Translations under genes and position numbers: made by a program | The notes under the pieces: model-generated | What the model saw: only the letters and a program-made list of their open reading frames with translations | Database searches by the model: none | Told to the model about the DNA's origin: nothing | From: Diadema antillarum | Taxonomy: Eukaryota | NCBI RefSeq assembly: GCF_040938485.1 | Contig: NW_027272215.1 | Location: forward strand, 496,001 to 560,000 | DNA length: 64,000 nucleotides | Direction: 5' to 3' | Shown: one piece after another, positions 1 through 64,000 of the stretch | Layout of the letters: the number at the start of each line of letters is the position of its first letter | Position numbering within the stretch: the first letter of the stretch is position 1

Positions 1-592
1 CTGGCAATTACTGGCAGCAACATCAGGAGAATGGAATAATGGTTAAATGCGAGCGAGCGAAGCGAGCAAGCTTCAAAATTTTGACATTTTACAGTCCAAA
101 AACTGCCGTTTGTAGCTATATTTTTTGCTTTGGAAGTTAAGGGGGGCGCACCGGGCGCAACTGCCGGCAATAACTGGCAGCAACATCAGGAGAATGGCAT
201 AACGATTAAATGCGAGGGAGCGAAGCGAGTGAGCTTGAAAATTGTCGTTTGTGGCTGTATACTTTCGCTTTGGAAATTAAGGGGGCGCACCGGGCGAAAA
301 CTGCTGGCAATTACTGGCAGCAACATCAGGAGAATGGCATTAATTAAATGCGAGCGAGCGAAGCGAGCGAGCTTCAAAATTTTGACATTTTACAGTCCCA
401 AAACTGCCGTTTGTAGCTACATTTTTCGCTTTGGAAATTAAGGGGGGCGCACCGGGCGCAACTGCTGTCAGTCACTGGCAACGTCAGGAGAATGGCATAG
501 TGGTTAAATGCGAGCGAGCGGAGCGAGCGAGCTTTAAAATTTTGACATTTTACACTCCAAACACTCCCGTTTGTAGCTATATTTTTCGCTTT
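1..592. repeat. Tandem array of ~140-163 bp units (about 4 copies) containing GCGAGCGAGCGAAGCGAGC and GGGGGCGCACCGGGCGCAAC motifs
   Basis: The block ctggcaGcaacatcaggagaatgg...ttaaatgcgagcgagcg recurs near 3, 166, 307 and 466. The array runs off the window start. Confidence 0.85.
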
Positions 593-2840
593 TGTTTGTC
601 CCACTTTTATGAGGGGACCATCCCCCCCCCCATCAACGCCTCTGCATATGAGGGTGCTTTTGTTAAGTGAAAGATCTACTGCACACTCTTTGATAAGGGA
701 AATATACGTCAATTTCAAAAGTGTACAAAGTTTATCGAAAGGGATCCTGTATAGTGGAGCTTTTGCAGGTTCATGATTGCAATACAACGATCTGGTGCAT
801 AGTTTTGGCGATATTTGGACAATTTTCCATTAAGAAAGTTCGAGATTTGTCCTCATCTCGGGAATTGCTTGGGTAATAAATGATTTGTCTGCCTAAACAC
901 TTCCGTAGGGGCGGGGCAAATGCCCCTTTGCCCCCCCCCCCCCCCCCCAAATAGATTCGACGCCCCTGATCTTCCCTGGTCGGTATGCCCATAGATGTAT
1001 CCTGACTGAGTCATCAGTCACTGTCGTTTCTCAGGAATGATTCAGGAAATGGAGGGGGTTCAATTATGGCGATATAGTTTTTGTTATTGTTTGTTTGTTT
1101 TCGTACATATTTTGCAGAAGGTCCCCAGTTACTCGCGTCATAGCATGTTTACATGTAGGCCTACACTATTTGACGTTGTCAACGTCTGAGCCATACCTTA
1201 CAGTGTATGTCGATGTTACTTAATTCTTCGCGAGCGAGCGAAGCGAGGGAGCGCTTGAGAAAATTATGTATACATTTTCCTACAAGATAGAATACTGTTC
1301 AGCTCTGTTACCTGTCTGAAGGCCGGCGTACAAACGTCATGCAATATGCCAAAATTGAAACAATCACATTTCTGCTTCCTCCATTTTTTCCCCTCAAAAT
1401 TCAGGGGGGGGGGGGATGATTGTACAGGCCATCCCCCCCTCCCTTATCCCCCCCCCCATCCCCCCCCCCCTGGATTTACGCCCATGGTGTGTGTGTGTCT
1501 GTCTGTGTGTGTGCGTGCGTGTGTCTGTCTGAGTGTGTGTGTCTGTGAGAGACACTTGAATTACTTGAATTCTGTCGTGATTTCATATTTGTGTATTTTG
1601 TTCACGTTGTTATAAGCTGACCCAATAATATAATCAAAATGGTCAGAAATTAATTAAAGATTAGAAAACACAATAAAAATAGGGTTCATTACTTGGATAT
1701 AGGATATCGGAAACGAAACCAACGCGAGTTTTAATAGGTATATTCATATCAACTTACTTTTAGTAAAGATATACTTACACAACTGGTTTATGATACATCG
1801 GATGCATGCTGTTTAAACATCTACTGTAGACATTCCTCTCATACCATAACAGCAGTACGTGATTATGTCGCCCGAAGTTCAGCTATAAAGCTCAGAAAAT
1901 CTAGTCAACCGAGGCCCCCTCATTAACATTATTATGTTCCTTCCTTTCGTGATTAAGAGCTCCTTCTACATTTCCTTTCATAATTTGGAATAGGCGCTGC
2001 CGATCTCTCCCCCCCCCCCCCCTCCCATCTCTCTCTTTCGCCCCGGCTCTATCGGTCTTTTACTCTCCCTTTCTTCGAGCGGGTAAGCGTCGCAGGTGGA
2101 GCGTTAACTCTAGATGAGGTCGCCAGCGATTCGAAACAGTCAGTCTGAGATAGCCGGCACCATATGCTGTCGCCACAGATGTGGCGCATCATCGCCATCA
2201 TCGCTTATTTGAGATGCTTGTGTACTATGACCATAGCCAAGACCGAAGAAATCAAGTTGAAATTATGCTAAATATCTCTTTAAATGATGTCGCTTTGTTC
2301 TAAAGTAGTCTAAAATCATAAAACGAATCATTGTCTGAGCAATGGTTGCAGTTCTTACAAACATTTGTGTTCTTATGCGTTCAATTCAAGGAAAACATGT
2401 CATTGTTGCAATTCTCGGGATCGCCAATACGCAGAAAACTTCTGAAAAGCCTTGTCACGGATGCACTGTGGGATTCCTCGGTGCCATTGTCGCTAGGCCA
2501 TAGTCTCATTTCCAATGCTATTTAATCAATTTCGTCTGATTTTCTTTTGTTGCTGCTTTTTTTCTTCAGTTAGAATTCAACTAACAAAAAAAGAGTTTAA
2601 CATTTCAGACTTTTATCATAAGATGGGCATCAGAATCTCTGCAATCTGATTGGTCAATTGTCATGCATTGATTTTTACTGATCCACACTGAGCAGTACGT
2701 CCGGTAAAATCCGAACGCATGGCCATGCGTCCTGTAAAATCCGAAGGCATGGCTCAAGTCTTGTATAGTGTTGTAGGTGTACCGGACGCATAATGGGGAA
2801 AATGGTTGTATTTAATGAATTTATTGGCCCATTCTATAAC

Positions 2841-3010
2841 ACAAATGATGCACAGGCCTATTTTGTGAATCAGTGAGAATTGGATGTTCTCGTTTAACTT
2901 TGGAACGGTCTAAAACCCACGAGCGCAGCGAATGGGTTTAAAGAGCTCCAAAGTTAAACTCACGCATCCAATTCTCACCGATCCACTCTGTCCTGAGCAT
3001 CATTTTGTAT
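2841..3010. mobile_element. Foldback/MITE-like imperfect inverted repeat
   Basis: atgatgcacagg...gtgagaattggatg...tttaactttgga pairs with tccaaagttaaa...catccaattctcac...cctgagcatcat. Confidence 0.6.
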
Positions 3011-3529
3011 ACTGATCACATTGACGTCAGTATAGAGTCATGATTCACTATTGCAAGGCTTCAATGTGCTGGTCACAATATATGGAAAGCGAAGAAATCT
3101 TCACCAAAAAATACCCCTGGGTAAAGACGGAACGTTACCTGAGTTCATAATAATTGATATGCAGCCAAACCGGGGCAATTTGTCCCCTGAGCTATCCCAT
3201 AATGCATCTAAAACGCTGCTCTGCACACGGCACCTAGGTACTGGCGATATCGAGACTTGCAAGGTATGCCCGGTCTTCGCTCCTCACCCCTCCAATTATA
3301 CTCAAACACAAAGAAACGTCAGAATATTACGGGTCAACTGATTGAAAAGCGATTTCACGCAGCGGCATATCCCTCTCGTAAAGCGGTTCCCTTTGAAATT
3401 TGCAAGTTAGAACTTCGTGTAGAACTTCGGTTTAAAAAATAGTAATGTGATACTATTTTTACAACACAAATAAATCCGTGTAACCACTCTGCAACTACTT
3501 GCAAACAAGCATGCTTACACCGCGGTGTA

Positions 3530-3589
3530 TATCTTTATCCTGTTTACGTCGTCCCGGTGCACCGGGACGACGTAAACAGGATAAAGATA
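3530..3589. repeat. Perfect 60-bp palindrome with no spacer
   Basis: tatctttatcctgtttacgtcgtcccggtg|caccgggacgacgtaaacaggataaagata; the arms are exact reverse complements. Confidence 0.95.
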
Positions 3590-5946
3590 ATCTATTAGGC
3601 TATACAAAATCATAACATTCATACTAGTCTAATACAAATCTTGTGCTGTATTTTGAAAAATACAAAATTTGTATGACAGCACAGTCCAATTTAAGTCATA
3701 AGTTTTTTATTTCTGATTACCTTGATCAGGATCTGGATGTTTATACTTTCAAATAATCACTAAGTACTATAGTATGATAGAACTGGGCGATTAGACATGT
3801 GCATATAGTATGAAATACATTCCATTTTACGTACTGAAAATTTCTATACTGTTATGACTCAAAGAATGTCCATCTGTCGTGAAATTTGAGTGGATAATGC
3901 TTGATTCCCGTCATAAATTATGTACCTAAGGAACCTGAAAAAAAAAAATCACTCGCTTAAGCAGATCTACATTTCAGGTAAAACATATAGAGATTTATTA
4001 CCGAACATTGATGACAGCTTCATCAACATTTATAAGTTTTCAGATTTAACTGTGACAGACATCTGTGAAAAAAATTGAGCAAAATTCGTCGAAAGATGTG
4101 GCTTCTATAAAGCCACATTTTCGTTAAAGTGGCATCGCATGTGCACATTTTTGACAACAGTACACCGCTTTAGGTCAAAGTTATATGTAACGATGGCGTG
4201 GTGCCCTTTAATAAGAATAATTACCCAGACAGCACTTCAATTTGACATGGACACGTGCACATCATATAAGAAGCAAATCTTTATGTCTAATAGGGATATG
4301 AATTAATTGCCTTCCGGTGTGCCTGGGCCGTGACGTGAGTGGTCATCCTTTAGCTCATCTTAGACTGCTGTTTGAAGACGGCAAAAGATATCTTGTCTGT
4401 CAAAAGATATCGTGTGTCTGTCTGGAAGAGCAATAGAATAAACAGAATAGTTCTCAGAACTGTCCCTATCATCACACATTATTTTCTTTTCTTTCGTACT
4501 GTGGGAAGGGAACCGGAAATCGTGTTTCATTTTGTCTGGAAGGGAAAAAGTAAGATTCGTAGAAAGCGCAATCCATGCAGTTTTTCGGTCATGCACCGTG
4601 CCAAAAATTCTTTGTCAGTGACATGTCACTCCTCACGACTTCACTAACGACCTGAGACAATTTTTTGCTTTTTATGTATAATCACTTTACTTACCCCCAC
4701 ACTTTTCATTTCATTTCATTTCATCTAATTTCTTTTCATTTCATATCATTATTAATTGTCAATTATACTTTGATTTGATAAGTCGAATTCAAATACGTAG
4801 CTGTGACTTTTTTGTGTCGCTTTACAATCTCATGTGATTGTGTTATTCAGTTGCATGATATCACATCTCACATCTTAGCCAAAATGTCAACAAACCCATA
4901 GAATTTTCTTTGTATTTTTGTAATCTCACTCTTCTGTTGATATCTTACATATCGAAAAGAATGAGCTGAATACTCTGACATCCTTACTTCACCGATCATT
5001 AGTTTTAAGGAGATATGAATCTACTGAGAGGATTGATAGGAGTTTTGATAGATGGAAAATCAGGCAGAACTATTTTTTTTTTAGTTGGCAACTATTAAAA
5101 GTTTCCATATCTCCTGCGATTTTTCACGAAAAGGAAACAAAACTATTCAGATAATTGATTTAGAATGGCAATGTGGCTGATAGAAGAGAATGACATCGAC
5201 TCTTGTATAAAGAGGCCCTGGGGTCGGTCCTCTCAGGTGTGTGTGCACCCTCTGGCGCCATCCGGACCTTCTACTGCTGGGGTATTGCCAAAGCACAGGT
5301 TACCCAGGGATTTCAGTGTCAACTTCCGCACTGCTACTCCTACTGAGACAATTGAAATCTATGCCTTCATTACATGCATGTGCTATGAAAAATATAGAAG
5401 ATGTGATATGTTGCTTCTGTTCAAAATGTAATCAACGTTACATAGAAGTAACTACTTCTCAAAGTAGTGTCACAAATTATGTTACCTGAAGAGTACGTAA
5501 TATAATATATGATTGATATTTTACAGTGTTTTACTGTAGTTCAGTTGGCATCAGCGCCCGAGATCGCTTCCAGTTAAAACGAATATTGCAATAATTTGAA
5601 GAATTTACTCCTTGCTATGATACCTTGTCCAATCTGGTCACGTGGACTAGATTAAAATAGTTAAAAAAACAACAATATACACATCGGAAAGCGTATGTCT
5701 TTCATTATACAGTATAACATAAACGCGTGTATTCCTCTCTGTGAGCTTCAGATTCCAAATATAGAACGCAAGGTTTTCGACAGTTCTACATCTTACTAAG
5801 ATTTTTGAGTACACGTATAACCACACAAGATATTTATAATGGACAAGACAAGCGTTATAAACAGTGTATACCATACACAGCCGAATTCTCCTCTTCCCGA
5901 AGGATTGATACAATTATTAATCAATCAAAATTATCTCTACTTAAAG

Positions 5947-6246
5947 GGAGACTTGGATTCTGGACCCTGATTTACAACCAGGGTTTCGAGGTCGTGATCA
6001 GGAACAAGAAGTTCTTCGGTTTCTCGGACTACGAGAAGATCTCGAAGAAGAAGGTCATCAGCTACTGCAACGTGACCATCGGCTGGGCTCACAACGATGA
6101 CCAGACGGATTGGTCCTGCTTCCGGGGCGAACAGATCTCGCGTTTCCGGGACACCGGTTCCTCTGTGAAGGCCCTGGACTTGGAAAACCTGGAGTCGCAA
6201 TTCGACGAACACGCCGTACATCGGAAAAACGATAAGTTTATCGCAG
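5947..6246 (+). CDS. CTSC: Cathepsin C-like exon: C-terminal part of the exclusion domain and start of the propeptide
   Basis: AG acceptor at 5945-46 and GT donor at 6247 (gtaagg), phase 1/1. Translates GRLGFWTLIYNQGFEVVIRNKKFFGFSDY...SYCNVTIGWAHNDDQTDWSCFRGE, matching the cathepsin C pattern GHFTIIYNQGFEIV...YCNETMTGWVHD...WACF. Confidence 0.92.
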
Positions 6247-6302
6247 GTAAGGCTCCTACCCTGGCGTTACAGTTACACCAGACATGTGACCTGACGGTTC
6301 TA

Positions 6303-6504
6303 GGCAATTACCCATGGGCGATTACTCCAGACCTTTCTCCTGACCCTAACCCTAATCCTAATCATGAACCTAATCCTAACCCTAACCCAAACTCTAACCA
6401 TAAACCTAAACCTCAGCCTAATCTTTACTCTAACATTATTGATAACCAGTATTTAGATGGGAGGCAATTGTCTGGGGGGCAATTGTCCTCGGGAGGTAAT
6501 TGCC
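6303..6504. mobile_element. Small non-autonomous element with a degenerate telomere-like (CCCTAA)n core
   Basis: A ccctaa/cctaat hexamer run at ~6339-6433 lies between 10-bp inverted repeats ggcaattacc (6303) and ggtaattgcc (6495). It sits in a CTSC intron. Confidence 0.6.
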
Positions 6505-7111
6505 CTGATAAGGAACTGACAATATACGCAAAAGGCGGGAAAGGATCTATGTAGCTATTGAATTGACTGGAATAGACCAGTGTGCTAAAATATTCACGTT
6601 TTATGCCTTATGCCCTTTATTATTACAAAGGGTGTTCTCAACAAGCACAAAGCTTCCTTCTCCGATACACCAACAAGTGGGGCCTAAAGCAATATCTACA
6701 TAAACAGCAATGTTGTCATCAATCATTATCTCTATGTTAAAACATAGATACTTTATTGTCAATGAAGAATAAAATAGAATAGACATGCATTCTTTAAGCA
6801 GACAGCAACGTAAAATTATCCAATTGCCTGGATTTATATAAAAGAAGTAATCTGCATGTTCCCGATTTTCTAAAGTTCAAATCAGCCTCCGTGGTTGAGC
6901 AAGTCGTGGTAGAATTTCCCATTTACTGTTCTCTTAAAACATTGTTTCATGGGTGGACTTCAATTTCGCATTCGCAAACTTTCCTCTTCAAATCAAAACA
7001 TTTTCGCATCGACAAAGAGCAATGATTATCTGGTTGTATGTTCATAGATCTTATGAATATCAACGCGATTGTAATCATGTCCTGCTCTGCTAAAAAAACT
7101 TAATGTTCCAG

Positions 7112-7261
7112 CAATAAACCAGCACCAGAACTCTTGGACTGCTACCTACTACAAGCGCTACAAGAATCTGACTCTTGGGGACCTGCGTCGTCGAGCTGGT
7201 GGCAAACTGCATAAGAGGGTGTACCCCAACGTGGCCCCGGTAGATGACGACACGCGTGAAG
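7112..7261 (+). CDS. CTSC: Cathepsin C-like propeptide exon
   Basis: ttccag acceptor and gtaaga donor, phase 1/1. (A)INQHQNSWTATYYKRYKNLTLGDLRRRAGG matches [31 protein letters not shown]. Confidence 0.92.
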
Positions 7262-7289
7262 GTAAGACGCTTGTCCAGTGATGTATTAT

Positions 7290-7685
7290 AGGGATAGTAC
7301 AGTTCCGGTTGGGATGGGACTTCAAGTTTCCATTTTCTTTTTTGATTTTTTCTTTTGAGATAATGAGAAACCTCTTATGAAATATGGAAGACCAAATAAT
7401 TCTAAGGGGAATTCAAAGTTTACTTGATGAACGTTGGTTTTGAAATGGCCGAGATATCCAAATCAAAACAATCCTAATAAAAAAATGGGACCCACCTTTA
7501 TTAGGTTCGCTTTGTTTTACTTTGTTTTTGGATATATCAGCCATTTCAAAACCGATTTTCATCAAATACACCTTGAATTCCTGTTCAAATTGTATGCTCT
7601 TTAACATTTATAAAGTGGTTTCTGAAGTATCTCGAAGAAAAGTTCAAAGCTGAATCCTCATCTCAACCAATACTATACCATCCCT
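7290..7685. mobile_element. MITE with 4-bp TTAT target duplication (TTAA-type, Kolobok/piggyBac-like)
   Basis: Termini agggatagtacag / tactataccatccct are flanked by ttat on both sides. Same family as 18955-19240 and 21213-21604 (shared aatgagaaacctcttatgaaatat, aaaccgattttcatcaaata). Confidence 0.75.
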
Positions 7686-9874
7686 TTATTCGTTCAGCAA
7701 TCAATATCACTCTGGTTTAATGGCTTCTGACAAAATCTTTCTTTGAGATTCCATGCATTCATTTATACGTTGCATGGACCTGTTACAGAACTTTTAAGAT
7801 TGAGTAAAAAACGCAATCGATCAACAAACAAGAGTATCCAAATCGGCAGATACTTTATCAACATGTAAAAGAAGTACATGTATTCCTATTTCGAAGTCAT
7901 GCTTTTTCGTAATGGTTCATTTGTATCAACCCGTCGTCTGTCATTCTGTTTCATTCCAATTAGGAAATAATAATGTCCATTGTTTGACTGCGCATGCCTC
8001 TGTTAGTGTTTCATGCCGATATTCTCACAAACACGCATGCGCGGAGGCAGACAGACGACTTTGGGCAAATCAGTGAAGCGTGAAATTCCTGCCGTTTTGT
8101 TTTTGCTTTTTCTCTCTCTACCATGTCTATAAAAAAGGCCATGATGTACATTGCGCAATTATCATTCGTGTACAATAGATGTAGTCCCGGTACCTAACTT
8201 TAGTGTACATTATTGTTGTTGTCTGTGTACCTTTTTGATATTTCCTATGATGAATCATGCCGTCACGCGGGAGAATTCCTGGGGGCGGGGGTCCCTGGGA
8301 GAAGTCATTTCCCAGGGGTTTGATAGTAAAATCCTGGGGCCACGGAACATTTTTTTTTTCGTGTGTGTGTGTGTGTGTGTGTGTGCTTATGGGGGGGCGG
8401 GGTGCGGGGGCTGGGGACGGGGTCAAATGTAGTACCGTGGTTGGGTTAATAGTACTGATTTCCCACTTTGATTAGGGAACCAAACACTGTAAGCCTAAAG
8501 GAAAAAATGAAACGTGAAAAATTACGAGAATAATCAAAGTAATATAATTAGAACTAATCTCTAATTATTTCTCTCCAATAGCATCTATATTGCTATCCAA
8601 CCATGCTATCCTAAAAACATAGTGGAAGGGAGTTCCCGCCATTTTTTTTTTCTTGATGAAGATGCACCTGGCGAATTAATGTTAGTGCCATCCATACTGA
8701 AATGGAACTAATGGACTGCCGAGTGTCATTATTATTTCGTGACAGAGTTGAGTTGGCAAAGTCGATTGTGATTATCTGCCCTTAACAGTGATTGTACACA
8801 GATATTAATCTTATTTGTTCTTGTTATAACTCTGACTTGAAAATGCTATGAGGACTTGAATGTAGCCCTTGATGTCTACAAATAATAGTTCCTACCTGTT
8901 CAGAATGTAGTAATTTATTTGTATTTATTCACTCATTTATCTTGCCAATTTTCTTATTTACCCACTTATCTATTCTTAATGGGGAAAGCAAATGTTATAC
9001 CGTGTGAAATTAAGATTATTTAAAACCAGTGAAATGAGAATGGTTGTGAGGTAATGCTGTCCTTCCTTTTTGCAACATGCAAGGAATGAAGAAGAAGCAG
9101 TTCATCCACGAGATCTCCGTTTGGGATTTGTTGTAAACCCGAGACCTCTCCCAGAGCGAGTCTTCTATCGTTTAAGTGTATTCAATAAAGTAGACAGAGC
9201 TCGGACAAAACGAAGATGGAGAGTTTTGTTTACAAAGTATAGACCTGAGGGATTCAAAGAAACAAGTATGTCACTTGATCACGCATCGGAGTTCAAGAAC
9301 GGTACAAGGAAGACTTTCGCCCGATGCCTCAAGCTGAACCCTCTGGGTGCCATAATAATTACCAGTCCGTAGGTTTTATGCGTGAAATTTGACTCCTTGA
9401 AACAGAAGGTGTTAAAGGAGTGTCCCATGTGATGTGATCTTGATGACCAAGCCGAGTGCCTGTCACAGATCACCTCGTGCTCTATCGGCGTGTCGGTCGC
9501 CACCGTAATCATGATGTAATGAGTAAAAAAAAATGATCGAGGACCGGATACATTCCTTCACTCTAATGTCGTAGACGACGGGTGACGATAGTGCGTTTTA
9601 ATTTTCAAGAGCAAGTGCTTCGGTGACCACGCGAGGCAAAGCATGAAGAACCTACGATTTAAATTTAACGCCACCAATCATTTGGCTCCCAGTTATGGCA
9701 TTTCCAGACCAAACTCCGTGTTTTGATTGACATCTCAGCTAAACCCGTGCGATATAAGTTATGAGAAAATCATGTAAGATTTCCTATGTACTTCATCACC
9801 TTAATATTTATAGCAGTCTGTAATCAAGGAGTCCATCTTAGTTAACGTATTCATCCAAGCATCATATACTATAC

Positions 9875-9886
<12 letters not shown>

Positions 9887-9922
<36 letters not shown>
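9887..9922. repeat. (TA)n microsatellite
   Basis: Direct reading. Confidence 0.95.
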
Positions 9923-9923
<1 letters not shown>

Positions 9924-12584
9924 CCATGTAATATGCCTATCACGGGATATTCATTTTCGCATGTATTTTGTCAATTTACGGGTGTTTTTTTTTTCTTTTT
10001 GGTAATCATCACAAATATGTTCTGTTTATACATTGTCTGATTGTACATAATTTCTCTGTTTATCTCAAGGAAAGAAAAATAAATTTGAATCCTGAATCTT
10101 GAATCTTGAATCTACGGAGAACTTTTTTTTATATATATGCGGGGTGGGGATAAAGGGTCGTCCTCGTGTTTATGGGTCAAGGGTCATCATCCTGCCATGC
10201 TGCTGTATTGGTAATCAGAACTTGAAATATATCGAGGCGGCTAGGCAACTGCGTTTATCAAAATATGTGACAATACAATAAATATTCTGAAGGTGAATAC
10301 CACAAAAATCTCTTTGCAAAAAGTGTTTAACTTGGTAAATATAGTATCGTCGCTTTGGTAAAACTCTTCGTCTCCGCCCTTCCTCTAAAGAATTCAATAG
10401 GTATCAAGACGGCTTGTACTGTTTAGGCGTGAAGGTACATTAAAAACGACACTTCAGATATGATTATAATAAGATATTGGTTCACTGTGTGGTTACGGAA
10501 AAGCAAGCGCGTATAAATTTTTCGGATCTCACAGCGCAACGAGATTATTAGTCATAGTCTCAAGGCTGCTTTGGCTGGTGAGGGGAAATATATATACACA
10601 TATATAACGGCAACACCGCCCAGAGCTAGTATCTAATGACAGCACGAGCCTCCGAGCCCCAGACGAACGCTGCAGACCGTGAACGACCGTGCCGATAACT
10701 CAAGTTGCCATCTTCATATACTCCTCTGACGGGTAGACATAATATGGCATGCTAAAGGAAACGCCCGTACACTGCATCCCCTGACCATATGGAAATTAGA
10801 AATTTTCCCTTTTTTCGGTTGTAGTATCTATTCGAGAATGACCTATCCGTTCTCACTGTTCAACCTTAGCTCTCTATCTCTAGCCATTATAGTAATTGAG
10901 TCTATGAGAACATCTTGCAACCTGAAAAATATCTTTAATGATTTATAAATTAATAAATAGACAAAATAGATGGATACGATATAACCTAAATGTTAATGAT
11001 ATTTCAAAACAACAGAACATTTTTTTTTTGTGGATCAATGTAAGTCTATTGTTCAGATTTATATTTATATGATGATCTCATCATTTATGTCTTTCCAGCG
11101 ATCACGTCTTAATCGCGTGAAATTATAGATATTAACATTAAACAATATTATGTATACTGTGAAAGCCTATTGTGTTATGTGCATAACATTGCAATGAAAT
11201 CATAGCCCTGGAAAATTTGAGAACTATTGAAGATGTCAGCAAGTTTGAACTACTGATCTAAGACGTTCTAATTTGATGTTAAATCTTATCTGGTTTGTTA
11301 TGCGTGTTTGCTTGTTTGTACACACTATATGTGCATATTCATCAGAAGGTCATACACTCTAAATAACGTCTTTCGAAATATGATCAACACTTGAAATGTA
11401 TGAACAATTATGGCATCTAAAGATAAATATTACCATGGTTATCATTAATGTTGTAAGTGATATGATAATCAAAGGAAGGACGAGTATATTTGTGTAGGCA
11501 AAGAATGAAGTGTTAGCAATAAAGATATCAAATACTTCATATATTAAAAGTAAACTATTACGGCATGGGCGTGTCATGCAATTTTCTTTTTTTAATAAAT
11601 TGACTTTCATTTCCACTTTCACTTGTAAACATAACACAAAATGAAACACATTAAAATTTCGCACATAGCTAGTAATGATTAACACAATAATGCTCCCTGA
11701 AACAAGACGAAAGTACAGATTATCAATTTTGAAGTTAACAAATACAACCTAATAGATGACGTTGAATATATTAATTACATAATTCCGGGGAACAAAACAG
11801 AAATTAAAGTGTCTTTGCAGTCATTAGATCTTGCTAATTTTATAGGGAGAAACCTACTGAAAAGCTAATAGAATTACTAAAATAAGTGAGAGAGAAAAAT
11901 AATATGGGTAGATTAGGAAAAATATTAAAGTACAACACAAAAACATACAAATATGCGATGTACACCAGGGTAAAGAAGGAAAAGTGGATTTTATCTTTTG
12001 GTGTTGATCTTCAAAGAGAGTTAGTGACCGAAGTTATCAGCTTTGTTTTGCTCTATTGGAAAACATATCATTATCAACGGGCAAGCTATACAGGTGAAAG
12101 TATAGCCGTGTAAAAGATCATCTTAAAAGCCACTTTATTCATGTTAATTGCTATATTCACTCTAGTAGAAATAGGTGTCGAACAGCTGGGATTTGGGAGG
12201 GTAAATGGTAACGCACTATTAGAAAGTGAATAAATGAATTCATGAGTAATATATGATCATTACGGCATGACAATCACTACTCCTGCGGTACACCAAGGTA
12301 AAATCATACTGCAGCTGTACGAGCAAGAATTCTTGAAACACATAAAAGCATAAAATATGACCCCAAAAACAAAACTAAAAAACTTTTTCAAAACCTTAGA
12401 TTCAATCTGCAATAAAACATATATCATTGAACGTGCTGCAAAATTCAATTAATCTATTTCATTGTATTACATTTCAACATTCATATTTACTTAAAACTGA
12501 GATTCTATATACGAAACTGGCAGTTCTATACATTTCAAACTAAATATTTGGCAAAACCTCAAAATTCAGTAAATATGGTCATTC

Positions 12585-12758
12585 CAGGGGCGGATCCAGG
12601 AATTCCGTAAAGGGGAGGCGCCTTTACAAAATTAAATGGGGCACACTCACCCACCCCCATCCCATTTTTTTCTTTTTGTTTAATAACCAAAAATGAAGAG
12701 GGGGCGCGCGCCCGGTGCCTTCACCCCGCCCCCCCCCCCCCCCCCGGATCCGCCACTG
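12585..12758. mobile_element. GC-rich MITE
   Basis: TIRs caggggcggatcc / ggatccgccactg. No clean TSD seen. Confidence 0.7.
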
Positions 12759-14503
12759 TATTCTATGGGAGATAACTTTAACACTAACACTCCTCCAACT
12801 TTACGGGTTGATTTTGTTCAATGTTTGTTTTTGCTAAGATATTGCACAGAACATTAACATGATTTGTAATTAAACCGGTTTAATGTTTAAAGGTCAAAGG
12901 TAAGGGGGTACGAAGACAACGTTTTAAAACTACATGTACTCCCAAAACGTTGTAAAAGTAAAACAAAACAGAAACAATGGACAAAACAAAAAGCAATATA
13001 TATCTGAGGTAATCTTCGAGGCGACAGTGTGTGATTAAGGGCATGAAGACAGACATACAAAAAAAAAAAGGAAACAGGGCGAAAAGAAAATGTTTGTAAC
13101 AATTAATGTGCTTAAAAACAAGTAATCCTGTGGGCATATAAATCGGCAACGGGCGTGTCATGTAAAATGCACCGGAAAACATAATATCTGAGAAAGAGAG
13201 GGATACTTTTTTTCAGTATTACATGATCTTCAGACCAATATATGTTGTTTTAATTATGTTTCTTTCCGGGATGGTTGAGATATTATCAGCATCCAAAAGT
13301 AAATGAGGCATCAATCCTAATTTGATACTCGAAACTTGTAACGCATATCGGCAACTCTCAATCAGGTTTAATCATAAAGATAACCATACATTTCACATTA
13401 TTAGTGGCAGTAATTTATTGGCCAGAATGTCGGAATTCCTAACATCATGAATTTGACGGGGGTGAACACAAATCTTGGCCTCTGCCTAAAAGGACAGGGA
13501 CGCCGACACGCTGTCGTTACTTTTTGATTAGCGCCTTATCGGCGGTTCTGACGCGTGACCGTAGGAAACCCGGCTTAATATTGAAACCCGTGAGGCGCAG
13601 CGAGCGAGTATTAGCAGGCTTACGGAGAAGAAGACGGGAGTTTGGGTCACTTCGTGGCGACTTGCACGGAAACGTCAAAACCTATCTTCTACTTCCTATC
13701 AAGATGCATGCGACTGAATTCAGCTGGGTTAGAATCCGATACGAAAGAGGCATAGAACGGGGGCTGGCCAAAACGAAGCTCATTTGCATGCTGTTCAACG
13801 ACCTAGCCCGTAAAATTAGACCGTGTGTTGCTGTGTCTGAACCTTTCAACATCATAAATGTATAAGATACTCTCAGCGATACTGACAAATGCTAGATCTA
13901 TGCAAGAAATGACACAGTAAGCGTTCCAGATTACAGTTACTATGATTTAACTATTTTGCAATATATTATATTCCACAACACTCTTACAGTAAATCCAATC
14001 TTAATGAAATAAATTCAGTTTTATCTATTTACTGTTATTTCCATCATGAAGGCCAACTTCAACGTGGAGCGGTTTTCCATTACAGAACATCCTTGCACGG
14101 ATCGATGCACCATCGACCCCATGTTTTCTAAAAGAAACGATTTACCTACCTCCCCCCCCCCCCTTTTTTTTTTTCCAGGGAGTGATATTGTAGTCTCTTT
14201 TATAATCAAGCAGTTGTTAATGCAATTTCATGTGCAAGCGACTATGCTCCGTCTAAAATTCATTTCAGCGTGCATGATTTACAAAATGAAAAATAAAAAA
14301 TTGAGAATAAGTTAATAGTAAAAATTAATTGTATTTGTCCTTTCACAACGTCCTTGTAACTTTGATTTACGTATATTTCCATACAATTTGTCGGTCGTAG
14401 TTTTATTCTGTTTTGTTTTGAAGGCTAGGCTTTTCAAGTTAATAATTTCACCTGAGCTCCCAGAATTCAAAATCAATGTTGAACACTGATCGTGCCATTT
14501 CAG

Positions 14504-14746
14504 CATCGTCGAAGCTCCCCGACGCCTTCGACTGGCGAGACGTCGGCGGTATCGACTACGTATCACCGGTGCGCGACCAGGGAATCTGCGGCAGCTGCTA
14601 CGCCTTCGCCTCGACCGCGACGCAGGAGTCTCGGCTCCGCGTGATGACCAACAACACGGTGAAGCTGGTGATGTCGCCGCAAGAGGTAGTCAGCTGCTCC
14701 GAGTACGCGCAGGGTTGCGAGGGAGGATTCCCTTATCTCATCGCTG
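14504..14746 (+). CDS. CTSC: Cathepsin C-like heavy-chain exon carrying the catalytic Cys
   Basis: tttcag acceptor and gtttgt donor, phase 1/1. [33 protein letters not shown]...[24 protein letters not shown]. Confidence 0.96.
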
Positions 14747-14791
14747 GTTTGTACATCCCATGCCTCATATCAAACCTTCTAATCTTCTTAA

Positions 14792-15332
14792 AGGGAACGC
14801 AAACCCAAAGAGTAATGTGGATTGAGTGAAAACAGCAATATTGGTAGAACACATCAGTGAAAGTTTGAGGAAAATCGGACAATCGATGCAAAAGTTATGA
14901 ATTTTTAAAGTTTTTGTGTTGGAACCGCTGGACAAGGAGACTGGTAGAGGTAATGACGTATTAGTGGACAACAATACCAAGAAAATATAAAGGAAATCAA
15001 ACAAAATTTCACTTTTCTGGCACTATGAAAGAGCACTTGACTAACCGCCTTCAGAAAGCAGGGGGAATAATAGCTACCCTTAACATATGTCAGTATCAAG
15101 TTAATGGAATTTGTAGTTTTCATGAAATTTCCTTTAAGTTTTCTTTGAATTGTCGTCCACTCATACGTCATAACCTCTAGTAGTCTCCTCATCCAGCAGT
15201 TCCAACACTAAAACTTTAAAAATTCATAACTTTTGCATCGTTTGTCCGATTTTTTTTCAAACTTTCACTGATGTGTTCTACTAATGTTGCTGCTTTCACT
15301 CAATCACATTGATTTTGGGGTTTGCGTTCCCT
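14792..15332. mobile_element. TTAA-type MITE with long imperfect inverted arms, in the last CTSC intron
   Basis: Termini agggaacgcaaaccc / gggtttgcgttccct, flanked by ttaa and tgaa. A partial relative lies at ~60370-60700. Confidence 0.8.
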
Positions 15333-15596
15333 TGAAACCCAAATGATTTTAATGTGAAGACAATAATGGTGAAGTGGCACTTTCCTTTCATCATTATTTC
15401 AGTACTTCAGTTTTCGTGGAGAAGTCGAAGTTTTTATCTCGAGATAAATTCTTAGGCCCAGCGGTCCAGAACGCATAATGTTTCCCTAAAATGACTCTAT
15501 TGTGAAACATGTTTAACACAATTTCTATCATGAAAATAATATGATTAATCTCTTCACATTTACCTGCATGTTCTTCATGTTACTCTTGTCGTATAG

Positions 15597-16069
15597 GGAA
15601 GTATGGACAGGACTTTGGTCTGGTAGACGAGACATGCTATCCGTACCGCGAGCGTGACGCTCCTTGTCGACGAGTGTCCTGCCGTCGATTCCGCACCAGC
15701 GACTACCACTACGTCGGCGGCTTCTACGGCGCCTGCAACGAGGACCTAATGCGTCTAGAACTCCTCCGTAACGGACCGCTTGCTGTAAGCTTCGAGGTCT
15801 ACGACGACTTTCTTTTCTACCGTGGTGGCATCTACCATCACGTACCTTTCGTCGACCGATTCAACCCCTGGCAGACCACTAACCACGTGGTCACCATCAT
15901 CGGGTACGGCTTCAAGGGCGACAACCCCAAGAAGGGGGAGAAGTACTGGATCGTGCAGAACACGTGGGGTTCGGAGTGGGGCGAGAAGGGCTACTTCAGA
16001 ATCAAGCGCGGCAACAACGAGTGCAACATCGAAACTCTGGCGGTTGGCACCGTTCCGCTTACAAACTAG
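15597..16069 (+). CDS. CTSC: Cathepsin C-like last coding exon (catalytic His and Asn, stop codon)
   Basis: gtatag acceptor, phase 1. GKYGQDFGLVDETCYPY...YHYVGGFYGACNEDLMRLEL...TNHVVTIIGYG...YWIVQNTWGSEWGEKGYFRIKRG, ending at TAG 16067-69. Confidence 0.96.
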
Positions 16070-18954
16070 GAAAAAAAAAGCTAGAATTTCCATCGAAATA
16101 CAAATTTTAAAAAAAAATGCCTGAATAATTATCCACACATACACAAGTCGATGATTATTAACATTGTTGCTAGCTTCAATCAAAATTCATAAAAAGCAGC
16201 TCGAAGAATGATTTATTTATTTATGCTTGTGGAATGCAACCCGGGTAACCCCCAAACCCAAAATAAATCTTGCACAAAGGTAACCTTATGAAGCTGAGAT
16301 CAGCAGAGAGGGGCGGGACAACTAACAAAGGGATGACTTTTCTTTTTAAGTGAGACTCCGCAACAAAAATTGGGTAAAATTATGCCATGAAAATCATGTT
16401 TAACCAGAGAACTTACATGGGGATTTGCAGTATAAGAAAGAACAAACAAAGAAACAAACAAATGTAAATACTACAGTTAATCCACTTCATGACACTAAAA
16501 GCGAGAGAAGTAAAAAGCTGCTTGCTAATTACACATTGATTAACTAACTATTGTGATCGGATTGCACTAGGCCACTTCTCAACCGAAAATATTGAATCTA
16601 TCTGAACAAGGCATTGCTTTATTCCATCGAAAAGCTACTGGGTACCAGGGCGATATGCAGATACCATTTTAATTAAAAATATATAGATAGCGATTATCTG
16701 CAAATTGTGTCTAGGAATGGACGAGAGGATGAGAAGTCTGAAGATTGCACGAGCATTTACCATGTGTGATAAAGAAATATGCTATGTAAATAATAGTCAG
16801 TTCAATTTATTTGTGATACGAACTTACTATACCGTAATGTGCATAAACATGACAGGTATTTATCATTCTTCGATTTTCCATAACATGCATGCGAAATGTT
16901 TCATCTGTATCGCGGAGGCTAAATGCACTGGCTTGTCGTGTAGTCTAAGATAATGAAAAATAAGACTTTAAGATTGACACGTAGTCGACAAACAAGGGTA
17001 TGGTATCTGGGACAAAGTCCGTAAGACATTTAAAGACAAGCCAGACAAAGTCATACTTTCGTATCTACATCGTGTACATGATAACTGCGAGAACCACGCA
17101 ATCAGAAACATCATTTCAAAGAATATTGAACTAAACACATACGAATTGTTAACACACACAATGGTTGGCACTCTGTATCAGTGTAAAAAGATCCTTATTG
17201 AATGTAGAGTACAAAACCGTGTCAACATCATGAAAATGTAGTTCTACATCATGTTTATTTCTCGTATTATCTCCTTTGATATTTAGTATTGAACTATCTG
17301 AAACGCCTTTCTGTCTTTTTTAAAATTAATTTTCCCTACTATCGAACTTGGACTTTCCTTATTATTTTGATTTTGCGTGTATTCTTTGTCATATATTACA
17401 GGCGTGTATTGATGTCAATTTAGGTTATGGAAGTCATTATGTATTCGCATCCTTAAGCAACAATTTCCATGTCTTCCAGTACGTGCTTGTGTTCAGTTTC
17501 TTCCGTTTGGTGCGCAATAAGAAAATGTCACAAGTAGCTATTTAGGAGTAGGAAATATCAAAGTAACTTGCTACTTTCTTTCTTCATCCTGATTCATATC
17601 CCATAAGCTTATTATAATAATCAGAAGCACTACAAACCTCGCATCGAAGTTAGATTTAAAAAAAAGAAGAAAATGAAAGAATTTATCCGTAATAGAATAA
17701 GTGCCTGTCGTCAAAATCTCTCGAAGAGTTACAACTCTTTTGTTCGGTCAATATGTTTTTCTCTAACTTACTTATCACTAAGAGCACAACAAAATCCTGC
17801 TCATTTTGAAAACATAGCATGGAAAAATGATGAATTAAACTAGTACACTTGTAGTTACTTGTCATAGGGGAGAGTTAAAGAAGTGAGTGGATATCTGATT
17901 AATATATTTTGGACGTTAATGTTACGATCTTAAAAGGCACATTTTGACACAGTAATTCATAAAGATGTCCATTCTTGTGAAAATATGTGCATGAAAACTA
18001 CACACTCCATTTCAAAATCAGCCTGTATAAAATAGCCGTTCTCTTCACTTAAATTGTCCTCATTTGATTTAAAATTATTGTAAACATGTAAGTTCCTGTC
18101 GTTTCAAGACCTTTATTATGTACAATCTCTCATCGATTGAAATTATATTTCGGTGTACACTTTATTTCATCATAACTATATCTATATCACCTTCTTGACA
18201 GAAATCAGTAAATATGACAAATGCCGTGGCACTTCATCTGTTACGTAGCAGATAAATCCTGTAGCAATAATGACGGAATCTTCTTAAAATACCATTTTCT
18301 ATAAATGCGCTCTTTATACATTTGGTCTTTAAGTTTCGACAATATTAATTTTGCCTGTTCTATATTTAGACTGGTTAATTGACAATTGATTAAGATGTTC
18401 ACTGTTGTAAAATACATGTGCAGTATGTTACTAAATGTAAATCAAATCATAACGTAAAAGTCGTAGCTGTGTGCATGTTCAAACTAGGAAGAAAGGGGAG
18501 AAAAATAACTACCTTTTGTGTTGTCTGCCTTACAAGTGATGTAATTTGACTATATCCCATTTCTACCATACTGTTCAACCCTTTCACACTTTGTATTCAA
18601 TTTTGTTGAAAGATAATCCACTGTTTCTGAAGGAATATTAATAAACTCTATTTCTGTACTGTTATATTTTGATACCAGTGTAAATGATAAATCATATCAT
18701 GTAAATTCACTCTGCAGTCTCGTATTTTTATGGTGTTGATGACTGTTGTGTAAATTGAGTGTCTACATTCATAAAAATACGTTGAAGTTCTCATCGAACA
18801 TATTTTGCCATACTATGAAAAATGCACGCAATCCATATACATATTACACGAACCAATTAAGGAGTGTGTACAGTTCTGGTCGAGGTGAGGATTTAGCTTT
18901 TAACGTTTTGCGAGATATCCACAAACCACTCTACGAGATGTCAAAGAGCATGCA

Positions 18955-19240
18955 ATTCTAAACGGTATCAAAAGTTTATTTGATGACAATCGGTTTTGAA
19001 ATGGCTGAAATATCAAAAAACAAGGTGAAACAAAGAGATCCTAATAAAAAGCGTGGCCTGTAGTCTTTTTTAATCACTTTTTGGGATATCTCAGCCATTT
19101 TAAAACCAATTTTCATCAAATAAATGTTGAATCCTTCTTAAAATTACATGCTCTTTCATATTTCATAATAGTTTTCCCATTATCTCACTTAGGAATGTAA
19201 AAAACATGAATCCCCACCTCAACCAGTACTGTACAGCCCT
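18955..19240. mobile_element. Partial inverted copy of the 7290/21213 MITE family
   Basis: Contains aaaaccaattttcatcaaataaa and ends ...tactgtacagccct|ttat. Confidence 0.6.
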
Positions 19241-19277
19241 TTATAGTTGAATGATTTGGCAGGAACGGTAGGAAACG

Positions 19278-19280
<3 letters not shown>

Positions 19281-19316
<36 letters not shown>
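19281..19316. repeat. (TA)n microsatellite
   Basis: Direct reading. Confidence 0.95.
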
Positions 19317-19319
<3 letters not shown>

Positions 19320-19886
19320 GTAAATTAAAATTGTTACATTTTAAATATCATATTCAAAGGGTTAAATTTAGCACTCAAAATGTTGAACTACCACTCAGAA
19401 ATGGTAAATCCAACATTTTGAGCATTAATTTTAACATTCACAAAAAGATCAGGGGAGTGACAACATTTAATGTTAATTTACCAATTCAATTTTTTTAAGG
19501 TGCAGTAAAATTTCGAAAAAAAGGACAATGACGAGGATTTATCATGTACAACAAAATAAATAATTTATTGAAACATTATGCACTGCTGGCTTCGAGAAGT
19601 TCCTTTTATACCAATACGTATACTTTTTTAACAAAATTACTCTAAATCACATTCAGAAGTCAATACATGAAAATGAAATATATCAATATCTATTGTCTAT
19701 TGAATGATGTCACATATAATCAACAATTTTTTTTTCCCGAAATAATACGGCATGTAGAAAACTTACTTTCAATACATCAATCAAAGAATTTTCTATATTG
19801 GGCACGTACAACAATACAAGTACAGTCTTCATAAATCACCCCATCAAACTTTTGCAGACTCTCAAATCATTGTTTTGCAGGTACTA

Positions 19887-20071
19887 CAGTGCACTCTTGT
19901 TATAACGAACACGGTTACAATGAAATTCCGATTACAACGATGTAAAAAATCAGGCCGCAACATTATCTTCTCTTTGTTTTTTATTGTTTTTTCATTCAGT
20001 TATAATGAAATTTTGATATAACGAAAGAAAACTACCGGTCCTGAGGACTTTGTTACAACGGGAGTCCACTG
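19887..20071. mobile_element. pogo/Tigger-like MITE
   Basis: TIRs cagtgcactcttgttataacg / tgttacaacgggagtccactg, with TA on both flanks. Confidence 0.75.
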
Positions 20072-21212
20072 TACTACAAATATCACATAACCTTAACATT
20101 GCTATGAAATACATTCTTTTCAACCATGTTCATGTTTGTTGCTCCTTTGAGGTGGTTACATTCTGGAGCCAGGAAACAAGTAACATAGGATTTCAAGAAA
20201 ATAAAAAACTGGCCATCCAATTGATGCTGTTTTGATATGCAACAAAATATAACAGAGTCTGACTGAATGTTTTTGATTCCCCGACTGTTTCCTGACTGGA
20301 AAAAAAAGTAAAATAATTTTCCCTGATTTCCCTGATGGGCTGGGAACCCAGTAACAGCTACAATCAAGACATTCAAGTATAATTCCTTATATTTTCCCAA
20401 AAGGCAAATGATGGGCTGTGTCCTTAACTATCACGAAAAATGTGATGCTCCAATGGACACCAAACATGAATATACTTGTAGACAAAAAAGAAAAGAACTT
20501 GAAAAGACAACTCCAAACATATTAGGAATTACATCACATCACATTACATCAAGATCAATTAGCCTTACACCCTAGTAAAAGCAGGTTCAACTTTACCCCT
20601 TTTGTCGCACTAGAAGCATCTTTATTGGTGCAACTTTGCACTTTACAGACCTAACAGTGCAAATTTGTATCTTTAAAGGTGTTAACTGGTCTGAAAGGTG
20701 CAATGTTACACCCTTAAATGTACTCTCTGTGTCGCACTGGTAAAGATGCAAAGTTGAACCTATTTTTCTTAGAATTGAGCATCTTTTTTTTCTGTCTTTC
20801 TGTGTCTCTTGCATTCATTCCTCATTTCAACAAGTCACAATTTCACAAGAAAAAATGACTTCCATGGAACTTTGCATATTTATATATCGTCGGTTGAGAA
20901 TGATAAGGGCGTTAAGTTGTCACAAAATCCATAGTGTTCGAGACAACTTAACGCCCTTCTCATTCTCAACAGACGATATAATGTACATTAACAAGAGCAG
21001 TTACTTGCATAAAGAAATATTTTACTTATATTTCAATACAACATATGCAGTGAAAATATGAATACCACAGTAGATATTTACAAGTCTCACACACACCACT
21101 TGATATAATTATAAGCAAAAGTTATATCAATGTACAGTGTATAAATTAACCTGTTGTTCAAAGACTATTCCTGATCACACTCGGGTAGTCATCCATTGAA
21201 AATGCATGTTAA

Positions 21213-21604
21213 AGGGATCATACAGTTTTGGTTAAGACCTAATTTCAGGTTTCTAACATTTTTTGGTAAGATAATGAGAAACCTCTTATGAAATATGAAA
21301 GAGCATGTAATTCTATGAGGAATTCAATCGTTATTTGATAAACATTGGTTTTGAAATGGCTGAGATATCCAAAACAGAGCAATTCTATCTAATAAAGTCT
21401 GGGACCCACACTTTATCACAAAAGTGTTTTTTTTTTTACTTTGTTTTTGGATGTTTTAGTCATTCCAAACCCGATTTCCATCAAGTAAACTTTGAATTCT
21501 TCTTAAAATGGTATGCTCTGTACTATATCATTTACAAGCATTTTCATGGTATCTCGCAAAAGTTAAAAGCCCAATTCTCGTCTACACAATACTGTACCAT
21601 CCCT
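21213..21604. mobile_element. Complete TTAA-flanked MITE
   Basis: ttaa|agggatcatacagt ... actgtaccatccct|ttaa. Confidence 0.8.
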
Positions 21605-23329
21605 TTAAAGCAGGAGTGGTATACAGTGTTTCAATTTTCTCATACATGAATTTCTATTTCCTGCTGGCATCTGCATGTAAAAAATATGCTGAACAGTGAA
21701 AATTAACATCATGCAAAACCATTTTACATAGTGCATAGGAGCTATGGTTTACCACTTTACTTTGACATTTTCTTGTTTTTGTGCCAAAGTGGAAAAATTA
21801 GCACAAACCAAGTATGCTATTTCATACTTCGGGGAAAAAAAATGAATGCTGATAAAGATATTCAAAGTAATTTGAACACCTACATGGGAGAAATGATCCA
21901 CATGGATACATATTTTGCTGTGAAATGGGAAAATTACTCCTGGTGCCAAGTATGCAATACATGCATCATGTCTAAAAATAAACATATCACAGTATTCTCC
22001 AGTAAACCAAATAAAACAAAACACATGCTTTTTGTATATCAAAAAAAAATGCTAAAAAACAAACATAATAGTCTGTATGCATATTCAATGTCCTATACAT
22101 ATATTGTAATGTAAAGTGCATGGAAGTGATGATTTACATGGAAATGGGTTTTTACTAAACTGCTTACAGTTTTATGCATACACAAATAGTACATTTATTT
22201 TTCAGATCTTCCCACACACAAACACACACATACAAACACACATTCACATGAGAATGAATTAAACCTACAAGCCAAGGGCAACTACAACTCAATGTTGTAT
22301 TGTTGGAATACTCATTCCCCATGCCTGTTTGGGCAAGTGGGAGAGATACTGGACACACACACACACACATTACACAGCTTGCACCAACAAGCATAAAATT
22401 CACATCTGACATCCTGTCCCTACATCTAATGTTCACCACACACACACACACACACACACACACACCACTAAGCAGTCCTGCATAATGACTATCTGTAACT
22501 CACAGCCAGGTTACTATTTCTTAATTGAAGAATGAATATTACATTTATGCAGGGCTATCTACACTGTGTGTTAATCACCAGGAAAATGTCAGGAATGCTA
22601 CGACTACAACTCTAATCCACAATGAAATTCTCCTGAATAAAGTGCATATCAAATATCATGTACTTTTTGGGGTTTCTACAAAGGCAAAATATGCTTAATT
22701 TGTGAAATAGGTAAGTGTATGTTTGAAAGACAATTCTCTAAAATGAAGCAATCACTAAATCTTACTCAACTTATTCAAATGTGAAAAGATATGGGAAAGA
22801 ATATTGCCCTCATAAAATGATAAAGCAGCAAATTGCTTCAAAAAGCTTGTTTGAAAATTTTGTGTTGTATTGTCAGTACATTTCATTGCGTTGTTGTTTT
22901 TATATTTCTTCACTTCTTGTTTGACAATAGACATGCTTCTATGGCATATGGAAATAAATTCCATGTGACATGTAAAGTGACCGAGTGCCATTGTACAGAA
23001 TAATATGAATGGTAGTCTAGCAAGACTAATAATTTGAACAATTAAACTTTGTACTTAATAAATTTAACCTCATGTGAAAGAGAAACCACATGGCCTCCAC
23101 ATTTGGCAATGATTTCAGAGGTCTCTACTACCTGAAGACCATGAGACTGTTAGTCTACATCTACACGTAGGTGAGTTTCATTCCCCACATATTTGTAGTT
23201 AAGTTTTGAGGCAGGGTGGTATCTGATGTTGGTGTTGTAGACCCATACAAGGACCACAACTGCATGCCTTCTGCTGGTTTAGGGAAAAGGCCAATGACTC
23301 TTCACTGTGTGATTGGATCTCAACATTCA

Positions 23330-26300
23330 CCTCTACTCAGTGCATGCTAGTGTATCATCAACTACTGGTAAGGGATCTCTAGAGGAGGCTCAAATTTTCA
23401 ATGAATTGGATTAAATCAAATCAAATTAAGTGTAGTAACTAAATGAATCAAATCAAATTAAATCAAATTAAATTGAATGTGGCTTCTTGGCAGCCCGGGG
23501 GTAATGCTAATTTAAGGGGATACATTTCACATTGCACGACAATGCCAATTTCTAGTTATTTGTGCATTCTTGTTTGTTTTTTCATCCATCTGAACACACT
23601 TAGGTCAGGCAGCTCAGTTTTAGATTTTTTTTTTTTAAATTGATCAACCTCGATGTTGTTCAGAGGCTTTATTCAATGGATTGATATTCAATAATATGAC
23701 TTGACAATGAATCAGCAAGAGCTTACATGGAAGTGAAAGCTGTTCATGGTGGGGGACTTGCTCTTTTAAAGTCCCCCAAAACTGCTCATATGAAGACATT
23801 GTGAATGTTGGAAAAGAAAGCTTCTTCCCAAATGGTGTTTCTGCAAAAGGTCAAGTGAAAGATATGCTGTTGTCTCTCGGGAACTTCCAAGGACACCAAA
23901 TGGTGCAGGACGACTTCAACTTGAGCAACATGTATGAGATGTATGGAGCTAAAACGAGGCTGTACCTCTTTAGCTAAACAAACAAGATAAAAGGTTAGAT
24001 TGACTTTGTCTTGATGAAAACTTGCATTGCTTATATGTGACCCACCACCCCCAAACCATCGTACCAATAAGTTGTTTTTATTTTCCTGTTCAGTACAGAA
24101 TCTGAAATATGCAGCCAGAGCCCAATCCAGTACCCCAGCCTAAGGCACAGCCTCAGCCAGTCCTGGAGACACCAAGCAAGCCAGCTATCTTCGTAAATGC
24201 TCAATCATCAACTACTGGTAAGGAATCTCCAGAGAAGGCTCAACTTTTCAATGTGATATAGGAAATAAAATCTGATTTGGGTTGAATTGAACGGAATGGA
24301 ATGGAATGGAATGGAATTGAATGAAATGGAATTGAATGGAATTGGATTGAAATGGATTGGACTGGATTGAATTGAATTGAATTGAATTCAGTTGAATTTA
24401 ATTGAATGTGGCATCTGGGCAGCCCTGGGGGCAATGCTAATTTCTTGCAAGACATCTTTCCTGTTGATCAAGCCACATTTTAATTTAGCATGGATGGTAG
24501 AAATGAACCATAATCACATGGCGTATGCAGTTGCAGAACATGCATCAGATTTTAGTCTCTGTGACATGAAATCGAGGACACAGAAATCAAAAATATGGGT
24601 TGGCCTGGGTGGAAGTGGCAAAAATAATTGGGCATTGTTCACATACGGAAACTGCTGCCAGTGCCAGGGGATATATTTCGCATTGCATGACAATGCCGAT
24701 TTCTAGTAATTTTTGCATTCTTGTTTGTTTTTGCATCCATCTAAACATACATATTTAGGTCAGGCAGCTCGGTTTTAGAACTTTTTTTTTTACATTGATC
24801 AACCACAATGTTATACAGTGGCTTTATTCAATGGACTGAAATAAAAAATATGCCTTTGCCAATGCAGCAGATCAAACCTTTATAAAGGCAACTGCCCATC
24901 CCATTCTCATCAGTCTGACACCTAGATCAGTTAAGGATAATTACTTTAACCTACACATATTTGTGAAATCAACTATATCACAGGTCTGTAATGCGCAAGG
25001 CTACACGTATGTCGTCACAAGTAAATAAATTTGTAAATGTACAAAGAGCAAATGGTATAGTACGGCATGAAACCATGAAGTAAACATTGGGATGTCAAAC
25101 TGGAACTTTCTAGGCAAAATAATCAGTACTGGAAGTAACTTTAATTTCACCCTGAAGTGAGAAAAGTGGTGAATTGTATCTTAATTCCATTTAATTTTAC
25201 AGGCGAAAGTGAACCTTGGCTGGAAACACTCCAATGAATCAGCTAGAGCTTACATGCAAGTGAAAGCTGCTCATGGTGGGGTACAGTGTACTTGACTATT
25301 AAAGTCCCCAAAAACTGCTCATATGAAGACATTGTGAATGTTGGAAAAGAAAGCTTCATCCCAAATGGTGTTTCTGCAAAAGGTCAAGTGAAAGACATGT
25401 TGTTGTCTCTCGGGAACTTCCAAGGACACCAAATGGTGCAGGACGACTTCAACTTGAGCAACATGTATGACATGTATGAAGCTAAAACGAGGCTGTACCT
25501 CTTTAGCTGGACAAACAAGATAAAGGTTAGATTGACTTTGTTTTGATGAAAACTTGCATTGCTTATTATGTGACCCACCACCCTCAAACCATTGTACCAA
25601 TAAGTCATTTTTTCTGTTCTGTACAGAATCTGAAATCTATATGCAGCCAGAGCCAAATCCAGACCCCAGCCTAAGGCTCAGCCTCAGCCAGTCCTGGAGA
25701 CACCAAGCAAGCCAGTTATCTTCCTAAATGCTGGTGTATCATCAAATACTGGTAAGGGATCTCCAGAGGAGGCTCAACTTTTCAATGTGATATAGGAAAT
25801 AAATTCTGATTTTGGTTGAATTGAACTGAATGGAATGGAATGAAATTGATTTGAAATGGATTGGACTGGATTGAATAGAATTCAGTTGAATCTAATTGAA
25901 TGTGGCTTCTGGGCAGCCCTGGGGGCAATGCTAATTTCTTGCAAGACATCTTTCCTGTTGATCAAGCCGCATTTAGGATGGATGGTAGAAATGAACCATA
26001 ATCACATGGAGCATGCAGTTGCAGAACATCCATCAGAGTTCAGTCTGTGACACGAGATCGAGCACACACAAATCAAAAGTATGGGTTGACCTGTGTGGAA
26101 GTGGCAAAATTGATTGGCCATTGTTCTTATACAAAAACTGCTGCCAGTGCCAGGGGATATATTTCGCATTGAATGCCGATTTCTAGTTATTTTTGCATTC
26201 TTGTTTGTTTTTGCATCCATCTGAACATACATACTTAGGTCAGGCAGCTCAGTTTTAGAACTTTTCTTTTTACATTGATCAACCACAATGTTATACAGTG

Positions 26301-27600
26301 GCTTTATTCAATGGACTGAAATCAATAATATGCCTTTGCCAATGCAGCAGATCAAACCTTTATAAAGGCAACTGCCCATCCCATTCTCATCAGTCTTACA
26401 ATTAGATCAGTTAAGAATAATTACTTTAACCTACACATATTTGTGAAATCAACAATATCACAGGTCTGTCGTGCACAAGGCTATGTTGTCACAAGAAAAT
26501 AAATTTGTAAATGTACAAAGAGCAAATAATATAGTAAGGCATGAAACCATGAAGTAGACATTGGGATGTCAAACTGGAACTTTCTGGGCCAAATAATCAG
26601 TACTGGAAGTAACTTTAATTTCACCCTGAAGTGAGAAAAGTGGTGAATTGTATCTTAATTCCATTTAATTTTACAGGTGAAAGTGAACCTTGGCGGGAAA
26701 CACTCCAATGAATCAGCTAGAGCTTACATGGAAGTGAGAGCTGCTCATGGTGGGGGACTTGTCTATCAAAGTCCCTAAAAACTGCTTATATGAAGACATT
26801 GTGAATGTTGGAAAAGAAAGCTTCTTCCCAAATGATGTTTCTGCAAAAGGTCAAGTGAAAGATATGCTGTTATCTCTCGGGAACTTCCAAGGACACCAAA
26901 TGGTGTTGGACAACTTCAACTTGACCAACATGTATGAAATGTAAGGAGCTAAAACAAGGCTGAACCTATTCAGCAAGACAAACAAGATAAAGGTTAGATT
27001 AACTTTGTTTTGATGAAAACTTGCATTGCTTATTATGTGACCCACCACCCCCAAACTGTCATACATGTAAGTCATTTTTTTTTTCTGTTCTGTACAGAAT
27101 CTGAAATATGCAGCCAGAGCCAAATCCTGTACCCCAGCCTAAGGCACAGACTCAGCCAGTCCTGGAGACACCAAGCAAGCCAATTATCTTCATATATGCT
27201 GGCATATCATCAACTACTGGTAAGGAATCTCCAGAGGAGGCTCAACTTTTCAATGTGATTTTCGAAATAAAATCTGATTTGGGTTGAATTGAACTGAATG
27301 GAATGGAATGAAATTGATTTGAAATGGATTGGATTGGATTGAATTGAATTGAATTGAATTGAATTCATAACGTGGCTTTTGGGCAGCCCTGGGGGCACTG
27401 CTAATTTCTTGTGAGACATTGTTATTGTTGATCAAGCCACATTTAGCATGGATAGTAAAAATTAACCACAATCACATGGAGTATGCAGTTGAAGAACAGC
27501 CATCACAGTTCAGTCTGTGACACGAGATCGAGCACACAGAAATCAAAAGTATGGGTTGGCCTGTGTGGAAGTGGCAAAAATAATTGGGCATTGTTCATAT
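23330..27600 (+). repeat. Tandem ~1.5-kb repeats (about 3.3 copies), each with decayed exons and a (GAATG/GAATT)n microsatellite
   Basis: The anchor aatgaatcagc(a/t)agagcttacatg recurs at ~23707, 25233 and 26707. Pentamer tracts lie at ~24280, 25815 and 27285. Confidence 0.92.
25202..25523 (+). pseudogene. Best copy of the triplicated exon, encoding the N-terminal domain seen in G2E3-like HECT proteins of marine invertebrates and fish
   Basis: tttacag acceptor. Reads KVNLGWKH...YMQVKAAHGG(G)-frameshift-LTIKVPKNCSYEDIVNVGKESFIPNGVSAKGQVKDMLLSLGNFQG...MYEAKTRLYLFS. The family assignment is recalled from the LGW..VR..GGGT..FFP.G.S.KG..RLYL pattern. Confidence 0.5.
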
Positions 27601-28149
27601 GATACGGAAATGAGACTTAACCAAACGAGAATTGCCGGTTAGTGTGAAACCTACTGCATGAGCCATTACACTTGAGTCACTTGGCATGTGGTGTAACAAC
27701 AAAACACCTCAGTTGTTGGACTCAAATGCTCAAATGTTCAAATCAAAGCCAAGAAGTGGAAAGCACATCAAGGAAAATATAAAAAACAGCAACAGAAAGA
27801 AAAACGGCAAGGCCAGGAGACAGGCTGAATGGCAGGAGTCCTGGCTCCAAGGGAGGGCTAACCAGAAACCTGCTCCCACCTGCTGCTGATGTGCCTCACT
27901 AACCCACCAGCAACATTCCCATTGCCTCTGCTTTGAAACTTTGAAACAATGCTAATGGATGATAAACAGAAGTTTTGTTTCATCAAGACAAATTGTTGAA
28001 GATGTGGGAATGAGTCATCAGCCCCCAACACTTCCTTAAAGTTCCATCAGGAGGATGACAATCACTTCTTTATTTAATCTACGGAACTTGCACCAATATT
28101 CCTAGATATATATCAAAGATTGCAACATTATCAATGCTCTCCACATGGG

Positions 28150-28810
28150 ATCTAATGGTGAATAAGAGAAGATATTTGAGGCTTAGCAAGGGAAGCATCC
28201 ACTGCATTTTGGAATAGTCAATATACCAAATACTTTCCAGGGATTCATGTCTGCGTCCCAACTTTGCCTAATACCCAAATGAGAAAGGAAAGAAACAATA
28301 CCAGACTTGGGCTCATGTGCAGCCATACAGCCCTCCACACAAAATCCTTCCCTAGCTTTATGGCAAGAAGCGTATACATCATTCTGGTGTATAACTCAAC
28401 TACATGTTTGGGGAAAACCTCTCTAGAGTATACTACAAGACCAGAGACGGATCTAATTACAAAGGCACTGAACTTTGAAAATTTGATGACTGCAACCCAG
28501 CTGAGTTGGATTTAAACTTGCATCACAATTCAAAGGCTTTTGAGTTCAATGGAGCCTCCAGGAAAGCAGAAGTCCCAGTCCATCTTACTGTTGCTGATCT
28601 CATATTTTTGCAGAAGCCAGAAGGCTTATCTACAACCTGACCAGGTAAGGAATGCCACAAGAACATCTTCTTCTCTTCTGGTCACAACTTTTAATAACGA
28701 ACCTCACCGAGTTACTTCAGCTGCAGAAACCTACCCCAAGAAAGGTTTTATCACAACAGTGGAGAATGATCTCACTAATAGTCAAGATCACGTGCTATAT
28801 TTCCTGCACA
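28150..28810 (+). pseudogene. Decayed HECT E3-ligase domain (G2E3-like)
   Basis: With frameshifts and stops: GE.(G)ED..GLAREASTAFWNSQYTKYFPG...VP (the HECT N-lobe GExGxDxGGxxRE motif), then LGLMCSHTALHTKSFPSFMARSV...ETDLITKAL. Confidence 0.55.
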
Positions 28811-29030
28811 GCAGTTAAAGATGCCCCCAAAAACACTTCTCCCATTTTCTGAACGTTAACTCTGTCCAGACTTGTGTGTGTAAGTACAGTGTCTTGTTAG
28901 AAGTTAGCTATATTAGTATCAATGATGTACCGTCTTCTGAAGATGATTCAGTCAATGATCCTGACTTTACACCTTCTCATAATGGGATGGACTGCAGTCC
29001 CTACCAAAGGGAAGGAGAGATTTCTACAGA

Positions 29031-29262
29031 CCAGGAAGCATAAAACAAAGAGAAAGTATGGCTATGCCTTCCTTGTCCTGACAAGGGAACTGTGGGAGAT
29101 GCTTTGCATCTACAAGCGAAGTGGCCGTCCCACTACCAATGGATATAGGGGGTCAGTCCACGAGAGCTCAGGCAGCCCCTTCTTCCTCAACAGAGGAGGT
29201 AATGGGGTGCAGAAGGTGGGACTGGAGATACTCCAGAGCACTAAAGGACTCAGTCTTGGAAT
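29031..29262 (+). pseudogene. Tyrosine recombinase (Crypton-like) exon fragment, copy upstream of the Tc1 insertion
   Basis: KHKTKRKYGYAFLVLTRELWEMLCIYKRSGRP...SPFFLNRGG..VQKVGLEILQSTKGLSLG, a paralogue of 31599-31871. Confidence 0.55.
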
Positions 29263-29477
29263 GAATTGAGAATCATATTTAATCAAAGTGAGTAGAAAAG
29301 AAAATGATGTATCGAAATCATCTTTCAAGCGTGTATAGTGGGAGAGAAGAAAATAATTGTATGAGAAAACCTTCCAATTTTCAGGCTGTGTAAAGGCAAA
29401 GCAGTGAATAGACGTGCCCTAGAGGTGCACTAGTATTCGGATTGAAAGATGTAACACTTCCAGATGAGTTTATCATA

Positions 29478-31371
29478 CACTACTCAAAAAAAGTTAAGGA
29501 CCACTTTTTAATGTGTGTATACAATTTTCAAACCGGGTGTTGTATTTCTAGAAATACCCGAATATGGCTGTCTTGAATCTCCTCAAACACCCTGTAACAA
29601 TTTCACACATGGGTGGTTTCAGTTGTTGCATGATGTCTCTCGCATTATTGCATATCCTGAAAAGTGGGCCCATTGTGAAGTGGTACAAATGTGGATTCAA
29701 ATGCATTTTCTGTCTTTAGTCTCTACAATCAACAAATTGCTGACAACAGCAATGCCAAGATACAGCTGTCCAGGATGCCATCAAACACAATGAAATCAAT
29801 TTCACACATGCAGTTCTTTCATGTCTCTTGCATCATTGCAATGTGCCCGTACAAAAGTGGCTTCCAAAGCATTTTCTGTCTTTAGTCTCTACAATCAACA
29901 ACTTGCTGACAATAGCAATGCCAAGATACAGCTGTCCAGAATGCCATCAAACACAATGACATCAATTTCACACATGCAGTTCTTTCATGATGTCTCTGGC
30001 ATCATTGCAGTGGGCCATAAGACAAGTGTCTTCCAAAGCATTTTCTGTCTTTAGTCTGTACAATCAACAACTTGCCGACAACAGCAATGCCAAGACACCA
30101 CCTAAGTGAAACAGATGTAGCCAGAGCCCTAGGGATGCTGGAAGCTGGCCTCAGTCAGCGAAGAGTAGCCAGAATGATGGGCGTGTCACACAGTGTCATT
30201 AGCAGAGCAAATCAAAGACACCGAGAGACAGGGCTATACTCCGAGAGACCCCGCAGTGGCCGACCAGTTTCGACAACCCCTAGAGATGATCGCTACTTGA
30301 CGAATCTCAGCCTCCGCAACCGCTTTCACAGTGCACGACGCCTCAACAATGACTTCGCTGCAGCAACTGGAGTGATTGTTTCCACTCAAACAATCCGTAA
30401 CCGACTTCACAGAGCCAATATGCATGCCAGACGGCCAGCTCAGTGTGTCCCACTCACCCCTGCTCACAGAAGAATTCGTCTCAACTGGGCCCGGGAGCAT
30501 GTCAGATGGACCAGACAGCAATGGCGTAGAGTTCTGTTCACAGATGAGAGCAGATTTTCCCTTGACCACAATGATGGACGTTCGAGAGTCTGGAGGCGAC
30601 CAGGGGAGAGATTTGCAGACCCCTGTATTGCAGAACATGACCGTTATGGGGGAGGCAGCGTCATGGTGTGGGGAGGCATCACCTACGCCAACCGTACTCG
30701 TCTCTACGTGGTCCCAGGGGGAGCAATGACAGGAGTGAGGTACAGGGATGAGGTCCTTGAACCTATAGTGGTGCCATTTGCAGAAAATGTGGGACAAAAC
30801 ATCATTTTCATGGATGACAATGCCCGTGCCCACCGAGCTAGGGTGGTGACCGAGTTCCTTGAGGGCCAGGGGATTGAGCGTATGGAGTGGCCAGCGAGGT
30901 CCCCGGACTTAAACCCGATAGAGCACGTCTGGGACATGATGGGGAGGAGTCTCGAGCAGCTCGAAGCCCATCCACTTGGACTGCAGCAGCTGGGTGTTGC
31001 TCTGGAGGCTGCATGGGATGCACTGGATGTCAGAGACATCAATCGCCTCATCAGCTCCATGAGACAGCGCTGTGAAGCCGTTATTGCTGCAGGAGGTGGT
31101 CACACTCGTTACTGAACTGCCTGAAAGACACTCAGACATTCGTTTTTACCACTTCATGTCGGTAGCTGATACCCCTCGGGGCCCACTTTTCAGGATGTGC
31201 AGTGATGCGAGAGACATTGTGCAACAACTGAAACCACCCATGCGTGAAATTGATTACAGCGTGTTTAAGGACATTTAGGACAGTTGTACTGAGGTATTTC
31301 CAGAAATAAAACACCTTGTATAAAATTTTTATGTACGTTAAAAAGTGGTCCTTAACTTTTTTTGAGTAGTG
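29478..31371 (+). mobile_element. Full-length Tc1-like transposon with long (~190 bp) imperfect IRs
   Basis: TA|cactactcaaaaaaagttaaggaccactttttaa ... ttaaaaagtggtccttaacttttttgagtagtg|TA. IR similarity extends inward to cctgaaaagtgggccc. Confidence 0.97.
30087..31115 (+). CDS. Tc1 DD34E transposase, intact (342 aa)
   Basis: Paired-like HTH with GRP motif (RPRSGRP), FTDES, MDDNARAH and SPDLNPIE. 34 residues were counted between the second Asp and the Glu. Confidence 0.97.
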   Translation: MPRHHLSETDVARALGMLEAGLSQRRVARMMGVSHSVISRANQRHRETGLYSERPRSGRPVSTTPRDDRYLTNLSLRNRFHSARRLNNDFAAATGVIVSTQTIRNRLHRANMHARRPAQCVPLTPAHRRIRLNWAREHVRWTRQQWRRVLFTDESRFSLDHNDGRSRVWRRPGERFADPCIAEHDRYGGGSVMVWGGITYANRTRLYVVPGGAMTGVRYRDEVLEPIVVPFAENVGQNIIFMDDNARAHRARVVTEFLEGQGIERMEWPARSPDLNPIEHVWDMMGRSLEQLEAHPLGLQQLGVALEAAWDALDVRDINRLISSMRQRCEAVIAAGGGHTRY

Positions 31372-31598
31372 TATATGCTTCTCAGGTGGGACCCTCAATG
31401 GGCTGGTGTGTTTAATGCGTTAACTAACCCTCGACTAGGGCAAGGAATAACTATAAGGCCAATAAATCTTCCTTCGCCCCCGTTTCTGGTCACCTCACCC
31501 ATATATGAAGGGGCTTGAAGGGTTAGGTTTATTGAGATTTGCCTCATAAAAAAGGTCATTATTCATGTATTCTACATGTATTTATATTGTCATTTCAG

Positions 31599-31871
31599 GT
31601 GCAGAAGCATAAAACGAAGCGGAAGTACAGTTATGCCTCCCTTGTCCAGACAAGGGAGTTGTGGGAGATGCTCTGCATCTGCAGGAGTGGCCGCCCCACG
31701 ACTAGTGGATATAGGGGGTCAATTCACGAGGCCCTAGGCAGCCCCTTCTTCCTCACTCGAGGAAGAAGCGGGGTGCAGAAGGTGGGGCAAGAGATACTTC
31801 GAAGCGCGGGAGGTCTTAGTCTGGGAAAGAAATGCCTGCCGACTAATGTCAGAAAGACAGCTGTGACCAAT
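31599..31871 (+). pseudogene. Intron-bounded tyrosine recombinase catalytic-domain exon (Crypton-like)
   Basis: catttcag acceptor and gtaagt donor around 91 open codons: VQKHKT...PFFLTRG...LPTNVRKTAVTN. HKT corresponds to the catalytic Lys hairpin and TNVRK to the H-x-x-R box. Confidence 0.6.
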
Positions 31872-32460
31872 GTAAGTAATTCAAAGCACTGGAAAGCTCC
31901 TTGAGTAAACTAGTATCCCTTTTACGGTGAATGTAGAGGGTCAAACCATGACAGCCCAGGTAGCCCCTTCTTTCTTACCAGAGGAGGTAATGGGGTGCAG
32001 AAGGTGGGACAGGATATTCTGCGCAGCACTTGAGGACTTGGTCTTGGCAAGAAATGCCTGCCAACTAATGTCAGGAAGACAGTTGTGACCAATGTAAGTA
32101 ATTCAACCCACTGGAAAGCTCCTCAAGTAACTTGTACCCCTTTACCAGTGAATACAGAGGGTCAAACCACGAGAGCTCAAGTAGCCTTTTCTTCCTCACC
32201 AGAGGAGGTAATGGGGTGCAGAAAGTGGGGCAGGATATTCTGCTCAGCACTGGAGGACTTAGTCTTGGCAAGAAATGCCTGCCGACTAATGTCAGGAAGA
32301 CAGTTGCCACCAATGTAAGTAATTCAACCCACTGGAAAGCTCCTTGAGTAACTTGTATCCCTTTACCAGTAAATATAGAGGGTAAAACCATGAGAGCCCA
32401 GGCAGTCCCTTCTTCCTCACCAGAGGAGGTAATGGGGTGCAGGAAGTGGGGCAGGAGATT
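31670..32460 (+). repeat. ~221-bp tandem repeats of the 3' half of the YR exon plus its splice donor
   Basis: ggaaagctcc occurs at 31891, 32113 and 32334. Each complete unit contains ...aggaagacag..accaat|gtaagtaattc. Confidence 0.9.
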
Positions 32461-32640
32461 TAAGAATGCTACCCTTCCCTCTGCACTTTTGCCTTTTACG
32501 CTATTAAATTTTTTCTTTGTTATGTGCAGTTATATTAAGGATAATTCTAATTCCTTTTTTGTCAAAGAACTTCTTGAGAGGTTTACTAATGAGGTGTCAA
32601 TAGTTGTGGAAAGAGCAATGAAAAGATCAATTGGGCAGAG

Positions 32641-33215
32641 GACTTTAAAGATAACACTGACAAATTGCACTTTTTCCAAGTGTGCGTGTTAATGTGAAGG
32701 AACGACGCATGTCTCACTGCATGGATGAGATAGATCTGTCAATGAAAGTTGCCAAGAAGGCCAGCCTGTACGAATGCATGTTTGTGTTAAGGATTTGAGC
32801 TTCTAGGGTTTGTGTTTAGGATTTCTCCTAACATTTTACGGTCCATAACCTTAAACATGGCCTTTTGTCCGATAACTTGGTCGCTCCCACAGACGCCAAC
32901 CCATACAATCCATTTTTCTCTGTTCAAATTCAACCCAGTGGCAAACCATGTCTTGAATATGAAGAGAGTAAAATGGATAATGGTTTCGCCATAATGGGAA
33001 CGAAAAATATTGACAACGTGGCCACGTTGATGATTATGAACCATAAAATGTTAGAAGAAACCGTAAAACACGAATCTGCAGTCATGCAGGCTGGCCTGAT
33101 GATTTGACCACTTTCATTGACAGATCTCATCCATGTAGTCAGACATGCATTGTTCCTTCACATTAACACGCACACTTGGTAAAAGTGTAATTTGTCAATT
33201 TTGTCTTTAAAGTCC
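32641..33215. repeat. Imperfect inverted duplication (~200-bp arms, ~185-bp spacer)
   Basis: gactttaaaga...ccaagtgtgcgtgttaatgtgaaggaac...gatctgtcaatgaaagt...ggccagcctg is mirrored at 33085-33215. ttctcctaacattttacgg is mirrored at 33036-33060. Confidence 0.85.
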
Positions 33216-33805
33216 ATGTGCTCAGTCATGCATGACAATTGTAAACATAATTAGGTATCAATGGAAAGAGGAAGAGTTCCCCTTTCCTTAAAACCAACAT
33301 TGTGCTCTTCATAGCTGACAATTAAGAAATGATAGCCAACCACAGTTGGATTACCTTTTTTTTTGTTACACTCTGTACAGGTTGAATAATAGATTGACAC
33401 ACACCACTTTGATATATATTATGTTGACGAAATTACTTTTGACAGTTTTCTCTTTATCGGCAGATAGGTAATCCGGCGGATTAAATCTTATGTTATGTAA
33501 GCATTTTTTATGAAGCTCCATGGGTGAGGGCAGTATGGATACCCGACGTCATGAAATTACTTGATATGTGTACATTAAACTAAATCATTCTCCGACTAAT
33601 GCTGGGTGTCCCTATGAAGGTTGGTCCCTATAACAAGACCATTGTTGAATTCATGGAATATGACAAAAAAAAACACACACTCACAAAGCAATTAGCCCTG
33701 AATATGAAGAGAAGAAGTAAAACAAAAGAGTTCAGCACAGAACAGAAGTTCACAAAGCTGTGAGAGTTCGGTCAGGGAAGGACCTGACGTGAACTTCGAG
33801 CAAAC

Positions 33806-34126
33806 ATGAAGAAGTTTTCTATGGTGGAATGGGCTACGTCAGGTGCAGCAGCGAAGAAGAAGAAGACAACATCAGAAATTACCTCCGATGTCGACCACGC
33901 AGTGTCCCAAGATGCCGATGCCCCTGCCCCCGTCAACGCTGCTCCCGTGGAAGAAGAGTCATGTGATCCTGATCCTGATAGTCCGAACCTGACGTTGCCC
34001 CTCCCCTTTCTGATCTCGACATCGATCAGGAGAGAGGGAGAACCGGTACCAATCAAAGACATGGCAGCCACTTTGATAAGGCTTGGTCTCTGCGGAGACT
34101 GTGACTTAAGGAAATGGTTGGAAAAG
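33806..34126 (+). CDS. Probable first coding exon of an unidentified gene (acidic/Pro-rich linker)
   Basis: An ATG-initiated run of 107 GC-richer codons ends at a phase-0 donor aag|gtacgt. No domain recognised. Confidence 0.4.
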
Positions 34127-34513
34127 GTACGTCTTGTGCTTCCTCTTTGTATGCCCACCGCTATAATAGCGCTAAGAATGTTCCACTGTGGATATTTTAC
34201 TAATTTAAGGAGTACATTATTTCGTTGTATGATAGGCGATGTCATTTAGTAAATAACAAGTGGAAGCGCCTCCCTTTGATATATTCCTTATTCCATTTTC
34301 AATATCAAACTTTCACAAGGATTCGTATAAATTTGAGATAGAGTACTGTGCTGTAAGCATGACCTGCATTGGAGAATACTGTAGAGCATAAGCTTCTCTT
34401 CAACATCAGAAATACTGTGGCTGACAGGGGCCCTACATCCAAATCATGGGTAGAACCAAACTAGATCTGTTTGCATTTCATGGATGCTTTCGTGTTTCTG
34501 TTGTAATGTATAG

Positions 34514-35667
34514 GACATCTAGGACGGGATAGGACAAGGGCAATGATCAGAAAGCGCTTCTACTGGCCATGTCTCTCGAAGGATGTTGCAGAATACGTGA
34601 AGGGCTGCATCTCATGCCAGAAGACAGCTCCTTCTCTCAAGAAGGTGCAACCTCTGCATCCCATTCCAGTGACTGGTGTATGGGATCAGGTAAATGATGA
34701 GAGAGTATATATCTCTTTGAAATATTCATATTTGATGAGAGCTGAATATACACTCTGGATTATGTATCTTGAAATAGCAAGGAGCACATTCAGAACAAAA
34801 AAAAATGTCTTCATACCTACTGTGATTAGTTTTTTTTTTTTTTTTTGCTTTAAAGATTACATCTTTATAATAAGATATGAATAATGTTATAGGGACTGTA
34901 CTCATTTGTACTTCAATAATCATATCTGTTTATAGGTAGAAAAATGCTACACTTTTACTTCAGTTTTTTGTGATGTAGATCTATAGATGTAATTTCATAT
35001 TCACTGTTTTTTCCTTTTTCTTGCTTTAAATGTGTCATGATTAAACAAAATTGAGAGGTACAACCTGAACAATATCCAACTAATTTCTTACTACACTGTA
35101 AATGGTGCACATGTAGCAATCTGCATGTTTTACCCTCTACTATGTCTCCATGAATTTGCCCCTGCTTTGAAGCATAATAACATTACATGTAGTTCACTTC
35201 ATACTTTAAAGTGAATGTAATAAAAGCTTACGTTGACTTGTGATGTCATGATGTCAGGTCAATCAGAAATACAGGTTGACATGTAATGATGCTGGATTTC
35301 AAGGAGTTGAAAGTAAAGAGGGAGGTGAGATCACCTCCTTTGTAACACAGAATTCATGAGACTTACATTTAAAAATGGCATATTTTACACGACAATCCAG
35401 ATTTATGCTTGTAATTAATGAACGTTGCCCTCCTTGCCTTTGGAAAATGTCATTTAGTCCAGTCAGTAAGGATTTGTTAATGTTACTTTTCCACACTCAA
35501 TGCCAATAGATTGGAGTGGACCAAATTGGTCCCTCAAAGGAGACCAAAGGTGGTAAAAAGTACATAGTGACCCTCACAGATTACTTCTCAAAGTGGGCAG
35601 AGACAGCAGCAATCCCCAATAAGGAAGCCAAGACTATGACTGTGTTTCTGCATGAAGTAATGCCGAG
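34514..35667 (+). pseudogene. Spliced Gypsy-type (Ginger/GIN-like) integrase, two exons: 34514-34689 and 35510-35667
   Basis: GHLGRDRTRAMIRKRFYWPCLSKDVAEYVKGCISCQK...PLHPIPV..VWDQ|IGVDQIGP...KYIVTLTDYFSKWAE, i.e. the H2C2 zinc domain plus the start of the rve core. AG/GT sites are canonical and in phase. The rest of the core was not found. Confidence 0.88.
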
Positions 35668-37372
35668 GTAAACCAGTGATTTTCTTTATTTTTTGTTCTT
35701 GTTTTTTAGGAAAAAGTTAGAACTATTCTGTAATCAATATGGCTCTCATTATGTCAAGTTACATTCACTGTAGATATAAAGAACAAATTAATTCTGAATT
35801 GAAGTTTCCCAGGGGTTGCATTGACAGGTTGGAGTGTTTGAGCTGTATCCAATGATGGTTGGATTTACCTCGTCTGAGCAGAATGCTAGCAGTAAGCTAT
35901 ATCGATCATTTATGAAATAATTATAAGATAATGTAAAACTTTTTAAAGGCATTAATAATTTAGCATTATGTGTTTTATCTTACCTATTTTTGTGTGTCTA
36001 ATCAGTAACAATGTTGGGAGCTCTCTTGCATCACAGTGCAGATTATATTTGTAGCTTCACTATACAAACTGGTCTAATTATTTTTATCAATATTCATCAG
36101 CCAGACATGGTAATGTATTGTGATATTAACATGTACTTTGCACAAATTGCAGTAGACAGAGGAATAAAATCCTCGTACGCAACGCTCCACCGATCAGACC
36201 AAGTTGGGTGAGTATGCCAAGTGCAACGTCATGCATACATCAGGATTTTTTTCAATGTGCTGTACAGTGTCAATAAACAAACGAGGTGTATTAATCATAT
36301 TGCCAAACATTTACTTTTCAATTGCTCAACTGTCAGTTTCCATTTGATCCTGACATGTTTGTAATGTTTACTATATTTTTTAAACAGAAAATATTTCTTT
36401 GTTAAATATCAACTTTTCCCTTGAAGGCTGTGTTCTGTTCCATGTGAACAGAAAGAAAAAAGTCTTTTGTTAAATCTAAGAATTACATTGTAAGTGTTGT
36501 AGCAAATCTCTATTCAATATGTGACCGTGCACCTCAAAACGAACATAAAGTCGCACACACTGATTTAGCGTTAGGACTGAAAAAAAGTGAAATGGGTCAA
36601 CCTAGCCGAACTTGACTTTTTCATATTTTCTGAAAGAGCGGGTCTTCTTTTACATTATACTAAAATTTGGTATCATAAAACGGGCAGGAAAGTGTGTTTT
36701 TTTAGCAGTTTATCTCGACCATTTTTGGTAGAATAGTGTGATTAGGTGTGTCTTTAGAATCCCTTTTTCATTTCTGAAAAACCTTGTCCACACTCTTCAC
36801 TTTCAACTCTAATAACTTTTGAAAGGATATTGCTACTGCTTTGAAAGTTAGTATTAATTATGGACAGAATGTGTTAATGAGGCATGCCTAATTTCAGTTT
36901 AATCTAATAATTCCTTCATTGTTGTTACTCTGGTGGTTTACTTCCTGTTTTTTGTCCCATTCATCGCACAGCCAGCATGGTTTGGTAAAGATTAAACGCT
37001 TGAATAGACACTGTACTTCAGAGCGTCTTTTCTCAGTTCACACTTTTCCTGAGTTTGTGCTTTCTTTCCAATATTTAGATAGGTTAGGAGAGTCCATTTG
37101 ATTTGAGTTATACATCATTTTAAAGCTTAAAGTCTGCTCTTTCAGAATATGGCCTTAACTAAAAATTCATGTCTGTCGACTTTTTGTTTGTTTTGAGGTG
37201 CAGGGTCACATATGATTTACCCATCATATTACATGTACACATGTGTATATTGCTCTTTGTGAACAGGAATCTCTTCAAGGCTGCAGAATGGAGAGTTAGA
37301 CTGCCACCCAAACTCCTAACAAAACTGGAGAAACTACACTTAAGGCCGTTAGTAGTTTCTATTTATCGAGGA

Positions 37373-37806
37373 GCTCGATGATAGCATCAAGGAAGGATTT
37401 CTGAAAACAGGTCTGGACCCAGATGATCCCACCATAATCTTCCACACCACAATAAGGGACGATGTTGATGGAATGGAAGAGGTATCCATCCACAAATTCA
37501 GGCCCGACACCCTTTTACCAGACACAGCTTTTAGGGCATCCTTTATCATCCTGGAGTGCAAGGTAAAGTTTGGTAATGGTACAACAGCAGTTGTATTTGA
37601 CGAAGACAAACGGACCTCAGTTAAGGCAAACAGACCGCTGCTGGAGGCTCTCGGTGATGAGAACTCACCATCGACTCCTTCTCTTCTCTTGCGTCAGATA
37701 GAGGAAGTTACTCCATCACCACACCATGAAAGTATATGCCGGCAGCACTACCAGAATCCACCACATCACCAGATATAACATAATGATAGATGAGAAGCTA
37801 GACAGA
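37373..37806 (+). pseudogene. Putative OB-fold-like module, copy 1
   Basis: Frameshifted ELDDSIKEGFLKTGLDPDDPT...LLEALGDENSP, homologous to 39405-40010. The fold call rests only on the linked 40041-40232 motif. Confidence 0.35.
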
Positions 37807-37811
37807 TGGGG

Positions 37812-37846
<35 letters not shown>

Positions 37847-38189
37847 ACAAGGGAGTGGCTCAAATTACATCTGCACTCTTTGCTTTTGATAACGTCCCTT
37901 TAGTTAAGTTATATTACAGCCTCGTACCTCGTAGTGCGCTCAAACAAGTGGCGCGAAAAAATAAAATGAATTACATGTTAATTTCTTATTTTTCTTCAAA
38001 GTTTATAAATTAACATATAGGCCTAGAGAGTGGTACACAAGTACACAGTGTTGTATATCAGACATGGCTATTTGACACTTTTAAAACTTTTTAAAAATGT
38101 ATCCCGACGGGTGTGTTTTTATTACTTTTTTGTTTTCTGTTCTTTTCAAAACTTCAATCCCACTTTTTATGGCCACAGGTATTTTTTAG

Positions 38190-38980
38190 GTTCTCCTGGC
38201 AAACATCAAAGTAGGAAATGCTATGTACACCCTGATAAAGGCATCGGCAAGCCGGATGGAGGCCTACAAAGCAGCGATTGTAGCCAACCCACAAATCCAA
38301 ATACCCATCCTTTCTGTAATGAACATTGATGAGGACTGGCACCTAGAGAGAGCAGAGTTCTCCACATACATGCTCCTAGCTGGCTGTAATCTTCTAGCAG
38401 CGCTCCTCGACTTGAATGGAGACAAGAAGTAAGTGATAAAAATCAAATATTATTGTCATCGTTTTTATTGCCATGTTGGCTGGAAACCCTACATTGGTCA
38501 ATTGTTAATGTAAGGGGGAAAAAGGAAAAAAAAGTTACTTACTACTAACACAGGAAGGCATTCGAAGATAAATCCTACCAGGTACTCAGCTAGCACCTGA
38601 GTTGAGATTGGAAAAGCAGATTAAAATCTTCCTAAAGAACCCTAGTGCAGGGCTAAAATTTATACTCGCAACGTACCTTTTGACTCCATGTCAGGTGAAT
38701 GAACCACTACACCATAACACCTTCAAATATTATAGATAGAGTTATAGATAGTATGTCTCTTCAAGGTTTGAGAGAGGAAGAGAGGTACTCACTCCTTACA
38801 AAGGCAGTGAATGGGGAAGTCGAGCTCCATCAGCTGAAGACAGCAGCAAAGCGGCTGAAGGGGCTACAAGCAGTTCGCACCGAGTTCCAGCTACTAGCAA
38901 AGAAGAAATCGTGGGAGGAATGTTACATGGAGTACCCTGAGTACACCAGTGATGCAGATCTAGAGCAGTTCATACAAAAA
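38190..38980 (+). pseudogene. Two exons (38190-38428 and ~38750-38980) of a ParB/Srx-like-domain protein of the kind linked to Ginger-type elements
   Basis: AG/GT-bounded. MEAYKAAIVANPQIQIPILSV...TYMLLAGCNLLAALLDL resembles a degenerate I.GGNHR..A.EL motif, followed by LQGL.EEERYSLL...ELHQLK..AKRLK...F......SWEEC..EYP. Recalled similarity only. Confidence 0.4.
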
Positions 38981-39205
38981 GTATAAAAATCATACCCGAT
39001 AATTTTGTTGGTGATATTCATGAAATTGTAATCACGCAGTGGCGTGGTGTCCAAGACCTAAAATGTAGGATTGGTAGGAAACATGGTCCCTCTATCCAAC
39101 AGACAGAGTGGCTGTAGGCGAGGTCACTATATAAACCCTACGGTATACCAAACTAGATCTGTTTGCGTTTCATGGATGTTTTTGTGTTTCTGTTGTAATG
39201 TGTAG

Positions 39206-39381
39206 GTCATCTAGGACGGGATAGGACAAAGGCGATGATCAGAAAGCGCTTCTACTGGCCATGTCTCTCTAAGGATGTTGCAGACTACGTGAAGGGCTGC
39301 ATCTCATGCCAGAAGACAGCTCCTTCTCTCAAGAAGGTGCAACCTCTGCATCCCATTCCAGTGACCGGTGTATGGGATCAG
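39206..39381 (+). pseudogene. Second copy of the integrase H2C2 exon
   Basis: Near-identical to 34514-34689, including ~60 bp of upstream intron. Confidence 0.88.
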
Positions 39382-39404
39382 GTAATCACATCTACTCAAG
39401 AAAT

Positions 39405-40232
39405 ATCATTTGTGTGCATCAAGAAAGGATTCATCAAAGCAGGTCTGGACCCAGATGATCCTACAGTAACGGTTCACGCTACAATATTAAAAGGATGGGG
39501 CTAATGGAATAGGAGAAGTGGTGGTTCACAAATCAAGAGCAGACACCTTTTTGCCTGACAAGGCATTTAGAGTCTCTTTTGTCGTCCCCAAGTGCGAGGT
39601 AAAGCTATGCAATGATAAAACAGTACTTGCATTTGAGGAAGACAAACCACACTCAGTAATGGTAAACAGATGGCTGTTGGAGGCTCTCGGTGACGAGAAA
39701 TCTCCATCGACTACCACAATTCTTTTGCGTCAGATGGAGTCTAAGAGGAAATTACATATCCACCACAGAATGAAAGTGGATGCTGGCATGAACACAGGAA
39801 TTCATCATATCACTGTGTACACCACCATAATAGAAGAGAAGATCGACAGATCACAGGGGCCGGGGCAAAAAATCTTGAGGAGCTTGATGGCAGCATCAAG
39901 GAAGGATTTCTGAAAGCAGGTCTGGACCCAGATGATCCCACCAGAACGGTTCACACCACAATAAAGGATGGCACTGGTGGAATGGAAGAGGTATCCATCC
40001 ACAAATTTCCCTGACTTATCTGTCATACAGATGAAAGGTTATGTGGAAACACAAAACCTACAAAAGGCAGAGGATTGAACTCTCTCACAACAATGACAAC
40101 ATCAACATTGTGCTATGGAATGATGCAGCCACACAATCACAGAAAGCAGCAATGGAATCATCCGTCAAAATCACATACTTGGTAAAAAAGGACAAGCAAA
40201 TCATCACAACATCATCGAGTGTTGTTGAAGTA
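39405..40232 (+). pseudogene. Tandem (~470 bp) putative OB-fold modules ending in an RPA1-like OB motif
   Basis: gcaggtctggacccagatgatcc occurs at ~39438 and ~39916. YKRQRIELSHNNDNINIVLWNDAA...VKITYL resembles the KR.I.L.D..G.I..TLW OB signature. Confidence 0.45.
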
Positions 40233-40995
40233 TGTGCTAAACAAGATCTATTTAACAGATTTTTGAACACTGAGATAAGTATTGGTAAACACATTTTCAT
40301 CTTCTTCAGAACCAGAAGGGCGGATTTCAGACAATCAAACTTGGTGAGGATCATTCCTAGTGGTTAGGGTTGTTGTAAGTTGTAAGTAAGTGTAGGACAA
40401 GTGCATTGGTATGAGATTTAGCATTCCAGGAGTAAGAATTTGATTAAGGTAATCAATAATTGTTTCAGGCAGGACTAGTATTCAATGCTAGCAATTTTGT
40501 TGGGGGGGGGGGGGGCATTTTCTGGCAAAGATATGGCAATGTATCGAGTCCCTGTGCTGCCACGTCACTTTCATAATACTGGGTCATGGGTGGCGATAAA
40601 CTTTTGATTTGTCTTTGTGATAATTGTGGAGGAGCAGAAAGTTACCAAAATGTGCCGCCAATGTCCTGTACATTTTGGTAAGTTTACCAAAATGTGCTGT
40701 AACAGTCTCACCTTTCATCATGATCACTCTGTTTTGGATATCTCTCCTGCTTCAAAACCAATATCTATCAATAAACATTAAATACCTCTTAGAATGGTAT
40801 CATGCTCTGTACAATTTCATATCAAGTGGTCTCCCATTATCTCACCAAAAGATGTTAGAATGCATTCAGGAAACAAATGGCTCTTTTATTTTGTACAATA
40901 AAAACAATAAGTTACATATTAAAATCTTAAACAACTAGTCCAAACAATTTTTATAATTTGATATGTAGTAATACATGTAAATCAGTAATGCTGTC

Positions 40996-41188
40996 ATAAT
41001 GTGTAGACTAAAGAAATTGATTATACATTTATTTTCTTGATAAGATAAACTAATCCTTTGAAAAAAATTATTGAATGAGATTGATAATAAAGCAAAATCT
41101 CATATTCTCCTGATATAGCAGTAAGCCTTACTTAAAAGTTAAATGCCAAACACTTTCTTAGCGACTGAATGTAAAATTTATCTGTACG
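40996..41188. repeat. ~190-bp direct repeat, copy 1 (copy 2 at 42369-42557)
   Basis: ataatgtgtagac...aaaatctcatattctcctgatatagcagtaagcc...aaaatttatctgtacg is present twice. Confidence 0.92.
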
Positions 41189-41769
41189 CTCTTTTTTCTT
41201 TGCTACTCTGTAAGCATGCAAGAATTATTATCTTAGAATACTACTAGAATTTTGTCATGATCCTAGTTCATAATGGTTAAAAAATGTTCAAAAAAGGTCC
41301 TTTTCACATTTTAATAGTCTACATCAGCTCCCATGACTATGAAGACTGGTGTCATTATTGGCCTGAATGATGACAAAGGGTAAGCAGATAACTCTTTACA
41401 GCCGTAGATCATTTCCCAATAGCAACAAAATATCAATTCACACCAGGCTTACTTGCAAAAGCATTGGAATACAATATCTGTCAATTGCTTTTAAAAAGTG
41501 GCTGGAGAAGAGGAAACAACATATTACAACTGATATGCTACTATATTCTTTTTTTTTTCCAGGGTCATAGAGCGAGCATGATAAGGATTCCTACCAAAAA
41601 CAACACAAACATCTGACAGTCAAATAATTTTGTGATTGGGTCTTGATTGGGGACTACTTCCTCACATTTCTTCAATCATCAAGAGAAGCCATCAAACAGG
41701 TAAAAAAGAAGGCGTCTTCATACACCGAATCCACAAGTCCACAGATTCACTAGAGGCAGGCTGAGCTAC

Positions 41770-41975
41770 CTGAGATAAACATACACTTGTCCCCAACCTT
41801 CCAAGTGTCAGTTGAACAAGTTCATTGTCTTCCTCCAAAAAACCCTTGTATCTGACCTCCGCCACCTGCTGACCATCGCTGTCGACTTGGATCTGGCAGA
41901 TGACCGCCCTGTAGTAGTAGGAGTCACCAGAATAAGGAGCCATACACTTGTCCCCAACCTTCCATATGTCTGCCA
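41770..41975 (-). pseudogene. Tudor domain (SMN/TDRD-like) plus the start of a second tandem Tudor
   Basis: WKVGDKCMAPYSGDSYYYRAVICQI...AEVRYKGFLEEDNELV. The sequence tggaaggttggggacaagtgtatg is duplicated at ~41781 and ~41941. Confidence 0.85.
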
Positions 41976-41989
41976 TATTGAGTTGTAGG

Positions 41990-42280
41990 GATTCGTACAC
42001 TCTCTGGGCAATGACCGCAGACATTGCTTGAGCAACTTTCGGAACTCTTTGGGCTCACGTCCCCATTGTTCACATATTGCAGATAGAAGTATCCGATTTG
42101 AGGAACATACGGTATGACGTCTCACGCATGTACTGCTCCACCTATGCCTGGCTGGCACCAAAGAGGTTGCTGTTGACAGAGTTTGTCCTGCTAGAGACTG
42201 CGACAATCCCTTCCACTACACCTTTTGGGTGTTCTGATGCCTTATACAATTATCTTCCTTGATGTAAACACTCATCACAA
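41990..42280 (-). pseudogene. Axin-like RGS-domain C-terminal fragment
   Basis: With frameshifts and stops: YIKEDNCIRHQ...NSNLFGASQA*VEQYMRETSYRMFLKSD-FYLQYVNNGDVSPKSSESCSS..GH(L)PRVYE, versus Axin [30 protein letters not shown]...SPK...GYLPTLNE. Confidence 0.65.
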
Positions 42281-42368
42281 CAATCCGACTCTGTGATTTT
42301 TACTTGTTGCTTTTTGCAGACTGGACACGCTTTCCATTAAGCTGATAACTGTTGAAGGCCTTGCTATT

Positions 42369-42557
42369 ATAATGTGTAGACAAAGGAAATTGATTATACA
42401 TTTAATTTCTTGATCAGATAAACTAATTCTTTGAAAACAAGATTTATTGAATGAGATTGATAATACAGCAAAATCTCATATTCTCCTGATATAGCAGTAA
42501 GCCTTACTTCAATGCCAAACACTTTCTTAGCGACTCAATGTAAAATTTATCTGTACG
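42369..42557. repeat. ~190-bp direct repeat, copy 2
   Basis: See 40996-41188. Confidence 0.92.
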
Positions 42558-43062
42558 AGTGGGTTCTAAGCAACGAGGAATAAAAACCAAAGGCCCTTTT
42601 AAGGGCCACACAAATCCTAGAAAGAATATGTGCCCAGCAGCCTGCACACACCCTTGAATTATCAATAATTTAGTACTCTGAAAAAAATACAAAAATATAC
42701 AGTACAGATGTTTCACATATTAAATGCAATGTGTACGGGAGGCCAAGCATATTCGAGGTGGTTTAGATTTCTATATTAAAGTGAGCTAGCGTATAGTCCT
42801 TTGATCATTAGCCACTGCATCACAATTAATGAAATTACATGTGATACGTTTCTGCCTTATTCTAATTTTATTTATGCATACTCCTCAGTCTTTTAAGTCA
42901 AAATTTCATTGGAAACGATGAATTGTGCAATCTTTAATCTAGAGGTTCTGTGAAGTTTACAATGAAATACTTGAAATCAATTCGCTTCGTTTTATGATGC
43001 TATTGATTACAGGATATCTGGTATGTGGATAAGAATAAACCCAAGGACCTCATGGTTCCCCT

Positions 43063-43282
43063 TTGTATACTGGAGGGGTGCCAATTATTGGGGACATGAA
43101 AAAGAAGGAAACCTTCAGGAAGGGGAAAACGAAGGAAGCCCTCCTCTTCGCATTGCTGGAGAGCGCCTTTGGCATGGAGACGTTGGCCGACGGTAAGTCG
43201 TGTGGGACGAGAACGGCCATCAACAAGGTGGGAGATAAGTCCCATCATGCTCTCAACCCTGAAAAACTCAATGAAATAAAAG
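43063..43282 (+). pseudogene. BEN-domain exon
   Basis: LLFALLESAFGMETLADGKSCG...HALNPEKLNEIK|gtgag fits the BEN pattern LL..LF..E.LA....G....LDP.KL..IK. Confidence 0.65.
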
Positions 43283-43974
43283 GTGAGAATAATTTTTCTT
43301 TTTCCATTGAAAGGTTGCAAGCTGGCATAAAAGGTTGCGGCAGCTCATTTAAATATTTGGAATGCTGCAGCTTGCCCCAAGCTTGCAGCAAGCTAATCAG
43401 CAAGCTTACGGCAAGCTTGCAAGGCATACTTTTCAGATTTGAATAAGGGCAGAGTCCCAAAGCCACATGCAAAGAGACTTGTGGCAAAAAAGGCAGCCCA
43501 AGTGAATGTGAGGGAGGACTTCCCCTGCAACATCTACCCCAGCAACACCGGGTCATTCCTACTTTCCTGATGTGTCATTCACATCACTTTCTTCAATGCC
43601 GTACTCGCCTCTACCATCGCTGTCATCTTTACCTGCCTCGCCTTTGCCATCGTGTCCTACGTCTTCTTTGCTGTCGTTGTCTTCCTCGCCATCGCTGGCG
43701 CCTCCATCACTGGATCTTCAGCCAGCAAGATAATGGGGATGCGCAGAATGATGGAAGATTACCTCGGATCACCACCACCTAACCCACCTGCACCAACGAA
43801 TCCTCCAACCACAACAACGCCAACTCCAACCACAACACCGCTGTAACCAGGACAACGTCACCTTCACCAATGCCACCTGCACTAACGCCTGCTCCAACCA
43901 CGACCATACCAGCTCATGCACCTCCATCAATGCCACCCGCATCATTCATCACTCCACCAGCAGCTGCGGCAGAT

Positions 43975-44226
43975 AGAAAAATGCAGTTCCTGCCGTCATG
44001 CAGCTGTTCGGTGATGAACTTTGCGGCACGGTTGGCAAAGCGCCTGATCACAATGGAGGAACTCCGGGAAGGAAACTGTGCTGGAGTTTGAGGCAAGACA
44101 GCTCTGGACAGGGATCGACTGGCCTTCATTTTAAAGCATGTCCAAGCAGTATGTGGGGTCCACAAAGGTGAACTTCACACCATACGGTGATGTCGCATCG
44201 CAATAGATATGTATGCTTGGAAACAG
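43975..44226 (+). pseudogene. Second BEN domain (two in-frame stops), preceded by a Pro/Ser/Thr-rich linker
   Basis: SVMNFAARLAKRLITMEELREGNCAGV*GKTALDRDRLAFILKHV...*CRIAIDMYAWKQ|gtaat. Confidence 0.7.
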
Positions 44227-44363
44227 GTAATTTGACTACCTGACTCGATCATCCAACTACTCTGCCTTCACCGACGCCCTGCTCCACCTCGATCGCCAAC
44301 CATGCCAACGCCTTCTTCACCGACTGCACCATCGACCACTCCCACCACTGAAGTTCTTCCGAC

Positions 44364-44913
44364 ATGGATATGGGGGAAATAGCAACATTTTTAGCACTTG
44401 ATCTTGACCTTTTGACCTTTTACCTCTTGCTAATGTCACTAAAATCTACTCAACTAATTGCCCCATCATACATCATCCTTGGACCAAATTTGGAGAAAGA
44501 TGTTTCATCCAGTTTTGAGTTATTACGTAAACAGTTGAATTTTAGGATTTGACCTTGCTCTTTGACCTTTGACCTCAGTCCAATTTCACTCAAAAACAAA
44601 TCAAGTAATTGTCCCATCATACATCATCCTCGGAGAAAGTTTGGTGAAATTTGCTCGGTCCAGTCTCGAGTTATCGCGTAAACAAACACATTTTCATGAT
44701 TTGACCTTGACCTTTGACCTTTGGCCGATTTCACCCAAAATCTCATCAATTGCCCCGTCATACTTTATAGTTGGACCAAGTTTGGTAAAATTCCAGTCAA
44801 CATTACTCAAGTTATGGCGTGAACGGATGGACGGACGTACGGACGTATGGACGGACAGACAACCTGAAAATATAATGCCTCCGGCACCACTTCGTGGCGG
44901 AGGCATAAAAAAA
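44364..44913. mobile_element. Non-autonomous Helentron-associated (HINE/DINE-like) element
   Basis: Repeated tgacctttgacct motifs, a (GACG)n/ggac microsatellite, and a terminal hairpin gcctccg...cggaggc followed by an A-run. Confidence 0.65.
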
Positions 44914-45194
44914 GAAAAGCATCAGTTCTGCGGCGAGGAGGAGGAAATTGAAGTCATCGATGGCTACGAAGAGGATCACCACATCTACTCTGAAGATCTG
45001 TACGAGTGGATTCTAGCCAATGAGGAGTAAAAACCAAAGGCTCTTTTTTAAGGGCCACACAATCAAGAGGAACACGACATGGACCTTTACCCAGAATGTG
45101 GACTAGCATTCACAAGAATCACACGCATGCGATTTACAAGAATCGCATGCATTTTCAGAACAGTGACTTTTTCTGTGTACATCCCGATGCGTTG

Positions 45195-45590
45195 AGACTT
45201 GTCTATACGCAGATAAGTTTGAGGTAGCTAACCCTATGGGTAGAAAGCAAGGCCAACAAAAGATGTTGGCATTATTGTAGTTTATAATGAATAATGTAGA
45301 GGATAGGTGGAACTCTACTCTGAAAAACATACATCTAGCATTGCTCATGAAATACAAGTTTGCTCAAAGATATACCTACAAAGCTATTTTACAACCTTAG
45401 TCAGAGACCATAAGAACTTAGAGACTGAAGGTGTAACAATAATGGTTGACGGTATAAACCATCATCATGTGGGTACTGTCGTAGCCTTGTGTGGAGACAA
45501 CCTATCCAGTCATTCTTTTGGTGGATTTTCAACCAATTCATCATCTGGAAGAATGTGTCCTCACTGCATTTTGACAGACACATTATGGTC
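45195..45590 (+). pseudogene. CMC/EnSpm-like transposase remnant
   Basis: (D)KFEVANPMG.K...K...; WNSTLKNIHLALL..Y....Y.YKAILQP-LVRD.KNLETEGV...GTVVALCGDNLSSHSFGGFS......MCPHC. Confidence 0.75.
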
Positions 45591-46468
45591 TAAAACATTA
45601 ATTTGTAGAAAATGAATTTACTTTATAATGATTTCATATTTATTTGATTGCCACAAGACCAGAAAGTCTGCTATCTAGAGATCCATTGCTCACGTATGCA
45701 GTACACACAAAGCAATTACTGGACTTCATCGAAACATCATCCAGCATCCATGCCCCCCTCCCCTCCACCCCCAGTGCCAGGGCATATGGGTGTTTCCATT
45801 TATTTGGGGGCCAGTTGTCAATTCATGGGTATGCAGTTTGTAATGGCCCTTTTCCCCTTCTGAACAATTACACACATTTTTAAAATATTTATATCTTTAT
45901 TAAATACATATGAAGGTATTCCACCCCAAAATTGGAATTAATATAAATCTCGGGATTTTTATTTTTGGCGCCAAATAATCTGTGGTGTCCCATGTTTTTT
46001 TTAGGCTTTTTTGTGACATATAGATAATGTCCTTTGTTTTAAGTGCTGTAAAATATTCATATGATATTTGAATTTAATTGTTTTGCTTATAATGTGAAAA
46101 AATCACGAATAAACATATATCCTAAGAAGTTGCCTATTTTGCAACCCATCGTTATTGTGCAATCAATGAATCAACGTTGGGGTCGCTACGTAAATTTTCG
46201 TGTCCCAAACATTACGTAGGGATTCCCATTTTCCCACGGTCTGTAAATTTTTAAAATAACGATAGCAAGCGGCAAATCAGTTGTTCTTCACGTAGATAAA
46301 CATAAATTAACTAATGGGTATATTTAGCAAAAACATCCAGCACCGTATGTCGAAAATATTACAACTTTATCGAAAAATACGAACATTCGTGTCCCAACGA
46401 TTTATTTACGTCGTAAGAATTCGCTTGAGAATGGAGTAGTCCATCGGTCATTTTTATGAATGAACGAC

Positions 46469-46531
46469 CACGTGATTCAACGCCCCGGAAGTGCTTCTTA
46501 CAACGTACTTCTTGACAACGGTCGCCATTTT
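46469..46531. promoter_or_regulatory. Promoter-like motif cluster (E-box, ETS, YY1)
   Basis: CACGTG at 46469, CCGGAAGT at 46485 and CGCCATTTT at 46523, within a CpG-rich patch. Confidence 0.3.
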
Positions 46532-47219
46532 CTTCCTATCGACGGAGAACGAAAACAGTTTTCGTGTCCCATCATTTACGATGCCCCTGTGGAACCTTTT
46601 TACGGTTGGGATTTGCCTTTAAGCAAGAAATTCGTGAGTAATTTCGTTCTTCCTTTAACTTATGTATCGTATTTTTGTATTTATTGATGCTCTTAATTTG
46701 TTAAAAAGTGCCAAAATACGTCGCAAGCGCGTGTTCGTCTGAGAAGCTTCCAAAGGGGCATTGTCGTTGTTGAACAACGTAAATATGGACACGAAAATTT
46801 CCGTTTCCCGATTTACGCTGTCATCTTGTAGCCGCCCACTGTTTATCTTAATTGTGCTATTAATTAATGAATGATAAGTTTATGTGTAAGCGGTTAATTT
46901 TAATAGTTATATGAAGCGATTTGATGAAAATTGCGACGAATTGAAAGGCGTATTGAAAGGCAAATTGAAAGTTGTAAACCCATCGTAAATTGTGCAAAAG
47001 AAAACCAATTAAATCGTGTCCCGATTTACGTTGTGTATAATTTTGTCAATTGTAGCTTCTGGTTACATTTATGATTTATTATTCTGCATGTTCAGATATC
47101 TAGATCTAGACTATATACTTTGAGATACTACCAGTCGCATTTAATAAAGGATTTGTGATTAAAATCTCAACAAATTACCGTACATGTGGGACTGGGAGAA
47201 CTCTGCACCTGTGCCTGTG

Positions 47220-47760
47220 GTAAACTCGGCCCCCGACAACAACTGGCTCAATAAAACCGGGTTTTTCGTGCTATTTCAATAATAATTCATACATCAACAA
47301 CTTACTGAAAGCAATTGTAAGCTGTTGATGTATGAACTACAGGGGTGATATTCCTCAGATTTAAATCGGAATTCCGATTTTTAGTTTTTTTATTTTTTTA
47401 TTTTTTATTTTTTTTTTTTTTTGGTACAAGTTATTAACAAGATCTAGATCTATATGATTTCTTGTTTAAATCATAACATGTTTGTCCTGATACAGTAAAT
47501 CTTAAGCCCAAATTTCCCCTCCAGGTATGCACAAAATTGCACAATTTAAAGTCCCAAAATGCAAAAAGTCCTTACCGTACGAGGGGGACACCCCCTCCCA
47601 CACCCTCCCCCCTCCTCGGTCGCTCCGCTCCCTCGCGGAAGTAGACTTAGACCCTGTCTATTTTTTTTTTCAAGAGTGAATATCACCCCTGGAATTACTA
47701 TTGCAATACCAAGAAAAACCTGATTTTATTTAGCCAGTTGTTGTCGGGGGCCGATTTTAC
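47220..47760. mobile_element. Palindromic foldback element with a nested MITE
   Basis: gtaaactcggcccccgacaacaactggct...aataattc (47220-47288) mirrors gaattacta...agccagttgttgtcgggggccgattttac (47692-47760). Confidence 0.8.
47340..47691. mobile_element. Nested MITE
   Basis: TIRs caggggtgatattc / gaatatcacccctg. Flanks gaacta / gaatta (5 of 6 identical). Confidence 0.8.
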
Positions 47761-48316
47761 GTGTGTATGCGGTGTATGTTAACGTGTGCAGGGCCAAAAT
47801 ATGCACGAAAAATTCCCTCTGTAAACGGGACACCAAAAGTCTTGACGTCCCATTTACACGTGGAACAAAAACCAATTTCAATGGAATATAGGTTTCCTGT
47901 GATAAAATTTAATTTGCATGTCTACACATACTTAATGAAGATTGTCAATAGCACAAAATTACTGAATTTGAAAATGCTAACAGCTCCACAACATGTACTA
48001 AAAGTTCCCCGTGTAAACGGGACACCAAGGTCTTGGCGTCCCATTTACATGTGGAACAAACACCCAATATACTTAAGTATAGGTCTATCGTATAGCATCT
48101 GTCTACGGATGAGGGGAGCTGACCGACGAAAGTCAATATATAAATGAGAAGCCCCCGAATTAGAGACAGATCTTATCGGTCTAATGATTATTAAGCTGTC
48201 CAGGAATGGTTCACATATTACTGCAGGCCTATGGTCCATTTTTGTCACAAAGTTTTCACATATTAATGTCAACCAATGTACTTTGCTGTTGTAGGTTTTG
48301 CTTGCGGTGCTCCAAA

Positions 48317-50876
48317 ATGCGACCGTACACGGGGAATGGAAAAGCTTCCACAAGCACCACTGCAAATGGCTCGAAAGAAAAGCGTAAGAAAAAAAGGCAG
48401 CCACTACCATACACCTTACGAATTAGGTGCGAGCATAGGAATCTAGATGAAGGTACTTCCACTACTCCCTTGCCATCCAAATCAAAGGGAAAAGGAAAAA
48501 CGCAAAATTGGCGAGACAATCTAAAACAGAAAAACCCTGAGAAGCATGCTGAATTGAAAAAACGTGACAAGACCTACAGTAGGTACTACCGGCTACAATG
48601 TGCCACTGCGGAAGAAACTTTGAAAAAAAGAAATCTTTCAAAAGAAGAAAGAGAAGAAGCCGAGATGTGGAAGAAAAGAAAAGAACGTAATAATGAAACT
48701 GCAAGAAACAGAATGAGAAAGATGAATGCAAGAAAGAAGGAAGATGAGAAGAATGGAAAAACAAAAAAAGCCATGACTAGAAGAGAGTGTGAGAAGAAAA
48801 GAGCATATGAAGCAGAGAGGAAGAGGAAACAACGTGCTAAAAAAAGTGCAGCAGAAATGGCCAAGATAAATCAAAAAAGAAGAGAGAAATATGCGGCAGA
48901 GAAATACATGGAGATTCAGAAGATAAACGAAGAAAAGGATCGAAAGTTGAAAGAGATGGAACAGAAGGTAAAAGATGTGGAAGAAAAGTTACGTGAAAAG
49001 GAGATTGAGATGCGTGAAAAGAACGCCGAGTTAGGTGAAGACGCTATCGATGTGAGATCTAATACTGCCAGACGAAAGAGCCTTCAACGCGTCAGAAGAG
49101 CTTTTCCAAAACAAAGATCGCATTTTGTTTCTACCACAGTTGACCTCGTACAGAAAGCTTCACCACTGAAAGCTGCTGCACTGGAGAAGGCAGGAATAAC
49201 AGGCAGAAATCCATTGCATGAAGGAGTGATGGAAGCCGTCGCAGATGCCCTTTCAGGACCGAAAAAGTCTGCAAAACGGAAGCAAATGGCCATGTCTCTC
49301 GCTGCTATAAAGAAGTATAAACAACAAAGAGCGGCTGGAAGATACTTCGGTTGTAGCCGCAAACTTCTGGGAAATGCAATAAAAAAATCAGCAGGCCGAA
49401 GAGCGCTCTCATTGAAAACAATTAAACTCGTCCAAGAATTCTATGAAGCCAACTCAAATACTTTGCCAGATAAAAAACTCGTAAGTAAAAAAACCTACAA
49501 ACCAAGACATGTAATGGAGTCATCCATAGCAAATCTATACCAGAAGTACACCAAAGCACATCCAGATAACCCAGTAAGTGCAGGGATGTTCTACAGCTAC
49601 AGACCAAAACATGTAAAAACTAGAGGACAAGCCAAATATATCGGTTGTCTTTGTGAATACTGTGAAAACATAAATTTGAAAATACAAGCGATCAACAGCC
49701 TCCACAAAGGAACCTTCAAAGACGGCTATGATGTTGTCAAAGCAACAATGTGCCCGAAACCACCGGGATGGGATTTCAACCATCATTCCTGTATCAGCAG
49801 AAAGTGCAAGAAATGTGGCGTGGATATGTTGGACCAACGACTGCAACCTATCCTTGCAGACCTTGACAAGACCATGATTGTAAAGTGGAAACGGTGGACA
49901 ATCATAAAAACAACATGCCACACCAAAAAGGGAACCAAGGAAGTGAAGAAACGTAAGCCAATAGAGAAACAAGGAACAGTGCAGGATTTGGTAAAGGAGC
50001 TTAAGGAGGAGATAGACCCATTCAGTGAACACTTGTTTAACAAGGATTGGCAAGGTAATCAAGAAAAAAATCTCCGAAAGAATCTGCAAATGAATGAGGT
50101 ATTGGGGGTGTATGATTTTGCTGAAAATTTCAAGTGCGAGCATCAGCGAGAGGTTCAAAGCGCATATTATTCACACGATGCTGCAACAGTCCACCCTGTG
50201 GTCACATATTACATCTGTCCGACATGTTTGGAAACTGTGACGGAGAGTATTGTAATGGTTAGTGATGATTTAACCCACGACCACCATCTTGTGCACGAAT
50301 TCCATCGCAGAGTCACCAAGCATTTAACTGCAACCAGGGGGTTGAACATTACTAAGTTTTACCGTTTCTCTGACGGCTGCAGTAGCCAATATAAAAGCAA
50401 GGGACCTATTTTGGACATAAGTTACGGGAGGGAGGATTTTGGACACATCATACATCACAACTATTCGGGGACTAGGCATGGTAAGGGCACCAGTGATGGC
50501 GAGAGTGGAGTTGTTAAGAGGAAAGCAAGTGAAGCAGTCAGAGCAGGAACTGCCACAATCAGCACCCCAGATCAACTATATCATTTTCTGAAATCCAATG
50601 TTACAAAAGAAGCTACCGAAGACAAATGCTGCTGTCCATTTAGGAGATCGGTTATTTTTGTAAAACATGAAGAAGTTTCGCGAGAGCGGCGAGACGGGAG
50701 GGCCCCAAGAACTGTTAAAGGAACAAGGAAGTTACACAGTATCAAGAGCACAAAGGGAGGAACAGTTGGCACAAGGAATCTCTCCTGCTTTTGTTACCCA
50801 TGTCTCAGAGGTGGTGGTGGCAGATGTGCAAATGCAGCTTATGTACAGCCTTGGAAGCAAGTTCAACTAAGTACAG
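48317..50876 (+). CDS. Sola2 transposase, main exon (K/E/R-rich coiled-coil N-terminus, DDD core)
   Basis: Motifs CLCEYCEN, DFAENF...EVQSAYY...HPVV, SDDLTHD, FSDGCSSQYKS, HGKGTSDGESGVVKR, VKGTRKLHS and LSCFCYPC. ATG at 48317 follows an acceptor at 48293-94. Donor ag|gtaaat at 50877; unspliced read-through stops at 50884. Confidence 0.88.
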
Positions 50877-50886
50877 GTAAATAAAC

Positions 50887-51428
50887 CCGGGGGAGGGGGG
50901 AGGGGGCCTCCATTGACAAGTGAATATCATGCGTGTCCAAGAAAACACGTAAAAAGGGTATCTTTTTTAAGGCTGGGCATGTAACGTACGTAACGTGATA
51001 AGGGTGTCAAAAACACTAAAATACTGAAAAAATGGTATACTTTTCGCACGGAATCTTACGTGTTAAGGGTTCGATTTGCGAGGGTATTAAAAAACACTAT
51101 TATACCTAAAAGGGGGAACTTTTTGAGCCAAAACTACGCGTTTAGGGTCCGATTTGCGAGTGAGGTAGGCTTATAAATATAATAAAAAAGGGATCAGCGT
51201 GCACTTATAAAATGATGGGGTTGTTAAATTATCGTTGTAACCTACTTGCTTAGGGGGTCAAATTATCGGAATATGTGTTGAGGATACGATTTCGTACAAA
51301 ATACTTGTTAAGGGTAAAGTTTCACACGCCAATACTTGTTAAGGGGTGCTTTTTCAGAACTGGGAAAATACGTGTTTAGGGTGCTTTTTGAAACCCCATG
51401 GACGCGCATGATATCCACCGTCACTGGA

Positions 51429-51467
<39 letters not shown>
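50887..51467. mobile_element. Mutator-type MITE with a perfect 9-bp TSD
   Basis: taaataaac|ccggggg...ggcctcca.tgac..gtg.atatcatgcg.gtcca ... tggacgcgcatgatatccaccgtcactggaggccc..ccgg|taaataaac. Confidence 0.92.
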
Positions 51468-51469
<2 letters not shown>

Positions 51470-51945
51470 AATAAACTTGTTATGCTAGATCAAAAAATGA
51501 ATACTGTTAACCACTTAATAAAGTCATTTTGGGTAATTGCTTATTGTTCACATCAATTACCAAAGCATGTGGCCAGTAAGGGTAAATTTCAATGTAGATG
51601 CTCGAATCATTGTAGTGAAAGAAATACAACTATTTATGTACTTTTTTGGGGAACAATTTTGTGTCTTAATTTTTACATGAAAAGTTCACTTTTGAAAGCT
51701 TGCACTTTATATCCAATGCTATATGTTACAGATGACTTCCTAGAAAGTTTGTTCAAGACATGTCAGAGCAGAGATTCTTAAAACTTACCGGTTTATGCGG
51801 TGGTGGCCTGCGGCTGACATCTATCGACCTTCAATTCAAGACACTTCCAGTACAACCTGTAGGTCTATATTGTATCATGCACTGCTCACAACCTCCTATA
51901 CACACAATTTATGTTTCTGTACAATTTATTTTGTTGTCATTACAG

Positions 51946-52227
51946 CAAAGGTGACCACTAGCCATGACGCCCCCAGCCATGACACAGCCAGGCGAGCTAG
52001 CCAAGACGTTGGAGCCAAGCAAGATGTCGCCCCCAAACTCCCTGATCATGATGATGCTCCCCATGTCACCCCCAAACTCCCTGATGATGATGAAGCTTCC
52101 CATATCAACCCCAAACTCCCTGATCTTGATGATGCTTCCCCATCTGTAGATGACACCGAGTCCGAGAGTAAATGCGACAACAGCGGAGTTGACCAAAGCC
52201 AGACCATGGCAGATGACAGTGATAAAG
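51946..52227 (+). CDS. Sola2 transposase acidic linker exon with three 13-aa repeats
   Basis: tacag acceptor and gtaatg donor, phase 1/1. PKLPDHDDAPHVT / PKLPDDDEASHIN / PKLPDLDDASPSV (39-bp period). Confidence 0.7.
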
Positions 52228-52597
52228 GTAATGTGCGACTAGTATGTATACACAATGTACAATGCTTTATTAGTAAAGATACACAACAAACTGTTAAAAA
52301 AATGCATTTTAAAGTGAATTTACTTCTGAAAATGTGGAAATGTCGTTATAGATCTGAAGGAAATGTCACGGTTATGTATGATGGGGTTAATAACTTTGCA
52401 TCAGTCATTTTTCAGGCGGCATGAAAAATCTTAACAATTTGCTTTAGACCTCAGTTCCAAAGGCAAAATGGTTAGATTTTTCCACAATGCCCTCAAAATA
52501 ACTGATGCGCAGTTATTAACCTCTAAGTAGTATTTTAGAACAACTTAATACAAATTGTTATTAATCTTGATTCAATTTGGTTGTGTTTATCAAATAG

Positions 52598-52695
52598 GTG
52601 GAGCTACTGATATGGTAAAGGTACATGATTTTGTAGCCGTCAGAGTGGAAAGTGCTGGCAAAAAGAACAAAGGAGATCAGATGCATGTTGCTAAG
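52598..52695 (+). CDS. Sola2 transposase exon, start of the C-terminal beta-barrel
   Basis: aatag acceptor and gtaagt donor, phase 1/0. GATDMVKVHDFVAVRVESAGKKNKGDQMHVAK. Confidence 0.7.
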
Positions 52696-52855
52696 GTAAG
52701 TTCTCTTTAAATCATTGTCAGGACCTAACTCCCTACATCAAGTTACTCAGTATTTCATTGATACAGAGCTTCCATGATCATATTTATACAGCTACACTGT
52801 GTTCAGAAAGATTCAAAATTATATTTTACTCTTCATTTTTGTGTCTAAATTACAG

Positions 52856-53077
52856 GTTGCTTCGGTGCTTGAAGATGGATACAGCCTGTCATATATGGTA
52901 CAAAGCAGCGGAAATCTTTATACCTGGCCACAAGGAGACGAAGTCTATTTCACCCATCCACAACGCGATATAATATGCAAACTTCCAGGACCAGAATATG
53001 TTTGGGTTGGGTCACGCCTTCTAAATAGAATGGACCTAACAGATGCTGAAAGACTTTTTCAAAAAATAGAACAATAG
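52856..53077 (+). CDS. Sola2 transposase last exon (Tudor/SH3-like barrel, stop codon)
   Basis: tacag acceptor, phase 0. VASVLEDGYSLSYMVQSSGNLYTWPQGDEVYFTHPQRDIICKLPGP...*. Confidence 0.7.
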   Translation, partial: VASVLEDGYSLSYMVQSSGNLYTWPQGDEVYFTHPQRDIICKLPGPEYVWVGSRLLNRMDLTDAERLFQKIEQ

Positions 53078-53310
53078 TACAATAGAAAAGTACTGAACTA
53101 TTTACCAAGACAGCTCTGTGACATTTGTGTGCTTTTGTAGTAGTGCTAGTGCATATTGAAAAATGAAAACCTGTGCGGGTTTTGGTCCCTATTCTGTTAT
53201 GAGACCATTCATACGCAGGCCTTGAGTTTTAAAAATGGTCTGGTGTGCTAAAAATTCCACTCCTCCAGATATTTAGGTGTGCTGTAGGTATGCATACGTA
53301 GCGGTAATAA

Positions 53311-53621
53311 ACTGAATTAATAGGTTTTTAAACTTCTATGCTACTTAAATTGACGACCTCACGTCATGACGTCAAATGAGATGCCTGGGGTTGGAAATTG
53401 ACCCCGTCTGGGACAACCTCTTGACCTCCCGCAACAAAGGGGGAGGGGACGAGACATCTCATTTGACGTCACCAACTTTGACGTCATCAGAGGTTTCCTA
53501 GAAACACTAGCAACAATCAGAGCAGTAACATCCGCTGAAGATGCTGGTTGATCCAGCGAAAACGTTCCAGTGAGTTCGTCAATTTAAGTAGCGTAGAAGT
53601 TTAAAAACCTATTAATTTAGT
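53311..53621. mobile_element. Penelope-like retroelement fragment with inverted ends
   Basis: 52-bp inverted repeats at 53311-53362 and 53570-53621, with an internal CTGAAGA...GAAAACGTT motif typical of Penelope-like repeats. Confidence 0.55.
53528..53574 (+). ncRNA. Minimal hammerhead-ribozyme-like motif (probably degenerate)
   Basis: CUGAAGA (53535-41), stem II GCUGG-UUGAU-CCAGC, GAAA, palindromic AACGUU, then C. Stem I pairing is poor. Confidence 0.4.
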
Positions 53622-55020
53622 CTCAATATAATTCAAAATTAACTCCATGAAGTGTAAGTATGTTTAAAACTTGATGTTAGTTGAAACTTTTATGCTTGAT
53701 AAGACTTGATGTTTGTTAATAATTGATGTTTGTTAAAATGTTAACATATTTGAGACTTCATCGGGTTAGTGCAATTGAGTTTTTTGATAAATATAGGAAA
53801 ATACACACATTTTAAGGGGTGTTACAAGCCTTGAATGTATGCAGTTGTATTTGTATGATGGAAATAAGATGTCAAAAAACAAAGAAGAAGTAAAGAAATT
53901 GAAACACAAAATCGCTTCTTTCTCGATAACTATATTGCACTAACCCGACGACTTTCAACTGACAATCCTATTTCTACCACAAATTTGAAATGTGGACACA
54001 TGAAACTGAAATTTTTGAGGTAAAGAAATGCCTCTTGCTTACACAATTTTATTTCCATACTGTCAGACAAAATACAACCTGTTGGAAATGGTGTGGATTA
54101 ACAAATCAGTATGAGACTGAAAGCTTTCTCTTTATTATACTTCATTAAGATACAGCTTTTTATTCGTTTTTCTATATTCACAAGGTGCTATGGTATTTTA
54201 TTTTTACAGTATTAAGTTAGTAGGTCTATTACACATTATAGTCTGTCGTGTACATCCTAGAACAGTCGTCAACACTTGCAATGGCAAGCGCTGACTGTTC
54301 TAGGATGTACCCAAATTGCAAAATCAGGCTATAACAAACCAATATATTAGTATTTGAACTTGTATTTTTTTTCACACAGTACTAAAATATAACCAAGAGA
54401 GTGTACTATTGAAGTGCAGTAATCTTTTCTTTGTACAATGTATTAATATGAAATGCAATTTTAGTTTTACTGCTCAATTTAAGAAACTGCAAAACCTTGA
54501 ATTTCCCCCAGATAGAGAACTGTCCACAGATCTATGTTAAACCTCATGGGCATAAAGAGACATGATGATCAGTGGAAGTTTAAATGGGTTTTACAGTTGA
54601 TTTCTGAAATGGAATATTGTTATTATACTGAAATGGAATGTTATTATTGTATTGAGCACCATATTTTGTGCAATGGAATATTATTATTAACAATAATAAT
54701 AGCTGCTGGTTCTTATATAGCGCATTTCAAGCTTGCAAAGAATTTCAATGCGCTTTACATTAGAAGCATAATCTACTTACAAATTACACTGTAAGTAGAA
54801 AACTATGATTAATTAAACAATAATCAAACATCAGTTCACACTTTTGAAGTAAAAGTTTTCTGTAAAAAGTGTAAGTTGAACTGCAATGTCCAATGTCCAT
54901 TGTAAAGTTTCCTTCTGTATAAAGTTAAACTGCAATGTCCATTGTTTCCCATTAACTAAGTAGCACTTTGAGCTTGAAACAATGGTGAGTGCGCTTCATT
55001 CACCCAGGTGCTATTACAGC

Positions 55021-55510
55021 CTATACTAGCTGGGAGGCTAACTTAGTCTTGAGTCAGTTCTTCATGGTGTAGTTGTTTGCCTGAACTCTTGCTAATGGGT
55101 CTTGCATGCTAGGCAGGGAGATTAATCTTCTACATCTAATTCTCTCAAATGCTGGACTTCAGTCTTGCAGGACTTCACACTTCAGTCAGGTGCTATACTA
55201 GCTGGGAGGCTAACTTAGTCTTGAGTCAGTTCTTCATGGTGTAGTTGTTGCCTGAACTCTTGCTAATGGGTCTTGCATGCTAGGCAGGAAGATTAATCTT
55301 CTACATCTAATTCTCTCAAATGCTGGACTTCAGTCTTGCAGGACTTCACACTTCAGTCAGGTGCTATACTAGCTGGGAGGCTAACTTAGTCTTGAGTCAG
55401 TTCTTCATGGTGTAGTTGTTGCCTGAACTCTTGCTAATGGGTCTTGCATGCTAGGCAGGGAGATTAGTCTTCGACATCTTCTTCTCTCAAATGCTGGACT
55501 TCAGTCTTGT
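55021..55510. repeat. Tandem repeat, 171-172 bp x3
   Basis: ctatactagctgggaggctaacttagtc occurs at 55021, 55193 and 55364. Confidence 0.95.
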
Positions 55511-58089
55511 AAAAGTAAAACTATGATTGGGAGAAAAGGGAAAGGGAAAGCAGATCAGATAATTTGCTCTACAGTATAAGATTATGTTACTCAAGCATCT
55601 GATTATTAATTTGACCCTGTGAACATTTTCAAATTCAGTAATATTGTGCTATTGACAATCGTATTCAAGTATGTGCAGACGCGCAGATTTAATGTTATGA
55701 CAGGAAACCTGAATTCCATTGAAATTAGGTGTTTGTTTCACATGTAAAGGGACGCCAAGACCTTGGTGTCACGTTTACACGGGGAACTTTTAGTACATGT
55801 TGTGGAGCTGTGAGCATTTTAAAATTCAGTAATTTTGTGCTATTGACAATCTTCATTAAGTATGTGTAGACATGCAAATTAAATTGTATCACAGGAAACC
55901 TATATTCCATTGAAATTGGTTTTTGTTCCACGTGTAAATGGGACGTCAAGACTTTTGGTGTCCCGTTTACAGAGGGAACCTTTTGTGCATATTTTGGCCC
56001 TATGTGCATTTTCCAATTCAGTAATTTGTGCTCCTGACTACCTAAGATGTATGCTTTCCAGTAGATTTAATTGTATCACAGGAAGCGGAAACTCCATTGA
56101 AATTGGGTGTTTGTTCCACGTGTAAATGGGACACCAAAACTTTGGTGTCCCATTTACACGGGGAACTTATTTTTTAATGCTTGATATTTCGCCATGTACA
56201 TAATGCAATCAGTTGAATGCTTTCAAAATAGTTTGAATACATCCTATACCACAAATTAGAGTGTTCTTTAGTTGGGTATTATTCAGTTTTGGTGTTTAAA
56301 AAAATATGTTGAACCAAGATGGGCCACAAAATGACAATGTAAAGGCCTCAATTGTGAAAATGCGGTCGCCCAAATATGGTTTTGGTCGAAACGAACTTTG
56401 AAATTCGACCAAATGTCATTAAATTTTAAAAAGACAAACTTAATCGAGTCTGGAAGAAGTATTAATTTGGTGTAAACTTTAATAGTTTTACTTACTTATA
56501 TATTTATGTATAAAAGACTTTTTTACATTTTGGTGTCCCGTTTACACGGGGAATTTGCCAGACGCGTGCCCATTTGAACTGTTCTTGCTCAGACAAACTT
56601 AATCGAATCTGGAAAAATTTACCGGTTTATAAAAATTAACACATTAGACCATCATTAGAAGAATTGTTTGAAAAGATTTAACCATTTTCAAATTTTGCAC
56701 TCTATGTCACACATTGGTACCTTAATAAATGGAAACACCCATATACGACATGCTCTTCTGTATGTCCAGATGCGTACAATCGAGCTCTCCGATCGGTCCT
56801 GAACGAATGGCGAGCAATGACCATGGAACATCCGCATCTCTACAGAAACGAAGCTGCAAGAAGTGGTTGGGCCATTCATTGTATCGACAATGGAAGAACA
56901 CAGAGATCCCACACCAGCTTTTGACGTCGCAATCAGAACCTGCTCCTAAGACCCAAACTTTCATTGTGAACGCCATACAAATTCCAAAGATCTGGATGGC
57001 CGGTTGAGTGTAAGAACGGCTGTAGGGTTTTAGCCAATCGCGACGCAAAAAAAAAAAACAACAGTCATACCTAAATACATGAGTGTAGGAATGGTTGTAG
57101 TTTGGGATACATCCTTGGAAATGCATTTTTTGGGTAGGAGATTAGTTTACCCCTGCGTTGGACCATATCAGTACAACCCTCCATTCCACACTAGGCATCT
57201 CCTGGGAAGAATGCCAAGTCATGGATTCATCATTTGCGATTATCTCCCTACAGGAATCAATGAGGCTACATTATCTTTCCTTCTAACTGGTAGGGAACTC
57301 GGACCAGGGATAATGCTGAGTAGTTTCTTCTCCATTCTGTCCCTAAGTGATGAATTAGCTCTGTCAACAGCTATGAACACAATTCCATCCCAATTGGAAT
57401 TTCCTAAACTATTACTGACCAGGCTATCAGCAATTTTGTGTCACTTTGGTTCAACTTCAATTCCCAGGCCCCGCAATATCCGTTTAACCATTTGAATGCT
57501 GCAGGCGATTATGCACACTGAACACCTGGTTGCTGATGCATAATAATGCATGTGTATCTCATATCATGCCTTTCAAAAGGAAAGAGTTTGGCCAAGACTA
57601 TTGCTTAAAATATGAAATAGTGAAGCATCATCCTCTCCTGATACCTCCACAGATCCTTCACTGAGAGGGCAGCTTCACTTCTATCATCAAAAGTTTCATC
57701 AAAACCCTTCTTCCCACTGTAGATCGCCATTTTGAATTGAGACTCTATAGACTCTATAGAAGAGAATACAGCATGATATTTCAGCGGATAATGACCACTC
57801 CATAGAGGAAGATATCCACACGACCTCGTGACAAAAGAGGAGGAAGGAGTCCTCAGACTAATTGCTGGATTTGTGCCTTTTGCAAGGTACGCAAAGATGA
57901 AGTCACCTCTTGGCATTAATGAAATGGTTGGCATTAATGAAATGGAGGGTGGCTGATGACAAGATGATCGATGCTCACATGTTCATGGAGTATACTTCAG
58001 TATGGCTAACATATCAGAACAGAGGAGGACTGTTCATAGTGCATGACAGATTGTATCGGGTGTCAGTGGGAAGACCAAAGAAAAATATA

Positions 58090-58790
58090 GAGATGCAGGT
58101 GAAAGATCGCAGGCAAATGAGATGGTCTCCAAAAATCCTGCGATTGCATTTTGCGATATATCACAAATCACCAGCAACCTACAACCTCATGAAGAAAAGT
58201 GGAATGCTTGTACTTCCTGCTCAAAGTACAATTACATGAATACGCCCATTACATAGAGGCCAAGACCTGCATTCATGGGGAGATAATTGAACAAATGGTT
58301 AAAAATACAGATTTAACTGAGGAATATAAAGCCAACATAATACTGCTATTTGATGAAATGAAACCACATTCAGGATTGACATTGTCTTCTTCAACAGGTA
58401 GACTAATAGGATTCATAGATGTAGGGGATATGAATAATGAGTTGAGATCATTCCAACAGGAAATATGCAAAATAATGAGGACACAGTTGAGCCACCTCTT
58501 GCAACACATGCCTTTGTGCTAAAGGCGAGAGGCATTTTTTTTTTCAATGAAAACAACGAGATTGCGAAGTAGCAAGATCTACGACTGCGTCATGGAGACT
58601 ATCTTAGTGTCAGAGTCAGTAGGTTTGAAAGTGAGAAGCATTGTTTCAGATGGTGCATCAATGAATCGAAAATTCTACAAAATTTGCGGACACTATAACT
58701 GGACAACATATCTGCTGGATCACAAAAGAAAGATACTTCTTTTGTGATGTTGGAACCCCATTTGATCAAAACAACTCGGAATAACTTGAA
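58090..58790 (+). pseudogene. P-element (THAP9-like) transposase remnant
   Basis: MRWSPKILR...HKSPATYNLMKKSGMLVLPAQSTI; LLFDEMK...L......GRLIGFIDVGDMNNEL; ATHAFVLKARGIF; GLKVRSIVSDGASMNRKFY. Several frameshifts. Confidence 0.85.
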
Positions 58791-59389
58791 CTCGAGATAA
58801 CTTGAACTCGAGAACCAAAAGTGTACTGCAGGAGTCAAAGAAATCCAAGGCCAAAGGAGAAAAGAAAATCCTTAGGAAGTTCAAGGAATTCAGAAAGAAA
58901 GAGAATGAGAGATTTAGGAGAAACAAGACAGAAACAAAATGAGGCTTCAAAGCAACGATCTAAGAGAATTGCTACAAGAGTGCCAGAGGCGTTATAGACA
59001 ATGGAAGAAAGAAGAGGGAAAGGTTGAAGGAAGACCAAGAACCAGGAAAGGCACAAACAAACAGAGGAAACCTGGAGAGAGAATAAAAGGATATGGCGAG
59101 ATTCTTTGTCAAGACAGAAGAAATCTGCAATAAATCAGAAATGACGAGAAGTGTATCTTAGAAAAAAATCAACAAAAGCTGCTCACGCTGATCCATTCAA
59201 TAATCACGATGGACCATCTACACTCGCTTCTCGAGCCCTAAGTCATTCCACCAAATGGAGGTATAAGAAAAAACTATTGAAAATGTAAAATTAATCCTTG
59301 CAGTAGCACAACCCAATTAAAATTTATGCAATGTATTATTAAGGACTAGTAGTCCAATTACTTGTCAGATTTTTCTCATAGTTGTTCTG

Positions 59390-59510
59390 CTTACCAACAA
59401 GCCTCATTTTGGTGCGAGTCCCCAGAAGGAGGCATATCGAACGACAAGAATCAATGCAACATGACAAATGTAGAAAGTGTGATTGGAAGGTTGAAATGAT
59501 TTCCAGTCCC
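59390..59510 (+). pseudogene. Possible Harbinger/ISL2EU (DDE_Tnp_4) transposase C-terminal fragment
   Basis: NKPHF...QKEAYRTTRINAT-(R)TNVESVIGRLK resembles EV..TR.IA..R.HVER.IGRLK. Confidence 0.35.
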
Positions 59511-60699
59511 ATGAAAACAGCATGATGTGTTTTTAGCAATAGTAGTATTCCTAGGTACGTAATTAAGGCCTACAGGTAACTGACGCACCTCAAGCCTCAC
59601 CTCTCACTTCTCCAACCATGCTGTATTGTGATGTTGGTATACTAGAGTGATACACTGTCAATGCCACTTTTATACTGTTCTGTCATGGAAATGAGAGCTG
59701 AATTAGCCCATTATACCATGAAATTATAGTTTTAGAAATAATCACGCCCTTAAAAATTGCATCTGCAATCGCAGCCCAAGGATCGTCGGCTTTTAAAAAG
59801 TTGGTAACATGCGCATATAGTGCATTACATATGTGTTGCCTTTTGAGCGGAGAGACTCAAGGGAGCCTATTGTTTACAAGGGCATTTCTTTAGTTCATGT
59901 ATGAGTAAAATTAAGACAATAATTGTTAGCAAGTTTAGGTGTCAATGAGAAAAGAATTTCAAATGTTCCAAATGGCGACCAAGATTACGGGATCCCAAAG
60001 TATATGAACTCAGTTACAACAGTATCATATTATTATCAGCATGCTCGGTCTGCTTCAATTAAAAGTCCCCCCCCCCCCCCCCACACACACACACACACAA
60101 AATGAACATAACAATTTTAGGGGACATTTTTCAAGATATTTGCTTCTCTTTTCCATGCACCTTGCCTCCGAGAATGATGTACTACTTTTCCACAAGACAA
60201 GCTTCTAGAGCAAATGTTCAAAAGCGATGCATTTAGAGCAGAATTTTGCCATCATGTCGGCATAGCGTCACATTGTTGTGTAGCTGGTACAGTGTTAGGT
60301 GTGTGTTAACATATAATGCATGGTTCTTCTCCATAATGGGAAACGGGAAATAATGCCGAGCATGCGGGCTCTTAAAGGGAATGCAAAGTAACCCAAAAAG
60401 CAATGTGTATTGAGTGAAAGCCATAACATTAGTAGAACACATCAGCGAAAGTTTAAAGAAAAACGTACAATCGATGCAAAAGTTACGAATTTTAAAAGTG
60501 TTGGTGTTGGAACTGCTGGGTAAGGAGACTACTAGAGGTTATGACATATGAGTGGACTACAATACAAAGAAAATATAAAGGGAATTCATTAAAATGTATT
60601 TTTTCATAAAATTTACACATTCCAAAAACTTGATACTCACATGTTAGGGGTAGCACGTATTCCCCCTGCTTTGTGAAAGCAGTTAGTCAAGTATGCTAT

Positions 60700-61010
60700 C
60701 ATTTTGAGCTTATATGAAGAACTTGTTTCTGTTCAATCTTGGATTTTTGCAAACAAACTTTCCTTAAATATTGAAAAAAAACTCATTATATTTTGTTTAG
60801 TAACTCCCCACCTGTACTACCTATCTTTGTCAAGATCAACAACATTGATTTGTCACAGGTCAATAGTACAAAATTTTTGGGTCTTTACATTGATAGTGAT
60901 TTATCTTGGAGAACCCATGTAGGTTATGTAAGTAGAATTATTGCTAGAAATACAGGGGTTCTAAACACACTTAGTTATTATTTTCCATGTAATATTCTGA
61001 GATTGTTGAA
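60700..61010 (+). mobile_element. CR1/L2-clade LINE RT C-terminal remnant
   Basis: EELVSVQSWIFANKLSLNIEK; KFLGLYIDSDLSWRTHV. Confidence 0.85.
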
Positions 61011-61013
61011 ACC

Positions 61014-61496
61014 TGAAAAAAAAATCATGCATGCTTTCACATTTGTTTTTTTTTTCCATTTGTTATTTTTGTTTTTTTCCCTTTAATGCATGCAAGGGCC
61101 ATGGAAATGGTTGGAGGGAGCCCATACCTAGCCCTGTTATGTCTAGAAATTGCATTTTCTTCACATAATTGATCGGAAATTACCCCCAAATCTGTTAATC
61201 AGAACCCCCATCATTGCAATGTCTCCAGTAACAATGTACATTGCTTGAGCTCGAGCAGCTTGCACGTGCACGATCAGATTGTGCATGTGCCCAAATACCC
61301 CTCCCCCATCACGCTGTTTCCACGGTCCTTGAATGTTTGACATGAATGTTTGACATAATTTAGGATAAGGTTAAACTTAGCCTATAGAACCGATGGAAAA
61401 AAAAAATTGATTGGTCATCCGCGTCTCCGCGTCCCTTTTCATGCAAACTTGGGGTCATGACCCTCACCATCCATACTGCACTATTGTTATCACTTG
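61014..61496. repeat. ~480-bp direct repeat, copy 1 (copy 2 at 63509-64000, runs off the window)
   Basis: Near-identical sequence from tgaaaaaaaaatcatgcatgctttcac to ttgttatcacttg; offset 2495 bp. Confidence 0.95.
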
Positions 61497-61667
61497 CTTG
61501 TAGTACACCATGGTGCGAATACATCTCAATACTGACGTTTGAATCACGATTACAGTAACATTACTATTCAATCATCCTCCGATATTGTAGCTTGCATTTC
61601 ATTTGCTTTCCCACTCATTGACGGTCTTCGTGTTTCAGAGACGCAAAAAGAAGCAAAATCTTGCGGG

Positions 61668-62276
61668 ATGGCACAAGATCAAGGTAAAAGCATGTACGCA
61701 TTGGCTGCTGAGGTAAGTATGAGTTCAACTGTGAATGTGTCTGTGAGTGATAGACCTATGTGTGATGATTTGGGAATAGGAGAAGATGTTCTGATGGCGA
61801 TCGTAAACGAGAGACCGATCGAATGGACAAAGTTGAATGGTGCACTTTTGGTTAACGGTGTCGTTTTAGAATTGTACAAATGGACAAGAAGGTGTAAGTA
61901 TCAAGTCAACATAATATTCAATCTAATGCAAGCATTGTTTCAGGTAAACATTGCTCAGATAGACAAGACCTGCCTTCGTTTGAAGATAGCGAGGTTGGCC
62001 GATCAAGAGCGGAGGCTCAAAAAAACTAAAAGAGGAAGTGGCGTAGAGAAATTAAGGGCGTTCCTACGAACGCTCTTTCAATTTCCAAGTGCCAGATCTG
62101 GTAGAGTGGGGTATGGAGAAAGAGAAGAGGGAGAAAGGGAGCAAGGAGAGGAGGTAAGACAGGGAACAGGAGAGGTGGAAGGAGTGGAAATAGAAGGGGA
62201 AACAAGGAGAACAGGTGGGGATGAAGGAAAAGAAAGGATGGAGCCTCCACTGAGGGAGAGAAGAGAAACTGGGTAA
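61668..62276 (+). CDS. Orphan ORF (202 aa): helical N-terminal region plus G/E/R-rich tail; possibly the truncated N-terminus of a transposon protein
   Basis: ATG at 61668. LLVNGVVLELYKW...LMQALFQ...LRLKIARL...KLRAFLRTLFQFP, then a purine-rich low-complexity tail. A possible donor gag|gtaagt at 61712 makes the gene structure uncertain. Confidence 0.4.
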   Translation: MAQDQGKSMYALAAEVSMSSTVNVSVSDRPMCDDLGIGEDVLMAIVNERPIEWTKLNGALLVNGVVLELYKWTRRCKYQVNIIFNLMQALFQVNIAQIDKTCLRLKIARLADQERRLKKTKRGSGVEKLRAFLRTLFQFPSARSGRVGYGEREEGEREQGEEVRQGTGEVEGVEIEGETRRTGGDEGKERMEPPLRERRETG

Positions 62277-62379
62277 TAAGTCTAACAAAGTTTGTATTGA
62301 AAGTATTATTTCAAATGGTGATATTGTTGTAGATAAAAATGATATGGTCAATAATATATTAAATGATTATTTTGTTAAT

Positions 62380-63375
62380 ATCAGTTTTAATCTCACTAAT
62401 GACGTGCAATATTTTAACAGTGTTTATGAACGGCAGCTGAATGTAAATGAACGAACTGCGTATTTTACTCCCATAACCAGTATTAAAGGTGATTATTGAT
62501 GTTGTGTGTGATTTCAAGAGTGGAACGAGTGCAAGATATGACGGTATTGACATTAATGTTGTTAAACAAATCATTCATCTTATTGCCTCGCCACTTTCAT
62601 CTATTTTTAACGCTTGTGTGTCTAAAAAAATAGTGTTTTTCCTGATAGACTAAAATTAGCAAAGGTCGTTAATGTACATAAGGGTGGCAAAGTTGATGAT
62701 GTAACAAACTATCGCCCGATTTCTGTATTGTCATTGTTTTCTAAGATTTTTGAGAAATGTCTTTATAACAAATTATATGATTTTTTGTCTTCGTGCAATA
62801 TTGTCAGATATTATACGGTTTCAGGTAGGGGCACTCCGCATCAATGGCCCTTCTTGATTTCATTCATAAAGCTACTTTAGCTTTAGATAATAAAGAATAT
62901 TTTGCTGGATTATTTCTTGATTTAAGTAAACCATTTGATACGTTAGATCATTCAATTTTGTTAAGTAAATTATACGATTATGGAATACGCAGGAATTTAT
63001 GGCATTTGTTTGAGAATTATCTGTCTAATCGATATCAGTTTGTATCTGTGGATAATCACTGTTCTTTATCTAATATAAACCTATTCGTTGCGGAGTGCCT
63101 CAAGGTTCAATATTGGGACCATTATTATTTTTGATATACATCAATGATATTTGTGATTCATCTCAGTTATCGAGTTTCATACTTTTTGCCGGCGACACCA
63201 GCGTTTTCATGTCAAATAATGATATAACGGTTTTAATTGACTCATTTAATGACGAATTGAGAAAGCTGAATAAATGGTTGGTTAATAACAGATTAGTATT
63301 GAATAGTAAAAAAACAAAATATATGTTATTCACTTATAAAAAGGCAAATATTGATAGCATAACTATCAATTAATA
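62380..63375 (+). mobile_element. CR1-clade LINE reverse transcriptase remnant
   Basis: YRPISVLSLFSKIFEK, GLFLDLSKPFDTLDHSILLSKLYDYGIR, VPQGSILGPLLFLIYIND and LFAGDT (degenerate FADD). Frameshifted. Confidence 0.92.
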
Positions 63376-63508
63376 TATAGTAAATATTGATAGCATATAA
63401 AACTGTGAAGGCCTAGTTAGATACTTGATATTTCTTAGTGTCAGAGCATAAGAGTTATGATTGTGTATTATGTACCACACTACATCACCATCAAAGAATG
63501 TTGAACAA

Positions 63509-64000
63509 TGAAAAAAAAAAATCATGCATGCTTTCACATTTGTTTGTTTTTTTCTGTTTGTTATTTTTATTTTTTTCTCTCTTTAATGCATGCAAGGGCC
63601 ATGGAAATGGTTGGAGGGAGCCCATACCTAGCCCTGTTATATCTAGTACATTGCATTTTCTTCACATAATTGATCAGAAATTACCCCCCAAATCTGTTAA
63701 TCAGAACCCCATCATTGCAATGTCTCCAATAACAATGTACATTGCTTGAGCTCGAGCAGCTTGCACGTGCACGATCAGATTGTGCATGTGCCCAAATACC
63801 CCTCCCCCATCACGCTGTTTCCACGGTCCTTGAATGTTTGACATGAATGTTTGACAAAATTTAGGATAAAGTTAAACTTAGCCTATAGAACCGATGGAAA
63901 AAAAAAATTGATTGATCATCCGCGTCTCCGCGTCCCTTTTCGTGCAAACTTGGGGTCATGACCCTCACCACCCATACTGCACTATAATTGTTATCACTTG
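63509..64000. repeat. ~480-bp direct repeat, copy 2
   Basis: See 61014-61496. Confidence 0.95.

What the first reader, a model, noticed from the sequence alone, without database searches (positions are those of the whole stretch)
40996..42557. Captured Axin-RGS fragment fused to tandem Tudor domains, bracketed by 190-bp direct repeats
Seen: on the minus strand, a frameshifted Axin-like RGS C-terminus (LFGASQA.VEQYMRETSYRMFLKSD-YLQYVNNG..SPK...GH(L)PRVYE) runs without an intron straight into WKVGDKC..Tudor and the start of a second Tudor. The ~1.2-kb cassette is enclosed by two near-identical 190-bp direct repeats. Established: Axin is the scaffold of the beta-catenin destruction complex, its RGS domain binds APC, and Axin does not contain a Tudor domain. 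Inference: a transposon-mediated host-gene capture or exon-shuffling event involving a Wnt-pathway gene, now decayed here; intact relatives may exist elsewhere.
Basis: partly seen in the sequence, partly recalled or inferred. Interest (0 to 1): 0.75.

Follow-up and report, generated by a model that had tools for sequence, protein, structure and literature searches.

The report
Dead mosaic of two gene fragments
This is a short, broken patch of sea-urchin DNA stitched from copies of pieces of two unrelated genes, probably Axin and certainly the repair helicase ERCC6L2, the latter most likely copied from spliced RNA; it is a common kind of genomic scar, not a working RGS-Tudor fusion or a gene-carrying transposon.

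Summary
The direct repeats are real: 40989-41188 and 42362-42557, with 11 substitutions in 193 aligned bases plus two indels. They occur only at this locus.

Only about 426 bp (42205-41780, minus strand) of the 1173 bp between them comes from genes.
- **42205-42022.** A 184-bp copy, 10-13% diverged, of a locus found once elsewhere in the genome. That parent lacks this copy's stop codon and its 2-base frameshift. The reading looks like the tail of an Axin RGS domain, but no tool could confirm it because the pieces are too short.
- **41976-41810.** The "Tudor" is the N-terminus of ERCC6L2, from its own start codon to about residue 55 (61% identity to Lytechinus pictus ERCC6L2, E 4.6e-16). The first intron, conserved in three annotated genomes, is missing, so this piece most likely came from spliced mRNA.
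- **41809-41780.** The "second Tudor" is only a 30-nt duplicate.

The Axin and ERCC6L2 frames differ, so there was never an RGS-Tudor fusion protein. There are no inverted terminal repeats, tRNA primer-binding site, short target duplication or extra copies, so transposon capture is not supported. A related taxon carries the same locus with the same frameshift.

Verdict: a chimeric pseudogene patch, at least partly RNA-derived. This is an ordinary kind of feature. The scan has not reported it on other DNA.

The parts
40989..41188 (.). Direct repeat copy A (200 nt)
   Evidence: It has only one partner in the window. Summed contig depth is at most 1.7 times the single-copy level.
41189..41201 (-). 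Purine run (AAAGAAAAAAGAG on the minus strand) that abuts repeat A. It could be a polypurine tract or the remnant of an A-tail.
   Evidence: Read directly from the sequence; its meaning is inferred.
41202..41779 (.). Unassigned single-copy spacer, with an A10 run at 41549-41558 on the minus strand
   Evidence: Depth is flat at the single-copy level, and there is no coding or RNA-family match.
41780..41809 (-).
   Evidence: 93% identical to 41941-41970. It carries the D-T-W variant also seen in other contigs at 41966.
41810..41976 (-). ERCC6L2-derived coding fragment, from the ATG (41976-41974) to about residue 55, forming a nearly complete N-terminal Tudor barrel. The exon 1/exon 2 junction lies between 41970 and 41969, with no intron.
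   Evidence: tblastn of L. pictus ERCC6L2 residues 1-54 gives 61% identity, E 4.6e-16. P0014 is the hit with the highest identity in a single matched stretch among 1.84 billion representatives. PDB 6hq9 matches at E 2.6e-5. Intron position.
41977..42021 (-). 45-nt stretch between the two gene pieces, probably the ERCC6L2 5' leader (exon 1)
   Evidence: Inferred. The bases around the ATG (AATATGGCAG) resemble the end of L. pictus exon 1 (AATATGGAAG). The parent leader itself was not available.
42022..42205 (-). RGS-tail-like fragment, probably from Axin. It has a TAG stop at 42144-42142 and two extra bases near 42086-42089.
   Evidence: In all four runs, a second contig of 1.3-2.1 kb matches only this interval. 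It differs at 19-24 letters and is 2 bases shorter, and it has C at 42144. The pieces alone give no family match.
42206..42361 (.). Unassigned single-copy spacer
42362..42557 (.). Direct repeat copy B (196 nt)
42549..42631 (+). Neighbour on the other strand: the last 11 codons of an unidentified coding exon (stop at 42581-42583), followed by a histone-type 3' stem-loop (42587-42631). Its first 9 nt overlap the end of repeat B.
   Evidence: Rfam RF00032 scores 37.9 bits against a gathering score of 34. A fuller copy lies at 44917-45080.

Best explanation
A non-functional patch of about 426 bp (42205-41780, minus strand) sits in TE-rich intergenic DNA. It is made of copies of pieces of two unrelated host genes.

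**Shown**
- One piece is the 5' end of ERCC6L2: start codon, exon 1 joined to exon 2, and about 55 codons of its Tudor domain.
- The other piece is a 184-bp copy of a locus found once elsewhere, and that locus lacks this copy's stop codon and its two extra bases.
- Both pieces lie in the same orientation, 45 nt apart, in different reading frames.
- The locus is single-copy, and a related taxon shares it, frameshift included.

**Inferred**
- The ERCC6L2 piece was reverse-transcribed from spliced mRNA. The 45 nt are its leader, so the Axin-like piece is joined at or near the 5' end of that mRNA.
- The parent of the 184-bp piece is Axin.
- The fragments were joined either by template switching or by end-joining of cDNA fragments at a chromosome break, like an RNA-templated repair patch. 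The 30-nt re-copy at one edge would be a by-product of that repair.
- The 196-200-nt repeats are a local duplication with no proven link to the patch.

The patch does nothing now and drifts neutrally.
For: **ERCC6L2 identity**
- Lytechinus pictus ERCC6L2 is the hit with the highest identity in a single matched stretch (60%, protein residues 4-56).
- Pfam finds SNF2, Helicase_C, VIGSSK and RHH_ERCC6L2 in that protein.
- tblastn of residues 1-54 gives E 4.6e-16, and no other ERCC6L2 exon lies in the window.
- The PDB structure 6hq9 matches from chain residue 2.

**Missing intron**
- In L. pictus the coding sequence runs ATGGAAG, then a 4-kb intron, then an exon that starts 5 nt before the W codon.
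- The intron has the same position and phase in two further annotated genomes. An acceptor-like site sits 5-6 nt before the W codon in two more contigs.
- The window has ATGGCAG joined directly to that exon.
- Extra contigs cover 41837-41966 but not 42012.

**Parent of the RGS-like piece**
- All four runs hold a long contig that matches only 42022-42205 and is 2 bases shorter, with C instead of A at 42144.

**Decay**
- The stop and the frameshift break the RGS-like reading.
- The sites shown between this haplotype and the other contigs change 5 ORF codons and leave 1 unchanged.

**No transposon features**
-.

**Literature**
- cDNA patches and chimeric retrocopies are described in PMC5110952 and PMC2104539.
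Against: - Axin identity is not shown by any tool. The three pieces (20-23 homologous residues each) give no Pfam or PDB hit, and no Axin sequence could be fetched by reference. The match to Axin (F-L-K-S-D, Y-L-x-Y, S-P-K) rests on my recollection.
- The intron argument assumes that the Diadema ERCC6L2 gene keeps that intron. The Diadema gene itself was not seen.
- The junction CAG|AC could also be read as an intron acceptor. That reading needs an in-frame ATG at the right spacing by chance, and the upstream run is poor in pyrimidines.
- The Axin-like piece differs from its parent by 10-13%, while the two repeats differ by about 6%. The timing of the events is therefore unclear.
- No empty site, no parental junction sequence and no RNA run were available.
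Confidence: 0.6

Rival explanations
1. The whole 1173-bp spacer is one multi-part retro-insertion. It would be made from several RNA templates and inserted at nicks staggered by about 200 bp, so the two repeats would be an unusually long target-site duplication.
For: - The repeats directly flank the spacer.
- On the minus strand a purine/A-rich run (41201-41189) abuts the downstream repeat, where a tail would sit.
- At least one component is RNA-derived.
- Chimeric retrocopies flanked by direct repeats are known.
Against: - Known target duplications are 10-20 bp.
- The unassigned 156 and 590 nt have no second copy in any run, so they have no visible source RNA gene.
- No poly(A) signal lies at the usual distance.
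- The repeats are less diverged (about 6%) than the Axin-like piece is from its parent (10-13%).
- The part layout is the reverse of classic LINE chimeras. Here the 3' component keeps its 5' end and loses its 3' end.
Confidence: 0.15
2. The repeats are the terminal repeats of a small non-autonomous LTR-type retroelement (TRIM-like) that picked up host mRNA fragments during reverse transcription.
For: - The direct repeats are 196-200 nt long.
- A polypurine run sits directly upstream of the 3' repeat in the orientation of the gene pieces.
- If the repeats are younger than the captured piece, that fits an element that had captured it earlier.
Against: - The repeat starts CG, not TG.
- No TGG-type primer-binding site follows the 5' repeat.
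- The flanking 5-mers differ at 2 of 5 positions.
- No tRNA-like sequence was found.
- The repeats and spacer are confined to this locus in four runs.
- No gag or pol relic lies inside.
Confidence: 0.08
3. The fragments were copied at the DNA level, either by a DNA transposon or Helitron or by replication template switching between genomic loci.
For: - Two gene fragments lie side by side in a TE-rich region.
- Nested partial duplications (the 30-nt copy and the 196-nt repeats) resemble serial template switches.
- The end of repeat B shares 9 nt with the adjoining exon copy.
Against: - The ERCC6L2 piece crosses a conserved intron site without the intron.
- No terminal inverted repeats were found.
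- The locus is single-copy, and no transposase is attached.
Confidence: 0.07
4. The locus is functional. Either it is a young gene encoding a stand-alone Tudor protein (ORF 42024-41695, with ATG at 41976), or it is an exon set or antisense part of a transcript.
For: - The 110-codon ORF is open and holds a nearly whole Tudor barrel.
- No indel in this ORF is listed for the related taxon.
- The locus has been retained in two taxa.
Against: - The changes shown are mostly amino-acid-changing.
- The ORF tail is unrelated read-through.
- The Axin-like part is broken in both taxa.
- No RNA run holds the locus.
- No similar small protein was found in 5.8 billion clusters.
Confidence: 0.05
5. The RGS-like reading does not come from Axin. 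Its parent is another RGS-family gene or some unrelated coding exon.
For: - No tool match supports Axin.
- By my recollection, the core motif before and including F-L-K-S-D is shared by many RGS proteins.
Against: - The tail after the domain (Y-L-x-Y, then G-x-x-S-P-K) is, as I recall it, specific to Axin.
- The parent has no stop or frameshift at the two sites and occurs only once more in the genome.
Confidence: 0.12

Closest known systems
RNA-templated repair patches (class 2 templated sequence insertions; PMC5110952)
   Same: Short pieces (about 180-240 bp) templated from distant transcribed genes, at least one of them spliced. The edges of the gene-derived patch have no poly(A) tail and no short target duplication. 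A small local re-copy sits at one edge.
   Different: These are described in humans and in cell assays. Here there are two different donor genes in one patch. The junctions could not be checked for microhomology because the donors and the empty site are unavailable.
Chimeric retrogenes made by template switching during LINE reverse transcription (PMC2104539)
   Same: Copies of different cellular RNAs are joined directly in the same orientation, with the join most likely at the 5' end of one RNA. Direct repeats flank the region.
   Different: - In the classic cases the 5' part is a full-length RNA and the 3' part is a 5'-truncated RNA with an A-tail, flanked by 10-20-bp repeats.
- Here the 5' part is an internal fragment and the 3' part keeps its 5' end but is cut after 55 codons.
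- There is no clear tail.
- The repeats are 196-200 nt long and lie 156 and 590 nt away from the gene pieces.
Gene-fragment-carrying transposons (Pack-MULEs, Helitrons; from general knowledge)
   Same: Several host gene fragments lie side by side in non-coding context.
   Different: No terminal inverted repeats or Helitron-type ends were found, and no amplification. One fragment lacks an intron, which DNA capture would keep.
ERCC6L2/Hebo N-terminal Tudor domain (PDB 6hq9; PMC4886357)
   Same: It is the best structural-sequence match. The alignment starts at the protein's first residues, and the fragment is 58-61% identical to a sea-urchin orthologue.
   Different: Only the first 55 residues or so are present. 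The SNF2 ATPase, HEBO and RHH parts are absent from the window.
Axin RGS domain
   Same: The reading resembles the last two helices of an RGS domain and the Axin-type tail that follows it (recollection, not a tool result).
   Different: At most about 60 codons are present, out of a domain of about 120 residues. The APC-binding groove cannot be formed. The piece is broken by a stop and a frameshift, and no profile match was obtained.

Membership tests
Axin / RGS domain (Pfam PF00615) | Significant match to the RGS profile or to an Axin protein | tested here: inconclusive
   The pieces were searched apart, as required. None gave a Pfam hit at E up to 10, and none gave an Axin or RGS chain in the PDB. 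The pieces have 20-23 homologous residues each, too short to score. The joined read-through was left out.
Axin / RGS domain (Pfam PF00615) | Complete, open RGS domain | tested here: not met
   Only 184 bp are homologous to the parent. There is a TAG stop at 42144-42142 and two extra bases near 42086-42089.
Axin / RGS domain (Pfam PF00615) | Parent locus is the Axin gene of this genome | not testable with these tools
   The parent contigs were seen only as aligned pieces. The Axin locus is known only from note s1-224584. A search by sequence returned nothing.
ERCC6L2/Hebo | Sequence similarity to the N-terminal Tudor of ERCC6L2 orthologues, starting at the initiator Met | tested here: met
   58-61% identity to L. 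pictus ERCC6L2, E 4.6e-16.
ERCC6L2/Hebo | Tudor followed by the SNF2 ATPase, HEBO and RHH domains | tested here: not met
   No other ERCC6L2 exon lies in the 64-kb window. This is a fragment, not the gene.
Processed (RNA-derived) pseudogene | Lacks an intron that the parent gene has | tested here: met
   Intron 1 lies 5 nt before the W codon in three annotated ERCC6L2 genes, and an acceptor-like site sits 5-6 nt before it in two more contigs. It is absent here. The caveat is that the Diadema parent itself was not seen.
Processed (RNA-derived) pseudogene | 3' poly(A) tail and a short (about 10-20 bp) target-site duplication | tested here: not met
   No A-run lies at the 3' edge of the gene-derived part. 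There is only an A10 run 220 nt away and a 13-nt purine run at repeat A. The flanking repeats are 196-200 nt long.
LTR retrotransposon / TRIM | TG..CA termini, tRNA primer-binding site, 4-6-bp target duplication, multiple copies | tested here: not met
   The repeat starts CG, and no TGG follows the 5' repeat. The flanking 5-mers are CCACT and TTACT. No tRNA-like sequence was found. Only this locus appears in four runs. A polypurine run next to the 3' repeat is the one feature met.
DNA transposon with captured gene fragments | Terminal inverted repeats around the cassette, and a family of copies | tested here: not met
   No inverted pair brackets the region in 36000-47500. The locus is single-copy. 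Helitron-type ends were not specifically scanned.
Class 2 templated sequence insertion | Microhomology, microdeletion or non-templated bases at junctions, compared with the empty site | not testable with these tools
   This needs the donor loci and an empty orthologous site. Neither could be fetched.

The most novel reading that the evidence does not exclude
The whole 1.17-kb spacer is a single, multi-template retro-insertion (Axin mRNA, ERCC6L2 mRNA and unidentified RNAs). It would have been made by an echinoderm reverse transcriptase at nicks about 200 bp apart, so the two repeats would be an exceptionally long target-site duplication. Or the repeats are the ends of a so far unseen class of small retroelements that carry host mRNA pieces.
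Probability: 0.15. Interest if true: 0.45.

Novelty: new member of a known kind. Interest (0 to 1): 0.2.

Why it matters
It matters little for Wnt signalling or Tudor biology. No RGS-Tudor protein exists or ever existed here, and the real Axin and ERCC6L2 genes are elsewhere. Its modest value is as a dated, shared marker. It shows that spliced host mRNA fragments were most likely reverse-transcribed and pasted into the germline genome of a diadematoid sea urchin. It is also a caution for annotation, because ab initio callers could mis-join these pieces into a false chimeric gene.

Tried and rejected
- **RGS pieces searched apart.** Pfam and PDB searches gave nothing, or only chance hits to MRPL32 and alpha-synuclein.
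- **Word-index protein searches.** Searches with the 110-aa ORF and the 55-aa piece found no small relatives. The third allowed search was not spent, because the length window rules out Axin-sized proteins.
- **Paper text search.** A search for an Axin motif found no paper.
- **Scan notes.** The search by sequence was blank. Word searches for ERCC6L2 and for retrocopies were also blank.
- **Link to the neighbouring Sola2 transposon.**
- **Native ERCC6L2 gene in the window.** Rejected, because no other ERCC6L2 exon is present.
- **Poly(A)-tailed retrocopy ending at the A10 run.** Rejected, because the segment before it has no second genomic copy and no poly(A) signal.
- **Weak joint 40986 to 42408 in the related taxon.** Only 24 letters lie on one side, so it is too weak to call an empty or recombined allele.

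Full report
**Anatomy**

The region is rich in transposon relics:
- a Tc1-type transposase at 30072-31112;
- integrase-like and RAG1-like fragments at 38600-39910;
- a Sola2 element at 48-53 kb.

Aligned, they differ by 11 substitutions in 193 bases (K2P 0.059), plus a 3-nt and a 7-nt indel. They have no further copy in the window.

Between the repeats lie 1173 bp. Read on the minus strand, these are:
- 156 nt unassigned (42361-42206);
- a 184-nt RGS-tail-like stretch (42205-42022);
- 45 nt (42021-41977);
- a Tudor-type coding stretch that starts with ATG (41976-41810);
- a 30-nt repeat of that stretch's first codons (41809-41780);
- about 590 nt unassigned, ending in a 13-nt purine run that abuts repeat A.

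**The Tudor part is the start of ERCC6L2**

Pfam gives the Tudor only a sub-threshold SMN_Tudor match (18.4 bits, cut-off 22.7). Against solved structures, the best match is the N-terminal Tudor of human ERCC6L2 (6hq9, E 2.6e-5), aligned from the chain's second residue. SPF30, TDRD3 and SMN score lower.

A search of 1.84 billion representative proteins found 116 hits, many of them multi-Tudor proteins. The hit with the highest identity in a single matched stretch (60%, protein residues 4-56) is P0014. Its source names it ERCC6L2 of the sea urchin Lytechinus pictus. Pfam confirms SNF2, Helicase_C, VIGSSK and RHH_ERCC6L2 domains in it.

tblastn of the L. pictus protein against the window matches residues 1-54 to 41976-41815 (61% identity, E 4.6e-16) and nothing else in 64 kb. 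The window therefore holds an isolated copy of the first 55 codons or so, beginning at the gene's own start codon. It does not hold the gene, and the Tudor is not a free module. ERCC6L2/Hebo is known to begin with a Tudor domain (PMC4886357).

**The ERCC6L2 piece is spliced**

In L. pictus the coding sequence opens with seven bases, ATGGAAG, followed by a GT donor. A 4-kb intron follows, and the next exon begins five bases before the W codon. Two other annotated ERCC6L2 genes, from assemblies GCA_015706575.1 and GCA_964340395.1, have an intron at the same position and phase. Two further contigs show a pyrimidine run and an AG five or six bases before the W codon.

In the window, ATGGCAG is joined directly to the five bases and the W codon. 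Even the bases around the ATG resemble the end of L. pictus exon 1 (AATATGGCAG against AATATGGAAG). The extra Diadema contigs that match the Tudor stretch cover 41837-41966 but not 42012, which fits a parent interrupted there.

I conclude that this piece most likely came from spliced mRNA. It follows, by inference, that the 45 nt upstream are its leader. The piece stops at about codon 55, inside the exon, which runs to codon 65 in L. pictus.

**The RGS-like part**

Contigs of four public runs were laid on 40300-43300. Two runs carry one organism label and two carry a second label; at this locus the second is about 97% identical to the first.

In every run, a second long contig (1.3-2.1 kb) matches only 42022-42205. 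It differs at 19-24 letters and is two bases shorter, with unlike sequence on both sides. It has C where the window has A at 42144, which turns the window's TAG into GAG. The missing bases lie at 42086-42089, exactly where the reading frame slips. So this stretch is a diverged copy of a locus that occurs once more in the genome and lacks both defects.

The translation reads like the end of an RGS domain followed by the Axin-type tail. That resemblance is my recollection of Axin, not a tool result:
- I left the joined read-through out.
- No Axin sequence could be obtained by reference.

I rate Axin as the parent at about 85%.

**Not a fusion, and decaying**

Before the slip the Axin-like frame is one frame, and after it another. 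The ERCC6L2 frame differs by one base from the frame the Axin piece would have without the two extra bases. The two were therefore never in frame, unless further indels hide in the 45 nt.

The related taxon shares the two extra bases but not the stop. The frameshift is therefore old and the stop is recent.

The sites shown between this haplotype and the other contigs change five codons of the ORF and leave one unchanged. At three of those codons the other letter is the majority or only reading in the contigs. This is a small sample and mixes parent and orthologue contigs, but it points to neutral drift. No listed run that holds the stretch is on record as RNA.

**The repeats and the transposon question**

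- Summed contig depth over the repeats is at most 1.7 times the single-copy level, although each copy can also match the other. The unassigned parts of the spacer are flat at the single-copy level. The structure therefore exists only here.
- No inverted repeats bracket it, and there is no tRNA-like sequence.
- The repeat starts CG, not TG. No TGG-type primer site follows it, and the flanking 5-mers differ at two of five positions.
- The only retroelement-like trait is the purine run next to repeat A.
- Because the unassigned spacer has no second copy anywhere while both gene pieces do, the simplest reading is that the spacer is native DNA and only about 426 bp were inserted. The repeats may then be an unrelated local duplication.
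- Repeat B ends in nine bases that also begin a truncated copy of an unidentified terminal exon with a histone-type stem-loop on the other strand. This is another sign of repeated breakage and joining at this spot.

**Mechanism and comparison**

The best fit is a patch of reverse-transcribed RNA fragments joined at a break. This resembles class 2 templated sequence insertions, which include spliced cDNA and lack tails and target duplications (PMC5110952). The alternative is template switching by a reverse transcriptase, as in chimeric retrogenes (PMC2104539). The classic LINE-chimera layout and its 10-20-bp duplications are not met here.

The rivals are listed with their tests:
- insertion of the whole spacer with a long target duplication;
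- an LTR-like element;
- DNA-level capture;
- a young Tudor-only gene.

**Limits**

- Only assembled contigs were available, not raw reads, so depth is approximate.
- The parental junction sequences, the Diadema ERCC6L2 and Axin loci and an empty site could not be read.
- Nothing here needed referral.

Noticed in passing
window 42549-42631 (+) and 44917-45080 (+): A histone-type 3' stem-loop follows the stop codon of a non-histone reading that ends L-Y-E-W-x-L-x-N-E-E. The first stem-loop scores 37.9 bits on Rfam RF00032, above the gathering score. The second, behind a longer acidic exon, scores 19.2 bits. Summed contig depth over 42522-42622 is several-fold above the single-copy level. This looks like a small gene or element family that uses a histone-style RNA end.
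   Followed up: partly
window 40603-40905: A very high-copy interspersed repeat. Summed contig depth is hundreds of times the single-copy level in all four runs. Diverged copies lie in the window at 21251-21379, 7356-7465 and 19077-19188.
   Followed up: partly
window 38600-39913 (+): Relics of mobile-element proteins: an integrase zinc-finger-like motif (about 39100-39200) and an ORF at 39518-39910 with a weak RAG1-core match (Pfam PF12940, E 0.004, below the cut-off). This is possibly a Transib/RAG-like fragment.
   Followed up: no
window 5805-6551 (+): An ORF with a clear Cathepsin C exclusion domain (Pfam PF08773, E 2e-22), probably an exon of a host dipeptidyl-peptidase I gene.
   Followed up: no
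window 44790-44915 (+): A stretch whose translation runs through G-R-T-D repeats and ends P-P-A-P-L-R-G-G-G-I-K-K. It looks like a common invertebrate interspersed repeat, and it sits directly upstream of the acidic terminal exon at 44917.
   Followed up: no
window 44003-44102 (+): A weak box C/D snoRNA-like match (Rfam snoU83B, 26.4 bits, gathering score 35, E 0.019).
   Followed up: no
window 40986 / 42408, in runs X4 and X5: One contig in each run of the related taxon joins the left flank to a point 46 nt inside repeat B. This could be an allele with a single, recombined repeat, or an assembly artefact. Only 24 letters lie on one side.
   Followed up: no
proteins P0001-P0013: Many uncharacterised proteins from environmental and invertebrate assemblies carry 4-13 tandem Tudor units of this SMN/ERCC6L2-like type. 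One of them (P0001, 1733 aa) also has a helicase C-terminal domain.
   Followed up: partly

What the first reader, a model, noticed from the sequence alone, without database searches (positions are those of the whole stretch)
48317..53077. Sola2 transposase extended by splicing into a 1053-aa protein with a C-terminal Tudor/SH3-like barrel
Seen: the 892-aa ORF is only the first exon. Exons 48317-50876, 51946-52227, 52598-52695 and 52856-53077 have canonical, phase-matched junctions and sum to 3162 nt (1053 aa plus stop) with no internal stop. They add an acidic 13-aa-repeat linker and a VKVHDFVAV...V..V....Y.LSYM......YTWP..DEV...DII.KLP.P module. An additional exon candidate at 51732-51858 carries a frameshift, so including it would truncate the protein after DDFLESLFKTCQSRDS. 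Intron retention gives a core-only form of ~855 aa. Inference: the barrel could be a chromatin reader that directs integration, and alternative splicing could switch between transposase isoforms.
Basis: partly seen in the sequence, partly recalled or inferred. Interest (0 to 1): 0.72.

Follow-up and report, generated by a model that had tools for sequence, protein, structure and literature searches.

The report
Spliced jumping-gene enzyme with reader-like tail
This is the working gene of a young, roughly 11-kb jumping gene in the sea urchin Diadema antillarum; its spliced message adds to the DNA-cutting enzyme an acidic spacer and a small barrel shaped like the protein parts that read marks on chromatin. 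That barrel belongs to a large, apparently unnamed family also found on unrelated jumping-gene enzymes.

Summary
All three introns have GT..AG ends and matching phases. A PacBio cDNA contig (L008) has exactly these introns removed, and the database protein XP_071477937.1, annotated at this locus, has the same exon structure.

The cDNA also shows a 5' non-coding exon ending at 46633.

The gene sits in a 10.95-kb DNA transposon (45788-56740). It has 17-bp terminal inverted repeats, ATAT duplications and arrays of a subterminal motif. At least four copies are about 99.8% identical.

The core is an integrase-like RNase H fold with three invariant Asp. The Sola2 label fits on duplication, repeats and motif order, but was not tested statistically.

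The C-terminal 106 aa fold confidently (pLDDT 92) into a barrel plus helix. Structural matches are almost all Tudor, chromo-barrel, PWWP or BAH readers, at only Z 6-7. The module has 1144 relatives among cluster representatives, no Pfam model, and also occurs on a pogo-type transposase.

Chromatin reading and isoform switching remain untested. The extra exon at 51732-51858 is absent from the cDNA.

Another note of this scan (s1-217777) reports a chromo-barrel partner on a different transposon in this genome; I did not test it.

The parts
45784..45787 (.). left target-site duplication ATAT
   Evidence: Similarity between copies starts here. Flanks outside it are unrelated. The third copy (L002) has ATGT.
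45788..45804 (+). left terminal inverted repeat GGGTGTTTCCATTTATT
   Evidence: Perfect 17-nt inverted match to 56724-56740 (I12, 19, 74).
45788..56740 (+). whole autonomous DNA transposon, 10,953 bp
   Evidence: L002 and L003 align at 99.8-99.9% over exactly this span. A fourth copy is inferred from P0001, which differs by one residue.
46604..46633 (+). 3' end of a 5' non-coding exon (its start is unknown), donor TTC|GTGAGT
   Evidence: The first 30 nt of cDNA contig L008 align here and then jump to 48295. In this copy there is an in-frame TAA at 46620-46622.
46634..48294 (+). 5' intron; it contains the ATG at 48206 used by the RefSeq model
   Evidence: GT..AG, removed in L008. Low Illumina depth also covers 48094-48290, so unspliced RNA or an internal start is not excluded.
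47220..47760 (.). nested MITE-like insert with 69-nt inverted ends, present in all copies
   Evidence: (I4).
47790..48045 (.). inner inverted repeat, left arm, carrying GTGTCCCRTTTAC motifs
   Evidence: 256 nt, 97% complementary to 55746-56001. The motif occurs 8 times against 0.16 expected, always near the element ends.
48295..50876 (+). coding exon 1 (CDS from ATG 48317): basic coiled-coil N-terminus, Cys cluster, RNase H-like DDD core, CxCxxC..C cluster
50114..50116 (+). first catalytic Asp (D600 counted from Met 48317), motif DFAENF
   Evidence: Invariant in 50 homologues. Lies at the end of the first core strand in the model. Codon checked.
50372..50374 (+). second catalytic Asp (D686), motif FSDGCSSQYKSK
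   Evidence: Invariant; codon checked.
50495..50497 (+). third catalytic Asp (D727), motif HGKGTSDGE
   Evidence: Invariant; lies at the start of a helix; codon checked.
50877..51945 (+). intron 1, holding a 560-bp insert bounded by G- and C-tracts (50889-51448)
   Evidence: Removed in L008 and in 2 Illumina reads. Inverted ends (I14).
51732..51858 (+). candidate cassette exon; not used in the observed cDNA
   Evidence: 127 nt, and including it gives a stop. Absent from L008. It is 128 nt in copy L003.
51946..52227 (+). coding exon 2: acidic linker (23 D+E against 9 K+R) with three 13-aa repeats at 52024-52143
52598..52695 (+). coding exon 3: first strands of the barrel (VKVHDFVAVRV..HVAK)
52856..53077 (+). 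coding exon 4: rest of the barrel, the C-terminal helix and the stop codon
   Evidence: The same intron position is found in the Asterias homologue.
53078..53471 (+). 3' untranslated region, at least this far
   Evidence: L008 continues to 53471, with a rearranged hairpin region.
55746..56001 (.). inner inverted repeat, right arm, inside a 191-bp x 2.9 array
56724..56740 (-). right terminal inverted repeat
56741..56744 (.). right target-site duplication ATAT

Best explanation
**Shown**
- The stretch is the transposase gene of a young, autonomous cut-and-paste DNA transposon of Diadema antillarum. The element spans 45788-56740 and has 17-bp terminal inverted repeats, a 4-bp ATAT duplication and arrays of a TIR-like motif near both ends.
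- The gene has one 5' non-coding exon and four coding exons.
- The protein has, in order: a basic coiled-coil N-terminus, a Cys cluster, an integrase-like RNase H catalytic core with three invariant Asp, a CxCxxC..C cluster, an acidic 13-aa-repeat linker, and a 106-aa beta-barrel with a C-terminal helix.
- The predicted fold of the barrel is of the Royal family class (Tudor, chromo-barrel, PWWP, BAH).
- The barrel belongs to a large family without a Pfam model. It sits at the C-terminus of Sola2-like transposases in several animal phyla and of at least one pogo-type transposase.

**Inferred**
- The element is of the Sola2 type.
- The barrel, on its flexible acidic linker, tethers the transposase to chromatin (a methylated histone tail) or to a host chromatin protein. 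This would bias where the element lands, as chromodomains do for chromoviral integrases.
For: **Splicing:**

**Element borders, duplications and copy identity:**

**Motif arrays:**

**Core**
- Asp 637, 723 and 764 (P0001 numbering) are invariant in 50 homologues.
- The AF2 model has pLDDT 93.
- Model residues 136-334 match the catalytic cores of RSV integrase (Z 10.8), MMTV integrase (10.7), PFV integrase (10.3), IstA (9.9) and Mos1 (9.5).

**Sola2**
- PMC3627910 section 11 gives 4-bp AT-rich duplications (AWWT, including ATAT) and 12-22-bp inverted repeats.
- The Sola2_DFa-2 and PPa-1 proteins in its supplement show the same motif order, C.YC / DFKEN / SDGAKHFKS / HGKS..D (by eye).
- PMC5751038 states that Sola cores have no Pfam match, as found here.

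**Barrel**
- AF2 pLDDT 91.7, pTM 0.82.
- Structure hits are nearly all Royal family readers, including MRG701 (Z 7.2), PHF19 (6.9), DNMT1 BAH1 (6.8), MSL3 (6.8) and SGF29 (6.7).
- Foldseek gives SGF29 a probability of 0.99.
- Sub-threshold Pfam hits on members are to BAH, MORC2 chromo-like, Tudor_5, MBT and Agenet.
- Aromatic residues are conserved at the positions where Tudor cages lie.
- Net charge is -2, so it is not a basic DNA binder.

**Family size and spread:** 1144 hits, a pogo-type host protein P0207, and amphioxus, hemichordate and firefly members.
Against: - Structural Z scores of 6-7 lie in the range the tool calls common for models without a true relative. No Pfam reader model reaches threshold.
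- The geometry of an aromatic cage could not be measured. One consensus cage position (Tyr) is His in this copy.
- Comparing the window with the 97%-identical cDNA gives dN/dS 0.18 for the core. For the barrel it is about 0.53 from 18 changes, which is not significantly below 1.
- There are no data on insertion-site chromatin.
- The Sola2 link rests on feature matches, not on a scored alignment to reference Sola2 proteins.
- The cDNA contig is 97% identical, not identical, and carries a frameshift. It therefore comes from another copy or a related species.
Confidence: 0.8

Rival explanations
1. The barrel is a nucleic-acid-binding or transpososome-assembly domain. It would play the part of the SH3-like C-terminal domain of retroviral integrases, holding target or donor DNA, and would not be a histone-mark reader.
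For: The fold is SH3-like. Among the best matches are barrels that bind nucleic acid, namely Shuguo PWWP with ssDNA (Z 7.1) and MSL3 bound to DNA plus H4K20me1. The catalytic core is closest to integrases, which carry such a domain.
Against: The module has a net charge of -2 and follows a strongly acidic linker, unlike the basic integrase C-terminal domain. The best-conserved residues are aromatic ones at cage-like positions.
Confidence: 0.2
2. The barrel binds a host or element protein. Candidates are a methyl-arginine protein, as extended Tudor domains bind PIWI, a chromatin factor, or another transposase subunit. It would serve regulation, nuclear retention or multimerisation, not target choice.
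For: Tudor-class hits such as SMN and TDRD3 are methyl-arginine binders. The module has been attached independently to two transposase superfamilies, which fits a generic adaptor.
Against: No partner is known and there is no specific signal for it. Chromo-barrel, BAH and PWWP hits are as good as the Tudor hits.
Confidence: 0.15
3. Alternative splicing, by intron-1 retention or by inclusion of exon 51732-51858, produces a core-only protein of about 855 aa that switches or represses transposition, as with P-element isoforms.
For: Retaining intron 1 would end the ORF 2 codons later. Faint Illumina depth lies in intron 1. RefSeq models sister copies as 892-aa ORF-only proteins, and one as a 207-aa tail-only protein.
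Against: The only full-length cDNA is fully spliced and skips the candidate exon. Read depth (10-49 reads per run) is too low to call isoforms. Part of intron 1 is a repeat-like insert that may attract stray reads. The RefSeq split models are predictions.
Confidence: 0.12
4. The locus is a domesticated host gene derived from a transposase, not a mobile element.
For: RefSeq annotates it as a normal multi-exon gene, and homologues are annotated as genes in other echinoderms.
Against: It has intact terminal repeats and target duplications. At least four copies are about 99.8% identical at unrelated loci with identical coding exons.
Confidence: 0.03

Closest known systems
Sola2 DNA transposons (Bao, Jurka and Kapitonov 2009; dictyostelid Sola2 elements in PMC3627910)
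   Same: 4-bp AT-rich duplication (ATAT). Short terminal inverted repeats. A large element with a multi-exon transposase. Three acidic catalytic residues that are all Asp. The same order of motifs (C.YC, DF.EN, SDG...KS, HGK..D). No Pfam match.
   Different: The dictyostelid reference proteins show no such C-terminal barrel by eye in the supplement text, and some carry Fanzor passengers instead. The similarity was not scored here.
Chromodomain-bearing integrases of chromoviruses (Ty3/gypsy, e.g. MAGGY; Gao et al. 2008, as cited in 10.1101/2021.11.30.470311)
   Same: An RNase H-like integrase or transposase core with a C-terminal Royal family module. In chromoviruses that module directs integration to marked chromatin.
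   Different: Those are LTR retrotransposons with a classical chromodomain that Pfam recognises. Here it is a cut-and-paste DNA transposon with a larger barrel plus helix of an unnamed family, and its function is untested.
Chromo-barrel, Tudor, PWWP and BAH reader domains (MRG15/MRG701, MSL3, PHF1/PHF19, SGF29, DNMT1 BAH1)
   Same: A predicted SH3-like barrel, with a C-terminal helix as in chromo-barrels and PWWP domains. Conserved aromatic residues on the second, third and fourth core strands.
   Different: Z is only 6-7. No Pfam model passes threshold. There are nine strands, not five. One cage-like position is His in this copy.
Transposon and chromatin-reader fusions surveyed by Grau-Bove et al. 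(10.1101/2021.11.30.470311, section 10)
   Same: The same general phenomenon: transposable elements, DNA transposons included, recruit reader domains, mostly Chromo and PHD.
   Different: That survey relied on Pfam reader models, which do not detect this module. Neither Sola2 nor Tudor-type fusions with DNA transposases appear in the passages I read.

Membership tests
Sola2 DNA transposons | 4-bp AT-rich target-site duplication (AWWT) | tested here: met
   ATAT on both sides in the window copy and in L003; ATGT and ATAT in L002. Flanks beyond it are unrelated. The criterion comes from PMC3627910 section 11. No empty site was seen, so a 2-bp duplication is not strictly excluded.
Sola2 DNA transposons | short terminal inverted repeats (12-22 bp in the described elements) | tested here: met
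   A 17-bp perfect inverted repeat lies at the exact ends of the region shared by the copies.
Sola2 DNA transposons | RNase H-like transposase with a DDD catalytic triad | tested here: met
   Three invariant Asp in 50 homologues. The core model matches integrase and transposase catalytic domains at Z 8-10.8. That Sola enzymes are DDD is from my own knowledge of Bao et al. 2009; that paper is not held.
Sola2 DNA transposons | significant sequence similarity to reference Sola2 transposases | tested here: inconclusive
   Only a by-eye match of four motifs, in the same order, to Sola2_DFa-2 and Sola2_PPa-1. No Repbase or superfamily profile was on hand, and the reference sequences have no reference id, so I did not type them in.
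Royal family reader domains (Tudor, chromo-barrel, PWWP, BAH, MBT) | SH3-like beta-barrel core | tested here: met
   AF2 pLDDT 91.7. Nearly all of the top 50 structural matches are Royal family domains, at Z 5.5-7.2. This Z range is not decisive by the tool's own caution.
Royal family reader domains (Tudor, chromo-barrel, PWWP, BAH, MBT) | match to a curated sequence model of one of these domains | tested here: not met
   No Pfam hit for this protein. Only sub-threshold hits on a few of 68 members: BAH 4, MORC2 chromo-like 3, Tudor_5 3, MBT 2, Agenet 2. PDB profile search: ARID4A at E about 1.
Royal family reader domains (Tudor, chromo-barrel, PWWP, BAH, MBT) | aromatic cage of three or four residues | tested here: inconclusive
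   Aromatic residues are conserved at P0070 positions 996, 1014, 1030, 1039 and 1041 in 77-96% of 182 members. Position 1014 is His here.
Royal family reader domains (Tudor, chromo-barrel, PWWP, BAH, MBT) | binding of a methylated lysine or arginine peptide | not testable with these tools
   Needs peptide arrays or calorimetry with the purified barrel.
Splicing-regulated transposase isoforms (P-element type) | a stable alternative mRNA encoding a truncated protein | tested here: inconclusive
   One fully spliced cDNA. Illumina depth of 10-49 reads per run is too low. The candidate exon is absent from the cDNA.

The most novel reading that the evidence does not exclude
The C-terminal module is a so far unnamed branch of the Royal family of methyl-mark readers. 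Unrelated DNA transposases have acquired it repeatedly: Sola2-like and pogo-like here, and possibly the partner gene of a Transib-like element noted elsewhere in this genome. It would steer insertions to a particular chromatin state. DNA transposons of marine animals would then have a widespread, portable targeting device comparable to the chromodomain of chromoviruses.
Probability: 0.3. Interest if true: 0.7.

Novelty: new variant of a known kind. Interest (0 to 1): 0.5.

Why it matters
How cut-and-paste transposons choose their landing sites in chromatin is poorly understood outside a few model elements.

This element offers a young, apparently intact family with at least four near-identical copies. 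Its transposase carries a confidently folded reader-like barrel on a flexible acidic arm, and the same barrel sits on a different transposase superfamily.

That makes two things directly testable:
- whether DNA transposons use histone-mark tethering as chromoviruses do;
- whether this roughly 100-aa family, with more than 1100 cluster representatives and no Pfam model, deserves curation as a domain.

For annotation, it shows that single-ORF calls of Sola2-like transposases miss the C-terminal exons, and that the RefSeq start codon here probably lies in an intron.

Tried and rejected
- **Pfam on each exon:** no hit.
- **Word-index search with the barrel region of P0070:** 122 candidates, none scored, not even known homologues. 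I treat this as a tool blank.
- **Foldseek of the barrel against PDB:** nothing at E <= 0.001.
- **Foldseek of the core:** only weak RNase H-like hits. VIA-align gave the clear integrase match.
- **Papers not held:** Bao et al. 2009 and Yuan and Wessler 2011.
- **Literature searches** for a Tudor or chromo-barrel module on DNA transposases found no description. The library is partial, so this is not proof of absence.
- **First TIR motif pattern** was too strict, giving 3 hits. The 13-nt subterminal motif gave 8 hits against 0.16 expected.
- **dN/dS on the barrel** from the window/cDNA pair lacks power, with 18 changes.
- **Domestication:** considered and rejected.
- **The 207-aa tail-only RefSeq model as a real isoform:** considered and rejected, because its donor would be GC in a poly-C context.
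- **Joining exons:** The only joined sequence I used is the database protein P0070, by reference.
- **Reference Sola2 proteins:** I did not type them in from the paper's supplement, so that comparison stays by eye.


Full report
**What is at the coordinates**

The window is from Diadema antillarum. Locus L001, from assembly GCA_040938485.1 contig JBFRCO010001327.1, is 100% identical to window 38206-63077.

The 892-aa ORF at 48206-50884 exists.
- Donors are CAG|GTAAAT at 50876/7, AAG|GTAATG at 52227/8 and AAG|GTAAGT at 52695/6.
- Acceptors are ttacAG| before 51946, aatAG| before 52598 and ttacAG| before 52856.
- Phases are 1, 1 and 0. There are no internal stops, and the stop codon is at 53075-53077.

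**Independent support for the splice model**

- *The database model.* NCBI's own model for this locus is XP_071477937.1 (P0070, 1090 aa). It contains the three downstream exon translations at residues 892, 986 and 1018, and its first 890 residues equal the ORF.
- *The cDNA.* A PacBio RNA library labelled sea urchin metagenome holds a 3827-nt contig, L008. It aligns to 48295-50876, 51941-52229, 52596-52697 and 52854-53209 with all three introns removed at GT..AG.
- *Short reads.* Two oligo-dT Illumina reads from the same species label show the intron-1 joint.
- *Caveats.* L008 is about 97% identical to the window and has a frameshift, so it comes from another copy or a close relative. Depth in the poly-A runs is very low, 10-49 reads per roughly 12 million reads.

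**A 5' intron and the start codon**

The first 30 nt of L008 match window 46604-46633 and then jump to 48295. There is therefore a 5' non-coding exon ending TTC|GTGAGT and a 1.66-kb intron ending tgtAG|.

The ATG at 48206 lies inside that intron.

Homologues also begin shortly before the conserved LRIRC motif. A few Illumina reads cover 48094-48290, so an internal start or unspliced RNA is not excluded.

**The element around the gene**

- Sister copies L002 and L003 align to the window at 99.8-99.9% over exactly 45784-56744.
- The ends read ATAT|GGGTGTTTCCATTTATT ... AATAAATGGAAACACCC|ATAT, with unrelated flanks. L002 has ATGT on the left.
- A fourth copy is implied by P0001, which differs by one residue.
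- The coding exons of the three sequenced copies differ by one synonymous base.
- Inside the ends lie a 256-nt inverted repeat (47790-48045 and 55746-56001) and arrays of GTGTCCCRTTTAC, a motif resembling the terminal repeat. It occurs 8 times against 0.16 expected, always within the element. These are probably transposase binding sites.
- No other long ORF lies in the element.

**The transposase core**

In an alignment of 50 homologues, Asp 637, 723 and 764 (P0001 numbering; D600, D686 and D727 from Met 48317) are invariant, as are several Cys and His.

The AF2 model of residues 480-890 has pLDDT 93 and pTM 0.90. Model residues 136-334 superpose on the catalytic cores of:
- RSV integrase, Z 10.8;
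- MMTV integrase, Z 10.7;
- PFV integrase, Z 10.3;
- IstA, Z 9.9;
- Mos1, Z 9.5;
- TnsB, Hermes and Sleeping Beauty, also at Z 8 or above.

This is an RNase H-like DDD transposase.

**Is it Sola2?**

- PMC3627910 describes Sola2 elements with 4-bp AT-rich duplications (AWWT, including ATAT) and 12-22-bp inverted repeats. Both features are met here.
- Its supplement prints two Sola2 transposases whose motifs (C.YC, DFKEN, SDGAKHFKS, HGKS..D) follow the same order as CEYCEN, DFAENF, FSDGCSSQYKSK and HGKGTSDGE here. That comparison is by eye only.
- PMC5751038 notes that Sola cores match no Pfam family, as I found.
- I could not score the similarity, so the label is consistent but not proven.

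**The tail**

Exon 2 encodes an acidic linker with 23 D+E against 9 K+R. It has three 13-aa repeats. Homologues also have acidic, repetitive linkers, but of unrelated sequence.

Exons 3 and 4 encode 106 residues that fold, with a 12-sequence alignment, at pLDDT 91.7 and pTM 0.82 into nine strands and a C-terminal helix.

Evidence on the fold class:
- Foldseek finds nothing at E <= 0.001, but gives SGF29 Tudor a probability of 0.99.
- VIA-align lists almost only Royal family domains. These include MRG701 chromo-barrel (Z 7.2), PHF19 Tudor (6.9), DNMT1 BAH1 (6.8), MSL3 (6.8), a PWWP (7.1) and SGF29 (6.7).
- These Z values are in the range the tool warns is common, so the fold class is supported and family membership is not.
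- Sub-threshold Pfam hits on family members point the same way: BAH, MORC2 chromo-like, Tudor_5, MBT and Agenet.

**The module is a large family**

- A profile search of 1.84 billion representatives gave 1144 hits at E <= 0.001 and 34 at E <= 1e-10. Most are short C-terminal ORFs.
- The longer hits mostly carry the Sola2-like core.
- P0207 is a pogo-type transposase (HTH_psq, HTH_Tnp_Tc5, DDE_1) with the module at its C-terminus. P0211 looks like a second case, by eye only: it has the module and its N-terminus reads like the tail of a DDE_1 domain.
- Named members come from amphioxus, a hemichordate, a firefly and a starfish. Within the Sola2-like set the module is present in all five echinoderm classes and a snail.
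- The consensus is GDFVAVkY..WYvGqV...v.vkFM....Y.WP..D....dIv.kL..P. Aromatic residues are conserved where Tudor cages lie. This copy has His at one of those positions.
- The intron inside the module (HVAK|VASV) is shared with the Asterias homologue. A second Diadema family encodes the module in one exon.

**Constraint**

Comparing the window with L008:

| Region | dN/dS | Synonymous changes | Non-synonymous changes |
|---|---|---|---|
| Exon 1 | 0.18 | 40.5 | 28.5 |
| Linker (exon 2) | 0.81 | 1 | 3 |
| Barrel (exons 3 and 4) | about 0.53 | 6 | 12 |

The barrel value is not significantly below 1. The case for constraint on the barrel rests on its deep conservation, not on this pair.

**Mechanism**

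*Shown:* a spliced mRNA encodes core, linker and barrel in one protein, and the element is young and multi-copy.

*Inferred:* the barrel, held on a flexible acidic arm, tethers the transposase to chromatin or a chromatin protein and biases target choice, as chromodomains do for chromoviral integrases (cited in 10.1101/2021.11.30.470311).

Its slight negative charge argues against a role like the basic DNA-binding C-terminal domain of integrases, but that rival and a protein-adaptor role remain open.

The candidate exon 51732-51858 is absent from the cDNA.

**Novelty**

The gene model is already in RefSeq as an uncharacterised protein. Transposon and reader fusions are a known kind. A Royal-family-like barrel on Sola2-type and pogo-type DNA transposases, forming a large family without a curated model, was not described in anything I could read.

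I rate this a new variant of a known kind, of moderate interest.

Another note of this scan (s1-217777) reports a chromo-barrel partner on a Transib-like element in the same genome. I did not test whether it is the same module.

Noticed in passing
L005:6001-11581, L006, L007 (other D. antillarum contigs): A second Sola2-like family (P0027/P0074, 1081 aa, about 39% identical in the core) encodes an identical protein on 18 contigs, so it is also very young. Its barrel lies in a single exon. L005 and L006 each lie wholly within the span of a host gene: a UCH peptidase gene for L005 and a ubiquitin-TTD-PHD-SRA gene for L006.
   Followed up: partly
L004:6001-9616 (Asterias rubens LR699098.1): The starfish homologue LOC117292604 is 74-78% identical in protein to the sea-urchin transposase and shares the intron inside the barrel. 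That is high for echinoid against asteroid, so either horizontal transfer or strong constraint is likely.
   Followed up: no
window 47220-47760: A 541-bp MITE-like insert with 69-nt inverted ends sits inside the 5' intron. It is present in all sequenced copies, so it was in the master copy.
   Followed up: partly
window 50889-51448: A roughly 560-bp insert bounded by a G-rich and a C-rich inverted end lies inside intron 1 in all copies; a 35-nt poly-C run follows at 51431-51465. Copy L002 has a further private insert of about 500 bp at the position matching window 51178.
   Followed up: partly
L003:13203-14865 (matches window 51409-53077): RefSeq splits this sister copy into an 892-aa ORF model and a 207-aa linker-plus-barrel model (XP_071490301.1). 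The latter starts MISTVTG inside intron 1, and in the window's identical sequence its donor would be GC. It is probably a prediction artefact, but a tail-only product is not excluded.
   Followed up: no
window 55021-55509 and 55610-56166: Two tandem arrays in the 3' non-coding part of the element: 171 bp x 2.9 at 97%, and 191 bp x 2.9 at 79%. The second carries the subterminal motif.
   Followed up: no
window 40989-41188 and 42362-42557: About 200-bp direct repeats, 90% identical, showed up in the self-comparison. They bracket the stretch another first-reader note calls an Axin-RGS plus tandem Tudor fragment.
   Followed up: no
P0055 (978 aa): A homologue of this animal transposase is deposited as a protein of a Sedimenticola metagenome-assembled genome. 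This is probably eukaryotic DNA binned into a bacterial MAG.
   Followed up: no
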